Virus record (IMG/VR): IMGVR_UViG_3300032218_001256
Span: 1-59,701 of that record
Direction: 5' to 3' (one strand)
DNA length: 59,701 nt
Origin: a virus
Taxonomy: Duplodnaviria > Caudoviricetes
The notes under the pieces: generated by a model
Seen by the model: only the letters and a program-made list of their open reading frames with translations
The model's database searches: none
Told to the model about the DNA's origin: nothing
Shown here: positions 1 through 59,701 of the stretch, one piece after another
Position numbering within the stretch: position 1 is the first letter of the stretch
How the letters are laid out: every line of letters starts with the position of its first letter
Made by a program: the position numbers and the translations under genes

Positions 1-82
1 CTCTTCTGTTTAGCTCAGGGATGTACTTGGCGTACTTGCTAAACACTGTTATTTTACTCAAGGCTTCTAATCCTAAATCCAT
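1..82 (-). CDS. nrdJ: Ribonucleotide reductase, probably class II (B12-dependent); N-terminal fragment running off the window edge
   Basis: Hand translation from ATG at 82 gives MDLGLEALSKITVFSKYAKYIPELNRRE, resembling the 'KYARY....RRETW' N-terminus of RNR large subunits; only 27 codons are visible. Confidence 0.6.
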   Translation of the reverse strand, partial: MDLGLEALSKITVFSKYAKYIPELNRR

Positions 83-106
83 ACATTTAATTGTTTATGT
101 GTTGTT

Positions 107-145
107 AAAAAAATAAGGGCTACAAATGTAACTTTGTAACCCTTA
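107..145 (-). terminator. Hairpin plus U-tract (intrinsic terminator-like) overlapping a promoter
   Basis: Minus strand TAAGGGTTACAAA-gttaca-TTTGTAGCCCTTA followed by a T run. Confidence 0.55.
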
Positions 146-153
146 CCAAACAA
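123..153 (-). promoter_or_regulatory. Bacteroidota primary-sigma-type promoter upstream of RNR
   Basis: TTG (153-151), 20 nt spacer, TACATTTG (130-123); fits the TTG/TAnnTTTG consensus. Confidence 0.55.
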
Positions 154-172
154 CCACTTTTAAAAATTAAGT

Positions 173-574
173 TTAACCATTTTCCTTATCAATAACTGAT
201 TTAGTTAATGTTAATTCAAGCTGCTTAATTGCAGTTTCTACAGCAATTTTATCAGCCTCTTTTCTAGTTTTATAGACATCACTTGATCCACTAGTAGCTA
301 TATCAGATGTTATAGAATAACTAAACGATCCATCAGAAAAAGATGTAACATTAATGTACATGTTATGGCTATCAAAGAAATCAAATAGGTTTCTAGGATT
401 ACCATCAAGGATAGCGCCAACATTACTATTGTCTATTCCTTCTTCTCTGATGCTTTCCTTAAAGTCTTCAGGTAATCCTTCATGCTTTAAAGATTCAATC
501 ATCATTTCTAAATAATAACTACAAATAAGTTTAGCAGATTCTGGGTTCTGCTCTAATAATTCTTTTCCTTTCAT
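173..574 (-). CDS. Hypothetical protein
   Basis: 133-aa ORF overlapping its upstream neighbour by 4 nt. Confidence 0.8.
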   Translation of the reverse strand: MKGKELLEQNPESAKLICSYYLEMMIESLKHEGLPEDFKESIREEGIDNSNVGAILDGNPRNLFDFFDSHNMYINVTSFSDGSFSYSITSDIATSGSSDVYKTRKEADKIAVETAIKQLELTLTKSVIDKENG

Positions 575-1128
575 ACTAATTGTTGTTGTTTAATTTTATC
601 TAAATCTAAAATTTCATCTTCATAAACAAAAGTTCTCCAAAGTTCCATATCATCTGTAAAAGATACATCTAGTTTATCTTCCCAGTATTTACGAAGCTCT
701 TCTGACTTGTTAAAGATTCTATATTGTAAAGATATTTCATCTCTACGTAAACCATTGTTTACAACTTTAATAACTTTAGAAAATAAATTTTGAAAATCTT
801 CAGAAGTTTCAGAATATCTACCTTGCTTTATGATATCAAAATCTTTATTCCATTTTTTATTAAGTTGATATACTAAAACAACAAATCCTTCTTCATAATC
901 ATAATCATCAAGAATGTCTTTTGTTCTTTCATATTCTTTATCTAAGAACTCTCTAAAGTTATCAAGATTACTTGGTTGAAATAAGAGATATACAGCATTT
1001 TTATACTGTACATCTCTTCTTATATCTTCTAAATAAGCATTTAGAAAGTTATTCTTAGTAAAGTCGTCTCTATGAATTTTAAGAGTGGGCACCATGAATA
1101 TACTTGTGATTGTTTTCTTTAACTCCAT
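571..1128 (-). CDS. Conserved crAss-like hypothetical protein
   Basis: 185-aa ORF abutting the nuclease gene. Confidence 0.8.
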   Translation of the reverse strand: MELKKTITSIFMVPTLKIHRDDFTKNNFLNAYLEDIRRDVQYKNAVYLLFQPSNLDNFREFLDKEYERTKDILDDYDYEEGFVVLVYQLNKKWNKDFDIIKQGRYSETSEDFQNLFSKVIKVVNNGLRRDEISLQYRIFNKSEELRKYWEDKLDVSFTDDMELWRTFVYEDEILDLDKIKQQQLV

Positions 1129-2175
1129 TTATCCTTTTATGTTTACAACTCCACCATTTAAATAATTCTTACGAGATATATTCCATACATCATTCTCAAT
1201 AGCCCATTTAAGATCATCTATTGTTTCTAATACGCCTGGATAGACATATCCTTTAAGATTAAAACCATCTCTAGCATTTTCCATATCTTCTATATCTAGT
1301 GTATAGATGAGAGGACTAAAATAGTTAGTGCTATCACAGACAATAAAGCTAGGATATGCAACTCTATATCCATCATCTACTAGTATTTTGAAATGATAAT
1401 GTGCAGCATGCCAATACAAGAATGCTTGAATATATGCTCTTCTGTAAAGATAATATTCTTTATAGAAACCTTCAACACTCCAAGTACATTTAAGATCATA
1501 AACCTGAATAATTTTATTATCATGATCAATAATAACCTTATCCATCATACTCTTAAACTTATGACCATGCACTTGATAGTCTTCTACTTGGAGTTGATTG
1601 TATACATCGTATCTAGCTGTTTGATTTTGATTAACTATATATGCAGTGATAGGATTAGTCCTTAATTCTGTCACAATTTTCTCAGAATTTGTGACATCAT
1701 TAATACTAACAACTGTCATGCCTTTGCTTCTAACAAGCATAATCTCATCAAAATACGCCTCTGCTTCAGAGTTTATAAACTTCTTCATAACAGCATCATA
1801 TGCAATCTTGAATCCTGAATCTTTATAGGCATCAAGTGCTACTTCATTGAATTCACGAGTTATCTCTCCTGATTCATTTGTAGCTTCTTTCATATACTTA
1901 TATAAAGCTTCTACAAAATCTAACATTAGTCCTGTTGGTACACTTTGACATGTAGATAGATAGAACTTCTCATCAAACAACTCTGGTTCCATTAGTTTGG
2001 TCTCAACCAACCTACCCATAGTTGCTGCTTTGCTGTCATCATCATCTACTTTCTCACCAAGTACATACTTACGATAATACTTTTTTCTGTCTTGTGAAAA
2101 CTCTTTTAGACTAGAAGAGCTATCCATTACGATAGCTCTATAACTTGCTTCTGTTTTAACTGATCCTTTAATCAT
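1129..2175 (-). CDS. PD-(D/E)XK (RecB/ExoVIII-like) exonuclease
   Basis: S-S-S-L-K N-terminal motif, G..V(E/H) motif, 'KSMMDKV...YDLK' catalytic motif, 'YIQAFLY' QxxxY motif. Confidence 0.8.
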   Translation of the reverse strand: MIKGSVKTEASYRAIVMDSSSSLKEFSQDRKKYYRKYVLGEKVDDDDSKAATMGRLVETKLMEPELFDEKFYLSTCQSVPTGLMLDFVEALYKYMKEATNESGEITREFNEVALDAYKDSGFKIAYDAVMKKFINSEAEAYFDEIMLVRSKGMTVVSINDVTNSEKIVTELRTNPITAYIVNQNQTARYDVYNQLQVEDYQVHGHKFKSMMDKVIIDHDNKIIQVYDLKCTWSVEGFYKEYYLYRRAYIQAFLYWHAAHYHFKILVDDGYRVAYPSFIVCDSTNYFSPLIYTLDIEDMENARDGFNLKGYVYPGVLETIDDLKWAIENDVWNISRKNYLNGGVVNIKG

Positions 2176-2425
2176 TTTGTTTTTTGTTTTGTGATTCGTA
2201 ATATGCTTCTACTATTTGGTCATGCATTCCTCTTACTTCTACAGGAACACGTTTAAACCACCATCTAACTTCTATTTCGTATTCTCTACCTTGTTCATCT
2301 AATCCTCGAGGATTAACTAACCAGAAGTTATATTGCCTGCCATTAAACTCTACAAATCCTTCATAAAAGATTTCTGTGAATGAAGAGTTCTTATTGATTG
2401 ATACTGTTGCTTGTATTTCTCCCAT
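2168..2425 (-). CDS. Hypothetical protein
   Basis: 85-aa ORF in the operon. Confidence 0.7.
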   Translation of the reverse strand: MGEIQATVSINKNSSFTEIFYEGFVEFNGRQYNFWLVNPRGLDEQGREYEIEVRWWFKRVPVEVRGMHDQIVEAYYESQNKKQND

Positions 2426-2676
2426 TATAGTTCGCTTATTTTTTTAGTTGGATTCCATAGATAAGCAAACAATTCATACTGACGTCCTGAATCTGTCTTT
2501 CCTACTATTTCATTCTTTAATTGTTCTGGTGTCAAGATCATAACATCTTCTTTATGAATAATTATAAAGTCTTCACCTAACTTGTAACATTTCCTAACCT
2601 CATCTGAAGTTAAGTCTGCCCATAGTACTTTAGAGTCCATTTCTGGCTTGTACAACTTTTGTAGTTTCTTTTGCAT
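2425..2676 (-). CDS. Hypothetical protein
   Basis: 83-aa ORF in the operon. Confidence 0.65.
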   Translation of the reverse strand: MQKKLQKLYKPEMDSKVLWADLTSDEVRKCYKLGEDFIIIHKEDVMILTPEQLKNEIVGKTDSGRQYELFAYLWNPTKKISEL

Positions 2677-3070
2677 CTTTTTCTGATTTTGTTTTAGAAT
2701 TGTGACACCCTTCGCAGAGCGTTTGTAGATTGTCTATTTCACAGAAGAGACGTTCAATAAAACCAGGAAGGTCATTCCCACAGGTTAATGTACCTGCAGG
2801 AATGATATGATCCACATTTATCTTTTTCTCAGGGAACCAATCCTTACACTGATTACATTGATACTCAAACTTCTGTCTCTTCAAAGGTCCTTTATATGGA
2901 CGCTTTGATTTAGCTTTGCATTCAGAGATAGGTTTCCACCATCTTGACTTCTGCCTTAGTGCACTTCTAATGAAGGACCAAAATGCTGATTCTGTCATAG
3001 TTCCAGAGTTCCTTGTTTTAGGAACCCTGGATCTTTTTACTGGTATCTTTCTTACTATTCTCTTAGCCAT
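2630..3070 (-). CDS. HNH endonuclease
   Basis: CNQC...VDHIIP...NLQTLCEGCHNSKT. Confidence 0.9.
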   Translation of the reverse strand: MAKRIVRKIPVKRSRVPKTRNSGTMTESAFWSFIRSALRQKSRWWKPISECKAKSKRPYKGPLKRQKFEYQCNQCKDWFPEKKINVDHIIPAGTLTCGNDLPGFIERLFCEIDNLQTLCEGCHNSKTKSEKDAKETTKVVQARNGL

Positions 3071-3088
3071 AACTTATATTGTAAGTTA

Positions 3089-3119
3089 CAAAGCTACACA
3101 ATAACTACTCTACCTCCAA
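3089..3119 (-). promoter_or_regulatory. Bacteroidota-type promoter upstream of the HNH gene
   Basis: TTG (3119-3117), 20 nt spacer, TAGCTTTG (3096-3089), 18 nt before the ATG. Confidence 0.6.
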
Positions 3120-4569
3120 TTACTTGTTTCATTTCATCAAGATTAGCAATAATCTTATCTACAGTTTGAGGATTGATAGTAGGGAAATTAAAGTTATACT
3201 TCTTAGCCTCAGCTGCGAATCCTTCTTTAACTTTCTCTGCTAAGCCATCTAGTTCATTGATAGCATAAGTGTCATCCAACTGCATAGTATCAAAGTCTAG
3301 ATCATGTAAGATAGTAGTAGCCTCGTTACGTGGTACAGTCATGATTGGTAAATACTCATAACATCTACCTTTGTGCTGACCAATACCTACTACCTTCATA
3401 GGATTGATTAACACTAACATAGACTGATCGCCACATCCTACATAATGAATCTGATCTGCAGTGAAGTGTAAACCTGCTGCTGCACAATCTTGTGTAGACC
3501 AGTTACACTCTTCCATAGGCATCTTTACAGGAACACCTACACGAATGTCAAACGTCTTAGTCCAGTCATCTGTAAAGCGATTCTCTGCACGATTTGGTAG
3601 ATCAAGATACAAATCTGTCAATCCACCAATTAGTTCACCATGTTCTACACGAGTTATATCAGTATAACCACCTTCTCCATCACATGTTGGACATACACAA
3701 TCTTCTTGATCTTCTTCAGGTACAGGCTCACCATAACAATAATCACATTCTACCCACTCATCATCATAAAGATCATCTACATGGACAAGTTTGTATTCAC
3801 CATCCTCTAAGAATACTACATATTTATCTGGACTCTTTTTCCATACAGCTTTCACCTTGTTGTAGCTATTACTTACAAAGTGTACAAGCTCTGCACCACC
3901 ATGCAATGTAACTACATTACGTAATGCAACAAAGAAACCTTGTTTAGTGATTCTAAAACTGTTGTCTTTTAAGAAGCGAAACAACTCATCAGCTACCTCA
4001 GCACGTGGATTCAAGCAACACCACATCCAGAAACGCTTTAAGCCTTCCCAACGCTCATTAACTTCGTCATCATTCCAATCTTCTTGAGATAAAATGATGA
4101 ATTCCTCAATTAATAACTGAGGCATACTACGATCAATGCCTGTCATATACAAGGCACCATCACGCTCTTCGAACTCATCTTCTGCAAAATCAATTAACGT
4201 CTTGATGCCTACTGATAATGCTTCATTGCGCTTAACTTCTTCTTCAAACTTACGCTTCTCTTCTAGTCCTTCTTTAGAACTACATACAGTGAATAGCTCC
4301 ACTTCAGTTTTTGAGTTACGAGCACGATTGAAATCATCTATTGTAGCAGGATATTTACTAACGATGTTACCATCATTAAGAATAATAGTTAATACGTCAT
4401 TTACAAACTTGATGTTTGAATATGGCTTAAGAAGAATTGTACTACTAGTATCGCTAGATGTAGTAGTAAGAGTGTACGCAGGAGCTGTTGTTTCTTTCAA
4501 CAACATCTCTGCTAATTTTGTGTCTCTATCAATAAGAGACTTGAAAAAATCTAAACTTGCATTGTTCAT
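3094..4569 (-). CDS. rIIB: rIIB-like protein with an inserted CxxCxG zinc finger
   Basis: 'CAAAGLHF', 'VLINPMKVV', 'KGRCYEY' rIIB-like motifs; directly downstream of an rIIA-like gene. Confidence 0.8.
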   Translation of the reverse strand: MNNASLDFFKSLIDRDTKLAEMLLKETTAPAYTLTTTSSDTSSTILLKPYSNIKFVNDVLTIILNDGNIVSKYPATIDDFNRARNSKTEVELFTVCSSKEGLEEKRKFEEEVKRNEALSVGIKTLIDFAEDEFEERDGALYMTGIDRSMPQLLIEEFIILSQEDWNDDEVNERWEGLKRFWMWCCLNPRAEVADELFRFLKDNSFRITKQGFFVALRNVVTLHGGAELVHFVSNSYNKVKAVWKKSPDKYVVFLEDGEYKLVHVDDLYDDEWVECDYCYGEPVPEEDQEDCVCPTCDGEGGYTDITRVEHGELIGGLTDLYLDLPNRAENRFTDDWTKTFDIRVGVPVKMPMEECNWSTQDCAAAGLHFTADQIHYVGCGDQSMLVLINPMKVVGIGQHKGRCYEYLPIMTVPRNEATTILHDLDFDTMQLDDTYAINELDGLAEKVKEGFAAEAKKYNFNFPTINPQTVDKIIANLDEMKQVIGGRVVIV

Positions 4570-4595
4570 TTTGTGATTGTTTATACTGTTAAAAT

Positions 4596-6959
4596 TTAAG
4601 CTACAAATAATGATAATTGACCTTCCTCTACAGGAACGTATCCTTCAGTAATCTTATAGTTACTAGCATTCATGCGCATGTTCTTGTAACGACACATGTC
4701 TTTCATGACATCTAATAAACCTTTGTAATCAAAAGCATTTCCATAACTACCACTCATTTTGTTACATAACTTCTTTATGAATGGATATTTAGAAAACATT
4801 TTATCTGTACGATTTAGCTTGGTAAACATTTCTAAGTCATAAAGATTATGCTTAGAAGCATATTCATCAAGCTTAAGCTCAGTATTAGTTTCTTTAGCCC
4901 ATGTCCAAATCATCTTTTCTTTATAATCATATAGTTCATCAAGATCTTTCTTTAAATCTGAGTTAACTTCATCTAATACATTACGAACATCAAACACTCT
5001 ACTATACAATCCTACAAACATGAAGATTAATTTAGCTGTCATCATCCTCTTGAATGGTTTATTATGACCTTTCAAGAATGTAGCTAGAGGCATAAAGTTA
5101 TGAAGATTATACATCTCCAACACTTTAATCTCTCTATCAGACATGATAACAAATGCTATCTCGTTCTCTACTTTCTTGAACAAACCAAATAGATGATCAA
5201 GAGATGTACGCTGCTCTTCTTTAGCATAGACAGTTAGCATATTTCTCTTATGAAGAGTCTTACCATCAAATATCATAGGAACAAACTTAGCGTTAGTGCC
5301 TGTCTCTCTTTCTGGAGTTGTTGCTTGCTTAACATTAACATCACCCTTCTCCTTTATTTTACCATTCTTGGCAGCTTTAGGTTTAGGTTTGTAGTTCTTA
5401 GCTTTATCAGCAACTATCCATGCTTCAGGTATATCTATAGCATCAAGATCTATAAAGCTATCTGTAACCTTTTTAAGACAAGTTTGAAATTCTACAATTA
5501 CTTCTCTCCATTGTGACTTGGGATAGTTATATAACTTCAATAAGTCATGATAACAACGCATGTCTGGATTAGAATAATGAGTAGTAGTTGCCCAACCTTT
5601 GTCTTTAGAAAATAATGTAAAAGGATGAGACTTCTTGATAAACTTTGCAGACTTCTTGGCCCATAGCTCTTTGATATAACGACGTTTGCGATCACCAAAT
5701 ACTCCTGTGAATATAGCAATTTTTTTAGCTCTACCTAAAGATGTAAAAGTTACATCTGAATCCCATCTACTACGAGAATCATATATTCTAGCTCTGTATT
5801 CACTAAGCTCATGCTTACATTCATATTCATTAAGCATATAATCTCTTATCTTATAAAGACTTTCTGCTGTAAAATACTTACATCCTACCAGTGTAGGCGT
5901 ACGTTCTGGTATTGTAGCATGTTTTAGTATTTCAGATACATCCCACTGATCGCCATTGTGATCTTTAATGTGTCTATGTCCACTAGAGAAATGGTCTATC
6001 ACTGCACGTACATCATCTGTATCAGCAATAGATTCATTGTATGTAGTCATAAACTCATTAGCCAGGGTTGTAATCTTTTTCTTGATAAGTTGCTTAGCTT
6101 CTTGAGTGTATCTCAATGACTCTCTATTTGGCGTAGGAAACAATCCATCTGTAAGACTAAACCTTAATCCTATTCTACAATGATAAATTCTACTGATACC
6201 AAGCTTATCAAAATCTAATGGATAGTATACATTATCTAGACATACGTGCATATTACTATCAGGACATACGTCTGAGATTTGATAATGCTCACTTCTATAG
6301 ATGTTGAATGTATTATTCATATCAGGAACATCAAAATAGACGTTCTCAAAATAAGCAAGCTGTTCCTTAATCTTCTTCTTGAATTCATAGGCATCAACCC
6401 ACTTAACAGGAATGATAATCTTGACGCCATTACCTTCAGAAGTTGCACTATCAGATAACAAGTCAATCGAGTTGACTTCTTCTCCTTCATACATCATATA
6501 CTTACGCTCTCTTCCATCTTTACGTGCAATGAAATAGAAGCTAGAAGCATATGCAAGAGGAGCCTTAAAGCCTAAGCCCATCATACCTAATTCTGTAGTA
6601 GAATCACGCTTGGTAGACTTACCATACTTACTAATGATGTTCTCTACATCATCAGCATCTAAGCCTATACCAAAGTCTTCTACAGAGAATTCATAGTTAT
6701 TATTAACTGACTTAAAGCTAACAATAATAGGATGATTACCCTTACCTGCTCTACGATGAGAGTCTAGTGCATTACTAGCGCACTCTCTAACAGTTGAACC
6801 AATTGCATCTGCATATAGGTTCTTACTCAACATCTGCATGAGCACCTGTGCACTGTCAAGATCTAACGACATACCAATAGTAGCTTGTGTGCTACCCACT
6901 TCATGTATTAAAGATTGTGTTTGTTTTTCTAAGATCATATGTCTGCTTTTTGTAGCCAA
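4596..6959 (-). CDS. rIIA: rIIA-like protein (N-terminal GHKL/Hsp90-type ATPase)
   Basis: 'RECASNALDSH', 'EDFGIGL', 'YGKSTK', 'GMMGLGFKAP', 'PNRESLRY'. Confidence 0.88.
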   Translation of the reverse strand: MATKSRHMILEKQTQSLIHEVGSTQATIGMSLDLDSAQVLMQMLSKNLYADAIGSTVRECASNALDSHRRAGKGNHPIIVSFKSVNNNYEFSVEDFGIGLDADDVENIISKYGKSTKRDSTTELGMMGLGFKAPLAYASSFYFIARKDGRERKYMMYEGEEVNSIDLLSDSATSEGNGVKIIIPVKWVDAYEFKKKIKEQLAYFENVYFDVPDMNNTFNIYRSEHYQISDVCPDSNMHVCLDNVYYPLDFDKLGISRIYHCRIGLRFSLTDGLFPTPNRESLRYTQEAKQLIKKKITTLANEFMTTYNESIADTDDVRAVIDHFSSGHRHIKDHNGDQWDVSEILKHATIPERTPTLVGCKYFTAESLYKIRDYMLNEYECKHELSEYRARIYDSRSRWDSDVTFTSLGRAKKIAIFTGVFGDRKRRYIKELWAKKSAKFIKKSHPFTLFSKDKGWATTTHYSNPDMRCYHDLLKLYNYPKSQWREVIVEFQTCLKKVTDSFIDLDAIDIPEAWIVADKAKNYKPKPKAAKNGKIKEKGDVNVKQATTPERETGTNAKFVPMIFDGKTLHKRNMLTVYAKEEQRTSLDHLFGLFKKVENEIAFVIMSDREIKVLEMYNLHNFMPLATFLKGHNKPFKRMMTAKLIFMFVGLYSRVFDVRNVLDEVNSDLKKDLDELYDYKEKMIWTWAKETNTELKLDEYASKHNLYDLEMFTKLNRTDKMFSKYPFIKKLCNKMSGSYGNAFDYKGLLDVMKDMCRYKNMRMNASNYKITEGYVPVEEGQLSLFVA

Positions 6960-7651
6960 TCAATTTTATACCCATTGGTTTCTTTGATTAGCGTGTTGAT
7001 TTTTGTGAATACTCCTTCTGTATCCCAATGACTGTTTCTGTAAGAAGCTGATGCTGGATGACTCACCTCAAAATGAAATGTGAATGGTGAGACATATCTT
7101 TTAAGCTTACCTGCTTCTTTACCAAAGAACACTATTGGTATACCTGTAAATGAAAACACTTCTTCTAACAGATATTGCATAAATGGTTCCCATATCTTTA
7201 GATGAGAGCCTGCTTTATGAATTTCTGTAGTGAGAGCTGCGTTACATAGTAACACTCCTTGCTTAGCTAGGAATCTTAAATCTGGGTTTCTATCTCTATC
7301 CATACGAAACCCACCATACACTTCTCTTTCCATGCCTTGATATAATTGAAACAAGCTTGGCTGTAACGATTTTGTTACAGAACAGCTCATCATCAATCCA
7401 TCAGCCACTGGTTGTCCATTCATCATTGTGTGATAAGGACATAAACCTATGAGAATAACTTTAACATCTTGAAAGCGTGTTTCTTTAAAACATCTCCAAA
7501 CATTCTGAGAGAGAGGAGCAATCATCTTGCCCCTCTTACTATCAGCTTTTAGTTGTTCGTAGATTTTATCACAAGCCTCGCTCTCTATGAAAGGCTTCAT
7601 CTTAGGATGCCAGCTTTCATCAAATAAATCTTTAAACTTTTCCCAATTCAT
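6935..7651 (-). CDS. ung: Family-1 uracil-DNA glycosylase homologue with an altered catalytic motif
   Basis: 'VKVILIGLCPYH', 'ADGL', 'LAKQGVLLCNAALT', 'GSH...WEPF', 'SHPAS'. Confidence 0.85.
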   Translation of the reverse strand: MNWEKFKDLFDESWHPKMKPFIESEACDKIYEQLKADSKRGKMIAPLSQNVWRCFKETRFQDVKVILIGLCPYHTMMNGQPVADGLMMSCSVTKSLQPSLFQLYQGMEREVYGGFRMDRDRNPDLRFLAKQGVLLCNAALTTEIHKAGSHLKIWEPFMQYLLEEVFSFTGIPIVFFGKEAGKLKRYVSPFTFHFEVSHPASASYRNSHWDTEGVFTKINTLIKETNGYKIDWLQKADI

Positions 7652-8430
7652 TATAACGATAGTTCTAATTGTCTATATTCTTGTACAATAATATTAGCTG
7701 GTTTTTGTTTTGCAACAAGTTCACCTTGAGCATTAACAAAGAAATCATGAGCACTCATGTGATCATTCATCCATGTTGCTGGATGTAGTTCTTTCATTGA
7801 GTGTGTTGTATGTTGATACAAATCCCACAGTGTGCCTTCTACACCATAATCATAAGAAGGTTTAATTATCTCCTTACGAATGATGTTAAGCTGCATTGTG
7901 CTAATGATTTGTTCTTCTACCACCATACGTCCTAGTAGCTCACCTTGCTGACGCTTAGTGATTTCTACACGCTTCATCATCTCACGTTGAATCTGCATCT
8001 CTCTAAACGCATCACCTGCGCTCTTGATGTATTCAGTGATAGCTGAAGGCGTGAACTCTTGGATAGCACCTTTATGAGCTTTCTTGAATGTACCCATGTC
8101 ACCAGACACTAGTCCATTAGAACATATCATAATGTTTACACCAATAGCAAACTTCAAGCTCACCTGACGATTATAACTATTCTGCCACCCAATCTGAATT
8201 TGCATCTCACTATCCATGATGTTGGTTAGTGTAAACTTACCTGTAGCTACTTGGCCATCAGCTGCAAGCGTATATGCTTCTTTACCTAATGTAAAGCCTG
8301 CACCATCAATAGCTGCTAGTGTAAGATCAATTAATTGTGCATTGCTTACAGGTTTGTAAGTTGCTGTTTGTGCTGGCACTGGTACATCTGTTACTAAGTG
8401 CTTCAAGCTTGTGTAGTCTGTTCTTTTCAT
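7651..8430 (-). CDS. DUF932-like domain protein
   Basis: 'YKPVSN', 'NSYNRQ', 'ICSNGLV', 'GTLWDLYQ' pattern. Confidence 0.7.
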   Translation of the reverse strand: MKRTDYTSLKHLVTDVPVPAQTATYKPVSNAQLIDLTLAAIDGAGFTLGKEAYTLAADGQVATGKFTLTNIMDSEMQIQIGWQNSYNRQVSLKFAIGVNIMICSNGLVSGDMGTFKKAHKGAIQEFTPSAITEYIKSAGDAFREMQIQREMMKRVEITKRQQGELLGRMVVEEQIISTMQLNIIRKEIIKPSYDYGVEGTLWDLYQHTTHSMKELHPATWMNDHMSAHDFFVNAQGELVAKQKPANIIVQEYRQLELSL

Positions 8431-8642
8431 GATTGTGATATTCTAAGTTTAAATCCAAAAAATTTATTTAATATTCCTTCTAGGTTTTCTATACCTATAC
8501 ATTCTATAGAGTCTCCTTCTGTAGTCTCTAACCATTCTGTCTCTTGTTGTATCTCATACACAAGATCTTCAACAGCTGCTGCTAATTCTTCTACGTTCAT
8601 TTTTCTGTTGGTGATATTAATTCTTGTTGAACATTTTGCCAA
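8427..8642 (-). CDS. Hypothetical protein (true start probably at the internal MNVEE)
   Basis: Small ORF with 4-nt overlap coupling. Confidence 0.6.
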   Translation of the reverse strand: MAKCSTRINITNRKMNVEELAAAVEDLVYEIQQETEWLETTEGDSIECIGIENLEGILNKFFGFKLRISQS

Positions 8643-8857
8643 TAGTTAATCATTGTTAATGGATTAACTAATATACCTTCTATAAATATCATAGATGCTT
8701 CATCAGACATTTGTTCATACTGCATCATTACTTCATCAATTACCATAGAAGCAGTTTGAATAGCATAATCATGTATAGAGTCTTCTTCTATAAGACTTCC
8801 ACAACTATCATAAAATTTGAAATAAAGCATATCTGCTTTTTCTTTTGGCGTTATCAT
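8597..8857 (-). CDS. Hypothetical protein
   Basis: 86-aa ORF beginning MITPKEKA, a style common among small Bacteroidota phage proteins. Confidence 0.65.
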   Translation of the reverse strand: MITPKEKADMLYFKFYDSCGSLIEEDSIHDYAIQTASMVIDEVMMQYEQMSDEASMIFIEGILVNPLTMINYWQNVQQELISPTEK

Positions 8858-9864
8858 ATTAGTTCTTTCTGTTTTAAATAATCTTCTATTGCTTTCATAC
8901 CATGGGCTTTTGCTAAATCAGCCCAATCCTTAATGCCCTCAGATAAATACTTCCTGGGTACATTACAATAACCAAAGTTGAACATCTGTGTGATTTGTTG
9001 TGAATTCTCTACACCAACAACATCTGAATCAAAAGATAATATCTGACTAGCAGAATTACTCTTGATATATTCAACGTTCTCAGGAGAGAAACAACCTAGT
9101 CCCTCATTCTGTACAGCACAGCTGCATGGAAAGAGTTTTTTCATCACCATATAATCTTTCTTTGATTTGTTGATAAATGCTACATCACAACCTTTGATGT
9201 CATCTTTACCATCCATCGCAGTTATGGGCACATTGTTTGGTACCCATTTACTCTTCTTATCCTTAGCGTGTGGACGATATATCTTCCATTTATCATCATA
9301 CAAATAACCAAACCTCAGCTCAAAAGGAACTGGGAACAGTTGTTTGTTAAGATAAACCTTAGATATACTATAAACATTATTTGCTTTCAGGTCATCAAGA
9401 CTTTGATGATACTGATTCCAATAGGCCAATTCGTCATTAGTGAATGCTTTCACAACCACTTGAATGTTAGAATATGCTTTGACAGCACGTACTGGTTGGA
9501 TGTATTGTGAGACAATACGTTTGTATTGTTCTGTATTGGTTTCTCTGGAGAATCCTAGTCCAAAGTCTCTATCAATTAGTGCTAAGACTTCTTTTAAATC
9601 TTTAAGATTAAAAGACATTCTAACAAAATCAAAACAAGAACCTCTCTTACTAGTATCTGCAAAATCAATAAACGTTAATCTTCCTTGCTTATTTCCAATC
9701 ATGAATGATGGATTACGCTCGTTTCTAAATGGAGAAAACGTCACAACATTTGGCTCCCAATCAGTATTGGGCATATAATATTTAAATATGTCATACTCTG
9801 TTATCTTTTCGAGTATCTTTTCTGGCGTAAGGAAAGAAGGTTTTAATCTTCCTGTTATTCCCAT
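8854..9864 (-). CDS. DnaG-type DNA primase (crAss-like)
   Basis: Degenerate ZBD 'SPFRNERNPSF...FIDF', TOPRIM 'KSKKD...FDSD', 'KDWAD'. Confidence 0.85.
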   Translation of the reverse strand: MGITGRLKPSFLTPEKILEKITEYDIFKYYMPNTDWEPNVVTFSPFRNERNPSFMIGNKQGRLTFIDFADTSKRGSCFDFVRMSFNLKDLKEVLALIDRDFGLGFSRETNTEQYKRIVSQYIQPVRAVKAYSNIQVVVKAFTNDELAYWNQYHQSLDDLKANNVYSISKVYLNKQLFPVPFELRFGYLYDDKWKIYRPHAKDKKSKWVPNNVPITAMDGKDDIKGCDVAFINKSKKDYMVMKKLFPCSCAVQNEGLGCFSPENVEYIKSNSASQILSFDSDVVGVENSQQITQMFNFGYCNVPRKYLSEGIKDWADLAKAHGMKAIEDYLKQKELI

Positions 9865-9879
9865 TTAATTTATTTAGTT

Positions 9880-9916
9880 TAGAAAAGAAAGCCCAATCTA
9901 AAATAGACTGGGCTTT
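9880..9916 (-). terminator. Intrinsic terminator
   Basis: AAAGCCCAGTCTA-ttt-TAGATTGGGCTTT followed by CTTTTCT. Confidence 0.75.
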
Positions 9917-9946
9917 ACTATAATAGATGATATAAAATAGAAAATC

Positions 9947-10804
9947 TTAATAATCTGCATCATCAGTTGCAATAACCTTGTCTGACTCTACTAAATTTGA
10001 ATCAGGGTCATAATCATGCAACTCTTTGAATGTATAATAGTCTTTACAACCATACTCTCCTACTGTATTAACAACAAAGCGCTCATGCATTTTTAGCTCA
10101 GCAGTTTTTCTGAATTTTAAACCTCTCACTACATCAGGATTGTTGTAATCAACTAGGCGCATACTCTTGATAGAATATCCAGGAAAGAATGATTTGATAA
10201 AGATGTTTTGATATGACTTAGGACCATCTCCTTTATCACTAGTTTTAACTGTAGCTAATGCACCAACAGTTTGTGTAAACTCACCATCAATTTGATCTTT
10301 CAAATCTTTTAAATCACCTGCCATAACTTTCTTCCAGTCTAGCATAATTTCAGTTTCTGGATCAGAAAAGTCAAGACCTCCTAACCATATACGTACAAAT
10401 CCTAAAAATTCCTCTTCACTTATGTGTGCTACACGACATTTACGCTTAAGAAACCATACAGGAAGAAGATCTTCACTACTAGCCCAGCTACACACACCAA
10501 TGCTATTGATGTATTGTTTCTTTGTATCATCCTTATTAGTTTTCTCACCATGTTCTAACCAGAACGTAGCAGTAGTTCTAAAGTCACTGTTTACATCTTG
10601 TAACCATACATTAACTTTCAGCTTTTGCTTAACGTCATCGTAATAGTTAGTTGCGTTACTGTCCTCTTTCAAATCAATCCCTAAGATATCTTTGAATTCT
10701 TTTGCACTTGGGTTGATAGCAAGTACTTTTGCTTCAAATATACCAACCTTCTTTGGAAAATCTCCACCTTGTGGGATTTCTCTTTTTGATCCACCTATTG
10801 CCAT
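9947..10804 (-). CDS. Putative single-stranded DNA-binding protein (crAss-like)
   Basis: 'KVLAINP' N-terminus, acidic C-terminus DDADY, position between ATPase and primase. Confidence 0.6.
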   Translation of the reverse strand: MAIGGSKREIPQGGDFPKKVGIFEAKVLAINPSAKEFKDILGIDLKEDSNATNYYDDVKQKLKVNVWLQDVNSDFRTTATFWLEHGEKTNKDDTKKQYINSIGVCSWASSEDLLPVWFLKRKCRVAHISEEEFLGFVRIWLGGLDFSDPETEIMLDWKKVMAGDLKDLKDQIDGEFTQTVGALATVKTSDKGDGPKSYQNIFIKSFFPGYSIKSMRLVDYNNPDVVRGLKFRKTAELKMHERFVVNTVGEYGCKDYYTFKELHDYDPDSNLVESDKVIATDDADY

Positions 10805-10813
10805 TGTTTCTAG

Positions 10814-11485
10814 TTATTTATAATATTCGTCTATTGTGTTTACTACTGTTTGTAAATTATTAGGAATCTTGATGTCAGCAAACATACCATCAGGAGTCTT
10901 GGCAGGGAACTTTCTAAACCTATTGGTTACAAAGTTATACGTACAAGTGCCATCTTTGTTCTCTTCTACATAAGTGTAGAGACACATAGTTAATAGGCCC
11001 TCTAATAAGATTTGATTGTCAATCAGCTTGCCTGCTGTCTTGATTTTGTATCCTATAATCTCTCCACCTTCTTCAATAGTTTCTGGGTGAGTGAAATAGA
11101 ACACTTTCAAATCGTCACGTAGTTTACGAGCTTCTTGAAATAAGGCCACCATATCTCTAGCCATGATGCTAAATTTAGTGAATCCAACTTCTGTTGCTCG
11201 TGACACAATGTTAAAACCCATGATGTAGTTTGAATCCTCAATCACGATGTTCTTAATGTGTGGTGCTTTCTGAGAAATGTTTTGTAACAATCGAGTGATC
11301 TCAACTGCGTCATCAACTTCTCTGTAGTTCTTCTTTTCTGTATTGTACAGAGTTTCAGAACCTTTAAAAGGTAATTCCTTTTTTGCTACATTGATAATGT
11401 AGGTTTCTTCTGGATTTAGATGCTTAATCGATGTCGATTTACCTGTACCAGTGGATCCAACGATCCCAATCAGTTTACTTGCCAT
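10814..11485 (-). CDS. AAA/Sak4-like P-loop ATPase
   Basis: Walker A GSTGTGKSTS, 'IVIED' Walker B, 'KIKTAGKL', 'AKTPDGMF'. Confidence 0.85.
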   Translation of the reverse strand: MASKLIGIVGSTGTGKSTSIKHLNPEETYIINVAKKELPFKGSETLYNTEKKNYREVDDAVEITRLLQNISQKAPHIKNIVIEDSNYIMGFNIVSRATEVGFTKFSIMARDMVALFQEARKLRDDLKVFYFTHPETIEEGGEIIGYKIKTAGKLIDNQILLEGLLTMCLYTYVEENKDGTCTYNFVTNRFRKFPAKTPDGMFADIKIPNNLQTVVNTIDEYYK

Positions 11486-11522
11486 GTTTAATTTATTTAG
11501 TTAATTTACTTACTCTAAATTA

Positions 11523-12647
11523 CTAAATTTCAGTGATATTAACAACTTTAATCTTGTCTTTATCAAAAAATTCTAGTGACTTATTTAACCACTTTTCCTC
11601 TACTTCCTCATTGGTGGAAATTATATAAATCTGTGCTTTCTTGTCTGGATTGTTATATTCCATAGCCATGCACCTATTCACCTTTTGAGCTAGATTCTCA
11701 GCGTTACTGTCAAAGTAATTCAAGATCACTTTGTTTAAAGGTTTGTATGTTACACCTGTATTACCAATTTTAACAACAGCCATGTGATTTCCTTCTCCTT
11801 CTGTAAACTTTTTGAAGCCCTCTTTGTCAGGCGATTTACTATGGTGTGAAGGGATATCTAAACTATCTGCAGCATTGGTAGTACCACAAAACACAAGTAT
11901 ACGTTCTTCTTTATACTTGTTTAATATTGCCTTAGTCATGTTTAACTTAGCAATACTTCCTTGGACGATTCTCATTCTTTTCAGGCGTAACATCATTGTG
12001 TCTTTACCCATTTGAGATAATTGATTAATCACCCAACTACACGCGTCAAAATGCTTCTTCTCTGTTCTGGCTTTACCTTTGACAGTTGTAACAATCTTAT
12101 TGTCCAAAGGGACCTTGATTATTGTTATTTGATAGTCAACTATCACACCTTCTTGGATAGCTTGTTCAATAGGATAGTGTGCCAACACAGGAAGCTGTAA
12201 TCTCATATCAAGCTCAGATTCTGTTGAGGTTGATAGAGTGCCAGTTAGTCCTAACACTTGATGGTTAATTAACGTTAAATCATACAGAGCATCAATCTGT
12301 GCATCACTTAACAAATGTATCTCATCAATGATCACTACATCATACTCATTATTTACATATTTGTGTAAAGATAGGTGTGTTGTATAGGTGATTTGTGAAT
12401 TGTTGTATCCACGTGCTTTGAAATCCTGTTCCCAAGAATCCTTGATTTTAAGGTCAGGATAAGCGATTATGATAGATATATTTGAATTCATTTTTTCCAA
12501 AATGTTAATTGTTGTATATATCTTACCAAACCTAGGACATAGATTCAGTATGCCCCATTTCTTATCAAGCCATATGTTAGCAAACTCTTGTTGTCTTTGA
12601 TTACGAAGGTTGCTCATCTGTAGGTTGGATTGGATTAGCCACTTCAC
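11523..12647 (-). CDS. SF2 helicase (start probably at the internal MSNLR)
   Basis: 'CPRFGKI' motif I variant, DEIH, 'GLTGT', 'QKVNR'. Confidence 0.85.
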   Translation of the reverse strand: MKWLIQSNLQMSNLRNQRQQEFANIWLDKKWGILNLCPRFGKIYTTINILEKMNSNISIIIAYPDLKIKDSWEQDFKARGYNNSQITYTTHLSLHKYVNNEYDVVIIDEIHLLSDAQIDALYDLTLINHQVLGLTGTLSTSTESELDMRLQLPVLAHYPIEQAIQEGVIVDYQITIIKVPLDNKIVTTVKGKARTEKKHFDACSWVINQLSQMGKDTMMLRLKRMRIVQGSIAKLNMTKAILNKYKEERILVFCGTTNAADSLDIPSHHSKSPDKEGFKKFTEGEGNHMAVVKIGNTGVTYKPLNKVILNYFDSNAENLAQKVNRCMAMEYNNPDKKAQIYIISTNEEVEEKWLNKSLEFFDKDKIKVVNITEI

Positions 12648-12798
12648 CTAAAGAAGCTAGTGTCTCACGTATTTTTCCCATTTGAATCTGTATATCAGCT
12701 GCTTCAGATGTATTACCTGTTTGAACTGCTCTAACAAACATTTCATCAAACTTTGTATACTGTTTCATTAAATTAAAGATTTCATCTTTTGTTGCCAT
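12601..12798 (-). CDS. Hypothetical protein
   Basis: 65-aa ORF between the two helicases. Confidence 0.6.
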   Translation of the reverse strand: MATKDEIFNLMKQYTKFDEMFVRAVQTGNTSEAADIQIQMGKIRETLASLGEVANPIQPTDEQPS

Positions 12799-12809
12799 TG
12801 TTTTATTAT

Positions 12810-13880
12810 TTAAGGTTCTAAAAAATATGTTTTATTTACTATTGATTGATAGTCATACTCTGATATATTCTTAACTCTTGGTAATTCTTTGAACATACCC
12901 ACTTGGCCTAAGAAACCTAGACCAATACGAATATCATCCTCACCATAACTATTTTTAATTAGTCTTAGTGAACGATAATACTTACCACCAAATTCATCTT
13001 TAAGCCTATCTAAGTCATAACCACTAGGGTCTGTAACTTTATAACGCATAGGATCAAACAGTGCTAGTACAACATCAGCATCATCTTGTGTTGATGAACT
13101 ATCCTTGAAGTCTTCTAGCTGTGGTTCTACATCACCATTCTTAATCCTCATAGGATTAGCAATGTCACGATTGAACTGACTTACAACTATTGGTGAGTAT
13201 CCATACATATCACGAGCATATCTCAGCTCTTCAGACATCTTATCGATAGCTGCCTTCTTGTTGTTATAATCCTTGGTAACTTTTAACAAACCAATGTGAT
13301 CAATAACAACCAGCGTCACTGTGTTATCTTCATTAGGAATATAAACTCTGTTATACTTATCAATCTCTTCTATTCTACCATTAGCTTCAGCATGTTCTTT
13401 TAAATGTTTAGCTACGCCTATTGGATTATCTGGACCATCAATGATTGTAATGATGTCTGACATGCTGCCAATATAGTCTCTCTGTGTTAGAAATAAATCA
13501 TGCTCATCATGCGTCATCTTCTCCTTCTGCCAACCCAATAGTTTACTAACAGGAATGATTATACCAGAATCTAAAAATATCTTCCTAGCTACCCATTTAG
13601 CCATCTTGTATGTCTTACTACGCTCCATAGATCTATATATAATCTTTAGCTTGATGTCAGAGTTCTGACCATACTTAGATATATACCAATCAAATGGATT
13701 AAGGACATATGCATCATCTATAAAAGATGTCTTACCAGAACCTGTTAGACCACCTACAAGAGTGTATATAGACTTCCTGATACCAATATATCTGTTAAGC
13801 CTATCAAACCCCATAGGTATGCCACTGTTCTTACCATCAATACCATCTTGTACTGCCTTGGCTAAATCTTGAAATATCAT
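12810..13880 (-). CDS. dnaB: Replicative DnaB-like (SF4) helicase
   Basis: GGLTGSGKT, 'SME', 'IDHIGL', 'SQFNR', 'DADVV', 'KNSYG'. Confidence 0.9.
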   Translation of the reverse strand: MIFQDLAKAVQDGIDGKNSGIPMGFDRLNRYIGIRKSIYTLVGGLTGSGKTSFIDDAYVLNPFDWYISKYGQNSDIKLKIIYRSMERSKTYKMAKWVARKIFLDSGIIIPVSKLLGWQKEKMTHDEHDLFLTQRDYIGSMSDIITIIDGPDNPIGVAKHLKEHAEANGRIEEIDKYNRVYIPNEDNTVTLVVIDHIGLLKVTKDYNNKKAAIDKMSEELRYARDMYGYSPIVVSQFNRDIANPMRIKNGDVEPQLEDFKDSSSTQDDADVVLALFDPMRYKVTDPSGYDLDRLKDEFGGKYYRSLRLIKNSYGEDDIRIGLGFLGQVGMFKELPRVKNISEYDYQSIVNKTYFLEP

Positions 13881-14503
13881 ATATCTGTTGTTCCTACTGG
13901 TTTGGGTTTTTCTTCGATTGTGATTCCTTGCTTAACAAGCTCAATGAATGGCTCAAAGCTTCTCTGTGTAAGATATGTCAGACTATTCTGCATGTATTTA
14001 AGTTTATTCTCTCCTGATTTATATGAATTCTCTTTCTTTTGAAGAACATCAAACTCAACAGCAGCGACTAAATCATCTGCAGTGTATTCTCCTTCTGACA
14101 ATATGGCGTTGAACTTAAGCCTACAGTTCTCTACATCTCTACGTAAAGATCTAGAGCCTGGAAAGCTTTTATCTTTATGCTTAAATGTATCAGTGCCTGG
14201 AAAAGCTTTCCACCATCTCTCAAAGTCTTCACTAGCTGGCTTCTTCTTAATGATCTTATCTTTAGGAGCTTCCTCTTTAAGAAACTTAAGAACATTCTTA
14301 CCTGTTAGTGTGATTTTGTTATCTCCTGATATTAATCCTTTACGATAAATACCTTGAGCAAGGATCTCCAGTTTAGGATCTCCACTACATACATCTTTTA
14401 GATCATGGCCTTCCTCCACTAGTTTGAGGAGAAAGACCATGTCTAATGTAAAACCATTCTTGAGTAACTCTTTAAAATGATAGAGCGTCAATTTTACGTT
14501 CAT
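13877..14503 (-). CDS. Putative replication initiator or helicase-loader-like protein
   Basis: 'FERWWKAFP' and 'YMQNSLTYL' motifs resembling phage replisome organisers; adjacent to DnaB. Confidence 0.5.
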   Translation of the reverse strand: MNVKLTLYHFKELLKNGFTLDMVFLLKLVEEGHDLKDVCSGDPKLEILAQGIYRKGLISGDNKITLTGKNVLKFLKEEAPKDKIIKKKPASEDFERWWKAFPGTDTFKHKDKSFPGSRSLRRDVENCRLKFNAILSEGEYTADDLVAAVEFDVLQKKENSYKSGENKLKYMQNSLTYLTQRSFEPFIELVKQGITIEEKPKPVGTTDI

Positions 14504-14738
14504 AATTTCTAATTATTCTGTGATCTATTATAGCAATTAAACTTTGAGGAATACATATATTAATCTTAGCTTTCTCTTGTAAAGATTCTAAGACTCTTAT
14601 ATCAAGTTTATCGCTCATAAAAGCTTCAATTTGAGCGATACCTGGGTCATTTAGTGAGCGATAAAATAGCTCTTTTTCCTCTTGCAAATATACTAAATCT
14701 TTTTGAGCTTCAAGCTCGTAGTCTTCGTGATGTATCAT
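14472..14738 (-). CDS. Hypothetical protein
   Basis: 88-aa ORF in the operon. Confidence 0.6.
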   Translation of the reverse strand: MIHHEDYELEAQKDLVYLQEEKELFYRSLNDPGIAQIEAFMSDKLDIRVLESLQEKAKINICIPQSLIAIIDHRIIRNYERKIDALSF

Positions 14739-14741
14739 AAT

Positions 14742-14993
14742 TTACATTGAATTTGTATTTAAACCATTAATTATCCTAGCCTTGGGCTTGTGTTTTTCTG
14801 CTTTCTTTAAAGCTTCTCTAGCAACCCTTCTGTTGTGTTCAATTTCTTTATACTCTTTTACTTGTTCTATAGTTATGAAACCTTTCTCAAGAGCATTTTT
14901 AATAGCTTGATCACCAGTAGGCATGTGTTGAGCTGCTTTTCTTTTACGTTTTGCTCTTCTTTTTTCTAGTGCTTCTTTTGTAAACTTACCCAT
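14742..14993 (-). CDS. Basic hypothetical protein
   Basis: 83-aa Lys/Arg-rich ORF. Confidence 0.65.
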   Translation of the reverse strand: MGKFTKEALEKRRAKRKRKAAQHMPTGDQAIKNALEKGFITIEQVKEYKEIEHNRRVAREALKKAEKHKPKARIINGLNTNSM

Positions 14994-15217
14994 TATTCGT
15001 CATCATTATAGTTTTCATACTCTCTAAACTTTGGATCTAATGTTCTTCCTTCATTATCCCAATACTCATTACATTTATCCCCCTCACGAGGTGATTCAGA
15101 AAAGACAGATTGTCTAAACTGATTCTCTGGTGCTGTATGTCTGTAGCACTTAAACTTCACAGGACATTGCATGTCCCTACACATTGTTATATCTGCCAAG
15201 GTATTATTATTTATCAA
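14993..15217 (-). CDS. Small Cys-containing phage protein
   Basis: 'DITMC....CP....CYR...C..YW'. Confidence 0.7.
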   Translation of the reverse strand: MINNNTLADITMCRDMQCPVKFKCYRHTAPENQFRQSVFSESPREGDKCNEYWDNEGRTLDPKFREYENYNDDE

Positions 15218-15428
15218 TATGAATAAAAAAACTAATCTTACGTTTCAACGTAGGATACTTTTCAATCAACCATAATGTCAAAGGATCATATTCTTCATCA
15301 TCAATATGAAACTCTAGATAACTATGAACATTATGTCCTGTATGAACATCGAATCCAGCCACTATGTATTGATGTAATTCTTCAGGTATCTCTGATAAGT
15401 TAATTACTGATTTAGTTATTGTCCTCAT
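15207..15428 (-). CDS. Hypothetical protein
   Basis: 73-aa ORF. Confidence 0.65.
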   Translation of the reverse strand: MRTITKSVINLSEIPEELHQYIVAGFDVHTGHNVHSYLEFHIDDEEYDPLTLWLIEKYPTLKRKISFFIHIDK

Positions 15429-15816
15429 TGTCTTGTTGTTTAGCTATTTCTATTAATTTATCAATACATCTCTCTTCTGCCTCTTCATATGTATCTATAT
15501 ACAAGTTAAACCAAGTATCTCCTCGTTTTAGTATATTGATATGATACGAATATTCAATACCATATTCCATTGTATCAGAGTCAATATACCCCAACAGATC
15601 ATACTTCTCCCTAAACCATCTAAATACTTGTTGTTTAAGTGGGGCTGAAATATACCCATCTGATAGTCCTGAATACATAACACCATAATTAGTGTACATA
15701 GTATGTTCACCCTTTACATCATATAATGATGCTTGATTACCAAACCATGGTGTATCATCAAACCCTAATTCCTTTAGGGCTAATGCTCGCTCGTATGTTA
15801 CAAATTCTTTATTCAT
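15412..15816 (-). CDS. Hypothetical protein of a common Bacteroidota phage type
   Basis: 'ALALKELGF', 'APLKQQVFRWFREK', 'TYEEAE'. Confidence 0.75.
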   Translation of the reverse strand: MNKEFVTYERALALKELGFDDTPWFGNQASLYDVKGEHTMYTNYGVMYSGLSDGYISAPLKQQVFRWFREKYDLLGYIDSDTMEYGIEYSYHINILKRGDTWFNLYIDTYEEAEERCIDKLIEIAKQQDNEDNN

Positions 15817-15830
15817 TGTCTTGTTGTTTA
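15425..15830. repeat. 18-bp exact direct repeat flanking one gene
   Basis: TCATTGTCTTGTTGTTTA at 15425-15442 and 15813-15830. Confidence 0.9.
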
Positions 15831-15923
15831 ATTATTAACATAATCTCTCTTGTTAGTTCACCTGCTGTTTTAGCTCCATCAAGATTCCAACGTATAATAG
15901 CTGCTTCTATAGCACTATATAAT

Positions 15924-16160
15924 TCATTCTTTGTCATAAGTTTCGTTGTAATATTCTTCTGACTCATCACTTAAAATTTCAGGCCAATTTCCTTGATATG
16001 CTTTCTTTATCTGTTCTTTCTCCATCGCAAGTAGTTCTTTTGCTTTCTGATATACATCACCTGGATCCACTGGAATGACTTGACTTTCTTCTATCATCCA
16101 TTCCATTAACTGTTTCATTGCTGTTTGTTTCTTTTCCATATTAACAAGCAGCCATGCCAA
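15924..16160 (-). CDS. Hypothetical protein (start probably at MEKKQTA)
   Basis: 'KQTA...MEKEQI...EEYYNETY' pattern typical of small Bacteroidota phage proteins. Confidence 0.7.
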   Translation of the reverse strand: MAWLLVNMEKKQTAMKQLMEWMIEESQVIPVDPGDVYQKAKELLAMEKEQIKKAYQGNWPEILSDESEEYYNETYDKE

Positions 16161-16692
16161 AGAATATATATGTCCCTTCTCTTTCTTGTGTAGATTTCTT
16201 ATATTTAATACAAGCTACATTAGCATCTTGATTAGTAAGAATCTTCTCCATACGTACAAACGTAGTGTTCTGTGATTTCTCTGTATACTCACGAGCATAC
16301 TTCACAGCATCAGTCTTGGTCTTAAAAGACTTCAATTGCCTATCTTCCCATCCTGTATACACATTGTAACGAAGCTCCCATTTGCTGGTGCCTTTAACAA
16401 CAGTGTGATCAACAACAGATTTAATCTTGTTGTTGTTTTTTACTGGTGATTCTTCTTCAATAACATAACAGTCACGCTTACCTGCATTATCTAACATGTC
16501 ATCAATAAACTGACGTCTTTCTTTCTTACTCTTACGAAATTCAGCAGTTACATCTCTAAAACTAGTTGTTGTACTAATTGTACCATTATAAGCATCTCTA
16601 CCATGCTCTGATTCTGCTGTTTCTACAGCGAGTGTGTATGCTTCGCTAGCATTCATTCCTCTTTGTCTTGTAATAAAAGCGTCTGCTCCCAT
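16141..16692 (-). CDS. Hypothetical protein
   Basis: 183-aa ORF, 'YNGTIST...FFGMAAC'. Confidence 0.8.
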   Translation of the reverse strand: MGADAFITRQRGMNASEAYTLAVETAESEHGRDAYNGTISTTTSFRDVTAEFRKSKKERRQFIDDMLDNAGKRDCYVIEEESPVKNNNKIKSVVDHTVVKGTSKWELRYNVYTGWEDRQLKSFKTKTDAVKYAREYTEKSQNTTFVRMEKILTNQDANVACIKYKKSTQEREGTYIFFGMAAC

Positions 16693-16790
16693 ATTTTTTG
16701 TGATTTAAAATGTGTGAAAATTATAATATGTAAACAAAATTGTTTACAATTTGCCAAAGTCAGTAGTAAAACTGTGACAAATTCAGTAAT

Positions 16791-16818
16791 AAAAAAGCCC
16801 CACATTTCTGTGAGGCTT
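16791..16818 (-). terminator. Intrinsic terminator
   Basis: AAGCCTCACA-gaaa-TGTGGGGCTT followed by TTTT. Confidence 0.8.
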
Positions 16819-16870
16819 GTCAAATTATGTTACACAATTCGACAATAATCCAAATTATAGTGAAAAATTT

Positions 16871-17010
16871 TGCATGATAATGTGTATTATAATACACAAT
16901 TTCATGCATAAATGTAAACTACAGTTAACATTATACCCCATTGCATATAATTAGCTAATATATTAACTATTTATATGCAAAAGGGTATAAAATAGCTAAC
17001 ATATTAACTA
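16871..17010. repeat. Cluster of AT-rich palindromes and a near-direct repeat
   Basis: Perfect 18-bp palindrome at 16881-16898 nested in TGCATGA/TCATGCA; 60-bp imperfect palindrome at 16931-16990; TAGCTAA(T/C)ATATTAACTA at 16952 and 16993. Confidence 0.85.
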
Positions 17011-17020
17011 ACAGTTAGTG

Positions 17021-17410
17021 TTAATAGAATCCTACAAAGAACTTCTTAATCTTCTGCCAGAATGTGAGCTGTTGATCTTTAAGGATGTATGCATCAGGTG
17101 GTATTGTTGTATGGATGTGTGTTGTTTCAATTGGATCTTCAACACGTAGTCCAAGGTTTAACTCAAACATACCTAATGTCATCTCAGCTCTCCTCTTATT
17201 ACACTTAAATGTTTTCTTAATAAGTGGAATAGCTAGCTTACGCCATGCTTCTGTTTGTTCTGTTGTCAATGTATACACTCTCCAGAATTCTGGTGTGTCC
17301 ATTGCGTCTTGATAGGTTTTACCTATCATTTCCATTTGCATAGTGACCAACTTCCTGTTGATCTCTTCACGTTGTTTTTCTGATCCTGCCATAATGTTAT
17401 TGTATGCCAT
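17021..17410 (-). CDS. Hypothetical protein
   Basis: 129-aa ORF coupled to the polymerase stop codon. Confidence 0.75.
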   Translation of the reverse strand: MAYNNIMAGSEKQREEINRKLVTMQMEMIGKTYQDAMDTPEFWRVYTLTTEQTEAWRKLAIPLIKKTFKCNKRRAEMTLGMFELNLGLRVEDPIETTHIHTTIPPDAYILKDQQLTFWQKIKKFFVGFY

Positions 17411-19359
17411 TAAAATAAACTTAGTTGGTTTGCGATGATTATAGGTCTTTTCTTACCATTGTAATCAATCTTGTTAATAATTCTTTCTGCTTTCTCTATG
17501 TAATAAGAATGATTAATATTATCTAGAGGATGATCCTTAGATAGCTTATTACACACTGTCATTAGCCATTCACCTGCTTCCACTTGTGATATTGGTGCAG
17601 CGTTGGATAGACATTCTGGGTTCTTTACCTTCAATAGCTTCTCACCAGTGTTAGATACATAATATCTAATTAGTTTATTATAGATAGTAGTCTTGCCATT
17701 GAATTTACCTTCATAATGAAAGTCTCTGCTAGCTTTTTGTCTAAGACAGAAATCAAACACATTGCTATGATTACTGATGCTATCAGCAACAGGAATACCA
17801 TCGCAATAATAGCGCTCAAGAGCAATAGGCACCACTCTAGCAGATTTGTTTTTATGTAATTCAAAATCTGTAAGGAAATCACCTTTCTTCTTAACTTCTC
17901 CATTGGTTTTAATTGCTAGATAATCATTAACTGTTGAGAATATAATCTTACTGTAATCTGTACGCTCAAGCTCATACTTAGTTAAGCCACACCACCATGC
18001 ATTAATCTCATACATCTTATCAAGATGTGTCTTTTCTATTCTAATAGTTACACCATCTGTATTAGCTGAGATTACATGTATACCTGCTAGTTCATACGCT
18101 TCAATAAGCATAAGCAAGCTAAGCTCTCCAGTAATAGTAGTGAACATAGTGAGCTGTCTATCGTAGATCCATGACTGCATATCAGAACTTTTACCATATA
18201 CAGAATTGACAGCAAGCTTAAGAGCCCCAACAATACCTGCAATGCGTTTGTTCTTTTTAGCCTGTGGTTTAAGTTCAAGACGCCTCTCAAACATACGCTT
18301 ATAACCAGTAAGAAACTTTTTACCAAGATGTTGAGGATACCTGCCATTATTGATAATAATAGCAGGATAATAACTGCTAACGTCCCAATCAATGATCTCA
18401 AAATGCTCATCAGCCTCAAATACCTCTGGTTTGTTCTCTGTGTGTAAGCCACCTTTAGCAAACGTATAAGTGTTGCCATAAAAATTTATGCTTTCTTTAA
18501 AGTCATCATTAATTCCTAATACAAGACTGTCTATGTATTTTTTGAACTCAATAAGTTGACTAGTTTGAAACTCTATATAATCAGGTCTACATTTTGATAC
18601 AGTTATTTTCTTTCTAAAGAATCCTGTGCGAGGTAAATTAGCATATGTTATTTTCTCCTCTTCACAATAATACTTCTTGATCATCTCATCACCAATCTTA
18701 CTATCAGAATAATTAATACAGTTAATACCAAACTCTTCTTGTATGTCTAGTCTTAATTGTAATTGATCATTTCCTTTATACAAGGGATGTTCTGTATCAC
18801 CTGTTGTAACCTTAAAGAACTCATAGGTTGCCATTACATCATTAATACAATAGTTCATTGTAACATCTATCTCTTCTTGAGTCATGTCACGCTTTGTATG
18901 ATGTATAGGCATCTCCTCAATGTTCTCAAGGTCCATCTCAAACTCTAGTCTCTTCAGACTAACCATACGATTTTTATTATCGTAATGATTAACCTTGAAT
19001 AAATCTATCTGTTTGAACGACAAATCCTCTTCACGATATTCTGGGAACTGTTCATAATTGGCGTCTTCAATAACATCTTGAGCCTTCTGTGCAATCTTAG
19101 CACATATTTCTAGACCTCCAAGTTCATGCCAATCATCATGATTACGTACCACCCATTCTAACACTTGAGCATCAAAACGAAGATTATTATAACCCACCCA
19201 ATAATAGTCTGGCTTATCTTGCATTAGTTTTACAAATGCATCAAAGTTATTCTGCCATTGACTAATTAGGAAATCATAATGCTCATCTTCTTTTGGATTG
19301 TAGACATGTATCAGGAATAACTCCTGCATTGTCTCGATATCATAAATTAATACGTCCAT
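17410..19359 (-). CDS. polB: Family B DNA polymerase
   Basis: ExoI YDIET, ExoII GYNNLRFD, ExoIII YCINDV; motif A DVSSYYP, motif B KLAVNSVYGK, motif C ANTDG. Confidence 0.95.
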   Translation of the reverse strand: MDVLIYDIETMQELFLIHVYNPKEDEHYDFLISQWQNNFDAFVKLMQDKPDYYWVGYNNLRFDAQVLEWVVRNHDDWHELGGLEICAKIAQKAQDVIEDANYEQFPEYREEDLSFKQIDLFKVNHYDNKNRMVSLKRLEFEMDLENIEEMPIHHTKRDMTQEEIDVTMNYCINDVMATYEFFKVTTGDTEHPLYKGNDQLQLRLDIQEEFGINCINYSDSKIGDEMIKKYYCEEEKITYANLPRTGFFRKKITVSKCRPDYIEFQTSQLIEFKKYIDSLVLGINDDFKESINFYGNTYTFAKGGLHTENKPEVFEADEHFEIIDWDVSSYYPAIIINNGRYPQHLGKKFLTGYKRMFERRLELKPQAKKNKRIAGIVGALKLAVNSVYGKSSDMQSWIYDRQLTMFTTITGELSLLMLIEAYELAGIHVISANTDGVTIRIEKTHLDKMYEINAWWCGLTKYELERTDYSKIIFSTVNDYLAIKTNGEVKKKGDFLTDFELHKNKSARVVPIALERYYCDGIPVADSISNHSNVFDFCLRQKASRDFHYEGKFNGKTTIYNKLIRYYVSNTGEKLLKVKNPECLSNAAPISQVEAGEWLMTVCNKLSKDHPLDNINHSYYIEKAERIINKIDYNGKKRPIIIANQLSLF

Positions 19360-19517
19360 GTATCTTCTATTATATCAATTAAATCTTTCATATTTAATGC
19401 AAATAGGCATGAATGTTTTTCTCCATTCCAATAATCAAGATAACTTTCTCTTGGAATAGCCCACCATAGTTCTTCATGGTGATTGTAATGAAATACATAG
19501 TTATATATTTTTTCCAT
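19347..19517 (-). CDS. Small hypothetical protein (56 aa, not in the ORF track)
   Basis: Hand translation MEKIYNYVFHYNHHEELWWAIPRESYLDYWNG...; overlaps the polB start. Confidence 0.6.
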   Translation of the reverse strand: MEKIYNYVFHYNHHEELWWAIPRESYLDYWNGEKHSCLFALNMKDLIDIIEDTWTY

Positions 19518-19628
19518 TTCTTTGTTTTTGTTTACTAATAACCCAAATAGCTATTTTCATTACTCTAATACCAATATTATAGACAAAGTCTTCTAACCAT
19601 ATAATAGTTTTGCTTCTTTGATATGATT

Positions 19629-20201
19629 TCATAGTTGATCAATTAAAGATATCCATCCTGTTAGAATGTATTTAGTTTTAGTGTGACTAACTTGTCCACG
19701 ATGTGTATGAGTCCAATCAGCAGGAAAGAATAATAACTTACCTTGCTCTGCTGGTTCTATATGTTCTTGAAACATAAACTCTGTACCACCATCTTCAACA
19801 TCATTAAGATATATCATCCAAACAAATAGCCTAACTGTTTCTTCTGTTGATTCATAATGCCAAGCCTTAAAACCTTGTTCTGGTAAATATCTTTGGATGT
19901 TATATCCATCAACTTGTACTTTAGTATTTAAGAATATAGGAAACTTATCCATATATCTATACATCTCAATAACCATCTTATCAACAACATCAGTGAGCCT
20001 ATCACCATACAATCTATCAACTATATTCTTAGTGTCTTGATATACATAAAAGTCTGATGAGTGTTTAACATTATGGTCTATTCCTCCACCAATGTATCCA
20101 TCAAGCATGTATTTATCATTAGCCTCAAATATATTAATAATCTCCTCACATTCTTGTTTTGTGAGGAGATCTTTTCTATGTATGAAATCCACTAATTTCA
20201 T
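19629..20201 (-). CDS. 2OG-Fe(II) oxygenase (prolyl-4-hydroxylase-like)
   Basis: 'WHYE' HxE, 'IYLNDVEDGGTEF', 'FFPA..TH.HRG', 'KYILTGW'. Confidence 0.9.
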   Translation of the reverse strand: MKLVDFIHRKDLLTKQECEEIINIFEANDKYMLDGYIGGGIDHNVKHSSDFYVYQDTKNIVDRLYGDRLTDVVDKMVIEMYRYMDKFPIFLNTKVQVDGYNIQRYLPEQGFKAWHYESTEETVRLFVWMIYLNDVEDGGTEFMFQEHIEPAEQGKLLFFPADWTHTHRGQVSHTKTKYILTGWISLIDQL

Positions 20202-20446
20202 TGTTCTAGAGCTGTTCTAGTTCTATTAGTCTTGATTTCTTTAATATTATATTTACGCAAGTATTCTTGTTTCTTACGTGTATATTCTTCAGACAAATGT
20301 CTGTCAATAGTAACGCTCCATTGATTAATTGTGATATTTAATTCGTTTTTCATTACAGTCTTATTTAATATTGCTGCACTCATTACAAATGTAGCAAAAG
20401 TTAAAACATAAAAAATTGGATGTAGCTTAGTCATCATAGCCATCAT
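20198..20446 (-). CDS. Hypothetical protein with an N-terminal hydrophobic segment
   Basis: 82-aa ORF. Confidence 0.6.
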   Translation of the reverse strand: MMAMMTKLHPIFYVLTFATFVMSAAILNKTVMKNELNITINQWSVTIDRHLSEEYTRKKQEYLRKYNIKEIKTNRTRTALEQ

Positions 20447-20696
20447 AATAATCCATTGGATCTATTGCTTCATACATATCATTATATGTTACCCAATCAG
20501 GCACCTCCATATTATTAATGTATTCACCACAATATGTAATTAGTTTAGCATCCTCAATAACTATATCATCATCACCTGGTTCTTCTAACGTAGCTGGTGA
20601 TGTATGATGAGCCCATTTGATTTCTACACTACAATATACATCATCTTGTGTTGGATGATAGAAGTCTGAAAGCGTTCTTCCTCTTGTTGTGCTCAT
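20427..20696 (-). CDS. Acidic hypothetical protein
   Basis: 89-aa ORF, Asp/Glu-rich. Confidence 0.7.
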   Translation of the reverse strand: MSTTRGRTLSDFYHPTQDDVYCSVEIKWAHHTSPATLEEPGDDDIVIEDAKLITYCGEYINNMEVPDWVTYNDMYEAIDPMDYYDGYDD

Positions 20697-20932
20697 AGAA
20701 TTATAATTGCTTTATCATTTAACATTACAGGCTTGCCTGAAGCATCTGCTTGAACATTAACTATTTCTCCCATATGTTCTGCAATAAGAGCAGGAGGTGC
20801 ATTAACTATGCTACCTGCTTTACTAACAACCCACACCATACGACTAGATGCTACAACAACATTATTTGCATCATCTACTAACACTGGGTTTTTGTCATCT
20901 AAGACTGTCAACTTTAATTTGATTGTTTTCAT
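20693..20932 (-). CDS. Hypothetical protein
   Basis: 79-aa ORF. Confidence 0.7.
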   Translation of the reverse strand: MKTIKLKLTVLDDKNPVLVDDANNVVVASSRMVWVVSKAGSIVNAPPALIAEHMGEIVNVQADASGKPVMLNDKAIIIL

Positions 20933-21113
20933 AATTTTTAAATCTAATGTGAGTTCTATCTAATTCTGGATAATTATGATAAGTGGTATCAGTAGGAATA
21001 AATTCAGACGTATTGAGTAGTTTAACTACGCCATATATCAATGCAAATGTTCTTATAGCAAAATACACTATTATAACTGTAAGTAATCCTGCTGCTACCT
21101 TATCCTTTATCAT
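20895..21113 (-). CDS. Small membrane protein
   Basis: N-terminal hydrophobic helix. Confidence 0.6.
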   Translation of the reverse strand: MIKDKVAAGLLTVIIVYFAIRTFALIYGVVKLLNTSEFIPTDTTYHNYPELDRTHIRFKNYENNQIKVDSLR

Positions 21114-21114
21114 A

Positions 21115-21378
21115 TTATTCAGACTTTGTTATTAACCTACCATGTGATGTATATCTATTACCTGGATCTATATTATCTATGTAGATGTCTTCTTGTGTGA
21201 TTATTCCAAATCTTTGTTCTTTATTTTGAATAAATCTACTTTGATTTGGCACACCTTCATCATGTGAGTTATAGCTAACAAAAATCATCCATATAAATAT
21301 AAATAATGACGCTAATATAATAAGAAATGTTAACAAAAACGATAACAATTTTATTTCTGCTCTATCTTCTGCTTTCAT
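21115..21378 (-). CDS. Small membrane protein
   Basis: LLSFLLTFLIILASLFIFIWMIFV segment. Confidence 0.65.
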   Translation of the reverse strand: MKAEDRAEIKLLSFLLTFLIILASLFIFIWMIFVSYNSHDEGVPNQSRFIQNKEQRFGIITQEDIYIDNIDPGNRYTSHGRLITKSE

Positions 21379-22025
21379 GATACAATTAGTTCAGTTAATG
21401 TATTTCTTGATCCTAATACAGTTGGAACAGTATTGAATGCTAAACACCATCTATCTTTATCTGTAGACATATCTGGTACAGAGTGTGGTAGATAGCTAGG
21501 AAATAACAATATCTCATGATTAGCAACAGGTATAGTGGCAACAGTTTGAGCATATGGATTACCTGCTAATAAATTATTATTTACTTCAGGTTCTAATCTA
21601 TACACTGTTGACCTATCTACATTAGGTTTATAAAACTTTATCAACGTACTGTTGTCTGGTACATCCATATAATAAACACCTGAGATAACAGAATTGTGAT
21701 GATAGTGCGCATGTGTGCCACCACCATTTACATTCTTATTAACCCAACTCTGTGTTATCTTGATGTCACCATCAATAGCTAGCCCATGTACATAAAAATC
21801 TTTAACCTCTTTCTCAATATAAGCCTTTAGTTTCTCCATACCTGGTAAGTCTAAACAATATGACTCTATTGATTTAAAATGATTAAGATCTTTGGTAATA
21901 TCATTACTATATACATGCTCAAGCTCAAGCTGCTTTAATTTCCATATCTCATCTTGAAAATACTCCTGCACTCTAACTCTGAGTAAAGGAGTGGGAAATA
22001 AACTTATGATTTCTAGATTATCCAT
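21375..22025 (-). CDS. Putative 2OG-Fe(II) oxygenase (TIGR02466-like)
   Basis: 'LFPTP', 'SWVN', 'HYHHNSVISGVYY', 'FPSYLPHSV', 'R..LAFN'. Confidence 0.88.
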   Translation of the reverse strand: MDNLEIISLFPTPLLRVRVQEYFQDEIWKLKQLELEHVYSNDITKDLNHFKSIESYCLDLPGMEKLKAYIEKEVKDFYVHGLAIDGDIKITQSWVNKNVNGGGTHAHYHHNSVISGVYYMDVPDNSTLIKFYKPNVDRSTVYRLEPEVNNNLLAGNPYAQTVATIPVANHEILLFPSYLPHSVPDMSTDKDRWCLAFNTVPTVLGSRNTLTELIVS

Positions 22026-22026
22026 A

Positions 22027-22458
22027 TTAAATCATTTCTTCATTATTGAACTTATTTACTTCGTCTTCATATTCATCATATTCTTCATCAATATAAAAGA
22101 CTATATCACCATTCTTTTCAAGCACTGGTTCTCCATCATCATAGGTAAGTATTTCAACATAACCTCTAGCAGAACAGAAATTCATCTCTTCTACAGTTAG
22201 TTTTATTTGATCTGGACGTGCTACAACTTTTGGTGGTACATCAGGATTGCTACTTACACTCATCATTAGATAAGGCTCAACAGGAGGACGATTCGTTGCA
22301 ATATATTCATCTTGATTTCTTGGTATTTTATCAAGCTCATATATATGTACATATGGATTGTCTTGAACAAGTCCATGCATTGTTACAAAATACATACCCT
22401 TCTTTAATTGTTCAGGATAGTATTCAGAAAATATTAGTTGTACTCTTGTATATTTCAT
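22027..22458 (-). CDS. Hypothetical protein
   Basis: 143-aa ORF. Confidence 0.75.
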   Translation of the reverse strand: MKYTRVQLIFSEYYPEQLKKGMYFVTMHGLVQDNPYVHIYELDKIPRNQDEYIATNRPPVEPYLMMSVSSNPDVPPKVVARPDQIKLTVEEMNFCSARGYVEILTYDDGEPVLEKNGDIVFYIDEEYDEYEDEVNKFNNEEMI

Positions 22459-22488
22459 AGCTTCAAATTTAAATAAATAATTACAAAT

Positions 22489-22527
22489 AAAAAATAAAAG
22501 AGCTCAAGGACAATGTCCAAGAGCTCT
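22489..22527 (-). terminator. Intrinsic terminator
   Basis: AGAGCTC..GGACA/TGTCC..GAGCTCT hairpin followed by TTTATTTTTT. Confidence 0.7.
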
Positions 22528-22548
22528 ATGCAATCTAACCTTTTAACC

Positions 22549-22710
22549 CTAATTCATAACTTTGCAGCCTTTTGTCAATAGTTGTTTTAATAGGCTAATT
22601 TTAATCTTTACTACCACATAGTTATTAGCATAAGTATAATCATGCATAACTTGTGGATAATTTTTACACCAATGATAATATTGAGGTAAATTAAAATTTA
22701 ATGTTGCCAT
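22549..22710 (-). CDS. Small hypothetical protein (53 aa, not in the ORF track)
   Basis: Hand translation MATLNFNLPQYYHWCKNYP... Confidence 0.45.
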   Translation of the reverse strand: MATLNFNLPQYYHWCKNYPQVMHDYTYANNYVVVKIKISLLKQLLTKGCKVMN

Positions 22711-22745
22711 CTTATTGATGATTTAGAATGTGAATAATATATAAC

Positions 22746-22916
22746 TTACTTAGGCAAATTCTTATTTCTTTCAATCAACGCTATTGCAATAGATATTGCA
22801 GATATACATAATGATGCAAATCCAAGATCATACTTTGGAAAGCTCATCATCCATATAAAATTAACAAATGCTAGCACTCCCACTAGCATTGGAAATATAT
22901 AATTTAGCTTATTCAT
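22746..22916 (-). CDS. Small two-TM membrane peptide (56 aa, not in the ORF track)
   Basis: MNKLNYIFPMLVGVLAFVNFIWMM...; ATGA overlap with the upstream gene. Confidence 0.55.
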   Translation of the reverse strand: MNKLNYIFPMLVGVLAFVNFIWMMSFPKYDLGFASLCISAISIAIALIERNKNLPK

Positions 22917-23191
22917 TTAAATAATGAGTTAATTTCCCTTTGTTCATCAAGATATGTTCTAATTGCTTTATTAACTAATGATTCAATATCATCTCTTACT
23001 ATTATATCTTTTGATATACTTTGTCCAATAGCTTCAACAATAACATTCTTAAGAAGAATAGACTCATCATCAACTAAGCTTGATTTCATTAAATGAGTAA
23101 TACAAGCAGCATAAACAGCTCTCTGTTCAGCCATAAGAACCAAGTCATCTAATATGGCTTGGTTCACGTCTTTTAATAATAACTTTCTCAT
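22913..23191 (-). CDS. Hypothetical protein
   Basis: 92-aa ORF. Confidence 0.7.
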   Translation of the reverse strand: MRKLLLKDVNQAILDDLVLMAEQRAVYAACITHLMKSSLVDDESILLKNVIVEAIGQSISKDIIVRDDIESLVNKAIRTYLDEQREINSLFK

Positions 23192-23202
23192 AATGCTATA
23201 TA

Positions 23203-23469
23203 TTATCTGTAAGTAGTTTCAATCCTACCAATTCTATGTGTGATGTTTCCTGATAATGTAACAATAGTTGTGTCACGTATCTCTCCATCATTACATATAT
23301 ACCATCCTCCTTTGTTATGTTGTACACATACAACATTAAAGTCTGAATAGTTTACATCAGTGTTATTCTCAGCAACGATGTAAGCACCATTAGACAATTT
23401 GACTTTCTCATGAGAGTCACAACTCATTAATGTAGTGACAATAGCCACTAGTAATACTAATCTTTTCAT
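23203..23469 (-). CDS. Putative lipoprotein
   Basis: MKR + hydrophobic stretch + 'LMSC' lipobox. Confidence 0.75.
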   Translation of the reverse strand: MKRLVLLVAIVTTLMSCDSHEKVKLSNGAYIVAENNTDVNYSDFNVVCVQHNKGGWYICNDGEIRDTTIVTLSGNITHRIGRIETTYR

Positions 23470-23640
23470 TTGAATGAATGTTTAAAGTGTTGAAACAATA
23501 AGAACAGTGAATAATATTACAATTACTATGAGTATAGCAACTTTTAATATGTAAATAATATTCTTCATTTGATTTATTTAAAAGGTTAAAAAATAGATAG
23601 TTTTAATAAGCCAGGTCTATCAACTGAGCACAATGTTATT

Positions 23641-23806
23641 CCCTCTGCATTCAATTGTAATATATATTCAGGTGTGATTTATTCCTTGAATACAACTAGT
23701 GACCAACCAGGAACAGAAATGGTCCATAAATACTATTGCGCAATAGTAGCTACTGGATTCTATATATTACAATTGCTATCCCTTGGGAAGATAGAATGAT
23801 GCATTA
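23641..23806 (-). ncRNA. Twister ribozyme-like RNA, unit B, with a long P5 insert
   Basis: UAA-UGCA-UC..CUAUC-UUCCCAAGG-GAUAG-[15-bp P5 stem + insert]-AA-UGCA-GAGGG. Confidence 0.75.
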
Positions 23807-23807
23807 C

Positions 23808-23957
23808 CCCTCTGCATTCAGTTGTAGCCCCACACCATTCTCCAGTGTTCTTCAAGTTGTCATCTATGTGACAATAGGTCTACAGGTTATATACTATCTA
23901 GCATCGATATAACCAACTACAACTGCCTGTCCTTGGGAAACAGGTTATGATGCATTA
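23808..23957 (-). ncRNA. Twister ribozyme-like RNA, unit A, with a long P5 insert
   Basis: UAA-UGCA-UC..CCUGU-UUCCCAAGG-ACAGG-[9-bp P5 stem + insert]-AA-UGCA-GAGGG. Confidence 0.75.
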
Positions 23958-24091
23958 AAGTCCTTAAGGCATATGGACAAAAGCCTACTCATTATGTACT
24001 GTGTTGAGTTCACGCCAGTAGCTCACTGGATAGTATCACATCTACAATGACTAATATATCTATTAATCCTTCTGTAATACGAGAAGTAATT

Positions 24092-24177
24092 TATTTATCT
24101 CACATATGTATAATATAACCCAAACGTGCATTGTGATTCATACAGTTGACGATTATATATATTCTGTGAGATAAATA
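24092..24177. repeat. Long inverted repeat / stem-loop
   Basis: TATTTATCTCACA (24092-24104) pairs with TGTGAGATAAATA (24165-24177); further inner pairing. Confidence 0.8.
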
Positions 24178-24179
24178 CC

Positions 24180-24308
24180 TTAAAATACCATATAGTATCT
24201 TTCATGCTCTACACATACTCTACATCCCTCAGGACAATTAAGTTGTGCATCTTCTAATGATATTGCTTCATAGAATACATTATCATTCTTATCAATTACT
24301 AAATACAT
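24180..24308 (-). CDS. Small hypothetical peptide (42 aa, not in the ORF track)
   Basis: MYLVIDKNDNVFYEAISLEDAQLNCPEGCRVCVEHERYYMVF, preceded by an A-rich leader containing AACCTTTTAAATAA. Confidence 0.45.
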   Translation of the reverse strand: MYLVIDKNDNVFYEAISLEDAQLNCPEGCRVCVEHERYYMVF

Positions 24309-24555
24309 TTCTTTATTATTTAAAAGGTTTAATGCTATATATTTTCAGTGTTCACCACAATTATAGCTCTTGTGAGAACGATATTATATACTATGATGGT
24401 CTACACTGCACCATATTTACACACAGATGTATATAATTCTGATGCTATTTTACCATAAAAGTTTATTTCTCTCTAATGGACAATGTTAAAATAACATTAG
24501 TTTATATATAAAGGTGGAATGCATTATGGATGCCCACCAACCCACCCTTATATAT

Positions 24556-24585
24556 AAAAGAAAAAAGGGGACGAAGTCCCCCTTT
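24556..24585 (-). terminator. Strong intrinsic terminator
   Basis: GGGGAC-TTCG-TCCCC hairpin followed by TTTTTTCTTTT, directly after the 24589 stop. Confidence 0.9.
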
Positions 24586-24588
24586 AAA

Positions 24589-24987
24589 CTATCCTAATTG
24601 GATAGTGCCTTCTAGCGAGAAGGACGCAGGCGTGTACTGCTTAATGATGGCCTCTTTAACCATCACGCCACCAAGGGAAGCAGTAGGAAGATTGATGAAG
24701 GTTCTAATCTCACCATCTTCATTAGGGCCTTGAGCTATCTTGAAGCCCAAGATGTGTTCAATGCCAACCTTTCCAGCACGAACCTCATCACTCAATGGGC
24801 CTGAACAACTAACAAAGAAATTATCATTGCCCTTTTGAATGCGTATTGAGACCTTCTTGTCAAGATCCTTTAAATTACGCATTGAGGCAAATCCAACAAT
24901 TGCATCAGGGCCTGACCATTCAGCAACAGTTTGGTGCTCTGTAAATTGAGCAACAGAGGTAGACGTGTAAGCTTGTAATTCTAACAT
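24589..24987 (-). CDS. First gene of the leftward arm, hypothetical (likely start MLELQ at 24987)
   Basis: ORF-track N-terminus upstream of 24987 lies in GC-rich, non-coding-looking DNA; AT-rich leader before ATG 24987; own terminator. Confidence 0.7.
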   Translation of the reverse strand: MLELQAYTSTSVAQFTEHQTVAEWSGPDAIVGFASMRNLKDLDKKVSIRIQKGNDNFFVSCSGPLSDEVRAGKVGIEHILGFKIAQGPNEDGEIRTFINLPTASLGGVMVKEAIIKQYTPASFSLEGTIQLG

Positions 24988-25381
24988 GGCATTTAAATTT
25001 AGATTGTTATGGCTACGAGCATGGGGGACAGCCCCAACCCAGCCAAGCACAGGAGGGGTCACAATTGGAAGTACCCAAGCCTCTCATAAACACGAGGGGG
25101 GTGGGGGCTATAAAAAATTTTATAAAATTTTGTAATGTAAAAAACATTGTTCATCTTTGGGGGGGAAAAGGGGGGGCCTTCCTTTTACGTAACCTGAATA
25201 CATCATGATAGATATTCGTTTTAATAGTATTTCTAAGTTTGGAATAGGTTTTGAGTTTAGAGCTAAAGAGTTACATTATTATTCTATGAAGAGATTAGAT
25301 ATTCATCTCTTAATAATTACAATTTCATTTGTAATTACAAAATTTAATATATAATATAGCAATGGAGATTATTCTGAGTCA

Positions 25382-25411
25382 TTGAGATTTGAAGAATAAT
25401 ACATATATTTG
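25382..25411 (+). promoter_or_regulatory. Bacteroidota-type promoter for the rightward arm
   Basis: TTG (25382-25384), 19 nt spacer, TATATTTG (25404-25411), 14 nt before ATG 25426. Confidence 0.75.
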
Positions 25412-25425
25412 CCATCAAACTAAAT

Positions 25426-25788
25426 ATGGAAAACAGTAGCAAGAAGATTATTGTCCAGAAGTTTCTAAGGAAGATAGAGGATAATTATGCTATGGCTGAA
25501 AAGTATTATAGTGTATTGTCTACGATTAATAATTTGAAGCTTACACAGAGAGAGGTGCAGCTTGTAGCATTTACAGCTATACGAGGGAACATTTCTTATT
25601 CTTCTATAAGGGAAGATTTCTGTAAGAAATACAATAGTACAAGTCCTACAATTAACAACATTATATCAAAGCTGAAGAGGATAGGGGTGTTTGTTAAGGA
25701 TGGTTCGAAGATAAAGGTGAACCCTGTGATTATTCTTAATTTCTCTAATGATATAACGTTAGAGGTAAAGATGGAGCATAATGAATAA
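25426..25788 (+). CDS. Winged-HTH DNA-binding protein
   Basis: 'LTQREVQL', 'TSPTINNIISKLKRIG', wing 'KIKVNP'. Confidence 0.7.
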   Translation: MENSSKKIIVQKFLRKIEDNYAMAEKYYSVLSTINNLKLTQREVQLVAFTAIRGNISYSSIREDFCKKYNSTSPTINNIISKLKRIGVFVKDGSKIKVNPVIILNFSNDITLEVKMEHNE

Positions 25789-26134
25789 GCCACAGAGCAT
25801 GTCACACAAGGAGTTTCTTATAAGGACATTAGCTGTAAAGCTGTCTGTAAATGAGAAGGTGATAGAGGCTATTGTTAATCATCAATTTCAGAGTGCTAAT
25901 GAGGCTATGGATGTAAACCATTCCATAGAGCTTTCAGGATTTGGTAAGTTCATGCTGAATGTAAAAAAGGCACATAGAAAGATGGCTAAGCTTATAGGTA
26001 AGAGAGACACATTTCAAGCTACAGTGGATGATGAAACAAAGACAGAAGCTGAAAGATTGAAAGCAAGTGTTGTAGTTAGTAAAACAATTGATCAAATAAA
26101 TCTATTAAAACCAACAATAGAAAGCCATGATTAA
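25781..26134 (+). CDS. HU/IHF-like DNA-binding protein
   Basis: 'SIELSGFGKF' HU/IHF signature. Confidence 0.7.
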   Translation: MNKPQSMSHKEFLIRTLAVKLSVNEKVIEAIVNHQFQSANEAMDVNHSIELSGFGKFMLNVKKAHRKMAKLIGKRDTFQATVDDETKTEAERLKASVVVSKTIDQINLLKPTIESHD

Positions 26135-26438
26135 CTTTGATAAAGTAAAACAGTTTAAACAAATCTACGAGGGCTGGAAAAATATGTTAGTTCCCCCTTC
26201 AGAAATGAAAGCAACAATTGAGCAAGTGAGTAAGGACAGATTGGAGATCTGTGAGGCTTGCCCAAAGCATTCTAAAAATCACGATACACCATTACGTCCA
26301 GATGATCATTGCACAGAATGTGGATGTATGCTAAGAGCTAAGGTAGCATGCTTGTCGTGTATGTGTCCATTAAGATATTGGGTTCCTATGGTGAATTCAG
26401 TAGAAGAAGAAGAAAAATTAAAAAAACAAACCATGTAG
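26127..26438 (+). CDS. Cys-rich zinc-binding protein
   Basis: RLEICEACP...CTECGC...K.....CP..YW. Confidence 0.75.
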   Translation: MINFDKVKQFKQIYEGWKNMLVPPSEMKATIEQVSKDRLEICEACPKHSKNHDTPLRPDDHCTECGCMLRAKVACLSCMCPLRYWVPMVNSVEEEEKLKKQTM

Positions 26439-26439
26439 G

Positions 26440-26679
26440 ATGGCTATTATAAAGAAGGTTCCTCTTGATGAAATTATAGATGTCTTTATGGACTTATATA
26501 ATAAGGGTGTAGATTTTATTGATATAATAGCCTCTGAAAAGGATAATAGAATCTCTGTCATATTCACAGAAGAATACATCAATCAAGAAGCTATAGATAA
26601 TTTCGAATTAGATGATGATAACACTAAAATCGATATAAACACTAAGCTGACAGATGAGGATTTTAACCAACTTATATAA
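26440..26679 (+). CDS. Acidic hypothetical protein
   Basis: 79-aa ORF in the operon. Confidence 0.7.
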   Translation: MAIIKKVPLDEIIDVFMDLYNKGVDFIDIIASEKDNRISVIFTEEYINQEAIDNFELDDDNTKIDINTKLTDEDFNQLI

Positions 26680-26957
26680 TGAAACCAAACTACTATGAAA
26701 AAATTCTTGCAGTTCTAATAGAATTAAAAGAAACCTTCCCAACATATAACCTAGGCAGACATATAGAAACAGCTCTAGATGGATATAAAGATGTGTGGGG
26801 AATGACAGACAAAGAGATGCATTGGGCACTCATCAAATACAAGGCACAAATCACAATGGATGTTCCTCATCCAGATGAATCAGAAATAGATAAGATTATA
26901 AAGGATGGAATGCAGTTGCACAACATACTGCATGAAGACGAAGAAGATATAGATTAA
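26679..26957 (+). CDS. Hypothetical protein
   Basis: 92-aa ORF in the operon. Confidence 0.7.
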   Translation: MKPNYYEKILAVLIELKETFPTYNLGRHIETALDGYKDVWGMTDKEMHWALIKYKAQITMDVPHPDESEIDKIIKDGMQLHNILHEDEEDID

Positions 26958-26958
26958 C

Positions 26959-27300
26959 ATGGCAAATCCAAAGAAAACTACATACATCAATACAGAGCTT
27001 GAATGGGCTGAAGAACAATTAGCATCATGGAAGACATACGTTGATAAAAATCCTATGCATGAGTTAAAGGATAGGATTGAGTGGAAACCAACAGCAAAAG
27101 GTGGAGTGATGCCCATGGTGATAGCTTCTATTGAGGCTCAAGGTAAGTTTATACAAGAAACAATGAAGAACTATTTAGCTCTTCTTGAAGTGGTGGATAA
27201 ACTGCGTGAGAAAGAGGAAGCTAAAGTGGAAGTTAGAGGTGGTGCAGGCATGAGCTCTAAGGCTGAGAAATGGTTAAAGCAACGTAATGAAACTACATAA
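26959..27300 (+). CDS. Hypothetical protein, candidate terminase small subunit
   Basis: Helical 113-aa ORF overlapping the terL start; call is by position only. Confidence 0.45.
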   Translation: MANPKKTTYINTELEWAEEQLASWKTYVDKNPMHELKDRIEWKPTAKGGVMPMVIASIEAQGKFIQETMKNYLALLEVVDKLREKEEAKVEVRGGAGMSSKAEKWLKQRNETT

Positions 27301-29311
27301 GATAGATTACAAAGATTGGCTGATGAATCAAAAGCGTCTACCCACACCTGACAGTGCTGAGTATGATGCTTTTTATGCATTTCACGAGGAGCTTTGCAAG
27401 AATGGTTGTATGATGGGAGATACGTACATTAATCCATTCCTATACTGGCATCTAAATGCATGGCATACAGAGATTGACGTTATAGATGATTATGGTAGAA
27501 TAGCACAGAAATATGCTAACCCATCATTACGTGATAATGAATGGATAGTGAGCTCTGAGATTGATAGAGCACAAAAGGAGAAAAAGGGTTTAGTTATCCT
27601 TGGAATCAGACGTTTTGCTAAGTCTGTTCTAGAGGCATCATATGTGTCACATGGAGCAACATTTGATGAGAACTCACAGAACATTATAGCTGGCCTAAAT
27701 GCAGCTGATATAAAGCTAATTACAGATAAGATTGATAAAGGATTAAACTATCTGCCAGAAGCATGGAAATGGCAACGTGTAGAGGATAATTGGAAGAACC
27801 AAGTAACGCTTGGTATAAAGACAAGAGGAGGAGAACGTATTCCTTATTCACAGATATTAATACGTAACCTTGATGAAGGTAATAATGAAGAAGCAATTGC
27901 TGGTACAAAACCTAGGAGATTAATTATAGATGAAATTGGTAAAGGAAATTTCCTACGAGGCTTTCAAGCAGCTGTGCCTGGCTTCACAACACCCTTTGGC
28001 TGGGGCTGCTCACCAATTCTTACTGGCACTGGTGGGGATATGAAGAAATTTATGGATGCCAAGAGTTTAATGTTTGATGTTGGCAACTATAACTTTTTAG
28101 AGTATAACAATGCTAAAGATGAAAAACGTATACATGGACTTTTTATCTCTCACAAGTTTAGGATGGAGGCCAAGTATGAAAGCTCTCTTGGTGCATATTT
28201 AGAGCTACCAAAGAAGAGTGATCTACACAATGTAAAGATGATGGTGAGTGATGAAGAACTTGCCACAAAGATAACTAATGATAATCTTGAAAGGCTTAAG
28301 AAAGCTGGAGATAGACTTGCTTATTTAAAAGAGAAGATGTACTATCCACAAGAAGTGGATGATATATTTTTAAATGAAGACTCTAATATATTTGATATAG
28401 AGGGAGCAAAACGACAAAAGTCCAGACTCCTATCACAGGAGCGCACTGGAACACCTGTTGTGCTATATGATGATGGTGATGGTATAAAGCATGAGTTTAC
28501 AGACAAAATGCCCATCACCAACTTCCCTCTTAAGAATACAGATCAGAAGGATGCTCCTATAGTTATATATGAGTTTCCTGTAGAGAATCCTCCTTATGGA
28601 TTGTATGTAGCAGGGGTTGACCCCTATCGCCAAGGTAAAGCTGCATATTCTACATCATTAGGAGCTGTATACATATATAAAAGGATGCATGCAATTACAG
28701 GAGAAAAGTATCAGGATATGTTTGTAGCTTCATATTGTGCTCGTCCTGATAAGAAAGAAGTTTGGGAAGAACAAGCTAGACTCTTGATTAAATATTATAA
28801 TGCTAGAGCATTGTGTGAGAATGATGAGGTTTCGTTTATTGATTATATGATTTCTAAGAACGATGCTCATTATTTAGAGAAGCAGCCTGAATGGTTGAAA
28901 GAAGTAGTACCAAATACTACTGTGAGACGTGACTATGGTATACATCGTTCAGCAGAGAAGATTAGAGACTTTCTACATGGATGTCTTAAAAAATATACAG
29001 AACAAACTCTTCTTGTTGAAAAGAATGAAGCAGGAGAAGTAATTAATGAGAAGAAAGGTATGGTGAAGATATTCGATCCTATCCTTTTAGAAGAAATGAT
29101 TCAGTATAATGAAGATGGTAACTTTGATAGAATCATTGCAGCTGAATTAGCAATAGCATTAGCTATGAAAATGGATCCTATTATGGGAAGGGTGGGATCT
29201 TCAGGAGATGCTAGAGTAATGGCTATGCATTCAAGAACTAAGAAAAATAAATTGTTTGAGGAGTCCAGAGGGCTTTTTAACAATAGACCTAAACAAAAAC
29301 TGTTTACATAA
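27287..29311 (+). CDS. terL: Terminase large subunit
   Basis: 'RRFAKS' Walker A variant, 'IIDEIG' Walker B, 'TGTGG', nuclease 'GVDPY' and 'NFDR'. Confidence 0.92.
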   Translation: MKLHKIDYKDWLMNQKRLPTPDSAEYDAFYAFHEELCKNGCMMGDTYINPFLYWHLNAWHTEIDVIDDYGRIAQKYANPSLRDNEWIVSSEIDRAQKEKKGLVILGIRRFAKSVLEASYVSHGATFDENSQNIIAGLNAADIKLITDKIDKGLNYLPEAWKWQRVEDNWKNQVTLGIKTRGGERIPYSQILIRNLDEGNNEEAIAGTKPRRLIIDEIGKGNFLRGFQAAVPGFTTPFGWGCSPILTGTGGDMKKFMDAKSLMFDVGNYNFLEYNNAKDEKRIHGLFISHKFRMEAKYESSLGAYLELPKKSDLHNVKMMVSDEELATKITNDNLERLKKAGDRLAYLKEKMYYPQEVDDIFLNEDSNIFDIEGAKRQKSRLLSQERTGTPVVLYDDGDGIKHEFTDKMPITNFPLKNTDQKDAPIVIYEFPVENPPYGLYVAGVDPYRQGKAAYSTSLGAVYIYKRMHAITGEKYQDMFVASYCARPDKKEVWEEQARLLIKYYNARALCENDEVSFIDYMISKNDAHYLEKQPEWLKEVVPNTTVRRDYGIHRSAEKIRDFLHGCLKKYTEQTLLVEKNEAGEVINEKKGMVKIFDPILLEEMIQYNEDGNFDRIIAAELAIALAMKMDPIMGRVGSSGDARVMAMHSRTKKNKLFEESRGLFNNRPKQKLFT

Positions 29312-31896
29312 TGGCAATTATTAGATATACTAAAGATGCGACTATTAGGTATGCGTACCTAAACATCTTTCCTGATCAGTTCAAAACTGAGAAGGAGAAA
29401 ATGGATGAGAGTTGGATCAAGAATACAATGGACTATTTTGCTAATAAGTCCTATGCTGAGTACGTAAAGAATAGAGATACGTTTGTTAAAAACTACGATC
29501 TTGTTAAGGGCATCCTTCGTATGGAGGACTTTTATCAATCAGCTCCTCAGGTGAAAAGCTTCACAGATATGTTGACAGCTGATCTTGAACTACCAGCTTA
29601 TGTAAAGATGTACTCTATCATCACCACACCTTTAAATGAGCTTGTAGGTGAGATATCAAAACGTCCTGATGCATTTAGAGTTAAAGCATTTGATGAAGAT
29701 TCAAAAGCAGAGGAGTTAGAATATAAAACAGGTATTCTTAAAGAGTTTGTAATAAGTACAGCAAAGCAGAAGATTATAGAGCAAGCTAATGCTCAAGGTG
29801 CAGAAATAGATGATGAGCAACTACAACAGATGACGATGCAAGAAGTTCAAGATGAACTTGATTCATATACATCTATAGCAGAGAAATGGGCTAACCATGT
29901 ATTAACATGTCAGAAAGCAGACTTTACATTGAAAGAGAAAAGTGAGGATGCATTTAGAGATATGCTCATCTCTGCTCGTGAGTTCTATCATATATATGAG
30001 GATAACTCTAAGCTAGGATATAATATAGAAGTAGCTAACCCTAAGAACACTTGGTTCCTATCTACACCAGATCGTAAGTATGTATCAGATCCAACAGGAC
30101 GTGCTCAAGGTGCGTATGCTGCTGGTACTGTGCAGGTTATGGAACTTTCTGAAATCATTGAGAGTATTCCAGACCTTACTAAAGATGAGATTGATCACTT
30201 AAGATCATCTTTACAAGACTATGGACTTATCAACGTTCGTGAGTCTAACCTTGGTAATCCTAATGCAGGTAATGGTATTGACTCAATTCAATATGACACA
30301 TATGATCCTCTTGTTCTTCAGACTCGTATGATGATTGAGTCTGAGATGAAACAGAATGATGATGGCTTACAAGACTTTTTAGGACTTACATCAAATGTGT
30401 CTTCATTTGGATACAAGTATGTAGTAGTAAGAGCTTATTGGATATCAAAGAAGAAAATTGGTAAGCTTATCTATCTTGATGAAATGGGCAATGAGCAATC
30501 TATGCTTGTTGATGAGAACTATAAGAGTGGTACAATACCTACACAGATATCATTAGAATGGGGATGGATTAATCAATGGTATCAAGGTATAAAGATTGGA
30601 CCAGATATCTACCATATCAAACCATTCAAGTTATTAAACTACTGCCCTATCATTGGACTAGTGCATGAGATTAAGAACACAGAGGCAAAGTCTTTAGTAG
30701 ACTTAATGAAACCATTCCAGGTTCTTTATAATGTTTGTATGAACCAGCTTTACAAACTTCTTGAGAAAGAAATTGGTAAGGTGCAACTAATGTCTATTAG
30801 ACATATTCCTATTCCTAAAGATGGAGATGCACAAGATGCTCTTGATATCTGGGAGATGGAAGCACGTAATAGAGGTGTTGTATTTATCGATGATAGTCCA
30901 GAGAACTTAAAATCCCCAAGCTCATTCAATCAGTTTAGGGATATTGATATGACACGTACGCAAGAGATTCAATCTCGTTATACATTAGCTCAACAATTAA
31001 AGAATGAGTGTTGGGAATTAATTGGTATGTCTAAACAACGTTTAGGAGCTGTGTCAGCTTCTGAAACTGCTACAGGTACTAATACTGCCATAACACAAAG
31101 CTATTCGCAGACAGAGCCATTGTTCGTAGCACACGAGTATGTGTTAGGTCAGTTATATCAAGCTATTATAGATGCATCTTTATATGTAGAATCTAGAAAG
31201 CCTCAATCAACAATATCATACATTACATCTGAAGGAGAATCTGCATTTGTAGAAGTTAATGGAACAGATCTTAAATTTAGAGATCTTAAAGTTTTCTTGA
31301 CTAATCGTCCAGAAGATCAGAAGATGTTCAATGAGATTAGAGGATTATCTCAAGCTGTTCTACAGAATGGTGGAAGCTTACATGACATCATTGAGCTTTA
31401 TTCTACAAACTCTGTTCGTCAGATGAAGAAAGTATTCAAGACTCTTAAAGAACGTCAAGAAGAGCTTGAGAATCAGAAAATGCAACAACAACAACAGCAA
31501 ATTGAGCAACAACAACAAATTGCTCAAGCTCAAATGGAACAGGCTAAACAAATGCAAGCTGAGAAAATAGCACATGATGATTATCAAAATGAGTTAGATA
31601 GAATCAATAAGGTTCAGATTGCAATGATTGCAGCTGAATCTAAAGCAGGACCATTGTCAGATATTGATACATCTGGAACTGCTGATGTTCTTGAAATGAC
31701 TAAATTAGCTTCTGAAGAATCAAGAGCAACTAAAGACTATAACAAATCTTTAGATGAGATTCGTAGTAGGGATCAACAACATTATGATAAAATGCAAATA
31801 GAGCGTGAAAAGATGCAAGTCGATTTAAAAAATCAAGATAATGACTTACAGATTGCTCAGATAAATGCACGTAATAGAGCTTCTAAAAGTAAGTAA
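29311..31896 (+). CDS. Portal protein
   Basis: 861 aa directly after terL, C-terminal Gln-rich coiled coil, crAss-like gene order. Confidence 0.9.
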   Translation: MAIIRYTKDATIRYAYLNIFPDQFKTEKEKMDESWIKNTMDYFANKSYAEYVKNRDTFVKNYDLVKGILRMEDFYQSAPQVKSFTDMLTADLELPAYVKMYSIITTPLNELVGEISKRPDAFRVKAFDEDSKAEELEYKTGILKEFVISTAKQKIIEQANAQGAEIDDEQLQQMTMQEVQDELDSYTSIAEKWANHVLTCQKADFTLKEKSEDAFRDMLISAREFYHIYEDNSKLGYNIEVANPKNTWFLSTPDRKYVSDPTGRAQGAYAAGTVQVMELSEIIESIPDLTKDEIDHLRSSLQDYGLINVRESNLGNPNAGNGIDSIQYDTYDPLVLQTRMMIESEMKQNDDGLQDFLGLTSNVSSFGYKYVVVRAYWISKKKIGKLIYLDEMGNEQSMLVDENYKSGTIPTQISLEWGWINQWYQGIKIGPDIYHIKPFKLLNYCPIIGLVHEIKNTEAKSLVDLMKPFQVLYNVCMNQLYKLLEKEIGKVQLMSIRHIPIPKDGDAQDALDIWEMEARNRGVVFIDDSPENLKSPSSFNQFRDIDMTRTQEIQSRYTLAQQLKNECWELIGMSKQRLGAVSASETATGTNTAITQSYSQTEPLFVAHEYVLGQLYQAIIDASLYVESRKPQSTISYITSEGESAFVEVNGTDLKFRDLKVFLTNRPEDQKMFNEIRGLSQAVLQNGGSLHDIIELYSTNSVRQMKKVFKTLKERQEELENQKMQQQQQQIEQQQQIAQAQMEQAKQMQAEKIAHDDYQNELDRINKVQIAMIAAESKAGPLSDIDTSGTADVLEMTKLASEESRATKDYNKSLDEIRSRDQQHYDKMQIEREKMQVDLKNQDNDLQIAQINARNRASKSK

Positions 31897-32038
31897 TTCT
31901 AACCATCTTGGTTAGAGAAGATTTTATTAATGCTATATTATCTAGAATATTCAACCATTTTGGGCATATTCTATTTGTTATTAATTTAATACAACATATT
32001 TTTATATCGAAAAACCAATTCAAAAAAACAAACTACGT

Positions 32039-33274
32039 ATGGCCAATGACTTAGAAACCCCAAATATTGGGAACTTCAGCATTCAGGATACCATGGAAAT
32101 GGGTATGGGAAGTACAGAACTATTAAATGATTTATTAGGTCCTGATACAGCTTCTGCCAGTCCTGATGACATTAAAGATATTACAGCTGAAGAAACTCAA
32201 GCTCCTAAAGCAACTAAAGCTTCTGCTAAAGTTGAAGAAGAAGAAAAGACAGAAGATACTTCTAAATCAATCACAGACTTTTTATTAGGAGGTGATGATG
32301 AGGAAGAGGAAGAAGAAGCAGCTCCAGCAGCAAAAGCTAAAGAAGCTCCAGTAGCAGCAACATCTGAAGAAGAGGATGATGATGAAGCTATTAATCCTTT
32401 CGCAGCATTTTCTAGAGACCTTTTTAAATTAGGAGGTTTCACAAAGGATGAAGACGAGGATGATGTACAAATCAACACAGCAGAAGAGTTCTTAGAACGA
32501 TTTGAATCTGAGAAGAAGAAAGGTGCATCTGAGATTGTAGAAAACTTTATAGGACGTTTTGGTGAAGATTATCAAAATGCCTTCACTGCAATATTTGTAA
32601 ATGGAGTTGATCCTAAAGATTACTTTGGCACATACAACGCTATTCAATCATTCACTGATCTAGATTTATCAGACGAAGGAAACCAAATAGCAATCATTAA
32701 ACAGACTTTAGCAGATCAAGATTATGATCCTGAAGATATAACAACAGAGATCGAAAGACTCAAAAATTATGGTGATCTAGAAAGCGTTGCTGCTAAACAT
32801 CATAAAGTGTTGGTTAAAAAAGAAGCTGTAAAGCTTCAAAAACTGGAGCAAGAGAAAGCTGCCCAATTACAACAACAACAGGCTTACAAGCAACAATATT
32901 CAAACAATGTCACTTCGATATTGCAAGATAAGCTTAAAGCAAAGGAGTTTGATGGCATCCCTCTTAATCCTAAGTTAGCAACTGAACTACAAGATTTTTT
33001 AATTACAGAAAAGTGGAAAACAAATTCTGGTGAAAATTTAACAGATTTTGATCGCACTGTTCTGGAACTTAAGCGTCCTGAGAACCATGAAATGAAAGTG
33101 AAGGTTGCTCTACTTCTAAAGATATTAGAAAAAGATCCAACACTATCAACCATTCAAAAATCAGGAGTTACCAAGAAGACAGACAGTCTGTTTGGTGAAG
33201 TCGCAAGACAAGCTACTAAAAGTTCAGTAAAATCTTCCAAGTCAGATAAGCCTAACTCATGGTGGAGTAATTAA
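32039..33274 (+). CDS. Putative scaffold protein (crAss gene 77-like)
   Basis: Highly acidic N-terminal half plus coiled coil; between portal and capsid genes. Confidence 0.7.
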   Translation: MANDLETPNIGNFSIQDTMEMGMGSTELLNDLLGPDTASASPDDIKDITAEETQAPKATKASAKVEEEEKTEDTSKSITDFLLGGDDEEEEEEAAPAAKAKEAPVAATSEEEDDDEAINPFAAFSRDLFKLGGFTKDEDEDDVQINTAEEFLERFESEKKKGASEIVENFIGRFGEDYQNAFTAIFVNGVDPKDYFGTYNAIQSFTDLDLSDEGNQIAIIKQTLADQDYDPEDITTEIERLKNYGDLESVAAKHHKVLVKKEAVKLQKLEQEKAAQLQQQQAYKQQYSNNVTSILQDKLKAKEFDGIPLNPKLATELQDFLITEKWKTNSGENLTDFDRTVLELKRPENHEMKVKVALLLKILEKDPTLSTIQKSGVTKKTDSLFGEVARQATKSSVKSSKSDKPNSWWSN

Positions 33275-33302
33275 CAATTATTAAATTAAACATAAACAAA
33301 AA

Positions 33303-34856
33303 ATGGCAATTCAAACTATCCCTGGTTTAACTGGCTTTACTTATGCTCGTGTAGCGTCTATGGACAAACGTGCAGTAGGTAAATTAACAGACTCTAACCA
33401 CTTGGAAAGCTTTCACTCAACTGAGCCAGCAGACTATGATAAGAAGATTATCAGTTTGTACACTCAGAGTTCGTTGTACAGCAATGACTTCTTGGACATG
33501 ATCAACAAGTCAACTCCTTACTACATCGACAATAATAGTGATGCTTGGAAGTGGCAAGTACAAGTTCCTTACAAATTCCCTAAAATCATTGACATTCCTG
33601 ATTCCACTTTAAATTTGGACAAACCAGGTATCGATGGTCAAGAATTTCAAGTGATTATTGACACTAACGAATTCTCTAAGAACGCAATCGTTTCTGTAGG
33701 TACTCGTCAGTATGGTCCTCGTTGGTATGCGATCAAAGATCCTCAACCATGGAACATGGGTTATTTATACACTTTCACTTTGGTAACTGACAATCCTCAA
33801 GTTGACTTCGTATCACCTGTATTCTTACAGACTGGTTTAGAGCTTGAATTAGTTGATGCTGCAATTGGTGAATTTGACCAAGATTTATTAGGATTGCCTC
33901 GTTTAGGTGAGCAAATCACTATGTTCGAATCATTGAGTTCTGCATATGGTTATGAGCACAAAATTACTGAATGGGCTGATGACAAGATGTTAGTTAATGC
34001 TGATGGTTCAGCTTTAGATATCTTAGTGTATGCTCCACAACGTCGTAACCAACTTCCTTTAACTCGTAATGATGTTAAGTGGGAGCCATTCGTTGAGTTC
34101 TGGATGCGTAAGTCTATGTTAGAATTAAAGGTTAAGCGTATGATCTGGGCTCGTCCAGGTACTGTTAAATCTAATGGTTCTAAGCAAGAATTAAAGCGTA
34201 CATCTGCTGGTGTTTACCACAGAATGCGTAACAATGGTAACTTAGTTCAATACAATCGTGGAGAATTCACTGCTAACTTGATTCGTTCAGTATTTGGTGA
34301 TTTATTCTATCGTCGTGTGGATGTTAAGGATCGTCGTGTTAAAATGTACACTAACGAAGCTGGCTTCGACGTGTTCCAACAAGCACTTAAAACTGATGCA
34401 TTAAATTCTGGTTTAACTTTCATGGCTGATTCAGGTAATCGCTACATGCAAGGAGAAGGACAACACATCACTTACAACTTTGCATTCGATGCAATGGTAA
34501 CTCGTGAGACTGGTCGTGTTGAGTTAATTCACTTAAAAGAATTAGACCTTCCTCAAACTAACTTAGAATTTGGACAAAACAAGAAATCAACTCCAGTATT
34601 TATGGTGTTTGACGTTTCTCCAATGTCTGATGGATCTATGGTTAATAACATTCGTGAGGTACGTATGAAGGGTGCTCCTTCTATGACTTGGGGTTATATC
34701 GATGGTACTCGTCATCACTTAGGATTTGCAAAATCTCAAGGTATGTCAAGTGCTAACAAATTCCCAGGATACGAAATCTGGATGAAGGATCGTTGTGACG
34801 TATTTATTGAAGACTTGTCTCGTACAGTCTTGATCGAAGAAATCCCTCAATTCTAA
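33303..34856 (+). CDS. Major capsid protein
   Basis: 517 aa, strongly biased codon usage (CGT, AAC, TTC), crAss-like position and size. Confidence 0.9.
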   Translation: MAIQTIPGLTGFTYARVASMDKRAVGKLTDSNHLESFHSTEPADYDKKIISLYTQSSLYSNDFLDMINKSTPYYIDNNSDAWKWQVQVPYKFPKIIDIPDSTLNLDKPGIDGQEFQVIIDTNEFSKNAIVSVGTRQYGPRWYAIKDPQPWNMGYLYTFTLVTDNPQVDFVSPVFLQTGLELELVDAAIGEFDQDLLGLPRLGEQITMFESLSSAYGYEHKITEWADDKMLVNADGSALDILVYAPQRRNQLPLTRNDVKWEPFVEFWMRKSMLELKVKRMIWARPGTVKSNGSKQELKRTSAGVYHRMRNNGNLVQYNRGEFTANLIRSVFGDLFYRRVDVKDRRVKMYTNEAGFDVFQQALKTDALNSGLTFMADSGNRYMQGEGQHITYNFAFDAMVTRETGRVELIHLKELDLPQTNLEFGQNKKSTPVFMVFDVSPMSDGSMVNNIREVRMKGAPSMTWGYIDGTRHHLGFAKSQGMSSANKFPGYEIWMKDRCDVFIEDLSRTVLIEEIPQF

Positions 34857-34860
34857 TACA

Positions 34861-35004
34861 TGGGACTTTGTCCCACGCTTATCAATCGATAAGCACAAGA
34901 AGACCTCCTCATTCCTCCCTCCTAATATGGGGAGGCTCTTCTTGACACAGAGTGCTTGGATTGGGGTGTCCCTGGTCGCTATTCCTTCGATGGATAGCAC
35001 TCTG
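34861..35004 (+). other. Multi-hairpin structured intergenic element after the capsid gene
   Basis: Four consecutive stems: TGGGAC/GTCCCA, GCTTATC/GATAAGC, CAAGAAGA../..TCTTCTTG, CAGAGTGCT/AGCACTCTG. Confidence 0.65.
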
Positions 35005-35032
35005 CTAAAAACCAATTAAAATTAAACTACAT

Positions 35033-36001
35033 ATGGGTAAGACAGGCAAAATTTCTACTATTAAGAAAGATTACAACAATTCGCAATTGCAAACAATGCA
35101 AGGTGGACTTTCACGTGAAGGTTTGACACGAGTTCCAGGTACAGGTGTTTTTAAATATCCTTACAAGGAAATGGATGGTCAGTATCGTACAGGATTAAAT
35201 CCTGAAGCTGCATATATCAGACGCATAGCTGATCCTACAGAACGTGAATTAGAAATTGATCGTGTAACATCTTTACGTCAACGTTTAGAGTATGCATTAG
35301 GTGATGTTGATTTAGGTCCTCGTTCTAAGTTTTGGAACTATGGATTATCTCAAGGCATTGATGATATGATGCACGTGCAACCAGTTAAGTTATTAGATGG
35401 TGATAACTATTTTGATTTCACTAATCCAATGCAAGAATTAGCATTTGCATGGTTGAGAGTTCATCCAACAATTGCAAGTTCATATCAAGCTTGGGAACGT
35501 GGTGAATATCCAGCAGATACACAATTTTATGTTGTAGATGATGAGATTGAAAATGCAGTTCTTTATAAGAAGAAGCAAATAATCAATAAGGCAATTGTCA
35601 AGTTTGATTCTATGTCTCCTGATAAAAAGAAGAAAGTAGCAAGAATGTTAGGCTTACCTGTAACAGAAGAAACTAAAGAAGAAGTTGTTTATAACCAAGT
35701 GGATAACTTGTTAAAACAAACAGAATTCAAGGATGGTAAATATCAAGGTTTATCTCCAATTGAAGTCTTCAATAGATTCGCAGATATGAAAGATCAATTG
35801 CTTGCAATTAAAGATTTAGTTAAGCAAGCGATTACACACTCAGTCTATCGTGTAAAACCTAATGGTAAAGTTTACATGGGAGAACTAGAAGTGGCAATTG
35901 ATGAAGAAGAGTTAGTTAAATACCTTGCAGATGAAGATCATCAAGATGATTTACTAATCTTAGAACAAAAGTTAAAAGGTAAAAAATTAGCAACAGTATG
36001 A
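35033..36001 (+). CDS. Conserved crAss gene 75-like protein
   Basis: 322 aa immediately after the capsid gene; synteny. Confidence 0.7.
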   Translation: MGKTGKISTIKKDYNNSQLQTMQGGLSREGLTRVPGTGVFKYPYKEMDGQYRTGLNPEAAYIRRIADPTERELEIDRVTSLRQRLEYALGDVDLGPRSKFWNYGLSQGIDDMMHVQPVKLLDGDNYFDFTNPMQELAFAWLRVHPTIASSYQAWERGEYPADTQFYVVDDEIENAVLYKKKQIINKAIVKFDSMSPDKKKKVARMLGLPVTEETKEEVVYNQVDNLLKQTEFKDGKYQGLSPIEVFNRFADMKDQLLAIKDLVKQAITHSVYRVKPNGKVYMGELEVAIDEEELVKYLADEDHQDDLLILEQKLKGKKLATV

Positions 36002-36729
36002 TTCCAGTAGATAGTTTATTATATAAGATTGATCAGAAACTAAATAAACTATCTACTAACGAGCATCAACAAATTGCATTAGAAGACAAGATCCTTGCAC
36101 TCAATGAGGCACAGATCAAGTTAATAAAACAGAAAGTAGATGGTTTTAGCACTACTTCTGGTCTTGGTCTTGATGCGTTTAAAAAACGTTATGAAGATTT
36201 ACAAAGCTTAGTGATAGCTTACAATGATGGTGAGCTACCACTAAGTATAAAAAATCCCCAACTAAATCAATGGAAGGCAAACCTTCATGATCTAGATCCT
36301 CAATATATGTTCTATGTCGATAGTTATTTTTTAGCTGACAAAGGAAGATGTGTTGATAGAAAGATTTGGATCAATAAGGAATTAGCAAAACATGGAGACA
36401 TCTCTTTGCTTTTGACTAATGATCATTATAAGCCATCGTTTGAATATCAAGAAACATTCAACTTTTTGGCTACTGATGAGATAAGTGTATTTACAGATGG
36501 TACATTCATACCAACTAATATCTACATTTCTTACATGCGCTATCCAGTTTACATCAATAAGACTGGATATATAATGTTAGATGGCGAACCATCCTTTGAT
36601 CAAGATTGCGAATTAGAATTATATCTAGAAGATGAGCTTTTAGATTTAACAGTTCAAAACCTTGCAATGTATACTGAGAACCAATCTGCTGTAGAAAGTT
36701 CCATATACAGAATTAAAACAAATGAGTAA
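35998..36729 (+). CDS. Tail ring / head-tail adaptor protein (gene 74-like)
   Basis: 'LNEAQ', 'Y.RYP', 'CEL....DE' pattern; synteny. Confidence 0.65.
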   Translation: MIPVDSLLYKIDQKLNKLSTNEHQQIALEDKILALNEAQIKLIKQKVDGFSTTSGLGLDAFKKRYEDLQSLVIAYNDGELPLSIKNPQLNQWKANLHDLDPQYMFYVDSYFLADKGRCVDRKIWINKELAKHGDISLLLTNDHYKPSFEYQETFNFLATDEISVFTDGTFIPTNIYISYMRYPVYINKTGYIMLDGEPSFDQDCELELYLEDELLDLTVQNLAMYTENQSAVESSIYRIKTNE

Positions 36730-36749
36730 ACAATTAAACAAATATATAA

Positions 36750-37889
36750 ATGGCTGATTTTTCATTAACCACCCTGTTCGTAGTTCCAGTAGGCAACACA
36801 TTGCCTAGCACTGGTTCTACGCAAAACTTAACTGCTGGTCAGTTTGGTTTGTACTTGAACACGTATGCTGTTGCAACCACTGGTAACATTGGTGCTGCTC
36901 CATACTTCTATGCTGCTCAAGGACGTACTAATACGTATTTACAAGGCTCTAAGCGTTCTGACAAGATCTCTTCTGCTAATGTAACTGAATGGTACAAAGT
37001 TGTTGGTAACCCTGTTGCTGCTAACCAAGTAACTGACGTTTCTGATTTCACTGTAAAACCAGGCGAAATTATAACTTTAACATTACGTGGTTTCTCTTCT
37101 TACATCAACACATTGTACTTCAATGGTTTCACTCGTAGTGTAACTGTTAATGCTCCTTGTTTAGCTTGTGGTGGAGATCCTTGTACTGATGTTGACGTTC
37201 CTGCATTGATTGACAATTTGATCTATCACTTAGAATTGAAAGCTCCAGGTAACAATCCTGACAACATTTCATTCTCTACATTCTATCAATTCCAACGTAT
37301 TGGAGATGATCAAAATGCAATCTTACGTATCTCTGGTAAGCCATTAACTGTTTATGGACAGCCATGTGATATCGCTGCATTCCCTTGGGAGTATGATCGT
37401 ATGTGGTTCAGAACTTTCATCTTCTCTGGTCCAGCTACTACTGCTGACTTTATTGTAGCAGATCCTTGTAACAACGTGGCTTATGTTGAAGTTACTCAAC
37501 GTTCAACTTATCCATCTGGAACATCTGCTGAGATGCAACAATTAGAGAAGAACTTCTACAGCTACCAAGCTGGATATTTGAAGCATCTATACAGAATGAA
37601 TGGTTACAATGAGAACTTTGAGTCTTGGGTAACTGATGGTACTGTATATGATACTTACTATATCAAGTTCAACGAATATGATAAGTCTGCTTATCAGTGG
37701 GGTGATTATATCCACGAAGATTCAACTGTTATCATTGCTGCTCCTCAAGCTTTAGCTGAAGACATCGAAGATATCTTAGTTGCTGCTTTAGGACCTGTAA
37801 CTGATGATAGTGGTCCAATCACTTCAACTACTAGTACAACTACTACTATTTGGCCTTCAACTAGTACAACTACTACCTTGATTCCTTAA
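36750..37889 (+). CDS. Abundant virion protein, probably auxiliary capsid protein
   Basis: Capsid-like codon bias, followed by a terminator, Thr/Ser-rich C-terminal tail; synteny. Confidence 0.6.
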   Translation: MADFSLTTLFVVPVGNTLPSTGSTQNLTAGQFGLYLNTYAVATTGNIGAAPYFYAAQGRTNTYLQGSKRSDKISSANVTEWYKVVGNPVAANQVTDVSDFTVKPGEIITLTLRGFSSYINTLYFNGFTRSVTVNAPCLACGGDPCTDVDVPALIDNLIYHLELKAPGNNPDNISFSTFYQFQRIGDDQNAILRISGKPLTVYGQPCDIAAFPWEYDRMWFRTFIFSGPATTADFIVADPCNNVAYVEVTQRSTYPSGTSAEMQQLEKNFYSYQAGYLKHLYRMNGYNENFESWVTDGTVYDTYYIKFNEYDKSAYQWGDYIHEDSTVIIAAPQALAEDIEDILVAALGPVTDDSGPITSTTSTTTTIWPSTSTTTTLIP

Positions 37890-37911
37890 TAAAAAGGAAA
37901 TCATATAACCT

Positions 37912-37958
37912 ATGCCAGAGGGTAAGAGGATAATCTCTGTCCTCTGGCATTATTTTTT
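37912..37958 (+). terminator. Intrinsic terminator
   Basis: ATGCCAGAGG...CCTCTGGCAT followed by TATTTTTT. Confidence 0.85.
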
Positions 37959-37964
37959 AACAGC

Positions 37965-38522
37965 ATGGCAACAACTTTAGATTTTCTAGTAATAAATACC
38001 TACAACACTTTAACATTAGGTGTTGCTGATATATCAGTATATGATGGTACGCCTATAGCTCCCACTATTGAAATAACCATACCTAACACTACAAACGTAG
38101 TTAGCTTACCATTTACCCCTAATGATTTCAACATATTCAATTCTACATCATTAGGACTTACAGCTGTTGGACAACCATTGGCTCCTATTCCAGATGGTGT
38201 ATATTTTATTGTATATACAATATCTCCTGCTCAAACATATCATGTAGAGCATAATATAATGCGCACTGCTAAGATCCAAGAGAAGTTTGATAATGCATTT
38301 ATGAAACTTGATATGATGGAATGTGATGGTCCTATTAGAACGCAAGCAAAGGTTACATTGAATAGTATTTATTATATGATTCAAGGATCAATTGCTGCTG
38401 CTAATAACTCTGCTATTGCTACAGCTAATAAGCTATATACACAAGCAGATATGATGTTAAATAATTTTATTAGAGCTAACTGTGGTTGTTCAGGAAATAA
38501 CTACATAAATAACTTTGTATAA
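37965..38522 (+). CDS. Virion structural protein (tail hub-like)
   Basis: 'IPDGVY' beta-rich N-terminus, helical C-terminus with CGC; synteny. Confidence 0.55.
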   Translation: MATTLDFLVINTYNTLTLGVADISVYDGTPIAPTIEITIPNTTNVVSLPFTPNDFNIFNSTSLGLTAVGQPLAPIPDGVYFIVYTISPAQTYHVEHNIMRTAKIQEKFDNAFMKLDMMECDGPIRTQAKVTLNSIYYMIQGSIAAANNSAIATANKLYTQADMMLNNFIRANCGCSGNNYINNFV

Positions 38523-38656
38523 TGGCTAATTGTAAAAGATGTCAAACTAAAGTGGGATGTGGATGTCAACTAGTAAATGGATATTGCTCAGCATGTAATT
38601 ATGCTGTTCAGCAAGAAATAAAACAACAACAAGATGCTAACACCAAGGCTAACTAA
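38522..38656 (+). CDS. 44-aa Cys-rich peptide (not in the ORF track)
   Basis: MANCKRCQTKVGCGCQLVNGYCSACNY...; TAATG coupling to the upstream stop. Confidence 0.7.
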   Translation: MANCKRCQTKVGCGCQLVNGYCSACNYAVQQEIKQQQDANTKAN

Positions 38657-38900
38657 TTCCTTATATTATGGGAGCATCCCTGTGTTGCTTCAAGATATTA
38701 ATAATAAACTAGCAGAGCTAGCTAATTATGAATACAACAATATTGTCTATTCCTTAAATCATTACATCTCTGGTGAGGTTATTCAAGACCTATTGAACTA
38801 CCAAAGAATACTAGAGTATAAGCAGTGTAACCCTGACTATTGTGCAAATTTCACTGTAGAGATGATTGGAAGTAAAGTAATAATCTTAATAAACAAATAA
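38634..38900 (+). CDS. Small structural protein
   Basis: 88-aa ORF in the operon. Confidence 0.7.
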   Translation: MLTPRLTNSLYYGSIPVLLQDINNKLAELANYEYNNIVYSLNHYISGEVIQDLLNYQRILEYKQCNPDYCANFTVEMIGSKVIILINK

Positions 38901-38904
38901 TAAT

Positions 38905-40716
38905 ATGTCTTGTTTACCAGGAATGCCATGTTACAATGAAGTGATATACACTAACTCACAGCAAGGTTGTGGGTGCTGTGGTGTTGCCACTTGCACTGGT
39001 CAATGTGGCTGTAATACCAATACACATTGTGGAGTTAGTTCTAATGATGTAACTTACGTAGGTCCTAATCTTCCACACACAGGAGTACAAAACCTTACTG
39101 ATTTAACTACTGCTCTTGAGCAGATGGATACTGCCATTGGTGATATACAACAATATAATGGTACAAATGGTACCTCTGGAACTAATGGTTCTAGTGGTAG
39201 AAATGGTACTAATGGTAGAGATGGTACTAATGGAGTTAATGGAGATAGAGGATCTGCAGGAACTTCTGGTACAAATGGATCAAGTGGATCTTCAGGTGTA
39301 TCTGCTGCTGCAGGTACTTCAGGTTCATCAGGAACAAATGGAAGTTCAGGATCATCAGGTTCATCAGGATCTTCTGGTACAGCTGCATCCTCTGGAACCT
39401 CAGCAACAGCTGGTACTTCTGGTACATCAGGATCTAATGGTATATCAGGAACTGATGGTTCATCAGGGACAGATGGATCCAATGGTACATCAGCCACTTC
39501 AGGTACATCTGCAACATCTGGCACATCAGGATTAACTGGTACTGCTGGTACAAGTGGTCAATCAGGAGACAGATATGCTACAACATCATTAACTCCATTA
39601 ACTATTGGAACAGGTCTTGCAGCATTTGATGTTGAGTCTGGTCTTGCTTATACAATTGGTCAAGAGGTTATATTAAGTTATGGTGTAGGTAACACTATGG
39701 TTGGTCCTGTTTCATTATATGAACCTAATTGTGGTGAAATGGTTGTAGATGTTCAATCTACTACAGGATCAGGAACATATGAACCTTGGACAGTTAACTT
39801 AAATGGTATAGCTGCAGTCAATGGTACTTCTGGAACTTCAGGTTTAACTGCTACATCTGGCACAAGTGGAGACTCAGGTACATCAGGTATATCAGGGTCT
39901 TCAGGATTATCAGGAACGCGTGGTACATCAGGAACAAGTGGATTAACAGGTACTGCAGGTACATCAGCTACATCTGGTGCAACAGGTAGTAGTGGTACAA
40001 CAGGAACAAATGGATCTTCAGGAACAAGTGGTGCTTCTGGATCAAGTGGTGTAAATGGAACTTCAGGTTCTTCTGGTACATCTGGATTAACTGGTTCAAA
40101 TGGTACATCAGGTAGTTCAGGATCTAGTGGTCCTACAGGTACTCCAGGAGGTGTAGGTCCTGCAGGTCCTACAGGTCCATCAGGTGGCCCTGGCCCTACA
40201 GGTCCTACAGGTGCTTCAGGTTTTCCTGGTCCTACAGGACCAACAGGTCCAACAGGTCCTCCTGGTCCTACTGGAACAGGTACTCCAGGTCCTCCAGGTC
40301 CTACTGGTCCTACAGGTCCTGGATTTACAACAATATCTCCAGCAGTTAATAATGCTCTTGTAATATCTAATGGAACAGCAAATTCAGCAACTACTGATTC
40401 TGCTATTTATGTAAATACTACAACTCATACTATATATGCAAATGCCTTTTATCAAAATTCATCAAGAAGACTAAAAACTAATATTGAAACATTTGATCAA
40501 GATGCATTAGACATATTACATAAAGTTAATATTGTATCATTTAATTATAAAACTAATCTAGCACACAAACATATTGGTTTTATTGCAGAAGATACTCCTA
40601 TTGAATTATCAACAATAGATCAAAATACAATGGATACAAACTCTGTTGTAGGTGTATTAATTAAAGGTGTACAACAATTAGAAGCTAGACTTAAAAAGTT
40701 AGAGGACAATGACTAA
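38905..40716 (+). CDS. Collagen-like fibre protein with a C-terminal intramolecular chaperone (peptidase S74-like)
   Basis: Long (G-T/S-S/N) and (G-P-T) triplet runs; 'SSRRLKTNI...HIGFIAE...LIKGVQQL'. Confidence 0.88.
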   Translation: MSCLPGMPCYNEVIYTNSQQGCGCCGVATCTGQCGCNTNTHCGVSSNDVTYVGPNLPHTGVQNLTDLTTALEQMDTAIGDIQQYNGTNGTSGTNGSSGRNGTNGRDGTNGVNGDRGSAGTSGTNGSSGSSGVSAAAGTSGSSGTNGSSGSSGSSGSSGTAASSGTSATAGTSGTSGSNGISGTDGSSGTDGSNGTSATSGTSATSGTSGLTGTAGTSGQSGDRYATTSLTPLTIGTGLAAFDVESGLAYTIGQEVILSYGVGNTMVGPVSLYEPNCGEMVVDVQSTTGSGTYEPWTVNLNGIAAVNGTSGTSGLTATSGTSGDSGTSGISGSSGLSGTRGTSGTSGLTGTAGTSATSGATGSSGTTGTNGSSGTSGASGSSGVNGTSGSSGTSGLTGSNGTSGSSGSSGPTGTPGGVGPAGPTGPSGGPGPTGPTGASGFPGPTGPTGPTGPPGPTGTGTPGPPGPTGPTGPGFTTISPAVNNALVISNGTANSATTDSAIYVNTTTHTIYANAFYQNSSRRLKTNIETFDQDALDILHKVNIVSFNYKTNLAHKHIGFIAEDTPIELSTIDQNTMDTNSVVGVLIKGVQQLEARLKKLEDND

Positions 40717-42715
40717 AGCAACAAACTATCTTGTTAGTGTTACTGAAACTAAAGAAATATTATCTACTTCTTATGGACAGACTACACCACAAAACAATGA
40801 TAGAATTATTATATCAGAAGCTACTGGAGGCTCTACATTTGGTTCAGTGGGTGGAACACCAACATTTTGTTTAGATGATAGTTCAGCTATTTTAACAAAT
40901 CCTGATGATAAAGCACCTGTTTACCAAGATTTAGTTCCAAGAACAAATTTTGGATCTATATCAACTTATAATATAATTTCAGCTACTGCTACATATGCAC
41001 AAAGATTAAATTATATTCCCTGCACATATTCTGAATTTTCATATGTAGTTTTTACTAATAATAATGGATCTATTACTAATGGATCTACTACAGGTACTAC
41101 TAGATGGACTCTTCAAGTTACTAGTAATGTTTTATTAAAAGGTGCAGGATTAAGATGGATTTATTATGATGGGCAACCTGCAGTAAATGGTGTTGATTAT
41201 ACTTTAGTTGCATATAATGGAAATCCAGCTCCTTATGGACTTGGCTATGTAGAAGTACTTCTACATAAACCATTAACTTCTACTAAATCATATGTATTTG
41301 CATACAATGCACAATATAATGGATCTCCTCCTTTTAAAATAAGTCTTGAAACTGCAAGTGGTTTTGATGGTTGTTATGGTCCTATTTCTGGAGAAGGAGT
41401 AGATGTTTTTGTATGTGATGTAACTACTACAACTACTACCACTCAACGTCCATCAACTGTAGGAATAATTACTGAAAATGGATTAGATCCTAATTCTTTT
41501 ACAGTTTATATTAATGGAATTGCAGATACAGGTTGGAAATCAGGAACTAGAAGTTATGCAGCAGGAACAGTTATTAAAATTATATATAGTTCTGCTGCTT
41601 GTGATGTAACTAGAAATAATTCTGCTTATGTATCAAATACAGATGTTACATTAAGTGGTGGGGTTACTCAAAGTTTTCGTTTAAACAATGCAAATAGTTG
41701 GACAAATACAGGATATCAATGTATAGGAAATGTATACTATACAAATCAAGTAAACCCTTGTGGGGGAACTCAACAAGTTCAAACATATCCAGGATCTACT
41801 TGTGACTGTGTATGTAATCAAAATTGTAATGGTACATATTATGGACCTTCTGTTTGTGGAGGTGGTGTAGGTCTCCCTAATGATCTTATTCAATATCAAT
41901 ATTATTCTTGTAATAATAATGCTACAGGAAATTATCAAGTAATTCAAAATTGTAGTTGTTCATGTAATCAAACTTGTGCTGGAACATATACAGGAACACC
42001 TTATTGTGTAGGCAATGAACGTAGAGTAGATAATTATTGGAGTTGTAGTGGTAACTATGCAAGCACTACTACATTAAGCTCATGTAGTTGTGACTGTAAT
42101 CAAACGTGTTCTGGAGAATATTGGGGAGATTATTATTGTGATGGAACTACTAGAAAAAGAAATAAGAAATATGTTTGTAATGGTGCTAATACAGGAGAAG
42201 TTGAATCAACTCCTTGTAGTACAGCATGTGGTGCAAACTTAGCTCCTATTTGGAATAACTCAGGAGATCCTTACTGCGATGGATGTAATCAAATACAAAA
42301 TCAAATTCAAATTAATTCATGTTGTACAACTCCTCCTTATGGATCTACACGCACTATAGACTTAGGACCTAATGCCAATTGTGGATATTGGAATCTAGAA
42401 TACTACTGTGTAGGTTATGATAAGTGGAGTAGACTAAGAAACACCTGTACAAATGTTACATGTTGTGATACATTAGTACAAGTAAATTCTCCTGCTTGTG
42501 GATATTCAAATTGCAGTACATGGAATATATTTGCTTATAATTCTGATGAATATGTATACGTAAGCTGGACTACTTGTGGAGGAGGTTCTGGATCAACATC
42601 ATTCTATGGAGGACCAGGTATTGTAGGAAGTGTTTGTGCATTAAATGGTACAACACCATCTATTACAAGTGGTAATGGTGCAGCAAGTAACACAGGAGAT
42701 ATGTGTTCGTCATAA
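40709..42715 (+). CDS. Cys-rich repeat virion or receptor-binding protein
   Basis: C-terminal half very Cys-rich with three CxCxCNQxCxGxY repeats; poly-Thr linker. Confidence 0.75.
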   Translation: MTKATNYLVSVTETKEILSTSYGQTTPQNNDRIIISEATGGSTFGSVGGTPTFCLDDSSAILTNPDDKAPVYQDLVPRTNFGSISTYNIISATATYAQRLNYIPCTYSEFSYVVFTNNNGSITNGSTTGTTRWTLQVTSNVLLKGAGLRWIYYDGQPAVNGVDYTLVAYNGNPAPYGLGYVEVLLHKPLTSTKSYVFAYNAQYNGSPPFKISLETASGFDGCYGPISGEGVDVFVCDVTTTTTTTQRPSTVGIITENGLDPNSFTVYINGIADTGWKSGTRSYAAGTVIKIIYSSAACDVTRNNSAYVSNTDVTLSGGVTQSFRLNNANSWTNTGYQCIGNVYYTNQVNPCGGTQQVQTYPGSTCDCVCNQNCNGTYYGPSVCGGGVGLPNDLIQYQYYSCNNNATGNYQVIQNCSCSCNQTCAGTYTGTPYCVGNERRVDNYWSCSGNYASTTTLSSCSCDCNQTCSGEYWGDYYCDGTTRKRNKKYVCNGANTGEVESTPCSTACGANLAPIWNNSGDPYCDGCNQIQNQIQINSCCTTPPYGSTRTIDLGPNANCGYWNLEYYCVGYDKWSRLRNTCTNVTCCDTLVQVNSPACGYSNCSTWNIFAYNSDEYVYVSWTTCGGGSGSTSFYGGPGIVGSVCALNGTTPSITSGNGAASNTGDMCSS

Positions 42716-42732
42716 ACTAACAATTAATTAAT

Positions 42733-43554
42733 ATGAATGTCTTAATAACATTAACAACAGCTGGTGTGGATACAGGTCCTTTTGACCTGTTTTCAGACAG
42801 CGATAATTATGCAGTTCCATTTGCTTCAACAATAGCAAGAGGAGTGTTAGAGAATGGATATTTGGCTAATGATGTACCAGGCAATGCTACAATAGTTCGT
42901 GTGAAATCATTAGATGTGTGTACTAACTATATTGATTTAAATATAGGTACAACAACTACAACTAGTACAACTCTACCTCCTATTCCTCAACAATGGTACA
43001 AAATAGTTAACTGTAATACAACAGCAACATTAAATAGTATTGCATACACTCCTGGAACTTATGGATTAAATGAAAGGATTACATATCAAAGCTATCCTTA
43101 TGTAATCAATCAAATATATAATACTAATCCAGGTGGTAGTCAAGTTGCTTTAGTTTCTACAGGTCAAGTGGGATGTCCTCCTCTTGGAGAATATTATATC
43201 TTGTTCAACTGTGCAAATTCTACTACTACTACATCTCAAAGATATCCAGTAGGTACATTTGCTGTTAATGATCGTGTTAATAATGGTGCTGATGTATATA
43301 GAGTTGTATCAACTACTGGTAATGATCCAGGAGGAGCACAGATTACAATATCTGCTACTGGTGAGACAGGATGTCCTACAACTGTATACACTCAATATAC
43401 AAAATGTGATGATGTAACTATACAATATTACATACTAGGAGTAGGCTATCCATCATTTATATTACTTGGAGGTTTCTGTTATGTAACTGCTGGCACTACA
43501 AATAATCCAGTAGGAACACAGTTCTACTCATATGATGAAGGGTGTAGCTGTTAA
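42733..43554 (+). CDS. Repeat-containing virion surface protein
   Basis: N-terminal small beta domain, Thr linker, two ~65-aa repeats ending TGxxGCP. Confidence 0.75.
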   Translation: MNVLITLTTAGVDTGPFDLFSDSDNYAVPFASTIARGVLENGYLANDVPGNATIVRVKSLDVCTNYIDLNIGTTTTTSTTLPPIPQQWYKIVNCNTTATLNSIAYTPGTYGLNERITYQSYPYVINQIYNTNPGGSQVALVSTGQVGCPPLGEYYILFNCANSTTTTSQRYPVGTFAVNDRVNNGADVYRVVSTTGNDPGGAQITISATGETGCPTTVYTQYTKCDDVTIQYYILGVGYPSFILLGGFCYVTAGTTNNPVGTQFYSYDEGCSC

Positions 43555-43590
43555 GATATAAAAAACTCTGTTTGTTGGTTTACAGAGTTT

Positions 43591-43627
43591 CTCCCAGAGT
43601 GTAAAATCTCTGGGAGTTTTCATTTTT
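43591..43627 (+). terminator. Intrinsic terminator
   Basis: CTCCCAGAG-tgtaaaat-CTCTGGGAG followed by TTTTCATTTTT; second hairpin just upstream. Confidence 0.8.
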
Positions 43628-43731
43628 ATAACTAATTTGATTAAACTATATAATTAACTCAGTTACAATTATTTGGTAAATACAAAAATTAATTTATATA
43701 TTTAGGACAATTTAACTAAACTACAACTAGA

Positions 43732-44961
43732 ATGACTGAGAATCAGGACATGCTTTCTCATCTCGAAGCACTTTTGAGGATGAAAAAAAGCAAAGCATTC
43801 TATGCTGCAAGGCTTGGAATCACTGAACAAGAAGTAGATGAATTGTTAAAAGAGCTAAGAGGAAAAGATCAAGAACCTAACGATACATTGAAAACAACTG
43901 TTTCTAATTATGATACAGTAAGAAAAGTTAATAATGAAAAAGGGACAATTGAAAGTACATTGATACTTGATTTTGAACCAAAAGATGATCTAGAGTTAGC
44001 TACGCTACATAAGATTAATCTAGATAAATATGTAATCACTAACTACTGGTCTAAACTATTACCTAATGGTAAGTTTACATCATCAGTTTTTTCTAAGAAA
44101 AAAGAAGCTAAAGATTACACAGCTGAAGACTTTGCAAAGTTTTTAGTTAATTATAAATCCAACTACATACCCCAACCAGAACCTAAGATAGAACGTGCTA
44201 AGGTGATAGATGTTGAATTATCATTATCTGATTATCATTTAGCTAAGAGACATATTGATGGAGATAATTCACCAGCTATTAGATGTAAGAGATACTTTAG
44301 TACAGCTGTAAATCTTGCATATAATGTAAAATCATTATACAATATTGATACTATTGTATTTCCAATATCAAATGATTTCTTTCATACAGATAACTATCAT
44401 AATCAAACAACCAATGGTACTCCACAAGATACTATTGTTGATTATGCTCATGAGTATGAACTAGGGTTTGAATTACTTGTAGATACAATTACAATGATGA
44501 AAAAGCTTTGTAATAAAGTACAAGTTATTTTAGTACAAGGTAATCATGACAGAACAAAGTCTTACTACCTTGCTCATGCTCTTGATGTATATTTCAAAGC
44601 AGATCCTAATATCTTTTTTGAAAGAGAACATTCTACAGTGAAAGGAGTAATGTTAGGAGAAACATTTATTGGTTATCATCATGGTAACTGCAAGATTGAA
44701 GATCTTCCTTTATTGTTTGCAACACATCCTGAGTATAGTCAATTATTTGGATATGCTAAATACAGAGAAGTGCATACAGGAGATAAGCATCATTACATGG
44801 CTAAAGAAGTGAAAGGGGTAAGAATACAACAAATGCCTAGCTTGTCTGGCACAGACAGATGGCATCAAGATAACAACTTTGTTCATAGCGTTAGAGCAGC
44901 ACTTGCTTTAGTCTATGATAAAGATGCTGGCAAGATTGCTGAATTTGAAGAAAGAATATAA
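43732..44961 (+). CDS. Calcineurin-like metallophosphoesterase with an N-terminal HTH
   Basis: SDYH, NDFFH, GNHD, HHG, GDKHH motifs; 'AARLGITEQEV'. Confidence 0.85.
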   Translation: MTENQDMLSHLEALLRMKKSKAFYAARLGITEQEVDELLKELRGKDQEPNDTLKTTVSNYDTVRKVNNEKGTIESTLILDFEPKDDLELATLHKINLDKYVITNYWSKLLPNGKFTSSVFSKKKEAKDYTAEDFAKFLVNYKSNYIPQPEPKIERAKVIDVELSLSDYHLAKRHIDGDNSPAIRCKRYFSTAVNLAYNVKSLYNIDTIVFPISNDFFHTDNYHNQTTNGTPQDTIVDYAHEYELGFELLVDTITMMKKLCNKVQVILVQGNHDRTKSYYLAHALDVYFKADPNIFFEREHSTVKGVMLGETFIGYHHGNCKIEDLPLLFATHPEYSQLFGYAKYREVHTGDKHHYMAKEVKGVRIQQMPSLSGTDRWHQDNNFVHSVRAALALVYDKDAGKIAEFEERI

Positions 44962-44963
44962 AA

Positions 44964-45686
44964 ATGGCAACAGTAAGAAAATTAGTTTCAGATGTACGTG
45001 CAATGCACAGATTATTATCAACAGATGAGTTGATAACAGACAGAGCTATTGCTTCTGAGTTAAAAAATAATACCATCTTACTAGTTAAACGTGAAACAAA
45101 TCTTCGTAGACTTTGGTCTACAGATACATTATTTACAACAATCCCTTGTTTAGAATTAGAACAAGTTTCTATTACTGAGTGCTGTGACTTTGTAGATGAT
45201 TGTACAATTGCTAGAACTAAATTAAAACTTCCACGTATATCAGAAGGTAATTATCAATATCTTATTCAAGGTGTTTGGTCTATCAATGCAATGGGTGGTA
45301 TGGGTAAGAAGTTTAAAGATATATCAATAAACAGATATATTAACTTACTTAAGTTACCAATCATCAAGAATGAAAGCTACTATTGGATTGTGAACGACTA
45401 TCTCTACCTAACTGATCCATTGGTTCAGAAGGTTAGAATTGCTGCCTTATTTGAAGAAGATATACCTAACGAAGTAAGGTATTCTGGTAAGTGTATAGAA
45501 GATGTTCCTACTGAAGAGTGGTGCTTAAATCCTTTAGATAGAGAATCATTTTGTCCAGGCTATTTAGAAAAACAAGTGTTAGAGCTTACATCTCAAAAAA
45601 TGTTAGGTACATACTTTAGACTTAAAGATGATTTAACAGAGAATAACGTAGATGGTCAAGCGCCTAATGCACCAGCAGGAAGCTAA
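44964..45686 (+). CDS. Tail ring-type structural protein
   Basis: 240 aa at the start of the crAss tail module; synteny. Confidence 0.55.
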   Translation: MATVRKLVSDVRAMHRLLSTDELITDRAIASELKNNTILLVKRETNLRRLWSTDTLFTTIPCLELEQVSITECCDFVDDCTIARTKLKLPRISEGNYQYLIQGVWSINAMGGMGKKFKDISINRYINLLKLPIIKNESYYWIVNDYLYLTDPLVQKVRIAALFEEDIPNEVRYSGKCIEDVPTEEWCLNPLDRESFCPGYLEKQVLELTSQKMLGTYFRLKDDLTENNVDGQAPNAPAGS

Positions 45687-46162
45687 TGAGAGTAAAAATA
45701 GACTGGAGAAGTTCCAGTAAAGATAACTACAAAAACTTCTGTAAGAAGTATACATCAATCAAAGTCACATTTGATGAATGGAGAAACATCATCTATTCAT
45801 TCAATGAACAATTCAAAAACTACATTCTTGAAACTGGAGAAAAAGCAAAGCTACCTTTTGGCTTTGGTGAATTCTCTATTAATAAGAAGAAGCGTAAGAA
45901 ATTTAAAATGGTTGATGGAGAAGAAGTTATAAATCTACCTATTGATTGGCAAAAGAGCAAAGAGAAAGGTAAGAGAATATATAATTTTAATTATCATACA
46001 GAAGGTTATTTCTTTGGTTGGATGTGGTTTAGAGATACAGCAAGAATAAGAAACATTGATTTATGGTATTTTAAACCTACTAGAACAACATCAAGACTCT
46101 TATCACATTATATTAAGACTGACGATAAGTATCAGCATATTTACAGAGAGTGGAAAAAATAA
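45686..46162 (+). CDS. IHF-like protein of the crAss tail module
   Basis: 'KLPFGFGEFSI', 'PIDW..SK', 'HTEGY'. Confidence 0.65.
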   Translation: MRVKIDWRSSSKDNYKNFCKKYTSIKVTFDEWRNIIYSFNEQFKNYILETGEKAKLPFGFGEFSINKKKRKKFKMVDGEEVINLPIDWQKSKEKGKRIYNFNYHTEGYFFGWMWFRDTARIRNIDLWYFKPTRTTSRLLSHYIKTDDKYQHIYREWKK

Positions 46163-46168
46163 AATAAA

Positions 46169-47152
46169 ATGGCATACTACTACAAATACAATTTCATTTC
46201 TCCTGAGCCTGTATACTCTACAGTGAAAGAAGAGCTTAAGAGCTACTTCGACACAGGAGCAGTTGATGACTTATTATTCCCTACTTATCTTGACAAATGT
46301 TTAAAGAAGTTAGGTAGAGCCACTTATGTTATTCAAGAAACAATCTTAGATGTATGTGACTTTGAAGCTAGACTTCCAGATAACTTTATATCTGTAAGAG
46401 AAGCATGGATGTGTTCAGAAGATACATCTAACTATCCATATCAAACCCCTAACTCATTCTACTCTCAAGCAGCAACACAGACAACTATTCAAGTTAGTCC
46501 AATCATCTATGGAGGTCCTTCATGTCCTAGTACATGTTGTGGTAATGTAGGATGTGATGGATCATGTATGCCTGAGATAATGCAGACAGTTTATAAAACT
46601 AATCAGCAAGCTTATAGATCTATCACTAGACAAGCTTTAATGCAACCTGGAAATATTAATGGACGTAACAACTGTACATTAGACTATGGTGGTAATGCTT
46701 GGGAGTTTGGATACAATTCACCTCCAGTTGATTTAAGAAATACACCATTCTCTTCACAAGCAAACTCATTTGACATTCGTGATAATAAGTTTGTAACTAA
46801 TGTAAGGAATGCTGTTGTTCATTTAATATTTTATGTTACAGAATATGATACGATAGGTAATCAATTGATTCCTGATAATTATCGTGTTAGGGAATTTGTA
46901 GAAGCATTCCTTAAATATAAAGTTTTTGAAACCCTATCTAATCAATTAACAGATGAGACGTTTGAACAAATACAGAAAAAACTTGCTTATTATAAAAGCC
47001 TTTATGATGAAGCATTCATTATGGCAGACATTGAAATAAAGAAACAAGATGGCTGGGCTAAACAACGTAGAATAAAGAACGATCTGAATAGGTTCAACAT
47101 GTATGAACTCCCAAATAGATCATATAGATATGGCTGGAGAAGAAACAACTAG
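46169..47152 (+). CDS. Tail tubular (ring) protein
   Basis: 'ARLPDNF', 'G..LIPD' pattern; directly upstream of the stabilization protein. Confidence 0.65.
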   Translation: MAYYYKYNFISPEPVYSTVKEELKSYFDTGAVDDLLFPTYLDKCLKKLGRATYVIQETILDVCDFEARLPDNFISVREAWMCSEDTSNYPYQTPNSFYSQAATQTTIQVSPIIYGGPSCPSTCCGNVGCDGSCMPEIMQTVYKTNQQAYRSITRQALMQPGNINGRNNCTLDYGGNAWEFGYNSPPVDLRNTPFSSQANSFDIRDNKFVTNVRNAVVHLIFYVTEYDTIGNQLIPDNYRVREFVEAFLKYKVFETLSNQLTDETFEQIQKKLAYYKSLYDEAFIMADIEIKKQDGWAKQRRIKNDLNRFNMYELPNRSYRYGWRRNN

Positions 47153-50100
47153 TAGTAAAGGAAATATTAGCAACAATTATAATGCTGGCCAAACTGGTCT
47201 GAACATGGATAATACCCTTGGTCAGATTAAGAAGGGTACACTTACGTATGCATTGAATGCTAATATCGAAAACTTTGATTCCAATTCTGTTAATTATCAG
47301 AATGAGGAAGGGAATATTCCATGCGTAGATGGTGATGGTGTATTGTTTCCAGATAACACAATTGTTATTGGTACACATTTCATTAACGAACAGAACAAGC
47401 ACATTTTCTTTCTTGTAAATACTGAGACAGGTGGATCAGAGATAGGACAGATTGCTAATAACAATTGCATCTATGAAACTATTCTAGCTAATGATTGTCT
47501 TAACTTTGATATAAATCATCCTGTTCAAAAAACTGTACACAGATTAACAAACTGTACAACAGAACTTTATTGGACTGATGGAAAGAATCCTAGACGTTAT
47601 CTTAATATAGATAGCCCTCCTACTACAGACATCTGTAATAATCTAAAGATACAGCCAAACTTTACTGTACCTGAGTTGAGTATAACAAATGTAGTTACTG
47701 GTGGTGAGCTTATTTCTGGTACATATCAATTTGCTATTCAGTACTGCGATGCTGTAGGTTTTGGATACACATCTTATTATTCTATTACTAATCCTGTTTC
47801 TATTGCTAATACGCAAGTTGAAACTTTAGAGTTTAATTATCCTGTTAATAGATCTATTGTTGTAAGCATTTCTAATCTTGATCAGAAAGGACATTTCAAT
47901 TATTACAACCTTGCTGTAATTAAAACAATCAATGGAATCACTTCTGTTGAATTAATAGGAACTTATTATATTGATGCAACAACTAATTATGTAACTTACT
48001 CTGGACAAAATCAAACACAAATAAGACTTGCTATTGAGGATATCTTTGAAAAGTTTCCTTATTACGATATAGCTCAAGACGTCACTGCTGTTCAAGATAT
48101 ATTAGTTTGGGATCAACTTACTACTAATGAGCGTGTAAACTACCAAACAATTGCAGCACAGATAAACTTAAAATGGCAAACTTATAGAATTCCTACAGAT
48201 GAAAGTTATGCTAATGAGCTTAATTCTGCAAATCTTAGAGGTTATCTTCGTGATGAAGTTTATCCTTTTGAGATTGTATTCTTATTAAAGAATGGTAAGC
48301 AAACAGATGGTTTTCATATTCCTGGTAGAAAATCAATTCCAGCAATTGATGAAGTTCCTATTTATAGAAATGGTAATGCTGACTATATAGGTACAGGAGA
48401 TGTTTCTCCTAAATGGAAAATATACAATACTGCTTATGGAAGTACACCTTCCACAGGACCTTCAATAAATACTGCTATACCACATGAGCATGGTGAGTTT
48501 GCGTATTGGGAATCAGAAGAAGAATATCCTTCTGGTCCACAAGATCATGTATTCCAAGCTGCAGGATTAACTGGTCCTATTAGACATCATAAGTTTCCTG
48601 ATGTTCTTGTAAGTCCTATATTTGAAACTTCTACTCCACCTGTTGTAAATGGTGAGTATCAAGTGACAATGCAACCTAGTCGTGCTGTATACCCTATTGG
48701 TGTATTGATTGATACAAATGAAGTAAAAACATTAATAGAGAATTCTGGATTAACTGATACTCAGAAAGCAGACATTGCTGGATTTAAAATTGTACGTGGT
48801 AATAGATCAACTAATAAATCTATTATAGCTAAAGGTATTCTTCGTAATGTAGGTAAATACAATAGAGAAGGAACTACATACTATTTCCCTAACTATCCAT
48901 ATAACGATTTAAATAAAGATCCATTTTTATCAGAATTAAATATTTCTGATAGAAACAGTAAAGCATATGCTTATAATGCTCAATCAGTTTTATACTATGT
49001 ATCAACTGTATATCTTCCAGGATCTATAACAATCACTGATTGTAATACAGGAGATGTTAGAGATATACCATTAGTAGTTGGTGGTCCTCAACTTGAAATA
49101 TGTTCGCTCACCTATCCTAAATTAAATGGTGGAGCTTCAGCAAGTATTCTTAATCCAGTAGCTAAAACTATCTGTGTAGGTTTCACTTCAGATTCAAGTA
49201 CTACATTTAAATATTATAATGCATATACAGCAGCAATTGAATTTGTTACTGTTACATTAGCAGATGGTATTGTTTACAAATTAGTTAATTCTTTCTATCC
49301 TGTTACATATAACTATGGATCTAAGAATTATACACTTACAACAAGTGACACTATAAATCCATTAACCCTTCCTAATAAGTTAGATGCATTTGCTACAGAT
49401 GAATCTAAACTTAGGATGGTATTTAATTCTCCTGAGACATCTTTTGGTCAACCATCATTAGGTAGTATTCTTAAATTAGAGAATGTGATGTATGGTGCAG
49501 GAATAGCTCATTTTGCTGAGGTTAAAAACAATGCTAGATATAAATTTATTACTAGAACTGTACAGCAACAAGCATTAAGATCTAGTTTTGATCTTGCTAA
49601 CTCTGTATCTCCATTTGATCCTAATGCGATGTTTACAACGTATCAGGCATATTTACAGATATATATAAATGGTATTAGTAGAAGAAATTTCTCTTGGTCA
49701 TTTAACTCTGTAGCACAATATGATTATTGGGGTGATATTGGTAACTCTGGATTTAAGCAACGTCAGTTAGATAAGTATCAATATGCAATTCCTGGAATTC
49801 AATCTGTAGCAGATGTTCATGATTTGAATAACTTTCAAAGAGAATCTTCTGTATATCTAAGAACAGGTTCTGCTAAACCAGGCGATGCACCTCTTCCTTA
49901 TCCTAACACTGTACCTTCTATAAATACTTATATTAGTGATAGTTCTAGATATGTAGCATCTGAGAAGAATGCTTGTGGTACTCCTGAAGATATTAAAGAT
50001 ATTAAGGTGGTATCATACTATGGATCATTAAAGAATATACTTCCTTCTCAATGGGGTCAGTTATATACATATCAAACTATTGACACAGGATTCCAAGTTG

Positions 50101-51629
50101 ACTTTGATATTCTTCCTATTGGAGGATTAGCAACTATATTTGGTGGGGATACTTTTATATCTAGGTTTGGATTCAAAACAAAACTTCCATTCTTTATAGA
50201 TAACAGAGTTAGTGCTCCTGATGATTCAGATATATTCTATGATGAGATTGGTAATGTTGCATATCCTAGATATTGGCATTCATCGAGATCTATCTTGAGT
50301 AATTATACCACTCCTAATAATACAAGCTTAGCCAATGTTATATCAATCAAAGCTACAGCTTTAGATTGTCCTAACAATCCAATATATTCTGCTACATCAA
50401 CTACTACAACAACTACAACTACTGCTCCTGGTAGTGTTACAACAGGATCTTTGAATTATGGATATACTGGTAAGATGTATCAATTTGCTTATGGTATACC
50501 ATACTTCTATTGTGAAAGTTCTATTAATGTTGATTTACGTCAAGCCTTTAACAATAGAGAAGGAAACTTTTACCCACACGTAAGTTCAGGTATTCCTGAT
50601 AACTGGTTGCAACAATCATACGTACCAATTGCTCAAGATAATACGTACTACTATAATGTAACTTACTCTAAACAGAATACAGAAAACAACTTTACACATC
50701 TTCCATTTAACTGGGATAACAATCAATGTAATGTTGTATTTCCTTTTAGAACTATATACTCAGAACCACAAAGTTCTGATCCAACAGTAAAGGTTAATAA
50801 CTGGCTCATCTATCGCCCTATATCATATTTTGATTTTCCTCAGAACTATGGTCCATTGGTATCTTTAGATGGTATACAGAATAAAGGAATCCTTGCTAGG
50901 TTTGAGAACAAGTCATTATTGTACAATACAATGTTGACAATCAACACTAGCAATCCACAAGCTGCGTACATTGGTAATCCAACATTATTTAGAAGTTCTC
51001 CCCCAATTGATTTTGCTGAGACAGATCTTGGATATGTAGGATCTCAAAATAAATTCTTGTTAAAGATTCCTCAAGGACAGATTACTGTTGATGCTAAGCG
51101 TGGACAGATCTTCTTGATAACAGGAGCTCAAGCTGTAGATATAACAGCATTTGGTTCAGGTGTCAATCGTTTCATGACTGACCACTTAGCATTTGAAATC
51201 TTACGTTACTTCCCAGAAGCTGACGTAGATAACAACTTTAGTAAGGTGGGATTACATGGCGTATATGATAGTAAATATGATAGAGTTATTATCTCTAAGC
51301 TTGACTACATCCCACAACCTAATTGGATTGATAAAATCTTTTATGATAATGATCCAACTAGTGTAAACTATAAAGAGTATTACATATTAGTAGATGAGGT
51401 TCCTACAGTGATTCAGTTATTAGATAATAATTATTTCTGTAACAAATCATGGACTTTGTCATTCAATATGAATACAAAGAGTTGGGTGAGTTTCCATAGT
51501 TATATTCCTAACTATTATATAGGAGAAAGTAACTTCTTCTATTCTGGATTGAACCAAGGGTGTAACCTAACAGCAATTGCTGCTGTAGAAGTATCTGACT
51601 GTGCGTTAGCTGGAACAGCTGTTAAATAA
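47130..51629 (+). CDS. Tail stabilization / muzzle protein, N-terminal major part (likely start at 47130)
   Basis: 'GLNMD', 'YWTDG.NP.R', 'GTYQFA..Y', 'IRHHKFP', 'FGGDTFI', 'WTLSF....SWVSFHSY.P'. Confidence 0.8.
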   Translation: MAGEETTSSKGNISNNYNAGQTGLNMDNTLGQIKKGTLTYALNANIENFDSNSVNYQNEEGNIPCVDGDGVLFPDNTIVIGTHFINEQNKHIFFLVNTETGGSEIGQIANNNCIYETILANDCLNFDINHPVQKTVHRLTNCTTELYWTDGKNPRRYLNIDSPPTTDICNNLKIQPNFTVPELSITNVVTGGELISGTYQFAIQYCDAVGFGYTSYYSITNPVSIANTQVETLEFNYPVNRSIVVSISNLDQKGHFNYYNLAVIKTINGITSVELIGTYYIDATTNYVTYSGQNQTQIRLAIEDIFEKFPYYDIAQDVTAVQDILVWDQLTTNERVNYQTIAAQINLKWQTYRIPTDESYANELNSANLRGYLRDEVYPFEIVFLLKNGKQTDGFHIPGRKSIPAIDEVPIYRNGNADYIGTGDVSPKWKIYNTAYGSTPSTGPSINTAIPHEHGEFAYWESEEEYPSGPQDHVFQAAGLTGPIRHHKFPDVLVSPIFETSTPPVVNGEYQVTMQPSRAVYPIGVLIDTNEVKTLIENSGLTDTQKADIAGFKIVRGNRSTNKSIIAKGILRNVGKYNREGTTYYFPNYPYNDLNKDPFLSELNISDRNSKAYAYNAQSVLYYVSTVYLPGSITITDCNTGDVRDIPLVVGGPQLEICSLTYPKLNGGASASILNPVAKTICVGFTSDSSTTFKYYNAYTAAIEFVTVTLADGIVYKLVNSFYPVTYNYGSKNYTLTTSDTINPLTLPNKLDAFATDESKLRMVFNSPETSFGQPSLGSILKLENVMYGAGIAHFAEVKNNARYKFITRTVQQQALRSSFDLANSVSPFDPNAMFTTYQAYLQIYINGISRRNFSWSFNSVAQYDYWGDIGNSGFKQRQLDKYQYAIPGIQSVADVHDLNNFQRESSVYLRTGSAKPGDAPLPYPNTVPSINTYISDSSRYVASEKNACGTPEDIKDIKVVSYYGSLKNILPSQWGQLYTYQTIDTGFQVDFDILPIGGLATIFGGDTFISRFGFKTKLPFFIDNRVSAPDDSDIFYDEIGNVAYPRYWHSSRSILSNYTTPNNTSLANVISIKATALDCPNNPIYSATSTTTTTTTTAPGSVTTGSLNYGYTGKMYQFAYGIPYFYCESSINVDLRQAFNNREGNFYPHVSSGIPDNWLQQSYVPIAQDNTYYYNVTYSKQNTENNFTHLPFNWDNNQCNVVFPFRTIYSEPQSSDPTVKVNNWLIYRPISYFDFPQNYGPLVSLDGIQNKGILARFENKSLLYNTMLTINTSNPQAAYIGNPTLFRSSPPIDFAETDLGYVGSQNKFLLKIPQGQITVDAKRGQIFLITGAQAVDITAFGSGVNRFMTDHLAFEILRYFPEADVDNNFSKVGLHGVYDSKYDRVIISKLDYIPQPNWIDKIFYDNDPTSVNYKEYYILVDEVPTVIQLLDNNYFCNKSWTLSFNMNTKSWVSFHSYIPNYYIGESNFFYSGLNQGCNLTAIAAVEVSDCALAGTAVK

Positions 51630-51635
51630 AAGATT

Positions 51636-52502
51636 ATGTCTAGAAGTGTTATTATAAAGTTAGAAACTGCAGGATTCAGAACAACATTACTAAATGTTTC
51701 TGATGATCAAGGAACTGTCTTTGCTACTAATGTACCAAAGGAAGAGTTCATTGCAGGACAGACATATACTGTAGATGACAATGTTGAAGAGATGATTCTT
51801 GAATCAGTGGGAGTGTGTAACTTTGTTTTACATCTTCCTATTCAACAACTCACTGCGCAAGAGATTGCTGATATTACATACACTCCTAGTAACTCAGGAA
51901 CATTATGGAAACACTTAGTTGACACTACAGTTAATAATAAATACTATAATAAAATAGAACCATACATTATTGAGTATCCATTCATGTATCAATTTCATGA
52001 TGAGATTCTTCAGAATGTAAAAGACTACACTAGAGCATATAGATATCTACCTATACCTGATGGTGTATACAATGATAATGCTAAGATACAGACAGATGAC
52101 CAATACTTTAATAAAGTCATCTTATATAATGGACAGCAATGCTCAGGATTAATTGAGTTAGTTCCTAAACCTTATCATAACTTAAGAGCATATTTGAACT
52201 ATCCAATATATAACACAGATAGTAAAACTATTCTTTATACAAAGAGTGATAGCTTCTATCAATACAATACATTCTGGAATGTGCTTATAGATAAAGCTGC
52301 ACCAATGTTCTTTACTAGTTGTGAATCTTTATCAATAGATAAAGTGTTGAATCAAGCTAATATGAACTATGGAGTGAAGTCATTTAAAAAAGAACCTTTT
52401 CGTGCTAAAGGTGTATTGGTGAGACACATCTTAGATGATAGATCTGATGCACACTTAGTATCACAATTCGTAATTGCTCCATCTCAAATCTCTTACAAGT
52501 AA
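51636..52502 (+). CDS. Probable separate C-terminal part of the muzzle protein
   Basis: 'LWKH...YY....PYIIEY', 'FNKVILYN.QQCSG' resemble what normally follows the WVSFHSY region. Confidence 0.55.
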   Translation: MSRSVIIKLETAGFRTTLLNVSDDQGTVFATNVPKEEFIAGQTYTVDDNVEEMILESVGVCNFVLHLPIQQLTAQEIADITYTPSNSGTLWKHLVDTTVNNKYYNKIEPYIIEYPFMYQFHDEILQNVKDYTRAYRYLPIPDGVYNDNAKIQTDDQYFNKVILYNGQQCSGLIELVPKPYHNLRAYLNYPIYNTDSKTILYTKSDSFYQYNTFWNVLIDKAAPMFFTSCESLSIDKVLNQANMNYGVKSFKKEPFRAKGVLVRHILDDRSDAHLVSQFVIAPSQISYK

Positions 52503-55500
52503 TGGCAATAGAAAAACCTAAAGGCTGGCTAGATAAATACAGTGACAATGTTGCTGCTACTGATGCTACACGTGTTAGTAAACAACTAACTCCTTTAAAT
52601 GTTAAAAAGGTTACACAACAACAGTTAGATCAACGAGAGGTACAAGCACGTAGAGATAGAATTGCTCAAGCTAATTCTGTTCCACAATCTGACCAATTTA
52701 AATCTGCTGAAGCATTTGCTAAATCCACGTCAGCTACTGCTGATAAATTAAGAGCGTCAGAATATCCTAATATTTTTGATGACTACCTAAATCCTTATAC
52801 TTGGACTGGAGAAATGGCTTCTAAATTAGGAGAAGTTCCTTTAGCTATAAAAGAAGGCAATTATGGAAAGGCTGCAGCAACTGTAGCATTACCTGCAATG
52901 ATTGGTTTACAAGAAACCATGTTAGGTAATTTATCTAATATGACTGGAGTAACTGATCTATTAAATACATTAGGTAAGGAAACATATCATGCAGTAAAAT
53001 CTAAAGTGGTAAATCCTTTTTTAGAAAAAGTTGTTGATCCTGTTCTTTATAGTAAAGAGATGTCAGCATTAAAAAAAATTCATGCAGATGCACCTAATTA
53101 TTTTAATAATCCTGAAACTGTAAGAAGGCTTCAGAATCTAGAAATAGATGATCCTAGTGTATTAAAATATCCAGAGTTAACTTTTTCTAGAGAGGGTGGA
53201 TCTCATTATAATCCACTTGAGAATAAAGTGAATATAAATCTTGGTCAAGCAAGTTCATTAAAATCACGAGGATATGATTTGACTAATCATGGTATATATG
53301 ATCACGAAATGGGTCATTGGTTACAAAGAGAAAGTTATACAAAAGGTAATCAATATCGATATATAAAAGATAAAGTAGCTTCTCAGAATTATCGTAATAA
53401 TTTTAAAAAATCTCTTAAAGAATGGCAAGATAAATTTCCTGATCAAAATACTCCAGAAGCAATAGCTGCTAAACCAGATCTAGATTTTGATAAGACGTTT
53501 GTATTTCCTGGGTCAAAGCCTACAGAGGCTGATGTTCAATTACATAAGTTAGATAGACTTAGTCCTATTGACATGACAACTAGGGGCGTATATGATAATG
53601 CATATTTTAATAATGCAGGTGGGAAGCGAACTGATGCAGTTGAACCTTATGCTTTTTTAAGAGAGACAAAGAGGGATATGATTGATAAAGGTTTTCTAAA
53701 AGATGAATTCCATAGAGCTGATCCAGAACTAATAGAAAGTTATCTTAATTCAAAACCTAATAGTAGAATTGGAGGAATTGCAGATAACAGCTTTAAAAAT
53801 TATTTGATTTTAGCTAATTCAATAAATAAGTTTCCATCAGTTGCTCCTATCATAGGTGCAGGAGCTTTAGGAGCAGCTGCTGTAACACAAGAACCAGAAC
53901 AAAAAAAGAATGGTGGATGGCTTGATAAGTATAATGATGGAGGTCCTATACAACCTAACTATAATGATTACTCTGTCTCAGCAGGACCAGGATTCCAAGG
54001 TGATGGATATAGTAACGTAGGACGTAACTATTCTCCTGCATGGGGAGGACAGTTTCAAGATGGTGGTGAACTTCCTAATGTAACAGTTAAAGGTAAAAGA
54101 CAACCTATTGTTGTGACCAATCCAAGAGATCCTAGATTAAGAGCATACAATGATAGTTTAGCTGCATACAATGCTTCAAAGAATTTACCAGAAGCTTTTA
54201 CAAATAGTTCAAAGAAGGTTGCAAATGCTAAAACTTCAGAGGAGCTTATACAAATACTTAAGGAAAGATCTAATCTTGTAACTCCTTTAAAACCTTTTTT
54301 TGAAAAGGGTTTACTTCCTTCAGAAAAAGGAAACTCATTAGATGGTTATAGCTCTGAATACATGATTGCACCTAGTGCTGCATATAAAAGAGGGAAATTT
54401 GTTCCAGGAGCATTATATCCAAGCACAACGCTATTTTTCAAAAAACCAACACGACCTGTAATTTATGAAAAACCAAAACCTGTATCTACTCCTCAATCTA
54501 CAATAGATTTTATGGAGGGAAACTATGGACAAGAACCTATTACAGAAATACCACAACCACAACCACAAGTAAGTGCATATGGAGAAGTGGTAGATCCTAG
54601 AACAGGATATACACACATGACTAGACAAGGAAGTCCTATGTATCCAATGGTAGGTCAGAATGTTCCTGAGATGGCTATGGGAGGATCTATTGGTGGAGCT
54701 ACACAAGGTATACCAGGAGCTACAGGATTTATGTACGCACGTACAGGAAGCATTCCTAGTAATGGTAAGTATGCCAAGAAGACAAAAGCTTCTGCACAGA
54801 ATGGTAAAGAGATGAAGTTCTATCAGAATGGTTTAGACTTCGAGCCTAAATCAATCAGTAGAAATGGTTCTGTTATTAAAGATGATAGAGGACAATGGGA
54901 TCATCCAGGAGAAATAACAGAGATTGGTTCTAACCAAATTACAATGCAAGGTGTTCCTTATCCTGTAATGGGTGTAAGTGACACAGGAGACACACAAATG
55001 ATGTATCCTAACCAAGAGTATCAATACGATGGAAACTCTGTTACAGAGTATCCTATGATGGCTGAGGGTGGTAAAACTCTTAAAAATAAACCATTAGTTA
55101 ATCTTGGTGACTTTACTATGACTCCTGCAGAATTGGAATATGTAAATTCTCCAAACAGTGGATATTGTCCTGGTGGAAATTGTTTAGAAAATACTAAGAA
55201 AGGTTATGACATGACTGCTGGTAGAATATCAGGAATACCTAATAGTAATGATATATGGACAAAAGATTTAAATTTAATAAGTACAGCTTCTAGACCTAGT
55301 GAAAAATTAATAAAAGAGAATCCTTATTTTGAAGGAGATAGTTCATTTGGTTCTGCTGATAGTTGGGATATACATGGAGCAATTGTAAAAGCTGGTGGTA
55401 AGAATATATATAGTCAAGCTAAAGGGCAGGCTATACCAAAAGATATTGCAATAGGATCTTTTATTGGTTGGGGTCCTGCTGGAACAAGAGAAAGTAATCA

Positions 55501-56713
55501 TTCAAATCGTCAAAAAGGTTTGAATACAAAATATGGTTTACAACCTTCTCATCATAGTACACAGGTAGTTTCTTATAATGAACAAGGAGAACCTATTGTT
55601 TACGATTCGTATTTAGGTAAGTATGGCACACTTTCTGATATAGCTAAAGATTTAAAAAGTTCATTAGGTTATGAGTTAGAAAATATTAGTGTTCCTAAAA
55701 GTGTAGCTGGTAATACAAGAGAGAATTTAACAAAGAGAGGTTTATTAAAAAATGAACTAACTCCTTATAAAGCTGATTTAAATAAACTATTATCTGGAAC
55801 TAAACAAGACTGGGCACAGATTAAAGAAGATGGTAAGTTACGTGCTCCTAAACCAGATAGAGAAAAATTAGATGCATTTGCAAAAGCTCTTTCTGATAAT
55901 AAAGGTGAGTTAATTAGTAGTCTACGTATAAAAAATGAAGACTATGATAGGCTTGCAAATACAGCACTTGCTATAGCAATGACTGAATCAGAAGGTGGTG
56001 GAGCATTAGGTTTTGCAGATAACTTTGGTAGTACACAAGGTATGACTCAGTTAAATCCAAACAATATTAAAGATGATAAACGTTTATCATCTGCATTAAG
56101 TAAGAGTTACAAAGATAATATTTCTCCAACTAATGTATTAGATCCTAGTAGTTCAGCACTTGCTACGATGATGTACTTAAGTGTAGCAGAGAAAGATGCT
56201 AAACGTTTATATGATAAAGGATTAAAGCCAGGAGTTAAAACATTTAATCAGCCTGGATTTATTGAAAACTTTAGGTCTAGCAATAGTAGGTTAAATAAAG
56301 ATGGTGTATTTATTGACGAGTTAAATAAACGTATTCCTTATTCTGAAATTCCAGGATATGAAGATAATGATGTAACTCAAGTTAATAACTATCTTAAGAA
56401 AGTTACCAAATCAGATAAGTATAGCTTTGTTAATAAAGATGGAGACTTATCTTTAAAGATGAAAACCAAAGGTAACAATCCTAAACTAACTGATATAGAG
56501 AAGATAGGATATATGTGGCAATCACCTAACTCATTGAAGACAGGAGATGCTGAAGGCAAGAGTGAGTATGTCAATAAGATTAAAAACTATTATAACTTAC
56601 TCTCCTCAAAAAAAATGGAACAAGGTGGACAGTTGACAAAGCTGGATCAATTAACTAACTTTACTAATTACAATACCAAACAACCAGGAGGCTGGTTAGA
56701 TAAATACCAATAA
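52502..56713 (+). CDS. Large modular cargo (ejection) protein with zincin-like and lytic transglycosylase-like regions
   Basis: HEMGH; 'AIAMTES...STQGMTQ...DP......TMMYL'; repeated GWLDKY and xxxGG motifs. Confidence 0.75.
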   Translation: MAIEKPKGWLDKYSDNVAATDATRVSKQLTPLNVKKVTQQQLDQREVQARRDRIAQANSVPQSDQFKSAEAFAKSTSATADKLRASEYPNIFDDYLNPYTWTGEMASKLGEVPLAIKEGNYGKAAATVALPAMIGLQETMLGNLSNMTGVTDLLNTLGKETYHAVKSKVVNPFLEKVVDPVLYSKEMSALKKIHADAPNYFNNPETVRRLQNLEIDDPSVLKYPELTFSREGGSHYNPLENKVNINLGQASSLKSRGYDLTNHGIYDHEMGHWLQRESYTKGNQYRYIKDKVASQNYRNNFKKSLKEWQDKFPDQNTPEAIAAKPDLDFDKTFVFPGSKPTEADVQLHKLDRLSPIDMTTRGVYDNAYFNNAGGKRTDAVEPYAFLRETKRDMIDKGFLKDEFHRADPELIESYLNSKPNSRIGGIADNSFKNYLILANSINKFPSVAPIIGAGALGAAAVTQEPEQKKNGGWLDKYNDGGPIQPNYNDYSVSAGPGFQGDGYSNVGRNYSPAWGGQFQDGGELPNVTVKGKRQPIVVTNPRDPRLRAYNDSLAAYNASKNLPEAFTNSSKKVANAKTSEELIQILKERSNLVTPLKPFFEKGLLPSEKGNSLDGYSSEYMIAPSAAYKRGKFVPGALYPSTTLFFKKPTRPVIYEKPKPVSTPQSTIDFMEGNYGQEPITEIPQPQPQVSAYGEVVDPRTGYTHMTRQGSPMYPMVGQNVPEMAMGGSIGGATQGIPGATGFMYARTGSIPSNGKYAKKTKASAQNGKEMKFYQNGLDFEPKSISRNGSVIKDDRGQWDHPGEITEIGSNQITMQGVPYPVMGVSDTGDTQMMYPNQEYQYDGNSVTEYPMMAEGGKTLKNKPLVNLGDFTMTPAELEYVNSPNSGYCPGGNCLENTKKGYDMTAGRISGIPNSNDIWTKDLNLISTASRPSEKLIKENPYFEGDSSFGSADSWDIHGAIVKAGGKNIYSQAKGQAIPKDIAIGSFIGWGPAGTRESNHSNRQKGLNTKYGLQPSHHSTQVVSYNEQGEPIVYDSYLGKYGTLSDIAKDLKSSLGYELENISVPKSVAGNTRENLTKRGLLKNELTPYKADLNKLLSGTKQDWAQIKEDGKLRAPKPDREKLDAFAKALSDNKGELISSLRIKNEDYDRLANTALAIAMTESEGGGALGFADNFGSTQGMTQLNPNNIKDDKRLSSALSKSYKDNISPTNVLDPSSSALATMMYLSVAEKDAKRLYDKGLKPGVKTFNQPGFIENFRSSNSRLNKDGVFIDELNKRIPYSEIPGYEDNDVTQVNNYLKKVTKSDKYSFVNKDGDLSLKMKTKGNNPKLTDIEKIGYMWQSPNSLKTGDAEGKSEYVNKIKNYYNLLSSKKMEQGGQLTKLDQLTNFTNYNTKQPGGWLDKYQ

Positions 56714-56714
56714 T

Positions 56715-59701
56715 ATGAAAGCTCAAATATTAAAAATTGCTGGAGTTAAGAATGAGAAAGAGTTCTACAAGAAGTTCCCTACAGAGGAAGCTTTCATGAA
56801 GAAGCATGGCAAAGAGTTAAAGAAAGCACAAGTGGGTGCAATGATTAGTGAGAACACTCAACCAGTAAAACCTGTAACTCCTATATCTTATAGTGATCTT
56901 TATAGTAATGCAACTTCTGCAGTTACTGGTATTAGTCCAGAAGAACAAGCTAGACAAGAGGCATTAGCTTCTCAGCAAGCAATAGCTGCTTCAGGACAAC
57001 AATCAGGTGGAGGTATGGGTAATATTGGAGATGTTCTTAAAGGTATTGATCCTTCTGCAATTGCATCATTAATAGGTGCTAAGAATGGTAAGAAGTTACC
57101 AAAAGCTCAAAAAGGTTTTGAAGGACTTATCAAACCTCCTGCTATGCCTAATGTTGGTATGACTAACTTAGCAAACACAAAAGGATTTGGATTAACTGCT
57201 TTAAATGAACCAGGAGAATCTCCTGAAAGAGGAGGAGCATATAAAGATGCATTAATGTCATTAGCAACAAATGCAGGAAGTCTTATTGGAGGAATTGATC
57301 AATGGACTCAAAATACAAAAGACACTGCTAAAGCTAACATGTATGGTAAGGTTAGTGATGTTACATTACAAGCAGCATCATTAAGACCTGAACAAAACAG
57401 AAGACGTTATGTTCGTCCAGAGGATCAGCCAATGCAAAACTTTAAACCTCTTGGTTCAGGTACTAATTATCTTGCTGCACAAAATGGAACAATGATTGGT
57501 GGTAATCCTACAGAGATTCAGAATATGTATAATAGTCCAAATACTATGTACACTGATCTTGGTTATGAACCATTGAATGATGAGAATCAAGTTAAGCAAT
57601 ATGCAAGAGGTGGTAAAATGAAAAAAGTACAAGATGGTATTAATCTTGATCCATTTGCTGGTATAGGTGGTGGTCTTGGTGGAGCGTTAGGTTCTGCTGC
57701 AGGAAAAGGAACTGGTAAAGGTGGACCTGGTTCTGCAATTGGCTCTGCTCTTGGTGGTGCTCTTGGAACATTTATTCCTATTCCAGGAGTTGGTACATTC
57801 TTAGGATCTACACTTGGTGGATTTGTTGGTGGACTATTTGATTCAGGTCAACAAAATGAAGCACAAGCTGCTCAAGATAAACTTAATCAGAACTTACAAG
57901 CTTCTGCATTTCAATCAGGAACACAAAATCTACAGACACAGAATAAAGCATTTATGGAAGATGGTGGATGGGTGAGCAATGATTGGCAGCCACAAGTGAT
58001 TACAACATTTGGTGATCATAAAGTTAAAGATTTATTAAAGCCCCCTCATGATGCAGATATGTTAAGAGCTGGTGGACATTTGAAATATTACACTCCTCCT
58101 AGTGCAGAAGCTATGTACACAGGCAAAGCAGAAGATGGTGTACAGATGGCTATGGGTGGAGATCTACAAGTAGCTAGAGGATCTGCTGATACAATGTCTT
58201 ATAATCCTTATCTTCCAGGAGATGGTGAAACAGTTATGTTTAGAGGACCTTCTCATGATAATGGTGGTATGCCAGTATCATTTGGACAGAATGGTGTAGA
58301 GGTTGAGGGTGGTGAGCCTGCAATCAAAATGCAAGATGGTGGTCAACAAGAGAATCTTGTAGTTTATGGAAACATGCCAATTCCTGATTATGGAGTTAAT
58401 GAAATAGGTGATCCTAAAGCTAAAGGTAAGAAGTTTAAAAACTATATTGCTGACCTATCTAAACAAGAGGCTAAGATAAATAAATCAATAGATAAGGGAG
58501 TTAAATTAGTTAACACTAAAGATAGTGATGATCCATTTGATCAATTAGCATTTAACTCTGGTAAAGCTATGATAATGGGAGGCAATCAAAAGCTTAGAAC
58601 AATTGCTGAGAGAAAGATGGATACAGCTGCTGTACAGAATGGAATTCTTGATACAGCAGAGCAGTTTGGTGTTAAGAGTGATGATCTAGCCAAAGGTAAA
58701 CTTAAGATGGATAAAGATAATAACATGTATGCTGAGTTTGGAAAGAAGGTTAAATTCCAAGCAGGTGGAACAAGTAAATTTGTTGATCCAGAATTTCATT
58801 TAGGAGTTTCTAAACTTCCACAAGAATTAGCTCCTTCATATGATATTAGAAACTATCTTACTAAAGGAATGATTAAACCAATGGAAATTATTAATCCTCC
58901 AGCTCTTCCAAATTATTATGAATGGGATAAAGAGATTGGAGATTATGCACCTGGTGAATCAATAGGAATAGGAAATAAAGATAAAGTTGTAGTGGGTAAT
59001 ACTCCTAGTTTATCAGAAATAAATAAAGGAGTTGATCAAGGAGTAACATCTAAGAAAAAACAAATAGATCCATTTTGGGGAAATCTTTTACAGATGGGAT
59101 TAACATCAGCATCTCCTTTCTTACGTCCTAGTTCAGATCAACCTCTTGATCCTGCTACGTATGCACCAGAGATGTATATGTTGGCTAACAATCAAATAGA
59201 GCCTGTAGCAGCACAATCATATGATCCATTGTTAGCTCAACCAACGTCAATTAGTTTTCAAGATCAATTGAATGAGGTGACAGCACAAGCTCGTGCTGCT
59301 GAAAAGATGGCTGCTTATAATCCTGAAGCTGCTGCAATGATTGCTGCAGGTTCTTACAATGCTAAGAATAAAATACTAGCAGAACAGTTTAGAGCTAATC
59401 AAGCTGAGCAACAGCGTGTAGCTGAGCAGAATCGTAATGTTCTTAATGATGCAAAATTAAAGAACTTAGCCATCTATGATACTCAGTCTCAACGATATGC
59501 TGAAGCTAAGAGTAAGACTAAAACACAGGCGTTAGAGGTTATGAAATCAGTTGCTGATAAGATTGCTAAGAACAAACTTGAGAACAGAACACTTGCTGTA
59601 TACGAGAACTTATATCCAGCTTACTCATTCACTTCGAAAGGTACAGCTTATAAGAATCCATTATACACTAGCTTCTTTAATACATTAGGTGGTATAGGAA
59701 G
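56715..59701 (+). CDS. Large cargo (ejection) protein, partial, running off the window edge
   Basis: ATG at 56715: MKAQILKIAGVKNEKEFYKKFPTEEAF...; glycine-zipper hydrophobic segment; 'GPSHDNGG...VEVEGGE'; absent from the ORF track, consistent with no stop in the window. Confidence 0.8.
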   Translation, partial: MKAQILKIAGVKNEKEFYKKFPTEEAFMKKHGKELKKAQVGAMISENTQPVKPVTPISYSDLYSNATSAVTGISPEEQARQEALASQQAIAASGQQSGGGMGNIGDVLKGIDPSAIASLIGAKNGKKLPKAQKGFEGLIKPPAMPNVGMTNLANTKGFGLTALNEPGESPERGGAYKDALMSLATNAGSLIGGIDQWTQNTKDTAKANMYGKVSDVTLQAASLRPEQNRRRYVRPEDQPMQNFKPLGSGTNYLAAQNGTMIGGNPTEIQNMYNSPNTMYTDLGYEPLNDENQVKQYARGGKMKKVQDGINLDPFAGIGGGLGGALGSAAGKGTGKGGPGSAIGSALGGALGTFIPIPGVGTFLGSTLGGFVGGLFDSGQQNEAQAAQDKLNQNLQASAFQSGTQNLQTQNKAFMEDGGWVSNDWQPQVITTFGDHKVKDLLKPPHDADMLRAGGHLKYYTPPSAEAMYTGKAEDGVQMAMGGDLQVARGSADTMSYNPYLPGDGETVMFRGPSHDNGGMPVSFGQNGVEVEGGEPAIKMQDGGQQENLVVYGNMPIPDYGVNEIGDPKAKGKKFKNYIADLSKQEAKINKSIDKGVKLVNTKDSDDPFDQLAFNSGKAMIMGGNQKLRTIAERKMDTAAVQNGILDTAEQFGVKSDDLAKGKLKMDKDNNMYAEFGKKVKFQAGGTSKFVDPEFHLGVSKLPQELAPSYDIRNYLTKGMIKPMEIINPPALPNYYEWDKEIGDYAPGESIGIGNKDKVVVGNTPSLSEINKGVDQGVTSKKKQIDPFWGNLLQMGLTSASPFLRPSSDQPLDPATYAPEMYMLANNQIEPVAAQSYDPLLAQPTSISFQDQLNEVTAQARAAEKMAAYNPEAAAMIAAGSYNAKNKILAEQFRANQAEQQRVAEQNRNVLNDAKLKNLAIYDTQSQRYAEAKSKTKTQALEVMKSVADKIAKNKLENRTLAVYENLYPAYSFTSKGTAYKNPLYTSFFNTLGGIG

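What the first reader, a model, noticed from the sequence alone, without database searches (positions are those of the whole stretch)
23641..23957. Head-to-tail tandem of twister-like self-cleaving ribozymes with covarying stems and almost no P1
Seen: the minus strand has two units separated by a single G. They share UAAUGCAUCAU, the loop UUCCCAAGG and AAUGCAGAGGG. Their stems differ but keep pairing (P4: CCUGU/ACAGG vs CUAUC/GAUAG; P5: CAGUUGUAG/CUACAACUG vs CAAUUGUAAUAUAUA/UAUAUAUUACAAUUG). Established: the order UAA-P2...P4 with a UCCCAAG loop...P2'-GAGGG, with loop CCC pairing to terminal GGG, is the twister architecture, and cleavage occurs at U^AA. Deviations: the GC/GC pseudoknot is replaced by UC/GG, L4 has one extra U, there is no P3, and P1 is reduced to 0-2 bp because GAGGG of unit A runs directly into G-UAA of unit B. 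Such a natural minimal variant could be missed by standard models.
Basis: partly seen in the sequence, partly recalled or inferred. Interest (0 to 1): 0.9.

Follow-up and report, generated by a model that had tools for sequence, protein, structure and literature searches.

The report
Tandem twister-type ribozymes in a phage
Two back-to-back copies of a widespread, previously unmodelled phage RNA with the architecture of the twister self-cleaving ribozyme sit between small genes of this phage, and probably cut the transcript at two defined sites.

Summary
On the minus strand, unit A (23957-23808) and unit B (23806-23641) are separated by one G. They share the 5' core, the UUCCCAAGG loop and AAUGCAGAGGG, and differ in P4 and P5 while keeping the pairing.

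They are not chance repeats. P2, P4 and P5 covary. UAA, the loop CCCAA and GAGGG are nearly invariant. P5 holds a hypervariable insert of 0 to about 190 nt.

The units are intergenic and co-oriented with flanking genes. They often occur in arrays of 2-3, and three relatives carry a Hatchet ribozyme 1-2 kb away on the same strand.

The order of elements is that of a type-P1 twister. Rfam does not call them: the window gives no hit, and a short relative scores 18.8 bits against a 67.2-bit threshold.

Differences from canonical twister:
- P2 has a fifth pair.
- L4 has an extra U.
- The second T2 pair is not supported.
- P1 is absent here and in about half the family.

Self-cleavage itself is untested. 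Verdict: a divergent twister-class subfamily in an unusually tight tandem.

The parts
23808..23957 (-). Unit A, complete twister-type unit (150 nt). The predicted scissile bond lies between U23957 and A23956.
   Evidence: Sequence. Covariance model R1 scores 52.2 bits in a local match. The unit folded alone gives P2/P4/P5.
23950..23954 (-). Unit A P2 5' strand, UGCAU. It pairs with AUGCA at 23813-23817.
   Evidence: In relatives the P2 columns are 100% paired, and 3 of 5 pairs show changes on both sides. The table shows the same.
23926..23944 (-). Unit A P4 hairpin: CCUGU (23940-23944), loop UUCCCAAGG (23931-23939), ACAGG (23926-23930).
   Evidence: All 5 P4 pairs show changes on both sides in relatives.
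23819..23925 (-). Unit A P5: stem CAGUUGUAG/CUACAACUG enclosing a three-hairpin insert.
   Evidence: The insert is shared with L079, with compensatory changes in two hairpins (my reading; clustering).
23808..23812 (-). Unit A GAGGG. G23812 is at the position of the twister general-base guanine. GGG is complementary to the loop CCC (candidate T1 pseudoknot).
   Evidence: The columns are invariant or nearly so in 61 relatives. The role is assigned by analogy with PMC5408937 (section 11, Table 1).
23807..23807 (-). Single-G spacer between the two units.
23641..23806 (-). Unit B, complete twister-type unit (166 nt). The predicted scissile bond lies between U23806 and A23805.
   Evidence: Model R1 scores 80.0 bits, E 7.9e-20. 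The unit folded alone gives P2/P4/P5.
23776..23794 (-). Unit B P4 hairpin: CUAUC (23790-23794), loop UUCCCAAGG (23781-23789), GAUAG (23776-23780).
23652..23775 (-). Unit B P5: 15-bp stem CAAUUGUAAUAUAUA/UAUAUAUUACAAUUG enclosing a 94-nt branched insert.
   Evidence: The interior 23662-23765 recurs nearly identically in L157, where it sits in a different stand-alone hairpin, and in RNA-library contigs.
23641..23650 (-). Unit B P2 3' strand AUGCA (23646-23650) followed by GAGGG (23641-23645).
24180..24308 (-). Upstream co-oriented 42-aa ORF. The last listed ORF of at least 40 aa before the ribozymes on this strand.
23203..23469 (-). Downstream co-oriented 88-aa ORF with a lipoprotein-like N-terminus, preceded by a short hydrophobic ORF at about 23482-23568.
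   Evidence: read from the sequence. No PHROG match.

Best explanation
The two units are neighbouring members of a large, phage-borne subfamily of twister-class self-cleaving ribozymes (type P1, with a big P5 insert).

Inferred mechanism: they are transcribed from the minus strand as part of the leftward polycistronic transcript. Each folds into P2, P4 and P5, with the loop CCC docking onto the 3' GGG. Each then cuts its own backbone 5' of the conserved A, at U23957^A23956 and at U23806^A23805.

Cleavage would give three products:
- an upstream RNA ending in a 2',3'-cyclic phosphate;
- a free 151-nt unit-A RNA (A23956 to U23806);
- the downstream mRNA, beginning with a 5'-OH and a compact structured ribozyme.

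This would uncouple the fate of upstream and downstream RNA.

Shown here: the conserved family, the covarying stems, the conserved core residues, the intergenic sense-strand placement, the arrays, and the neighbourhood of Hatchet ribozymes. Inferred: catalysis, the exact cut sites, and the biological role.
For: Family size:
- The strict 5'-core-plus-loop pattern hit 33 viral contigs and 7 MAG contigs.

Parts left free by the search patterns are nevertheless present:
- Set 1: 34 of 34 matches have TGCAGAGGG within 220 nt downstream, and 32 of 34 have a 5/5 complementary P4 strand. There are 14 different P4 sequences.
- Set 2: of 118 matches, 113 have P4 5/5, 112 have the YAA-N5-C 5' half, and 101 have a full P2 complement followed by GAGGG.

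Covariation on 61 units:
- P2 100% paired, P4 99.3%, P5 95.1%.
- 23 of 28 pairs show changes on both sides. 0 of 500 shuffles reach any of the five measures, and slid controls give 31-49% paired.
- P2 types are UGCAC/GUGCA, UGCAU/AUGCA, UGUAC/GUACA and UGCGU/ACGCA. CACAC/GUGUG and CCUAU/AUAGG occur in the loop-insert relatives.

Core residues:
- A9, A10, the loop UUCCCAAGG and G-A-GG are invariant or at least 90% conserved.
- No real family member changes the first G of AAG. Of 50 loci found with that change, 49 are chance hits and 1 is a decayed copy.

Fit to the twister model:
- The order of elements equals the twister description in PMC5408937 (sections 8 and 11 read).
- A 65-nt relative aligns end to end with Rfam twister-P1 at UAA, P2 and GAGGG.

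P1 is reported dispensable for twister activity (PMC5408937 abstract; PMC11662667 passage in section 38).

Context:
- 115 of 127 units lie outside ORFs of at least 80 aa.
- The nearest downstream ORF is on the same strand for 104 of 109 units, and the nearest upstream ORF for 98 of 105.
- Hatchet ribozymes (RF02678, 73-81 bits) lie 1-2 kb away on the same strand in 3 of the 24 loci scanned.

Arrays and tandems:
- 24 of 154 loci carry 2-3 model hits, always on one strand.
- An independent tight tandem with a 3-nt spacer occurs in L153.
Against: - No Rfam family reaches its threshold in the window, and no twister model appears even at E<=10. The short relative scores only 18.8 bits against a gathering score of 67.2.
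- The canonical 2-bp T2 pseudoknot (conserved GC in L2) is not reproduced. Only one candidate pair (C:G) remains.
- L4 has one extra U, and P2 has five pairs rather than four.
- CCC:GGG never varies, so T1 has no covariation support.
- Both units lack P1.
- Because the two units have identical P2 strands, the minimum-energy fold of the whole 320-nt tandem pairs A's 5' strand with B's 3' strand. That is a possible inactive conformer.
- Folding z-scores are modest, from -1.28 to -1.87.
- There is no direct evidence of cleavage. RNA-library contigs carry the units, but one bridges a relative's tandem junction, and the one adapter-flanked fragment ends at 23779 and 23644, not at the predicted sites.
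- The P2 and P4 pairing percentages are partly built in, because my unit finder required P2 5/5 and P4 at least 4/5. The unbiased counts are those.
Confidence: 0.75

Rival explanations
1. A conserved structured non-coding RNA that shares the twister scaffold but does not cleave. It could be a protein- or ligand-binding element, or an RNA-stability element, in phage intergenic regions, with P5 presenting a variable module.
For: - The family fails every Rfam ribozyme threshold.
- T2 is not canonical.
- The large hypervariable P5 inserts are more structured than shuffles: median z -1.27 over 107 inserts, using mononucleotide shuffles.
- One insert also exists outside a ribozyme scaffold.
- RNA-library contigs span a junction uncut.
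Against: - Every residue that twister needs around the active site is conserved, including N-A-A, G-A-GGG and the loop U-CCCA-A.
- The first G of AAG never varies.
- Known self-cleaving Hatchet ribozymes lie nearby on the same strand. That kind of neighbourhood is what led to earlier ribozyme discoveries (PMC10085705, introduction passages).
- Natural twisters tolerate many imperfections (PMC11662667, passages).
Confidence: 0.17
2. A DNA-level element: a repeated recombination or mobile-element site with conserved ends and a variable centre. In this reading the 'stems' are inverted repeats recognised as DNA.
For: - The units occur in arrays.
- Their centres are hypervariable: 105 clusters among 120 inserts.
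- Neighbouring modules are rearranged between relatives, as seen comparing the window with L157.
Against: - Orientation follows the flanking genes.
- G-U pairs occur in P2, P4 and P5. They would be A-C mismatches on the other strand.
- The conserved residues lie in loops and junctions, not in the inverted repeats.
- The long-range CCC/GGG complementarity has no DNA-site rationale.
- Stem sequences change freely as long as pairing is kept.
Confidence: 0.04
3. A chance resemblance, or a recent local duplication without function.
For: AATGCAGAGGG alone is not significant in the window: 25 of 100 shuffles give at least 2 matches at 1 mismatch.
Against: - More than 150 unrelated contigs carry the element, with compensatory changes.
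- The two window units differ in P4 and P5 but keep the pairing.
- The model built from other contigs scores 80 and 52 bits here, against 13.6 for the best background match.
Confidence: 0.01

Closest known systems
Type-P1 twister ribozyme (Rfam RF03160; class described by Roth et al. 2014, as summarised in PMC5408937)
   Same: - The order is the same: N-A-A, P2, P4 with a U-CCCA-A loop, optional P5, P2', G-A-GGG.
- The loop CCC is complementary to the 3' GGG.
- The conserved A lies 3' of the presumed cut, and the conserved G precedes A-GGG.
- P3 is absent, which is optional in the class.
- P1 is reported dispensable.
- The elements occur in phage-related contexts and near other ribozymes (PMC10085705 introduction; PMC6765202 section 13).
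   Different: - The score is far below the Rfam threshold: 18.8 against 67.2 bits for a short member, and no hit for the window units.
- P2 has a covarying fifth pair.
- L2 reads Y-C-A-U instead of the conserved G-C.
- The loop ends in GG rather than GC and has one extra U.
- Only one T2 pair is possible.
- P5 carries inserts up to about 190 nt.
- About half the units have no P1.
- The units form arrays and tight tandems.
Twister variant ('T-variant') ribozymes of Schistosoma mansoni retrotransposons (PMC8501958; only the search listing and the start of the abstract were seen)
   Same: It is a precedent that divergent natural twister variants exist outside the standard models and have a processing role for a mobile element's RNA.
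   Different: Those are in a eukaryotic retrotransposon context. I made no sequence comparison.
Tandem hammerhead or other ribozymes in satellite, retrozyme and viroid-like RNAs (PMC6765202 section 11 passages; PMC7761336 listing only)
   Same: Two self-cleaving sites in head-to-tail order would excise a unit-length RNA with 5'-OH and 2',3'-cyclic-phosphate ends.
   Different: - Here the two units have different P4 and P5 sequences, so this is not a multimer of one replicon.
- They sit in a double-stranded DNA phage operon.
- There is no evidence of circles or of RNA replication.
Hatchet ribozyme (RF02678)
   Same: It is found 1-2 kb away on the same strand in L022, L036 and L161, in the same kind of phage intergenic setting.
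   Different: It has an unrelated fold, and none is present in this window.

Membership tests
Twister ribozyme class | Cleavage-site junction N-A-A directly 5' of P2, with the A 3' of the scissile bond highly conserved. | tested here: met
   Both units have UAA. The two A columns are invariant in 61 relatives and N-1 is U in at least 90%. Three CAA variants occur, which is allowed because N-1 is less conserved in twister (PMC5408937 section 8).
Twister ribozyme class | P2 of four Watson-Crick pairs, placed between the junction and the 3' G-A-GGG. | tested here: met
   UGCA/UGCA in both units. The columns are 100% paired, with compensatory changes. A fifth distal pair (Y:R) is added, which canonical twister lacks.
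Twister ribozyme class | 3' strand of L1 reading G-A-G-G-G, with the general-base guanine first. | tested here: met
   GAGGG is present in both units. In set 1, 34 of 34 matches have it. Rare AAGGG, GAAGG and GAGUG variants occur elsewhere. The catalytic role is by analogy only.
Twister ribozyme class | P4 hairpin whose loop carries U, CCCA and A. | tested here: met
   Both units have the loop UUCCCAAGG. All 5 P4 pairs covary. There is one extra U at the 5' end of the loop. In 12 of the 17 loci found with the loop variant, that position carries a conserved insert of roughly 90-260 nt.
Twister ribozyme class | Pseudoknot T1: three pairs between the L4 CCC and the L1 GGG. | tested here: met
   Complementarity is present. 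The pairs are C:G in 61/61, 61/61 and 59/61 relatives. Because the residues never vary, pairing has no covariation support.
Twister ribozyme class | Pseudoknot T2: conserved GC of L2 paired with two L4 nucleotides. | tested here: inconclusive
   - L2 begins Y-C and the loop ends G-G.
- Y pairs with the purine before P2' (C:G, U:A, 3 U:G, 0 C:A).
- Y stays C in 8 units whose last loop residue is A.
- Only C:G (or U:G in L162) remains as a possible T2 pair.
- One published search descriptor writes this strand as 'NC' (PMC11662667, section 9 passage).
Twister ribozyme class | Stem P1 closing the motif. | tested here: not met
   The window units have 1 and 0 flank pairs. In the family, 43 of 127 units have at least 4 contiguous pairs (swap control mean 8.9) and 63 of 127 have 0-1. 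P1 is reported dispensable for activity (PMC5408937 abstract).
Twister ribozyme class | Site-specific self-cleavage giving 2',3'-cyclic-phosphate and 5'-OH ends. | not testable with these tools
   All runs available to lay were assembled contigs, which cannot show RNA ends.
Rfam twister-P1 (RF03160), and the other Rfam twister and twister-sister models | Score at or above the curated gathering threshold. | tested here: not met
   The window gives no match at gathering and none of these families at E<=10 over 23400-24200. The short relative L003 scores 18.8 bits against 67.2, and that is for twister-P1 only. No such match was found in 24 related loci at gathering.

The most novel reading that the evidence does not exclude
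The tight tandem may be a release device. Cutting at both sites would free unit A as a discrete 151-nt RNA with a 5'-OH and a 2',3'-cyclic phosphate. Such ends could be joined into a circle by a host RtcB-type ligase.

In this reading the hypervariable, structured P5 inserts are the real payload: exchangeable small-RNA modules that phages display on a self-processing scaffold. One such module also occurs as a stand-alone hairpin in a relative (L157).

The relatives with a conserved domain inserted into loop L4 could then be naturally gated (allosteric) versions of the same ribozyme.
Probability: 0.1. Interest if true: 0.85.

Novelty: new variant of a known kind. Interest (0 to 1): 0.6.

Why it matters
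The biological role of twister ribozymes in bacteria and phages is still open (PMC5408937 section 13; PMC6765202 section 13). This finding offers several things:

- **A large, sequence-coherent subfamily.** It sits in uncultured, mostly freshwater-type phage contigs and the curated models do not detect it. Current ribozyme censuses of viral data are therefore incomplete.
- **A natural experiment on what twister can tolerate.** The family shows no P1, a five-pair P2, a reduced T2, an extra loop residue that can hold a whole domain, and very large P5 inserts.
- **Recurring arrays and abutting tandems.** These make specific, testable predictions about RNA products, such as a free 151-nt RNA.

If cleavage is confirmed, the covariance model built here would allow systematic annotation. 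It would also give a tractable system for asking why phages cut their own transcripts.

Tried and rejected
**Searches that found nothing useful**
- blastn of 23600-24000 against 50,697 deposited phage genomes gave no match. No annotated relative could be used.
- ARAGORN found no tRNA or tmRNA in the window, so a tRNA-like reading of the three-hairpin P5 insert is not supported.
- Rfam at E<=10 on the region gave only two chance-level matches, a plant miRNA and a Tetrahymena snoRNA.
- Rfam at E<=10 on the loop-insert domain of L166 gave nothing meaningful.

**P5 inserts**
- Clustering gave 105 clusters among 120 inserts and only 15 pairs. There is no single conserved 'cargo', and I did not pursue their function.

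**Promoters and terminators**
- The promoter/terminator scan of 23000-25500 found 17 promoter-like sites against 13.7 expected, which is uninformative.
- One good minus-strand terminator lies at 24585-24563, upstream of the region.
- The transcription start of the ribozyme-bearing RNA remains unknown.

**Sequencing runs**
- Only one DNA run holds most of the stretch. It may be the source sample.
- Six RNA runs hold 6-7% of the sampled words.
- I laid four of them, labelled freshwater or lake-water metatranscriptomes. Each has 1-3 contigs covering parts of unit A or unit B at 85-100% likeness.
- All are contigs, so they show neither transcription strand nor ends. No contig end without loose letters coincides with a predicted cut.
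- One contig bridges a relative's tandem junction.
- One adapter-flanked piece spans 23644-23779.
- None of this counts for or against cleavage. The uncovered flanks mean nothing.

**Literature**
- Full-text searches for tandem, phage or variant twisters and for the motif strings themselves (473 papers, of which the 15 listed are unrelated primer or sequence hits) found no description of this subfamily.

**Tools**

Full report
**Setting**

The window is a 59.7-kb fragment of an uncultured virus record, estimated about 52% complete. Minus-strand genes run up to about 24300, including a DNA polymerase at 17410-19359 and two 2OG-Fe(II) oxygenase-like genes. Plus-strand genes follow from about 25400, including the large terminase at 27287-29311 and the portal at 29311-31896. 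GC skew switches sign at about 24000.

The finding lies in an approximately 710-nt stretch with no ORF of 40 aa or more on the minus strand. It sits between a 42-aa ORF (24308-24180) and an 88-aa lipoprotein-like ORF (23469-23203), all on the minus strand. A short hydrophobic ORF read by eye at about 23568-23482 lies within this stretch.

On the minus strand, unit A runs from U23957 to G23808. G23807 is the only spacer. Unit B runs from U23806 to G23641.

- The loop string TTCCCAAGG occurs only at these two places in the window. The chance mean is 0.31, and 3 of 100 shuffles give 2.
- AATGCAGAGGG also occurs twice, but is not significant on its own.
- The two units are identical in the 5' core, the loop and the 3' core. 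They differ in P4 and P5 while remaining complementary.
- Folded alone, each gives P2, P4 and a branched P5 as both minimum-energy and centroid structure, with z -1.45 and -1.87.

**It is a large family**

- The strict pattern 'TAATGCATCAT, 5-9 nt, TTCCCAAGG' found 34 matches in 33 viral contigs of 10-180 kb, and 7 contigs binned into MAGs of several phyla.

These patterns leave other parts free, and the free parts are present.
- Set 1: all 34 matches have TGCAGAGGG 41-162 nt downstream (within 220 nt). 32 of 34 have a perfectly complementary P4 strand, in 14 different versions.
- Set 2: of 118 matches, 113 have P4 5/5, 112 have the YAA-N5-C 5' half, and 101 have a full P2 complement followed by GAGGG.

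**Covariation**

I aligned 61 non-identical units of up to 128 nt, out of 127 distinct units found by my script, and counted a structure I specified.

| Helix | Cells paired | Pairs with changes on both sides |
|---|---|---|
| P2 | 100% | 3 of 5 |
| P4 | 99.3% | 5 of 5 |
| P5 | 95.1% | 10 of 10 |
| P1 | 63% | 5 of 5 |
| T1 (CCC:GGG) | 98.9% | 0 of 3 (essentially invariant) |

None of 500 shuffles reached the observed values, and slid controls gave 31-49% paired.

One caveat applies. My unit finder demanded P2 5/5 and P4 at least 4/5. The pairing percentages for those two stems are therefore partly built in. The compensatory changes and the unbiased counts are the real evidence.

P2 types seen are UGCAC/GUGCA (the majority), UGCAU/AUGCA (this window), UGUAC/GUACA and UGCGU/ACGCA. 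The loop-insert relatives add CACAC/GUGUG and CCUAU/AUAGG.

**Covariance model**

Model R1 was built from these relatives.
- In the window it finds only the two units, at 80.0 and 52.2 bits. The next best match scores 13.6 bits.
- In the 154 fetched loci it finds 175 matches at E<=0.001.

**Comparison with twister**

According to the review PMC5408937 (sections 8 and 11 read), twister has:
- essential stems P1, P2 and P4, and optional P0, P3 and P5;
- the cut between a less conserved U and a highly conserved A next to P1;
- a four-pair P2;
- a conserved GC in L2 that forms pseudoknot T2 with two L4 residues;
- three C:G pairs of T1 between L4 and L1;
- a catalytic guanine (G45 in the rice ribozyme, G48 in env22) and the cleavage-site adenine.

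The phage family has the same order and the same conserved residues at the junction (U-A-A), in L4 (U-CCCA-A) and in the 3' strand (G-A-GGG). A 65-nt member (L003) aligns end to end with Rfam twister-P1 at UAA, P2 and GAGGG. It does so at only 18.8 bits, against a threshold of 67.2.

The window units, with their long P5 inserts, give no twister match even at E<=10. No other Rfam family explains them.

**Differences from canonical twister**

1. The residue after the four P2 pairs (C in most, U here) covaries with the purine before P2'. The pairs are C:G or U:A, with 3 U:G and no C:A, across several P2 and linker types. P2 therefore has a fifth pair.
2. The only T2 candidate left is the next C with the first G of the loop's GG.
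   - That G never changes in real members. Of 50 loci found with a change there, 49 are chance hits and 1 is a decayed copy.
3. L4 has one extra 5' U.
4. P1 is weak.
   - 43 of 127 units have at least 4 contiguous pairs. A flank-swap control gives a mean of 8.9 and a maximum of 17.
   - 63 of 127 have 0-1 pairs, and the window units have 1 and 0.

Published work reports that P1 can be deleted without loss of activity (PMC5408937 abstract). It also reports that natural twisters tolerate many imperfections in stems, but fewer in the pseudoknots and catalytic residues (PMC11662667, passages read).

**Context**

- Of 127 distinct units, 115 lie outside ORFs of at least 80 aa.
- The nearest downstream ORF is on the same strand for 104 of 109 units, and the nearest upstream ORF for 98 of 105.
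- 24 of 154 loci hold two or three units, always on one strand and tens to hundreds of nt apart.
- L153 has an independent tandem with a 3-nt spacer and different P4 and P5.
- Hatchet ribozymes were called at 73-81 bits 1-2 kb away on the same strand in L022, L036 and L161. That is 3 of the 24 loci scanned at gathering threshold.
- Enrichment of self-cleaving ribozymes near each other and near phage genes is a published property of bacterial twister and hammerhead ribozymes (PMC10085705, introduction passages).

**P5**

- The stem base (CAAUUGUAAU or CAGUUGUAAU) is widely conserved.
- The interior is hypervariable: 105 clusters among 120 inserts.
- The interior is somewhat more structured than shuffles: median z -1.27, with 30% below -2, using mononucleotide shuffles.
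- Unit A's insert is shared with L079, with compensating changes in two hairpins (my reading).
- Unit B's insert (23662-23765) recurs almost unchanged in L157. There it sits in a separate hairpin just 3' of a unit whose 3' core reads GAGUG. The same arrangement appears in RNA-library contigs.

**Most likely mechanism**

The likely sequence of events is co-transcriptional folding of A and then B, followed by self-cleavage at U23957^A23956 and U23806^A23805. This would release the leader and a 151-nt unit-A RNA. It would leave the downstream small-gene mRNA with a 5'-OH and a structured 5' end. These steps are inferred.

A risk specific to the tandem is misfolding, because the P2 strands of A and B are identical.

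I put about 0.75 on self-cleaving twister-class ribozymes, 0.17 on a non-cleaving structured RNA on the same scaffold, and a few percent on a DNA-level element. Chance is excluded.

**Novelty**

- Already known: the class, type P1 with an optional P5, a phage context, and neighbouring ribozymes.
- Not found in Rfam or in the papers searched: this sequence-coherent subfamily with its altered L2, L4 and T2; its frequent lack of P1; its very large P5 and L4 inserts; and its abutting tandems.
- I therefore rate it a new variant of a known kind, of moderate to good interest.

Noticed in passing
L158, L163, L164, L166, L169, L036/L105, L161, L162, L167, L157/L160 (loci): A sub-group of the same ribozyme family carries a conserved insert of roughly 90-260 nt between the P4 5' strand and the loop, at the position of the 'extra U'. 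The loop then reads UCCCAAGA. Motifs recur inside the insert, and at least one internal stem covaries (GUAG/CUAC against GUGG/CCAC). It matches no Rfam family. It could be a regulatory or gating domain.
   Followed up: partly
L022:8518-8654(-), L036:5635-5767(+), L161:7490-7624(+): Hatchet ribozymes (RF02678, 73-81 bits) lie 1-2 kb from units of the family, on the same strand.
   Followed up: partly
L153:6027-6243(+): An independent tight tandem of two units with a 3-nt spacer (AAA) and different P4 and P5, on a 112-kb contig binned as Sediminibacterium sp. An ORF starts about 40 nt downstream.
   Followed up: yes
L157:5380-6000(+) compared with window 23590-23775(-): A relative of the window region has the modules in a different order. 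The hairpin seen at window 23590-23630 lies upstream of a loop-insert unit. The unit-B P5 insert sits in a separate hairpin. A sequence with a tRNA-like T-arm and acceptor end follows; I did not run a tRNA search on it.
   Followed up: partly
L165:1425-1499(+): A tRNA gene starts within about 10 nt of the GAGGG of a unit of the family, so the ribozyme would be positioned just 5' of a tRNA.
   Followed up: no
L162:4623-4950(+): A tmRNA gene (RF00023, 71.9 bits) and two tRNA genes lie on a viral contig that also carries a loop-insert unit.
   Followed up: no
window 23641-23960(-): The minimum-energy fold of the whole tandem pairs unit A's P2 5' strand with unit B's P2 3' strand. It also makes a small hairpin from A's P2 3' strand and B's P2 5' strand. 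This is a possible inactive conformer that depends on folding order.
   Followed up: no
window 19629-20201(-) and 21375-22025(-): Two 2OG-Fe(II) oxygenase-like genes (phrog_61 at 2.3e-36, phrog_81 at 1.3e-38) lie in the replication-side module of the phage.
   Followed up: no
window 24563-24585(-): A strong intrinsic-terminator-like hairpin with a U-run lies directly after the 157-aa minus-strand ORF (24589-25062), about 600 nt upstream of the ribozymes.
   Followed up: no
window 23482-23568(-) and 23203-23469(-): The first ORFs downstream of the ribozymes look like a short hydrophobic peptide and an 88-aa lipoprotein (signal-like N-terminus ending in Cys), read from the sequence. The 88-aa ORF has no PHROG match.
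   Followed up: no

What the first reader, a model, noticed from the sequence alone, without database searches (positions are those of the whole stretch)
23667..23916. Candidate self-processing RNA array: each ribozyme repeat carries a different structured ~90-nt cargo
Seen: the P5 stem of each unit encloses an unrelated insert (23667-23760 and 23828-23916), and each insert holds about three hairpins. Unit B has the UACUAUUGCGCAAUAGUA palindrome, GACCA/UGGUC and UAUUC/GAAUA. Unit A has GGUUAUAU/AUAUAACC, UUGUCA/UGACAA and ACAC/GUGU. Inference: a constant catalytic scaffold plus variable payload resembles a repeat-spacer array that needs no nuclease. Cutting at both U^AA sites would release a 151-nt unit (23956-23806) with 5'-OH and 2',3'-cyclic phosphate ends, the substrate of RtcB-type ligases, so it could circularise. 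Its position among early genes suggests phage-made decoy, antitoxin-mimic, anti-defence or guide RNAs. I know of no description of this arrangement.
Basis: inference. Interest (0 to 1): 0.85.

Follow-up and report, generated by a model that had tools for sequence, protein, structure and literature searches.

The report
Phage twister ribozymes carrying swappable RNA inserts
Two back-to-back copies of a twister-type self-cutting RNA sit among the early genes of a freshwater phage, each holding a different folded RNA in one optional stem, and related phages keep the same scaffold but carry dozens of unrelated inserts, which hints at what such ribozymes are for.

Summary
On the minus strand, 23957-23808 (unit A) and 23806-23641 (unit B) are two abutting copies of a twister-like motif. 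A covariance model built only from 18 relatives scores them 78.6 and 84.5 bits; the next best window hit scores 17.4. P2, P4 and P5 covary strongly. Loop L4 and the 3' GAGGG never vary in the units parsed. Rfam's type-P1 twister model is the best family for two short-P5 relatives, but far below its threshold. I therefore file this as a P3-less twister variant; cleavage is inferred, not shown.

The scaffold recurs in about 50 viral, metagenome and MAG loci, with 41 distinct P5 inserts that are almost all unrelated. Three insert families that have comparators conserve structure. Insert B is a structured RNA that stands free, just 3' of a twister, in three related phage lineages. Arrays of two or three intact units, often abutting, occur in relatives, but single units predominate.

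Most likely these ribozymes cut early transcripts and deliver passenger RNAs with defined ends. Circularisation, decoy or guide roles have no support yet. New variant of a known kind; interest 0.62.

The parts
23808..23957 (-). Twister-like unit A. U23957, then the predicted cut, then A23956. P2 is 23954-23950 with 23817-23813. P4 is 23944-23940 with 23930-23926. Loop L4 (UUCCCAAGG) is 23939-23931. P5 is 23924-23917 with 23827-23820. The GAGGG tail is 23812-23808.
   Evidence: R1 hit of 78.6 bits, E 1.1e-19, over the full model. Sequence read. Helices supported by covariation in relatives.
23828..23916 (-). Insert A, an 89-nt P5 domain. Three hairpins are predicted: GGUUAUAU/AUAUAACC, UUGUCA/UGACAA and ACAC/GUGU.
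   Evidence: Fold (z -1.63 with the closing stem included). No homologue in the fetched loci or by two pattern scans of viral contigs. One RNA-library contig, X4 record 7, shows a diverged relative of its 3' end.
23641..23806 (-). Twister-like unit B. U23806, then the predicted cut, then A23805. P2 is 23803-23799 with 23650-23646. P4 is 23794-23790 with 23780-23776. L4 is 23789-23781. The P5 arms lie within 23775-23761 and 23666-23652. The GAGGG tail is 23645-23641.
   Evidence: R1 hit of 84.5 bits, E 2.6e-21. Perfect 15-bp inverted repeat I6.
23654..23775 (-). Element X, which is insert B (23667-23760) plus its closing stem. It is a conserved multi-helix RNA: a closing stem, a CCAG/CUGG helix enclosing two hairpins, and a long third hairpin.
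   Evidence: 98% identical over 104 nt to a free-standing copy in L037/L039, and about 68-73% identical to L013 and L035. 42 predicted pairs, 10 with compensatory change across 4 sequences. Model R2 hits at 121.2 bits. No Rfam family matches.
23958..24035 (-). Conserved structured leader just 5' of unit A. It holds hairpins CCAG..CUGG (24029-24015) and ACUCA..UGAGU (24009-23987). It also holds two interleaved 4-bp helices, AGGC/GCCU and GUCC/GGAC (23986-23960), that could form a small pseudoknot ending 3 nt before the cut.
   Evidence: Alignment with L081 and L024. Compensatory differences between the window and L081 were read by eye from that alignment: two or three sequences only, so weak.
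23588..23630 (-). 'Down' element: a hairpin GUUGAUAG..CUAUC with a conserved 16-nt loop, followed by a U-run. It may mark the 3' end of the unit-B RNA.
   Evidence: Conserved in L003, L014, L015, L017, L021, L027, L029 and L036. Not called by the terminator scan. The 3'-end role is inferred.
23482..23568 (-). First downstream ORF, 28 aa and hydrophobic. The 88-aa ORF 23469-23203, with a lipoprotein-like N-terminus, follows it.
   Evidence: Read from the sequence. Context only.

Best explanation
What it is. Units A and B are two abutting copies of a P3-less, P5-bearing variant of the twister self-cleaving ribozyme. They lie in a non-coding stretch near the start of the leftward (replication and rII) gene block of a phage. 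RNA libraries holding close relatives are labelled freshwater or lake water. The host is possibly in Bacteroidota.

Proposed mechanism.
1. The leftward transcript runs through a structured leader and then the two units.
2. Each unit folds (P2, P4, the L4-GAGGG pseudoknot T1, and P5) and cuts itself 5' of its AA. The cuts fall at 23957/23956 and 23806/23805.
3. This detaches the upstream RNA.
4. It frees a 151-nt unit-A RNA with a 5'-OH and a 2',3'-cyclic phosphate.
5. Unit B, with element X built into its P5, is left as the 5'-OH cap of the downstream RNA. That RNA either ends at the 'down' hairpin and U-run (about 215 nt) or continues into the small membrane-protein genes.

Role of P5. In this phage lineage P5 is a permissive docking site. 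Unrelated structured RNAs ('passengers') are exchanged there, probably by recombination between the conserved scaffold halves. These RNAs gain defined ends and a compact ribozyme cap.

Shown here: the motif, its covariation, its recurrence, insert turnover, structural conservation of three insert families, and the modular nature of X.

Inferred: catalysis, product ends, stability, and any function of the passengers.

My odds: twister-class motif 0.9; self-cleaves in vivo 0.7; inserts are functional RNAs in their own right 0.5.
For: Motif.
- R1 hits only these two places in the window, at 84.5 and 78.6 bits.
- On the 18-relative alignment, 97.4% of cells pair, against 79.0% in shuffles (0 of 500 shuffles reach it) and 33-50% when partners are slid. 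15 of 23 pairs show compensatory change, including all 5 pairs of P4.
- My parser found 47 units in 39 of 40 loci. P2 paired in 204/205 cells, P4 in 204/205 and P5 in 304/328.
- L4 was UUCCCAAGG and the tail GAGGG in all 33 distinct units tabulated, so T1 (CCC with GGG) is always possible (helix 3).
- Seven G-U cells fit only the minus-strand RNA.

Family.
- Among 4227 Rfam families, type-P1 twister is the top hit for two short-P5 relatives. The alignments cover the whole model, placing UAA, P2 and GAGGG (18.8 bits; 20.2 bits).
- P1 is weak or absent here. A review reports that P1 is dispensable for cleavage (PMC5408937, passages read).

Context.
- 47 of 50 units are not overlapped by an ORF of 100 aa or more on either strand, and same-strand ORFs flank them.
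- Many units follow a terminator-like hairpin and U-tract directly.
- tRNAs follow the unit in L003 and L014, and a hatchet ribozyme lies in L024.
- Eight loci are syntenic relatives of the window phage and carry the unit in a shuffled island at the same place.

Passengers.
- There are 41 distinct inserts. Of 820 pairs, only L004/L011 and L017/L021 are clearly similar.
- X has 10 compensatory pairs.
- The L037/L081 insert has 4 compensatory pairs.
- Between L017 and L021, the 9 uncompensated differences all fall in unpaired columns (my count from the alignment).
- X lies free just 3' of a twister in L013 and L035, free beside a decayed twister in L037, and inside P5 in the window.

Arrays. Abutting junctions occur in L057, L079, L080, L081 and L121, and in two RNA-library contigs.
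Against: - Rfam scores (18.8 and 20.2 bits) are far below the gathering score of 67.2. The inner part of the model was skipped as a local end. No call at gathering found a twister.
- The conserved GC of L2, which forms pseudoknot T2, is absent. The review calls T2 the most critical tertiary contact. Here L2 starts CA and the matching L4 positions read GG. The preceding U/C covaries with the 3' strand as a fifth P2 pair. T2 may therefore be reduced to one or two pairs.
- L4 has an extra U, and the P4-closing pair is not the reported invariant G-C.
- Neither window unit has a P1.
- No cleavage is shown. Only contigs could be laid, and X4 record 7 and X2 record 4 run across a unit junction, so uncut RNA or DNA is present.
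- Decayed copies keep P2, P5 and the insert after losing L4 or GAGGG (L037; L079). The insert or stem may therefore matter without catalysis, or these copies may simply be decaying.
- Insert A has no comparator, so its structure is untested.
- Most loci hold one unit.
Confidence: 0.5

Rival explanations
1. Processing only. The units are active twisters whose sole job is to cut polycistronic early transcripts: to insulate genes, set 5'-OH ends and uncouple RNA stabilities. On this view the P5 inserts are tolerated, fast-turning expansions with no function of their own, beyond perhaps stabilising the fold.
For: - Units are intergenic and co-oriented with the flanking genes. 13 of 49 measurable units lie within 60 nt of the next start codon.
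- Many sit right after a terminator-like hairpin.
- Short-P5 versions exist in L005, L018, L024 and L033, so the insert is not needed.
- The inserts share no sequence.
- A review proposes transcript processing as the role of such ribozymes (PMC6765202, passages read).
Against: - Structure is conserved in the three insert families that could be tested.
- X is an autonomous module that is kept when it is outside the ribozyme.
- Two adjacent cuts 151 nt apart add nothing to mRNA processing.
Confidence: 0.27
2. Non-catalytic repeats. The motif descends from a twister but now serves as a structured intergenic repeat. It could be a recombination hotspot that shuffles early-gene cassettes, a protein-binding site or a stability element. 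Self-cleavage would be weak or lost.
For: - The motif departs from the canonical T2, P1 and P4-closing pair, and Rfam scores are sub-threshold.
- Decayed copies persist.
- The island is heavily rearranged between syntenic phages.
- RNA-library contigs cross the junction.
Against: - L4 and GAGGG never vary across the 33 distinct units tabulated, while every helix covaries. That pattern fits a catalytic core rather than a mere hairpin repeat.
- The residue before AA is U in 32 of 33 units.
Confidence: 0.12
3. Circular or ligated RNA. After double cleavage the 151-nt unit is joined end to end by a host RtcB-type ligase and acts as a stable circular RNA.
For: - Twister products carry the 5'-OH and 2',3'-cyclic phosphate ends that such ligases use (established chemistry; passages).
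- In the twister fold the two ends meet where P1 would be.
- Abutting junctions recur in relatives.
Against: - The held 52%-complete record has no RtcB or RNA-ligase family.
- No back-joined contig was seen (table 5: no joints).
- There is no P1 to hold the ends together.
- Most relatives have a single unit, which cannot release a closed unit.
Confidence: 0.06
4. Allosteric ribozymes. The P5 inserts are ligand- or RNA-sensing domains that switch cleavage on or off.
For: - P5 is one of the sites used to attach aptamers in engineered twister switches (PMC5052635, search listing only).
- The inserts are structured.
Against: - 41 unrelated inserts are hard to reconcile with a shared ligand.
- X functions outside the ribozyme in three lineages.
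- No Rfam riboswitch matches.
Confidence: 0.04

Closest known systems
Twister ribozyme, type P1 (Rfam RF03160; Roth et al. 2014, recalled and not held here; review PMC5408937 read in passages)
   Same: - A U^A cut site followed by P2.
- A P4 hairpin whose loop carries CCCA.
- A 3' GAGGG able to form pseudoknot T1.
- An optional P5 between P4 and the 3' strand of P2.
- No P3, as in about 20% of annotated twisters according to the review.
- RF03160 is the best Rfam hit for the short relatives.
   Different: - It scores 18.8-20.2 bits against a gathering score of 67.2.
- The L2 GC dinucleotide of T2 is missing.
- L4 is one U longer and ends GG.
- P1 is weak or absent.
- P5 carries inserts of up to about 140 nt that differ in nearly every copy.
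- Units can abut head to tail.
Theta (minimal HDV-like) ribozymes next to tRNAs in gut phages (PMC10879173; abstract in the search listing only)
   Same: These are small self-cleaving ribozymes in phage genomes, placed beside non-coding RNA genes and proposed to process them. Here twisters sit just 5' of tRNAs in L003 and L014.
   Different: - The ribozyme class is different.
- They act at tRNA 3' trailers.
- The passenger is next to the ribozyme, not inside one of its stems.
Ribozyme clusters near phage-like genes in bacteria (reviews PMC6765202 and PMC8782182, passages read)
   Same: Twister, hammerhead, hatchet and pistol ribozymes are reported close to each other and to phage-type genes, with unknown function. 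Here a hatchet lies on the same contig as two twister units (L024).
   Different: The passages I read do not mention abutting units or large variable P5 domains.
Engineered ribozyme-flanked RNA cassettes (ribozyme-guide-ribozyme designs and the twister-based 'Tornado' circular RNA system; recalled, not read here)
   Same: Self-cleaving ribozymes define both ends of a cargo RNA without host nucleases. The 5'-OH and cyclic-phosphate ends can be ligated by RtcB.
   Different: - In those designs the cargo lies between two ribozymes.
- Here it lies inside a stem of each ribozyme, so the ribozyme stays attached.
- The arrangement here is natural, and its products have not been observed.

Membership tests
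Twister ribozyme | Scissile U-A step with a highly conserved A, next to P2 or L1 | tested here: met
   UAA precedes P2 in both window units. The residue before AA is U in 32 of 33 distinct units and C in 1. Rfam aligns it to the UAA of RF03160.
Twister ribozyme | Essential stem P2 | tested here: met
   5 pairs, 100% of cells paired, 2 pairs with compensatory change. 204/205 cells paired in 41 distinct units.
Twister ribozyme | Essential stem P4 closing loop L4 | tested here: met
   5 pairs, all with compensatory change, 98.9% paired. However, the closing pair is not the invariant G-C reported in the review (PMC5408937).
Twister ribozyme | Strongly conserved nucleotides in L1 and L4, and pseudoknot T1 between them | tested here: met
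   L4 is UUCCCAAGG and the tail is GAGGG in all 33 distinct units tabulated. CCC with GGG can pair in 18 of 18 rows. They never vary, so there is no covariation evidence (helix 3).
Twister ribozyme | Pseudoknot T2: the conserved GC of L2 pairs with two bulged L4 nucleotides | tested here: inconclusive
   No GC is present in L2. L2 reads CAUU, CAUAA or CACAA, and L4 ends GG. A (U/C)C-with-GG pairing is possible only if P2 is read as 4 bp. The U/C covaries with the 3' strand instead: U-A 12, C-G 4, U-G 2.
Twister ribozyme | Stem P1 | tested here: not met
   By eye, no complementary flank exists for either window unit. P1 is 3-6 bp or absent in relatives. The review states that P1 is dispensable for cleavage, so this does not exclude activity.
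Twister ribozyme | Score at or above the Rfam gathering threshold (RF03160, 67.2 bits) | tested here: not met
   Nothing is found at gathering in the window or in 14 loci. L005 scores 18.8 bits and L024 20.2 bits in small evalue searches. Window units with their inserts are not found even at E 10.
Twister ribozyme | Site-specific self-cleavage giving 5'-OH and 2',3'-cyclic phosphate ends | not testable with these tools
   Only assembled contigs of RNA libraries could be laid, and these show no ends.
   At most three intact units were seen per locus. Only 4 of 35 loci in the unbiased set hold two units. Spacing is irregular, from 0 to about 400 nt.

The most novel reading that the evidence does not exclude
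A lineage of freshwater phages uses the P5 stem of a twister ribozyme as a natural cassette site. A constant self-cutting scaffold expresses, trims and caps an ever-changing repertoire of small structured RNAs without host nucleases. In arrays it releases them as unit-length RNAs, possibly ligatable. The RNAs would act on the host, for example as decoys against RNA- or tRNA-targeting defences. The turnover of 41 unrelated inserts would then be the footprint of an arms race.
Probability: 0.22. Interest if true: 0.85.

Novelty: new variant of a known kind. Interest (0 to 1): 0.62.

Why it matters
The biological role of most small self-cleaving ribozymes in bacteria and phages is still unknown (PMC6765202, passages read). 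This family offers a concrete, testable case.

- One ribozyme scaffold is physically fused to dozens of different structured RNAs.
- At least one of those RNAs, element X, is an independent module that always travels with a twister.
- If cleavage is confirmed, the family would show ribozymes acting as end-defining, protective carriers for phage small RNAs. That would be a natural counterpart of engineered ribozyme-flanked cassettes.
- The 41 inserts would then be a catalogue of candidate phage regulatory or anti-defence RNAs.

The finding also shows that the curated twister models miss a whole phage-borne variant. Twisters in viral metagenomes are therefore probably under-counted.

Tried and rejected
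Rfam.
- Gathering and evalue searches of the window found no twister. I attribute this to the 90-nt P5 inserts plus the divergence of the variant.
- Element X gave no Rfam match.

Other searches of the window.
- No tRNA in the window.
- No similarity to INPHARED phages by blastn.

Junction pattern in viral contigs. Of 35 loci, 34 were chance matches in coding DNA; only L057 was real.

X pattern scan. Of 9 loci, L038 and L040-L043 were chance coding matches.

Genome-contig scan. Of 62 loci, only 12 hold a unit by R1. My rough arithmetic expected several dozen chance matches for that pattern.

Insert A. Two pattern scans gave one chance coding hit (L159) and nothing else. Its conservation could not be assessed.

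Antisense idea. The longest perfect complement of either insert elsewhere in the window is 13 nt. Shuffled inserts reach 10-14 nt. Rejected for the held half-genome.

Host-derived inserts. In 301 genomes of the family of G001, only G001's own twister core matched. Five other hits had E 0.005-0.009 over 20-28 nt. This gives no support.

Ligases. No RtcB or RNA_ligase Pfam family is in the record, which is only 52% complete.

Hidden homology between inserts. A crude global-identity script suggested 63% identity for L012 against L014. A local-alignment test with shuffles did not bear this out, so I dropped it.

RNA libraries.
- Shares were 5-7% of words, and only contigs were available.
- Parts of the stretch without cover, and the habitat labels, are not used as evidence.
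- X4 record 6 is a 136-nt fragment (23644-23779) with adapter sequence at both ends. Its ends do not coincide with the predicted cut sites, and it may be PCR copies of one molecule. No conclusion is drawn from it.
- Contigs X1 record 1 and X2 record 3 both stop 19 nt beyond X in the L037-like form. This is at most a weak hint of a 3' end.

Promoters and terminators. The promoter scan was at chance level (17 found against 13.1 expected), and no terminator was called inside the array.

Tools and papers not available.
- Roth 2014 and Weinberg 2015 are not held.
- Supplements are closed. These sources may describe large P5 domains or tandem twisters that I could not see.

None described it.
Full report
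**Setting**

The window is a 59.7-kb IMG/VR virus record, estimated 52% complete. Genes on the minus strand up to about 24300 include a DNA polymerase, a DnaB-like helicase and rIIA/rIIB-like proteins. Genes on the plus strand from about 24530 include terminase, portal, major head and tail-fibre proteins. The finding lies on the minus strand, a few hundred bases into the leftward block, in a stretch of about 700 nt with only tiny ORFs.

**The observation**

Read on the minus strand, two units share one architecture:
- U^AA;
- a 5-nt P2 strand;
- a short linker;
- a 5-bp P4 closing the loop UUCCCAAGG;
- one C;
- a long P5 stem with a large insert;
- GA;
- the complementary P2 strand;
- GAGGG.

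Unit A is 23957-23808 and unit B is 23806-23641. A single G separates them. The repeats and the perfect 15-bp P5 of unit B also appear in the repeat finder (D2, D9, I6).

**Is it a twister?**

Rfam finds nothing in the window, even at E 10. A pattern taken from the 5' half found 34 viral loci. Each has the matching 3' half at a variable distance. Four of these units have short P5 hairpins.

On two of those short-P5 units, type-P1 twister (RF03160) is the best of 4227 Rfam families. The alignment runs over the whole model and places UAA, P2 and GAGGG. The scores are only 18.8 and 20.2 bits against a gathering score of 67.2, and the inner part is skipped.

I aligned 18 relatives without the window and tested the structure I propose. 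The results:
- 97.4% of cells pair, against 79.0% in shuffles (0 of 500 shuffles reach this) and 33-50% when partners are slid.
- 15 of 23 pairs show compensatory change.
- All five P4 pairs covary.
- The three T1 pairs never vary.

A wider parse gave 47 units in 39 of 40 loci, with P2 at 204/205, P4 at 204/205 and P5 at 304/328 cells paired. L4 and GAGGG were invariant in the 33 distinct units tabulated.

The covariance model R1 built from that alignment hits the window only at the two units, with 84.5 and 78.6 bits. The next hit scores 17.4 bits.

I compared these features with the defining features given in a review (PMC5408937, passages).
- Met: the cut-site UA, P2, P4, the conserved L4 and L1 residues, and T1.
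- Known options: the absence of P3 and the presence of P5.
- Not met but tolerable: P1 is weak or missing, and the review says it is dispensable.
- Deviating: the conserved GC of L2 that makes T2 is missing, L4 has one extra U, and the P4-closing pair differs.

I therefore file the units as a divergent twister variant. Catalysis is inferred.

**The family and its inserts**

R1 gives 51 hits at E up to 0.001 in 40 viral and metagenome loci. It also gives 14 hits in 12 of 62 pattern-selected genome contigs. By their record titles, several of those contigs are Bacteroidota MAG contigs.

P5 ranges from a minimal hairpin to about 140 nt. There are 41 distinct inserts of at least 35 nt beyond a 10-bp stem. 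Of the 820 pairs, only two (L004/L011 and L017/L021) have real similarity. The scaffold halves on either side stay 71-100% identical in the pairs compared.

Where comparators exist, the inserts behave as structured RNAs:
- Element X has 42 predicted pairs, 10 of them with compensatory change, across four sequences.
- The L037/L081 insert has 35 pairs and 4 compensatory changes, together with a 23-nt loop expansion.
- L017 and L021 differ at 11 columns. Two form a compensated pair. By my count, the other nine all lie in unpaired columns.

Folding z-scores of whole P5 domains average -2.8, and 18 of 28 are below -2. The closing stem inflates these values.

**Insert B is a module**

Insert B (element X) is 98% identical over 104 nt to a copy in L037/L039 that is not inside a ribozyme. 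That copy is closed by its own extra outer helix and lies a few bases 3' of a twister whose GAGGG and L4 are mutated. Diverged copies in L013/L030 and L035 also stand free, just 3' of intact twisters.

A model of X finds only these four lineages among 46 sources, and Rfam has no match. X is therefore an autonomous structured RNA that always travels with a twister, either embedded or immediately downstream.

Insert A has no relative in anything I could fetch. The one exception is a diverged 3' end in an RNA-library contig.

**Arrays**

In the set found without asking for a junction, 4 of 35 loci (window, L010, L024, L035) hold two units. A junction pattern then found more:
- L057 has three units. 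Two abut, and one carries an extra insertion of about 118 nt between P4 and L4.
- L079 has three intact units, two of them abutting, plus two decayed units.
- L080 and L081 have two abutting units each.
- L121 has two units 3 nt apart.

L081 shares the window's upstream leader but carries different inserts.

**Context**

Eight loci (L003, L013, L014, L019, L021, L035, L036, L037) are syntenic relatives of the window phage, with proteins up to 97% identical. At the same place they carry a shuffled island. Depending on the phage, the island holds:
- a terminator-like hairpin and U-tract;
- one or two twisters;
- X, another long structured stretch, or tRNAs;
- a conserved 'down' hairpin;
- and then small ORFs.

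47 of 50 units are not overlapped by an ORF of 100 aa or more on either strand.

**RNA evidence**

Eleven RNA libraries hold small shares of the stretch, and four were laid. Only contigs were available.
- The contigs show that the L037-like X region, and relatives with abutting junctions, occur in RNA libraries.
- Two contigs cross a junction uncut.
- No joints were reported.
- No ends can be read from contigs.

This neither shows nor excludes cleavage.

**Mechanism and rivals**

The best reading is that the units are self-cleaving processing modules of the early transcript. The two cuts would free a 151-nt unit-A RNA. They would leave unit B, with X, as the 5' cap of the downstream RNA. P5 would serve as a docking site for passenger RNAs exchanged by recombination between scaffold halves.

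The rivals are:
- processing only, with neutral inserts (0.27);
- non-catalytic structured repeats (0.12);
- circular RNA (0.06);
- allosteric switches (0.04).

No ligase gene was found. I found no antisense target in the window and no host-derived origin for the inserts.

**Novelty**

Twisters, their optional P5, and their clustering near phage genes are known. In seven literature searches I found no description of:
- large, hypervariable, structured P5 inserts;
- a passenger RNA that alternates between the inside of a twister and the position just 3' of one;
- abutting twister arrays.

The two primary twister papers and all supplements could not be read. I rate the finding a new variant of a known kind, with interest 0.62.

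Noticed in passing
window 23958-24035 (-); L081:5040-5160; L024:8650-8800 (-): A block of about 50-75 nt just upstream of the first ribozyme is conserved in three contigs. It precedes twister arrays in the window and L081, and a hatchet ribozyme in L024. Its hairpins change in a compensatory way: ACUCA/UGAGU against GUUCA/UGAAC. Next to the cut site, two interleaved 4-bp helices could form a pseudoknot. It may be a leader or promoter-proximal element of ribozyme-bearing transcripts.
   Followed up: partly
window 24087-24182 (-); L019:424-506: A long imperfect hairpin has 18-nt arms and 60 nt between them. 83 nt of it are 98.8% identical to L019, although neighbouring proteins of the two phages are only about 75-85% identical. 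An RNA-library contig (X6 record 8) covers 24003-24173. It overlaps a 36-aa ORF and may be another non-coding RNA or a recently exchanged element.
   Followed up: no
window 23588-23630 (-); L003, L014, L015, L017, L021, L027, L029, L036; also 5' of the decayed twister in L037: This is a conserved hairpin with a 16-nt conserved loop (ACCUGGCUUAUUAAAA), followed by a U-run. It closes the non-coding island in many relatives. Its beginning resembles a tRNA D-arm, but no tRNA is called.
   Followed up: partly
L024:8518-8654 (-): A hatchet ribozyme (80.7 bits, gathering score 51) lies on the same viral contig as two twister-variant units.
   Followed up: no
L057 (- strand, unit 3, about 9882-10130) and L037:5430-5548: Two units carry a second kind of large insertion (about 95-118 nt) between the 5' strand of P4 and L4. 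The two insertions begin and end alike (GUGGAUA ... UUAAUCAGCU). This looks like a recurrent second docking site or a shared inserted domain.
   Followed up: no
L079 (- strand positions about 75-195 and 1560-1680); L037:5527-5673: These are decayed units. In one the P4 and L4 part is deleted. In another it is replaced by a UUCG-type hairpin. In L037 the tail reads GAGUG and L4 reads CCCAAGA. All three still keep P2, P5 and their inserts.
   Followed up: partly
L003:5482-5581 (-); L014:6324-6462 (-): tRNA matches of 100 and 139 nt lie directly 3' of the twister. They carry long internal stretches, either a long variable arm or an intron-like insertion.
   Followed up: no
L012, L014, L015, L023, L029: about 150 nt directly 3' of the twister: A conserved, apparently structured stretch lies between the twister and the tRNA. 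It is about 83% identical between L012 and L014, while their P5 inserts differ. It has no Rfam match at gathering in L014.
   Followed up: no
window 23574-23603 and 24316-24345; also before start codons in L013, L019, L020, L035: A motif (UUUUUAACCUUUUAAAUAA on the coding strand) recurs 10-20 nt upstream of ATG start codons of small early genes. It may be a phage promoter or a translation-initiation signal in a host that lacks Shine-Dalgarno use.
   Followed up: no
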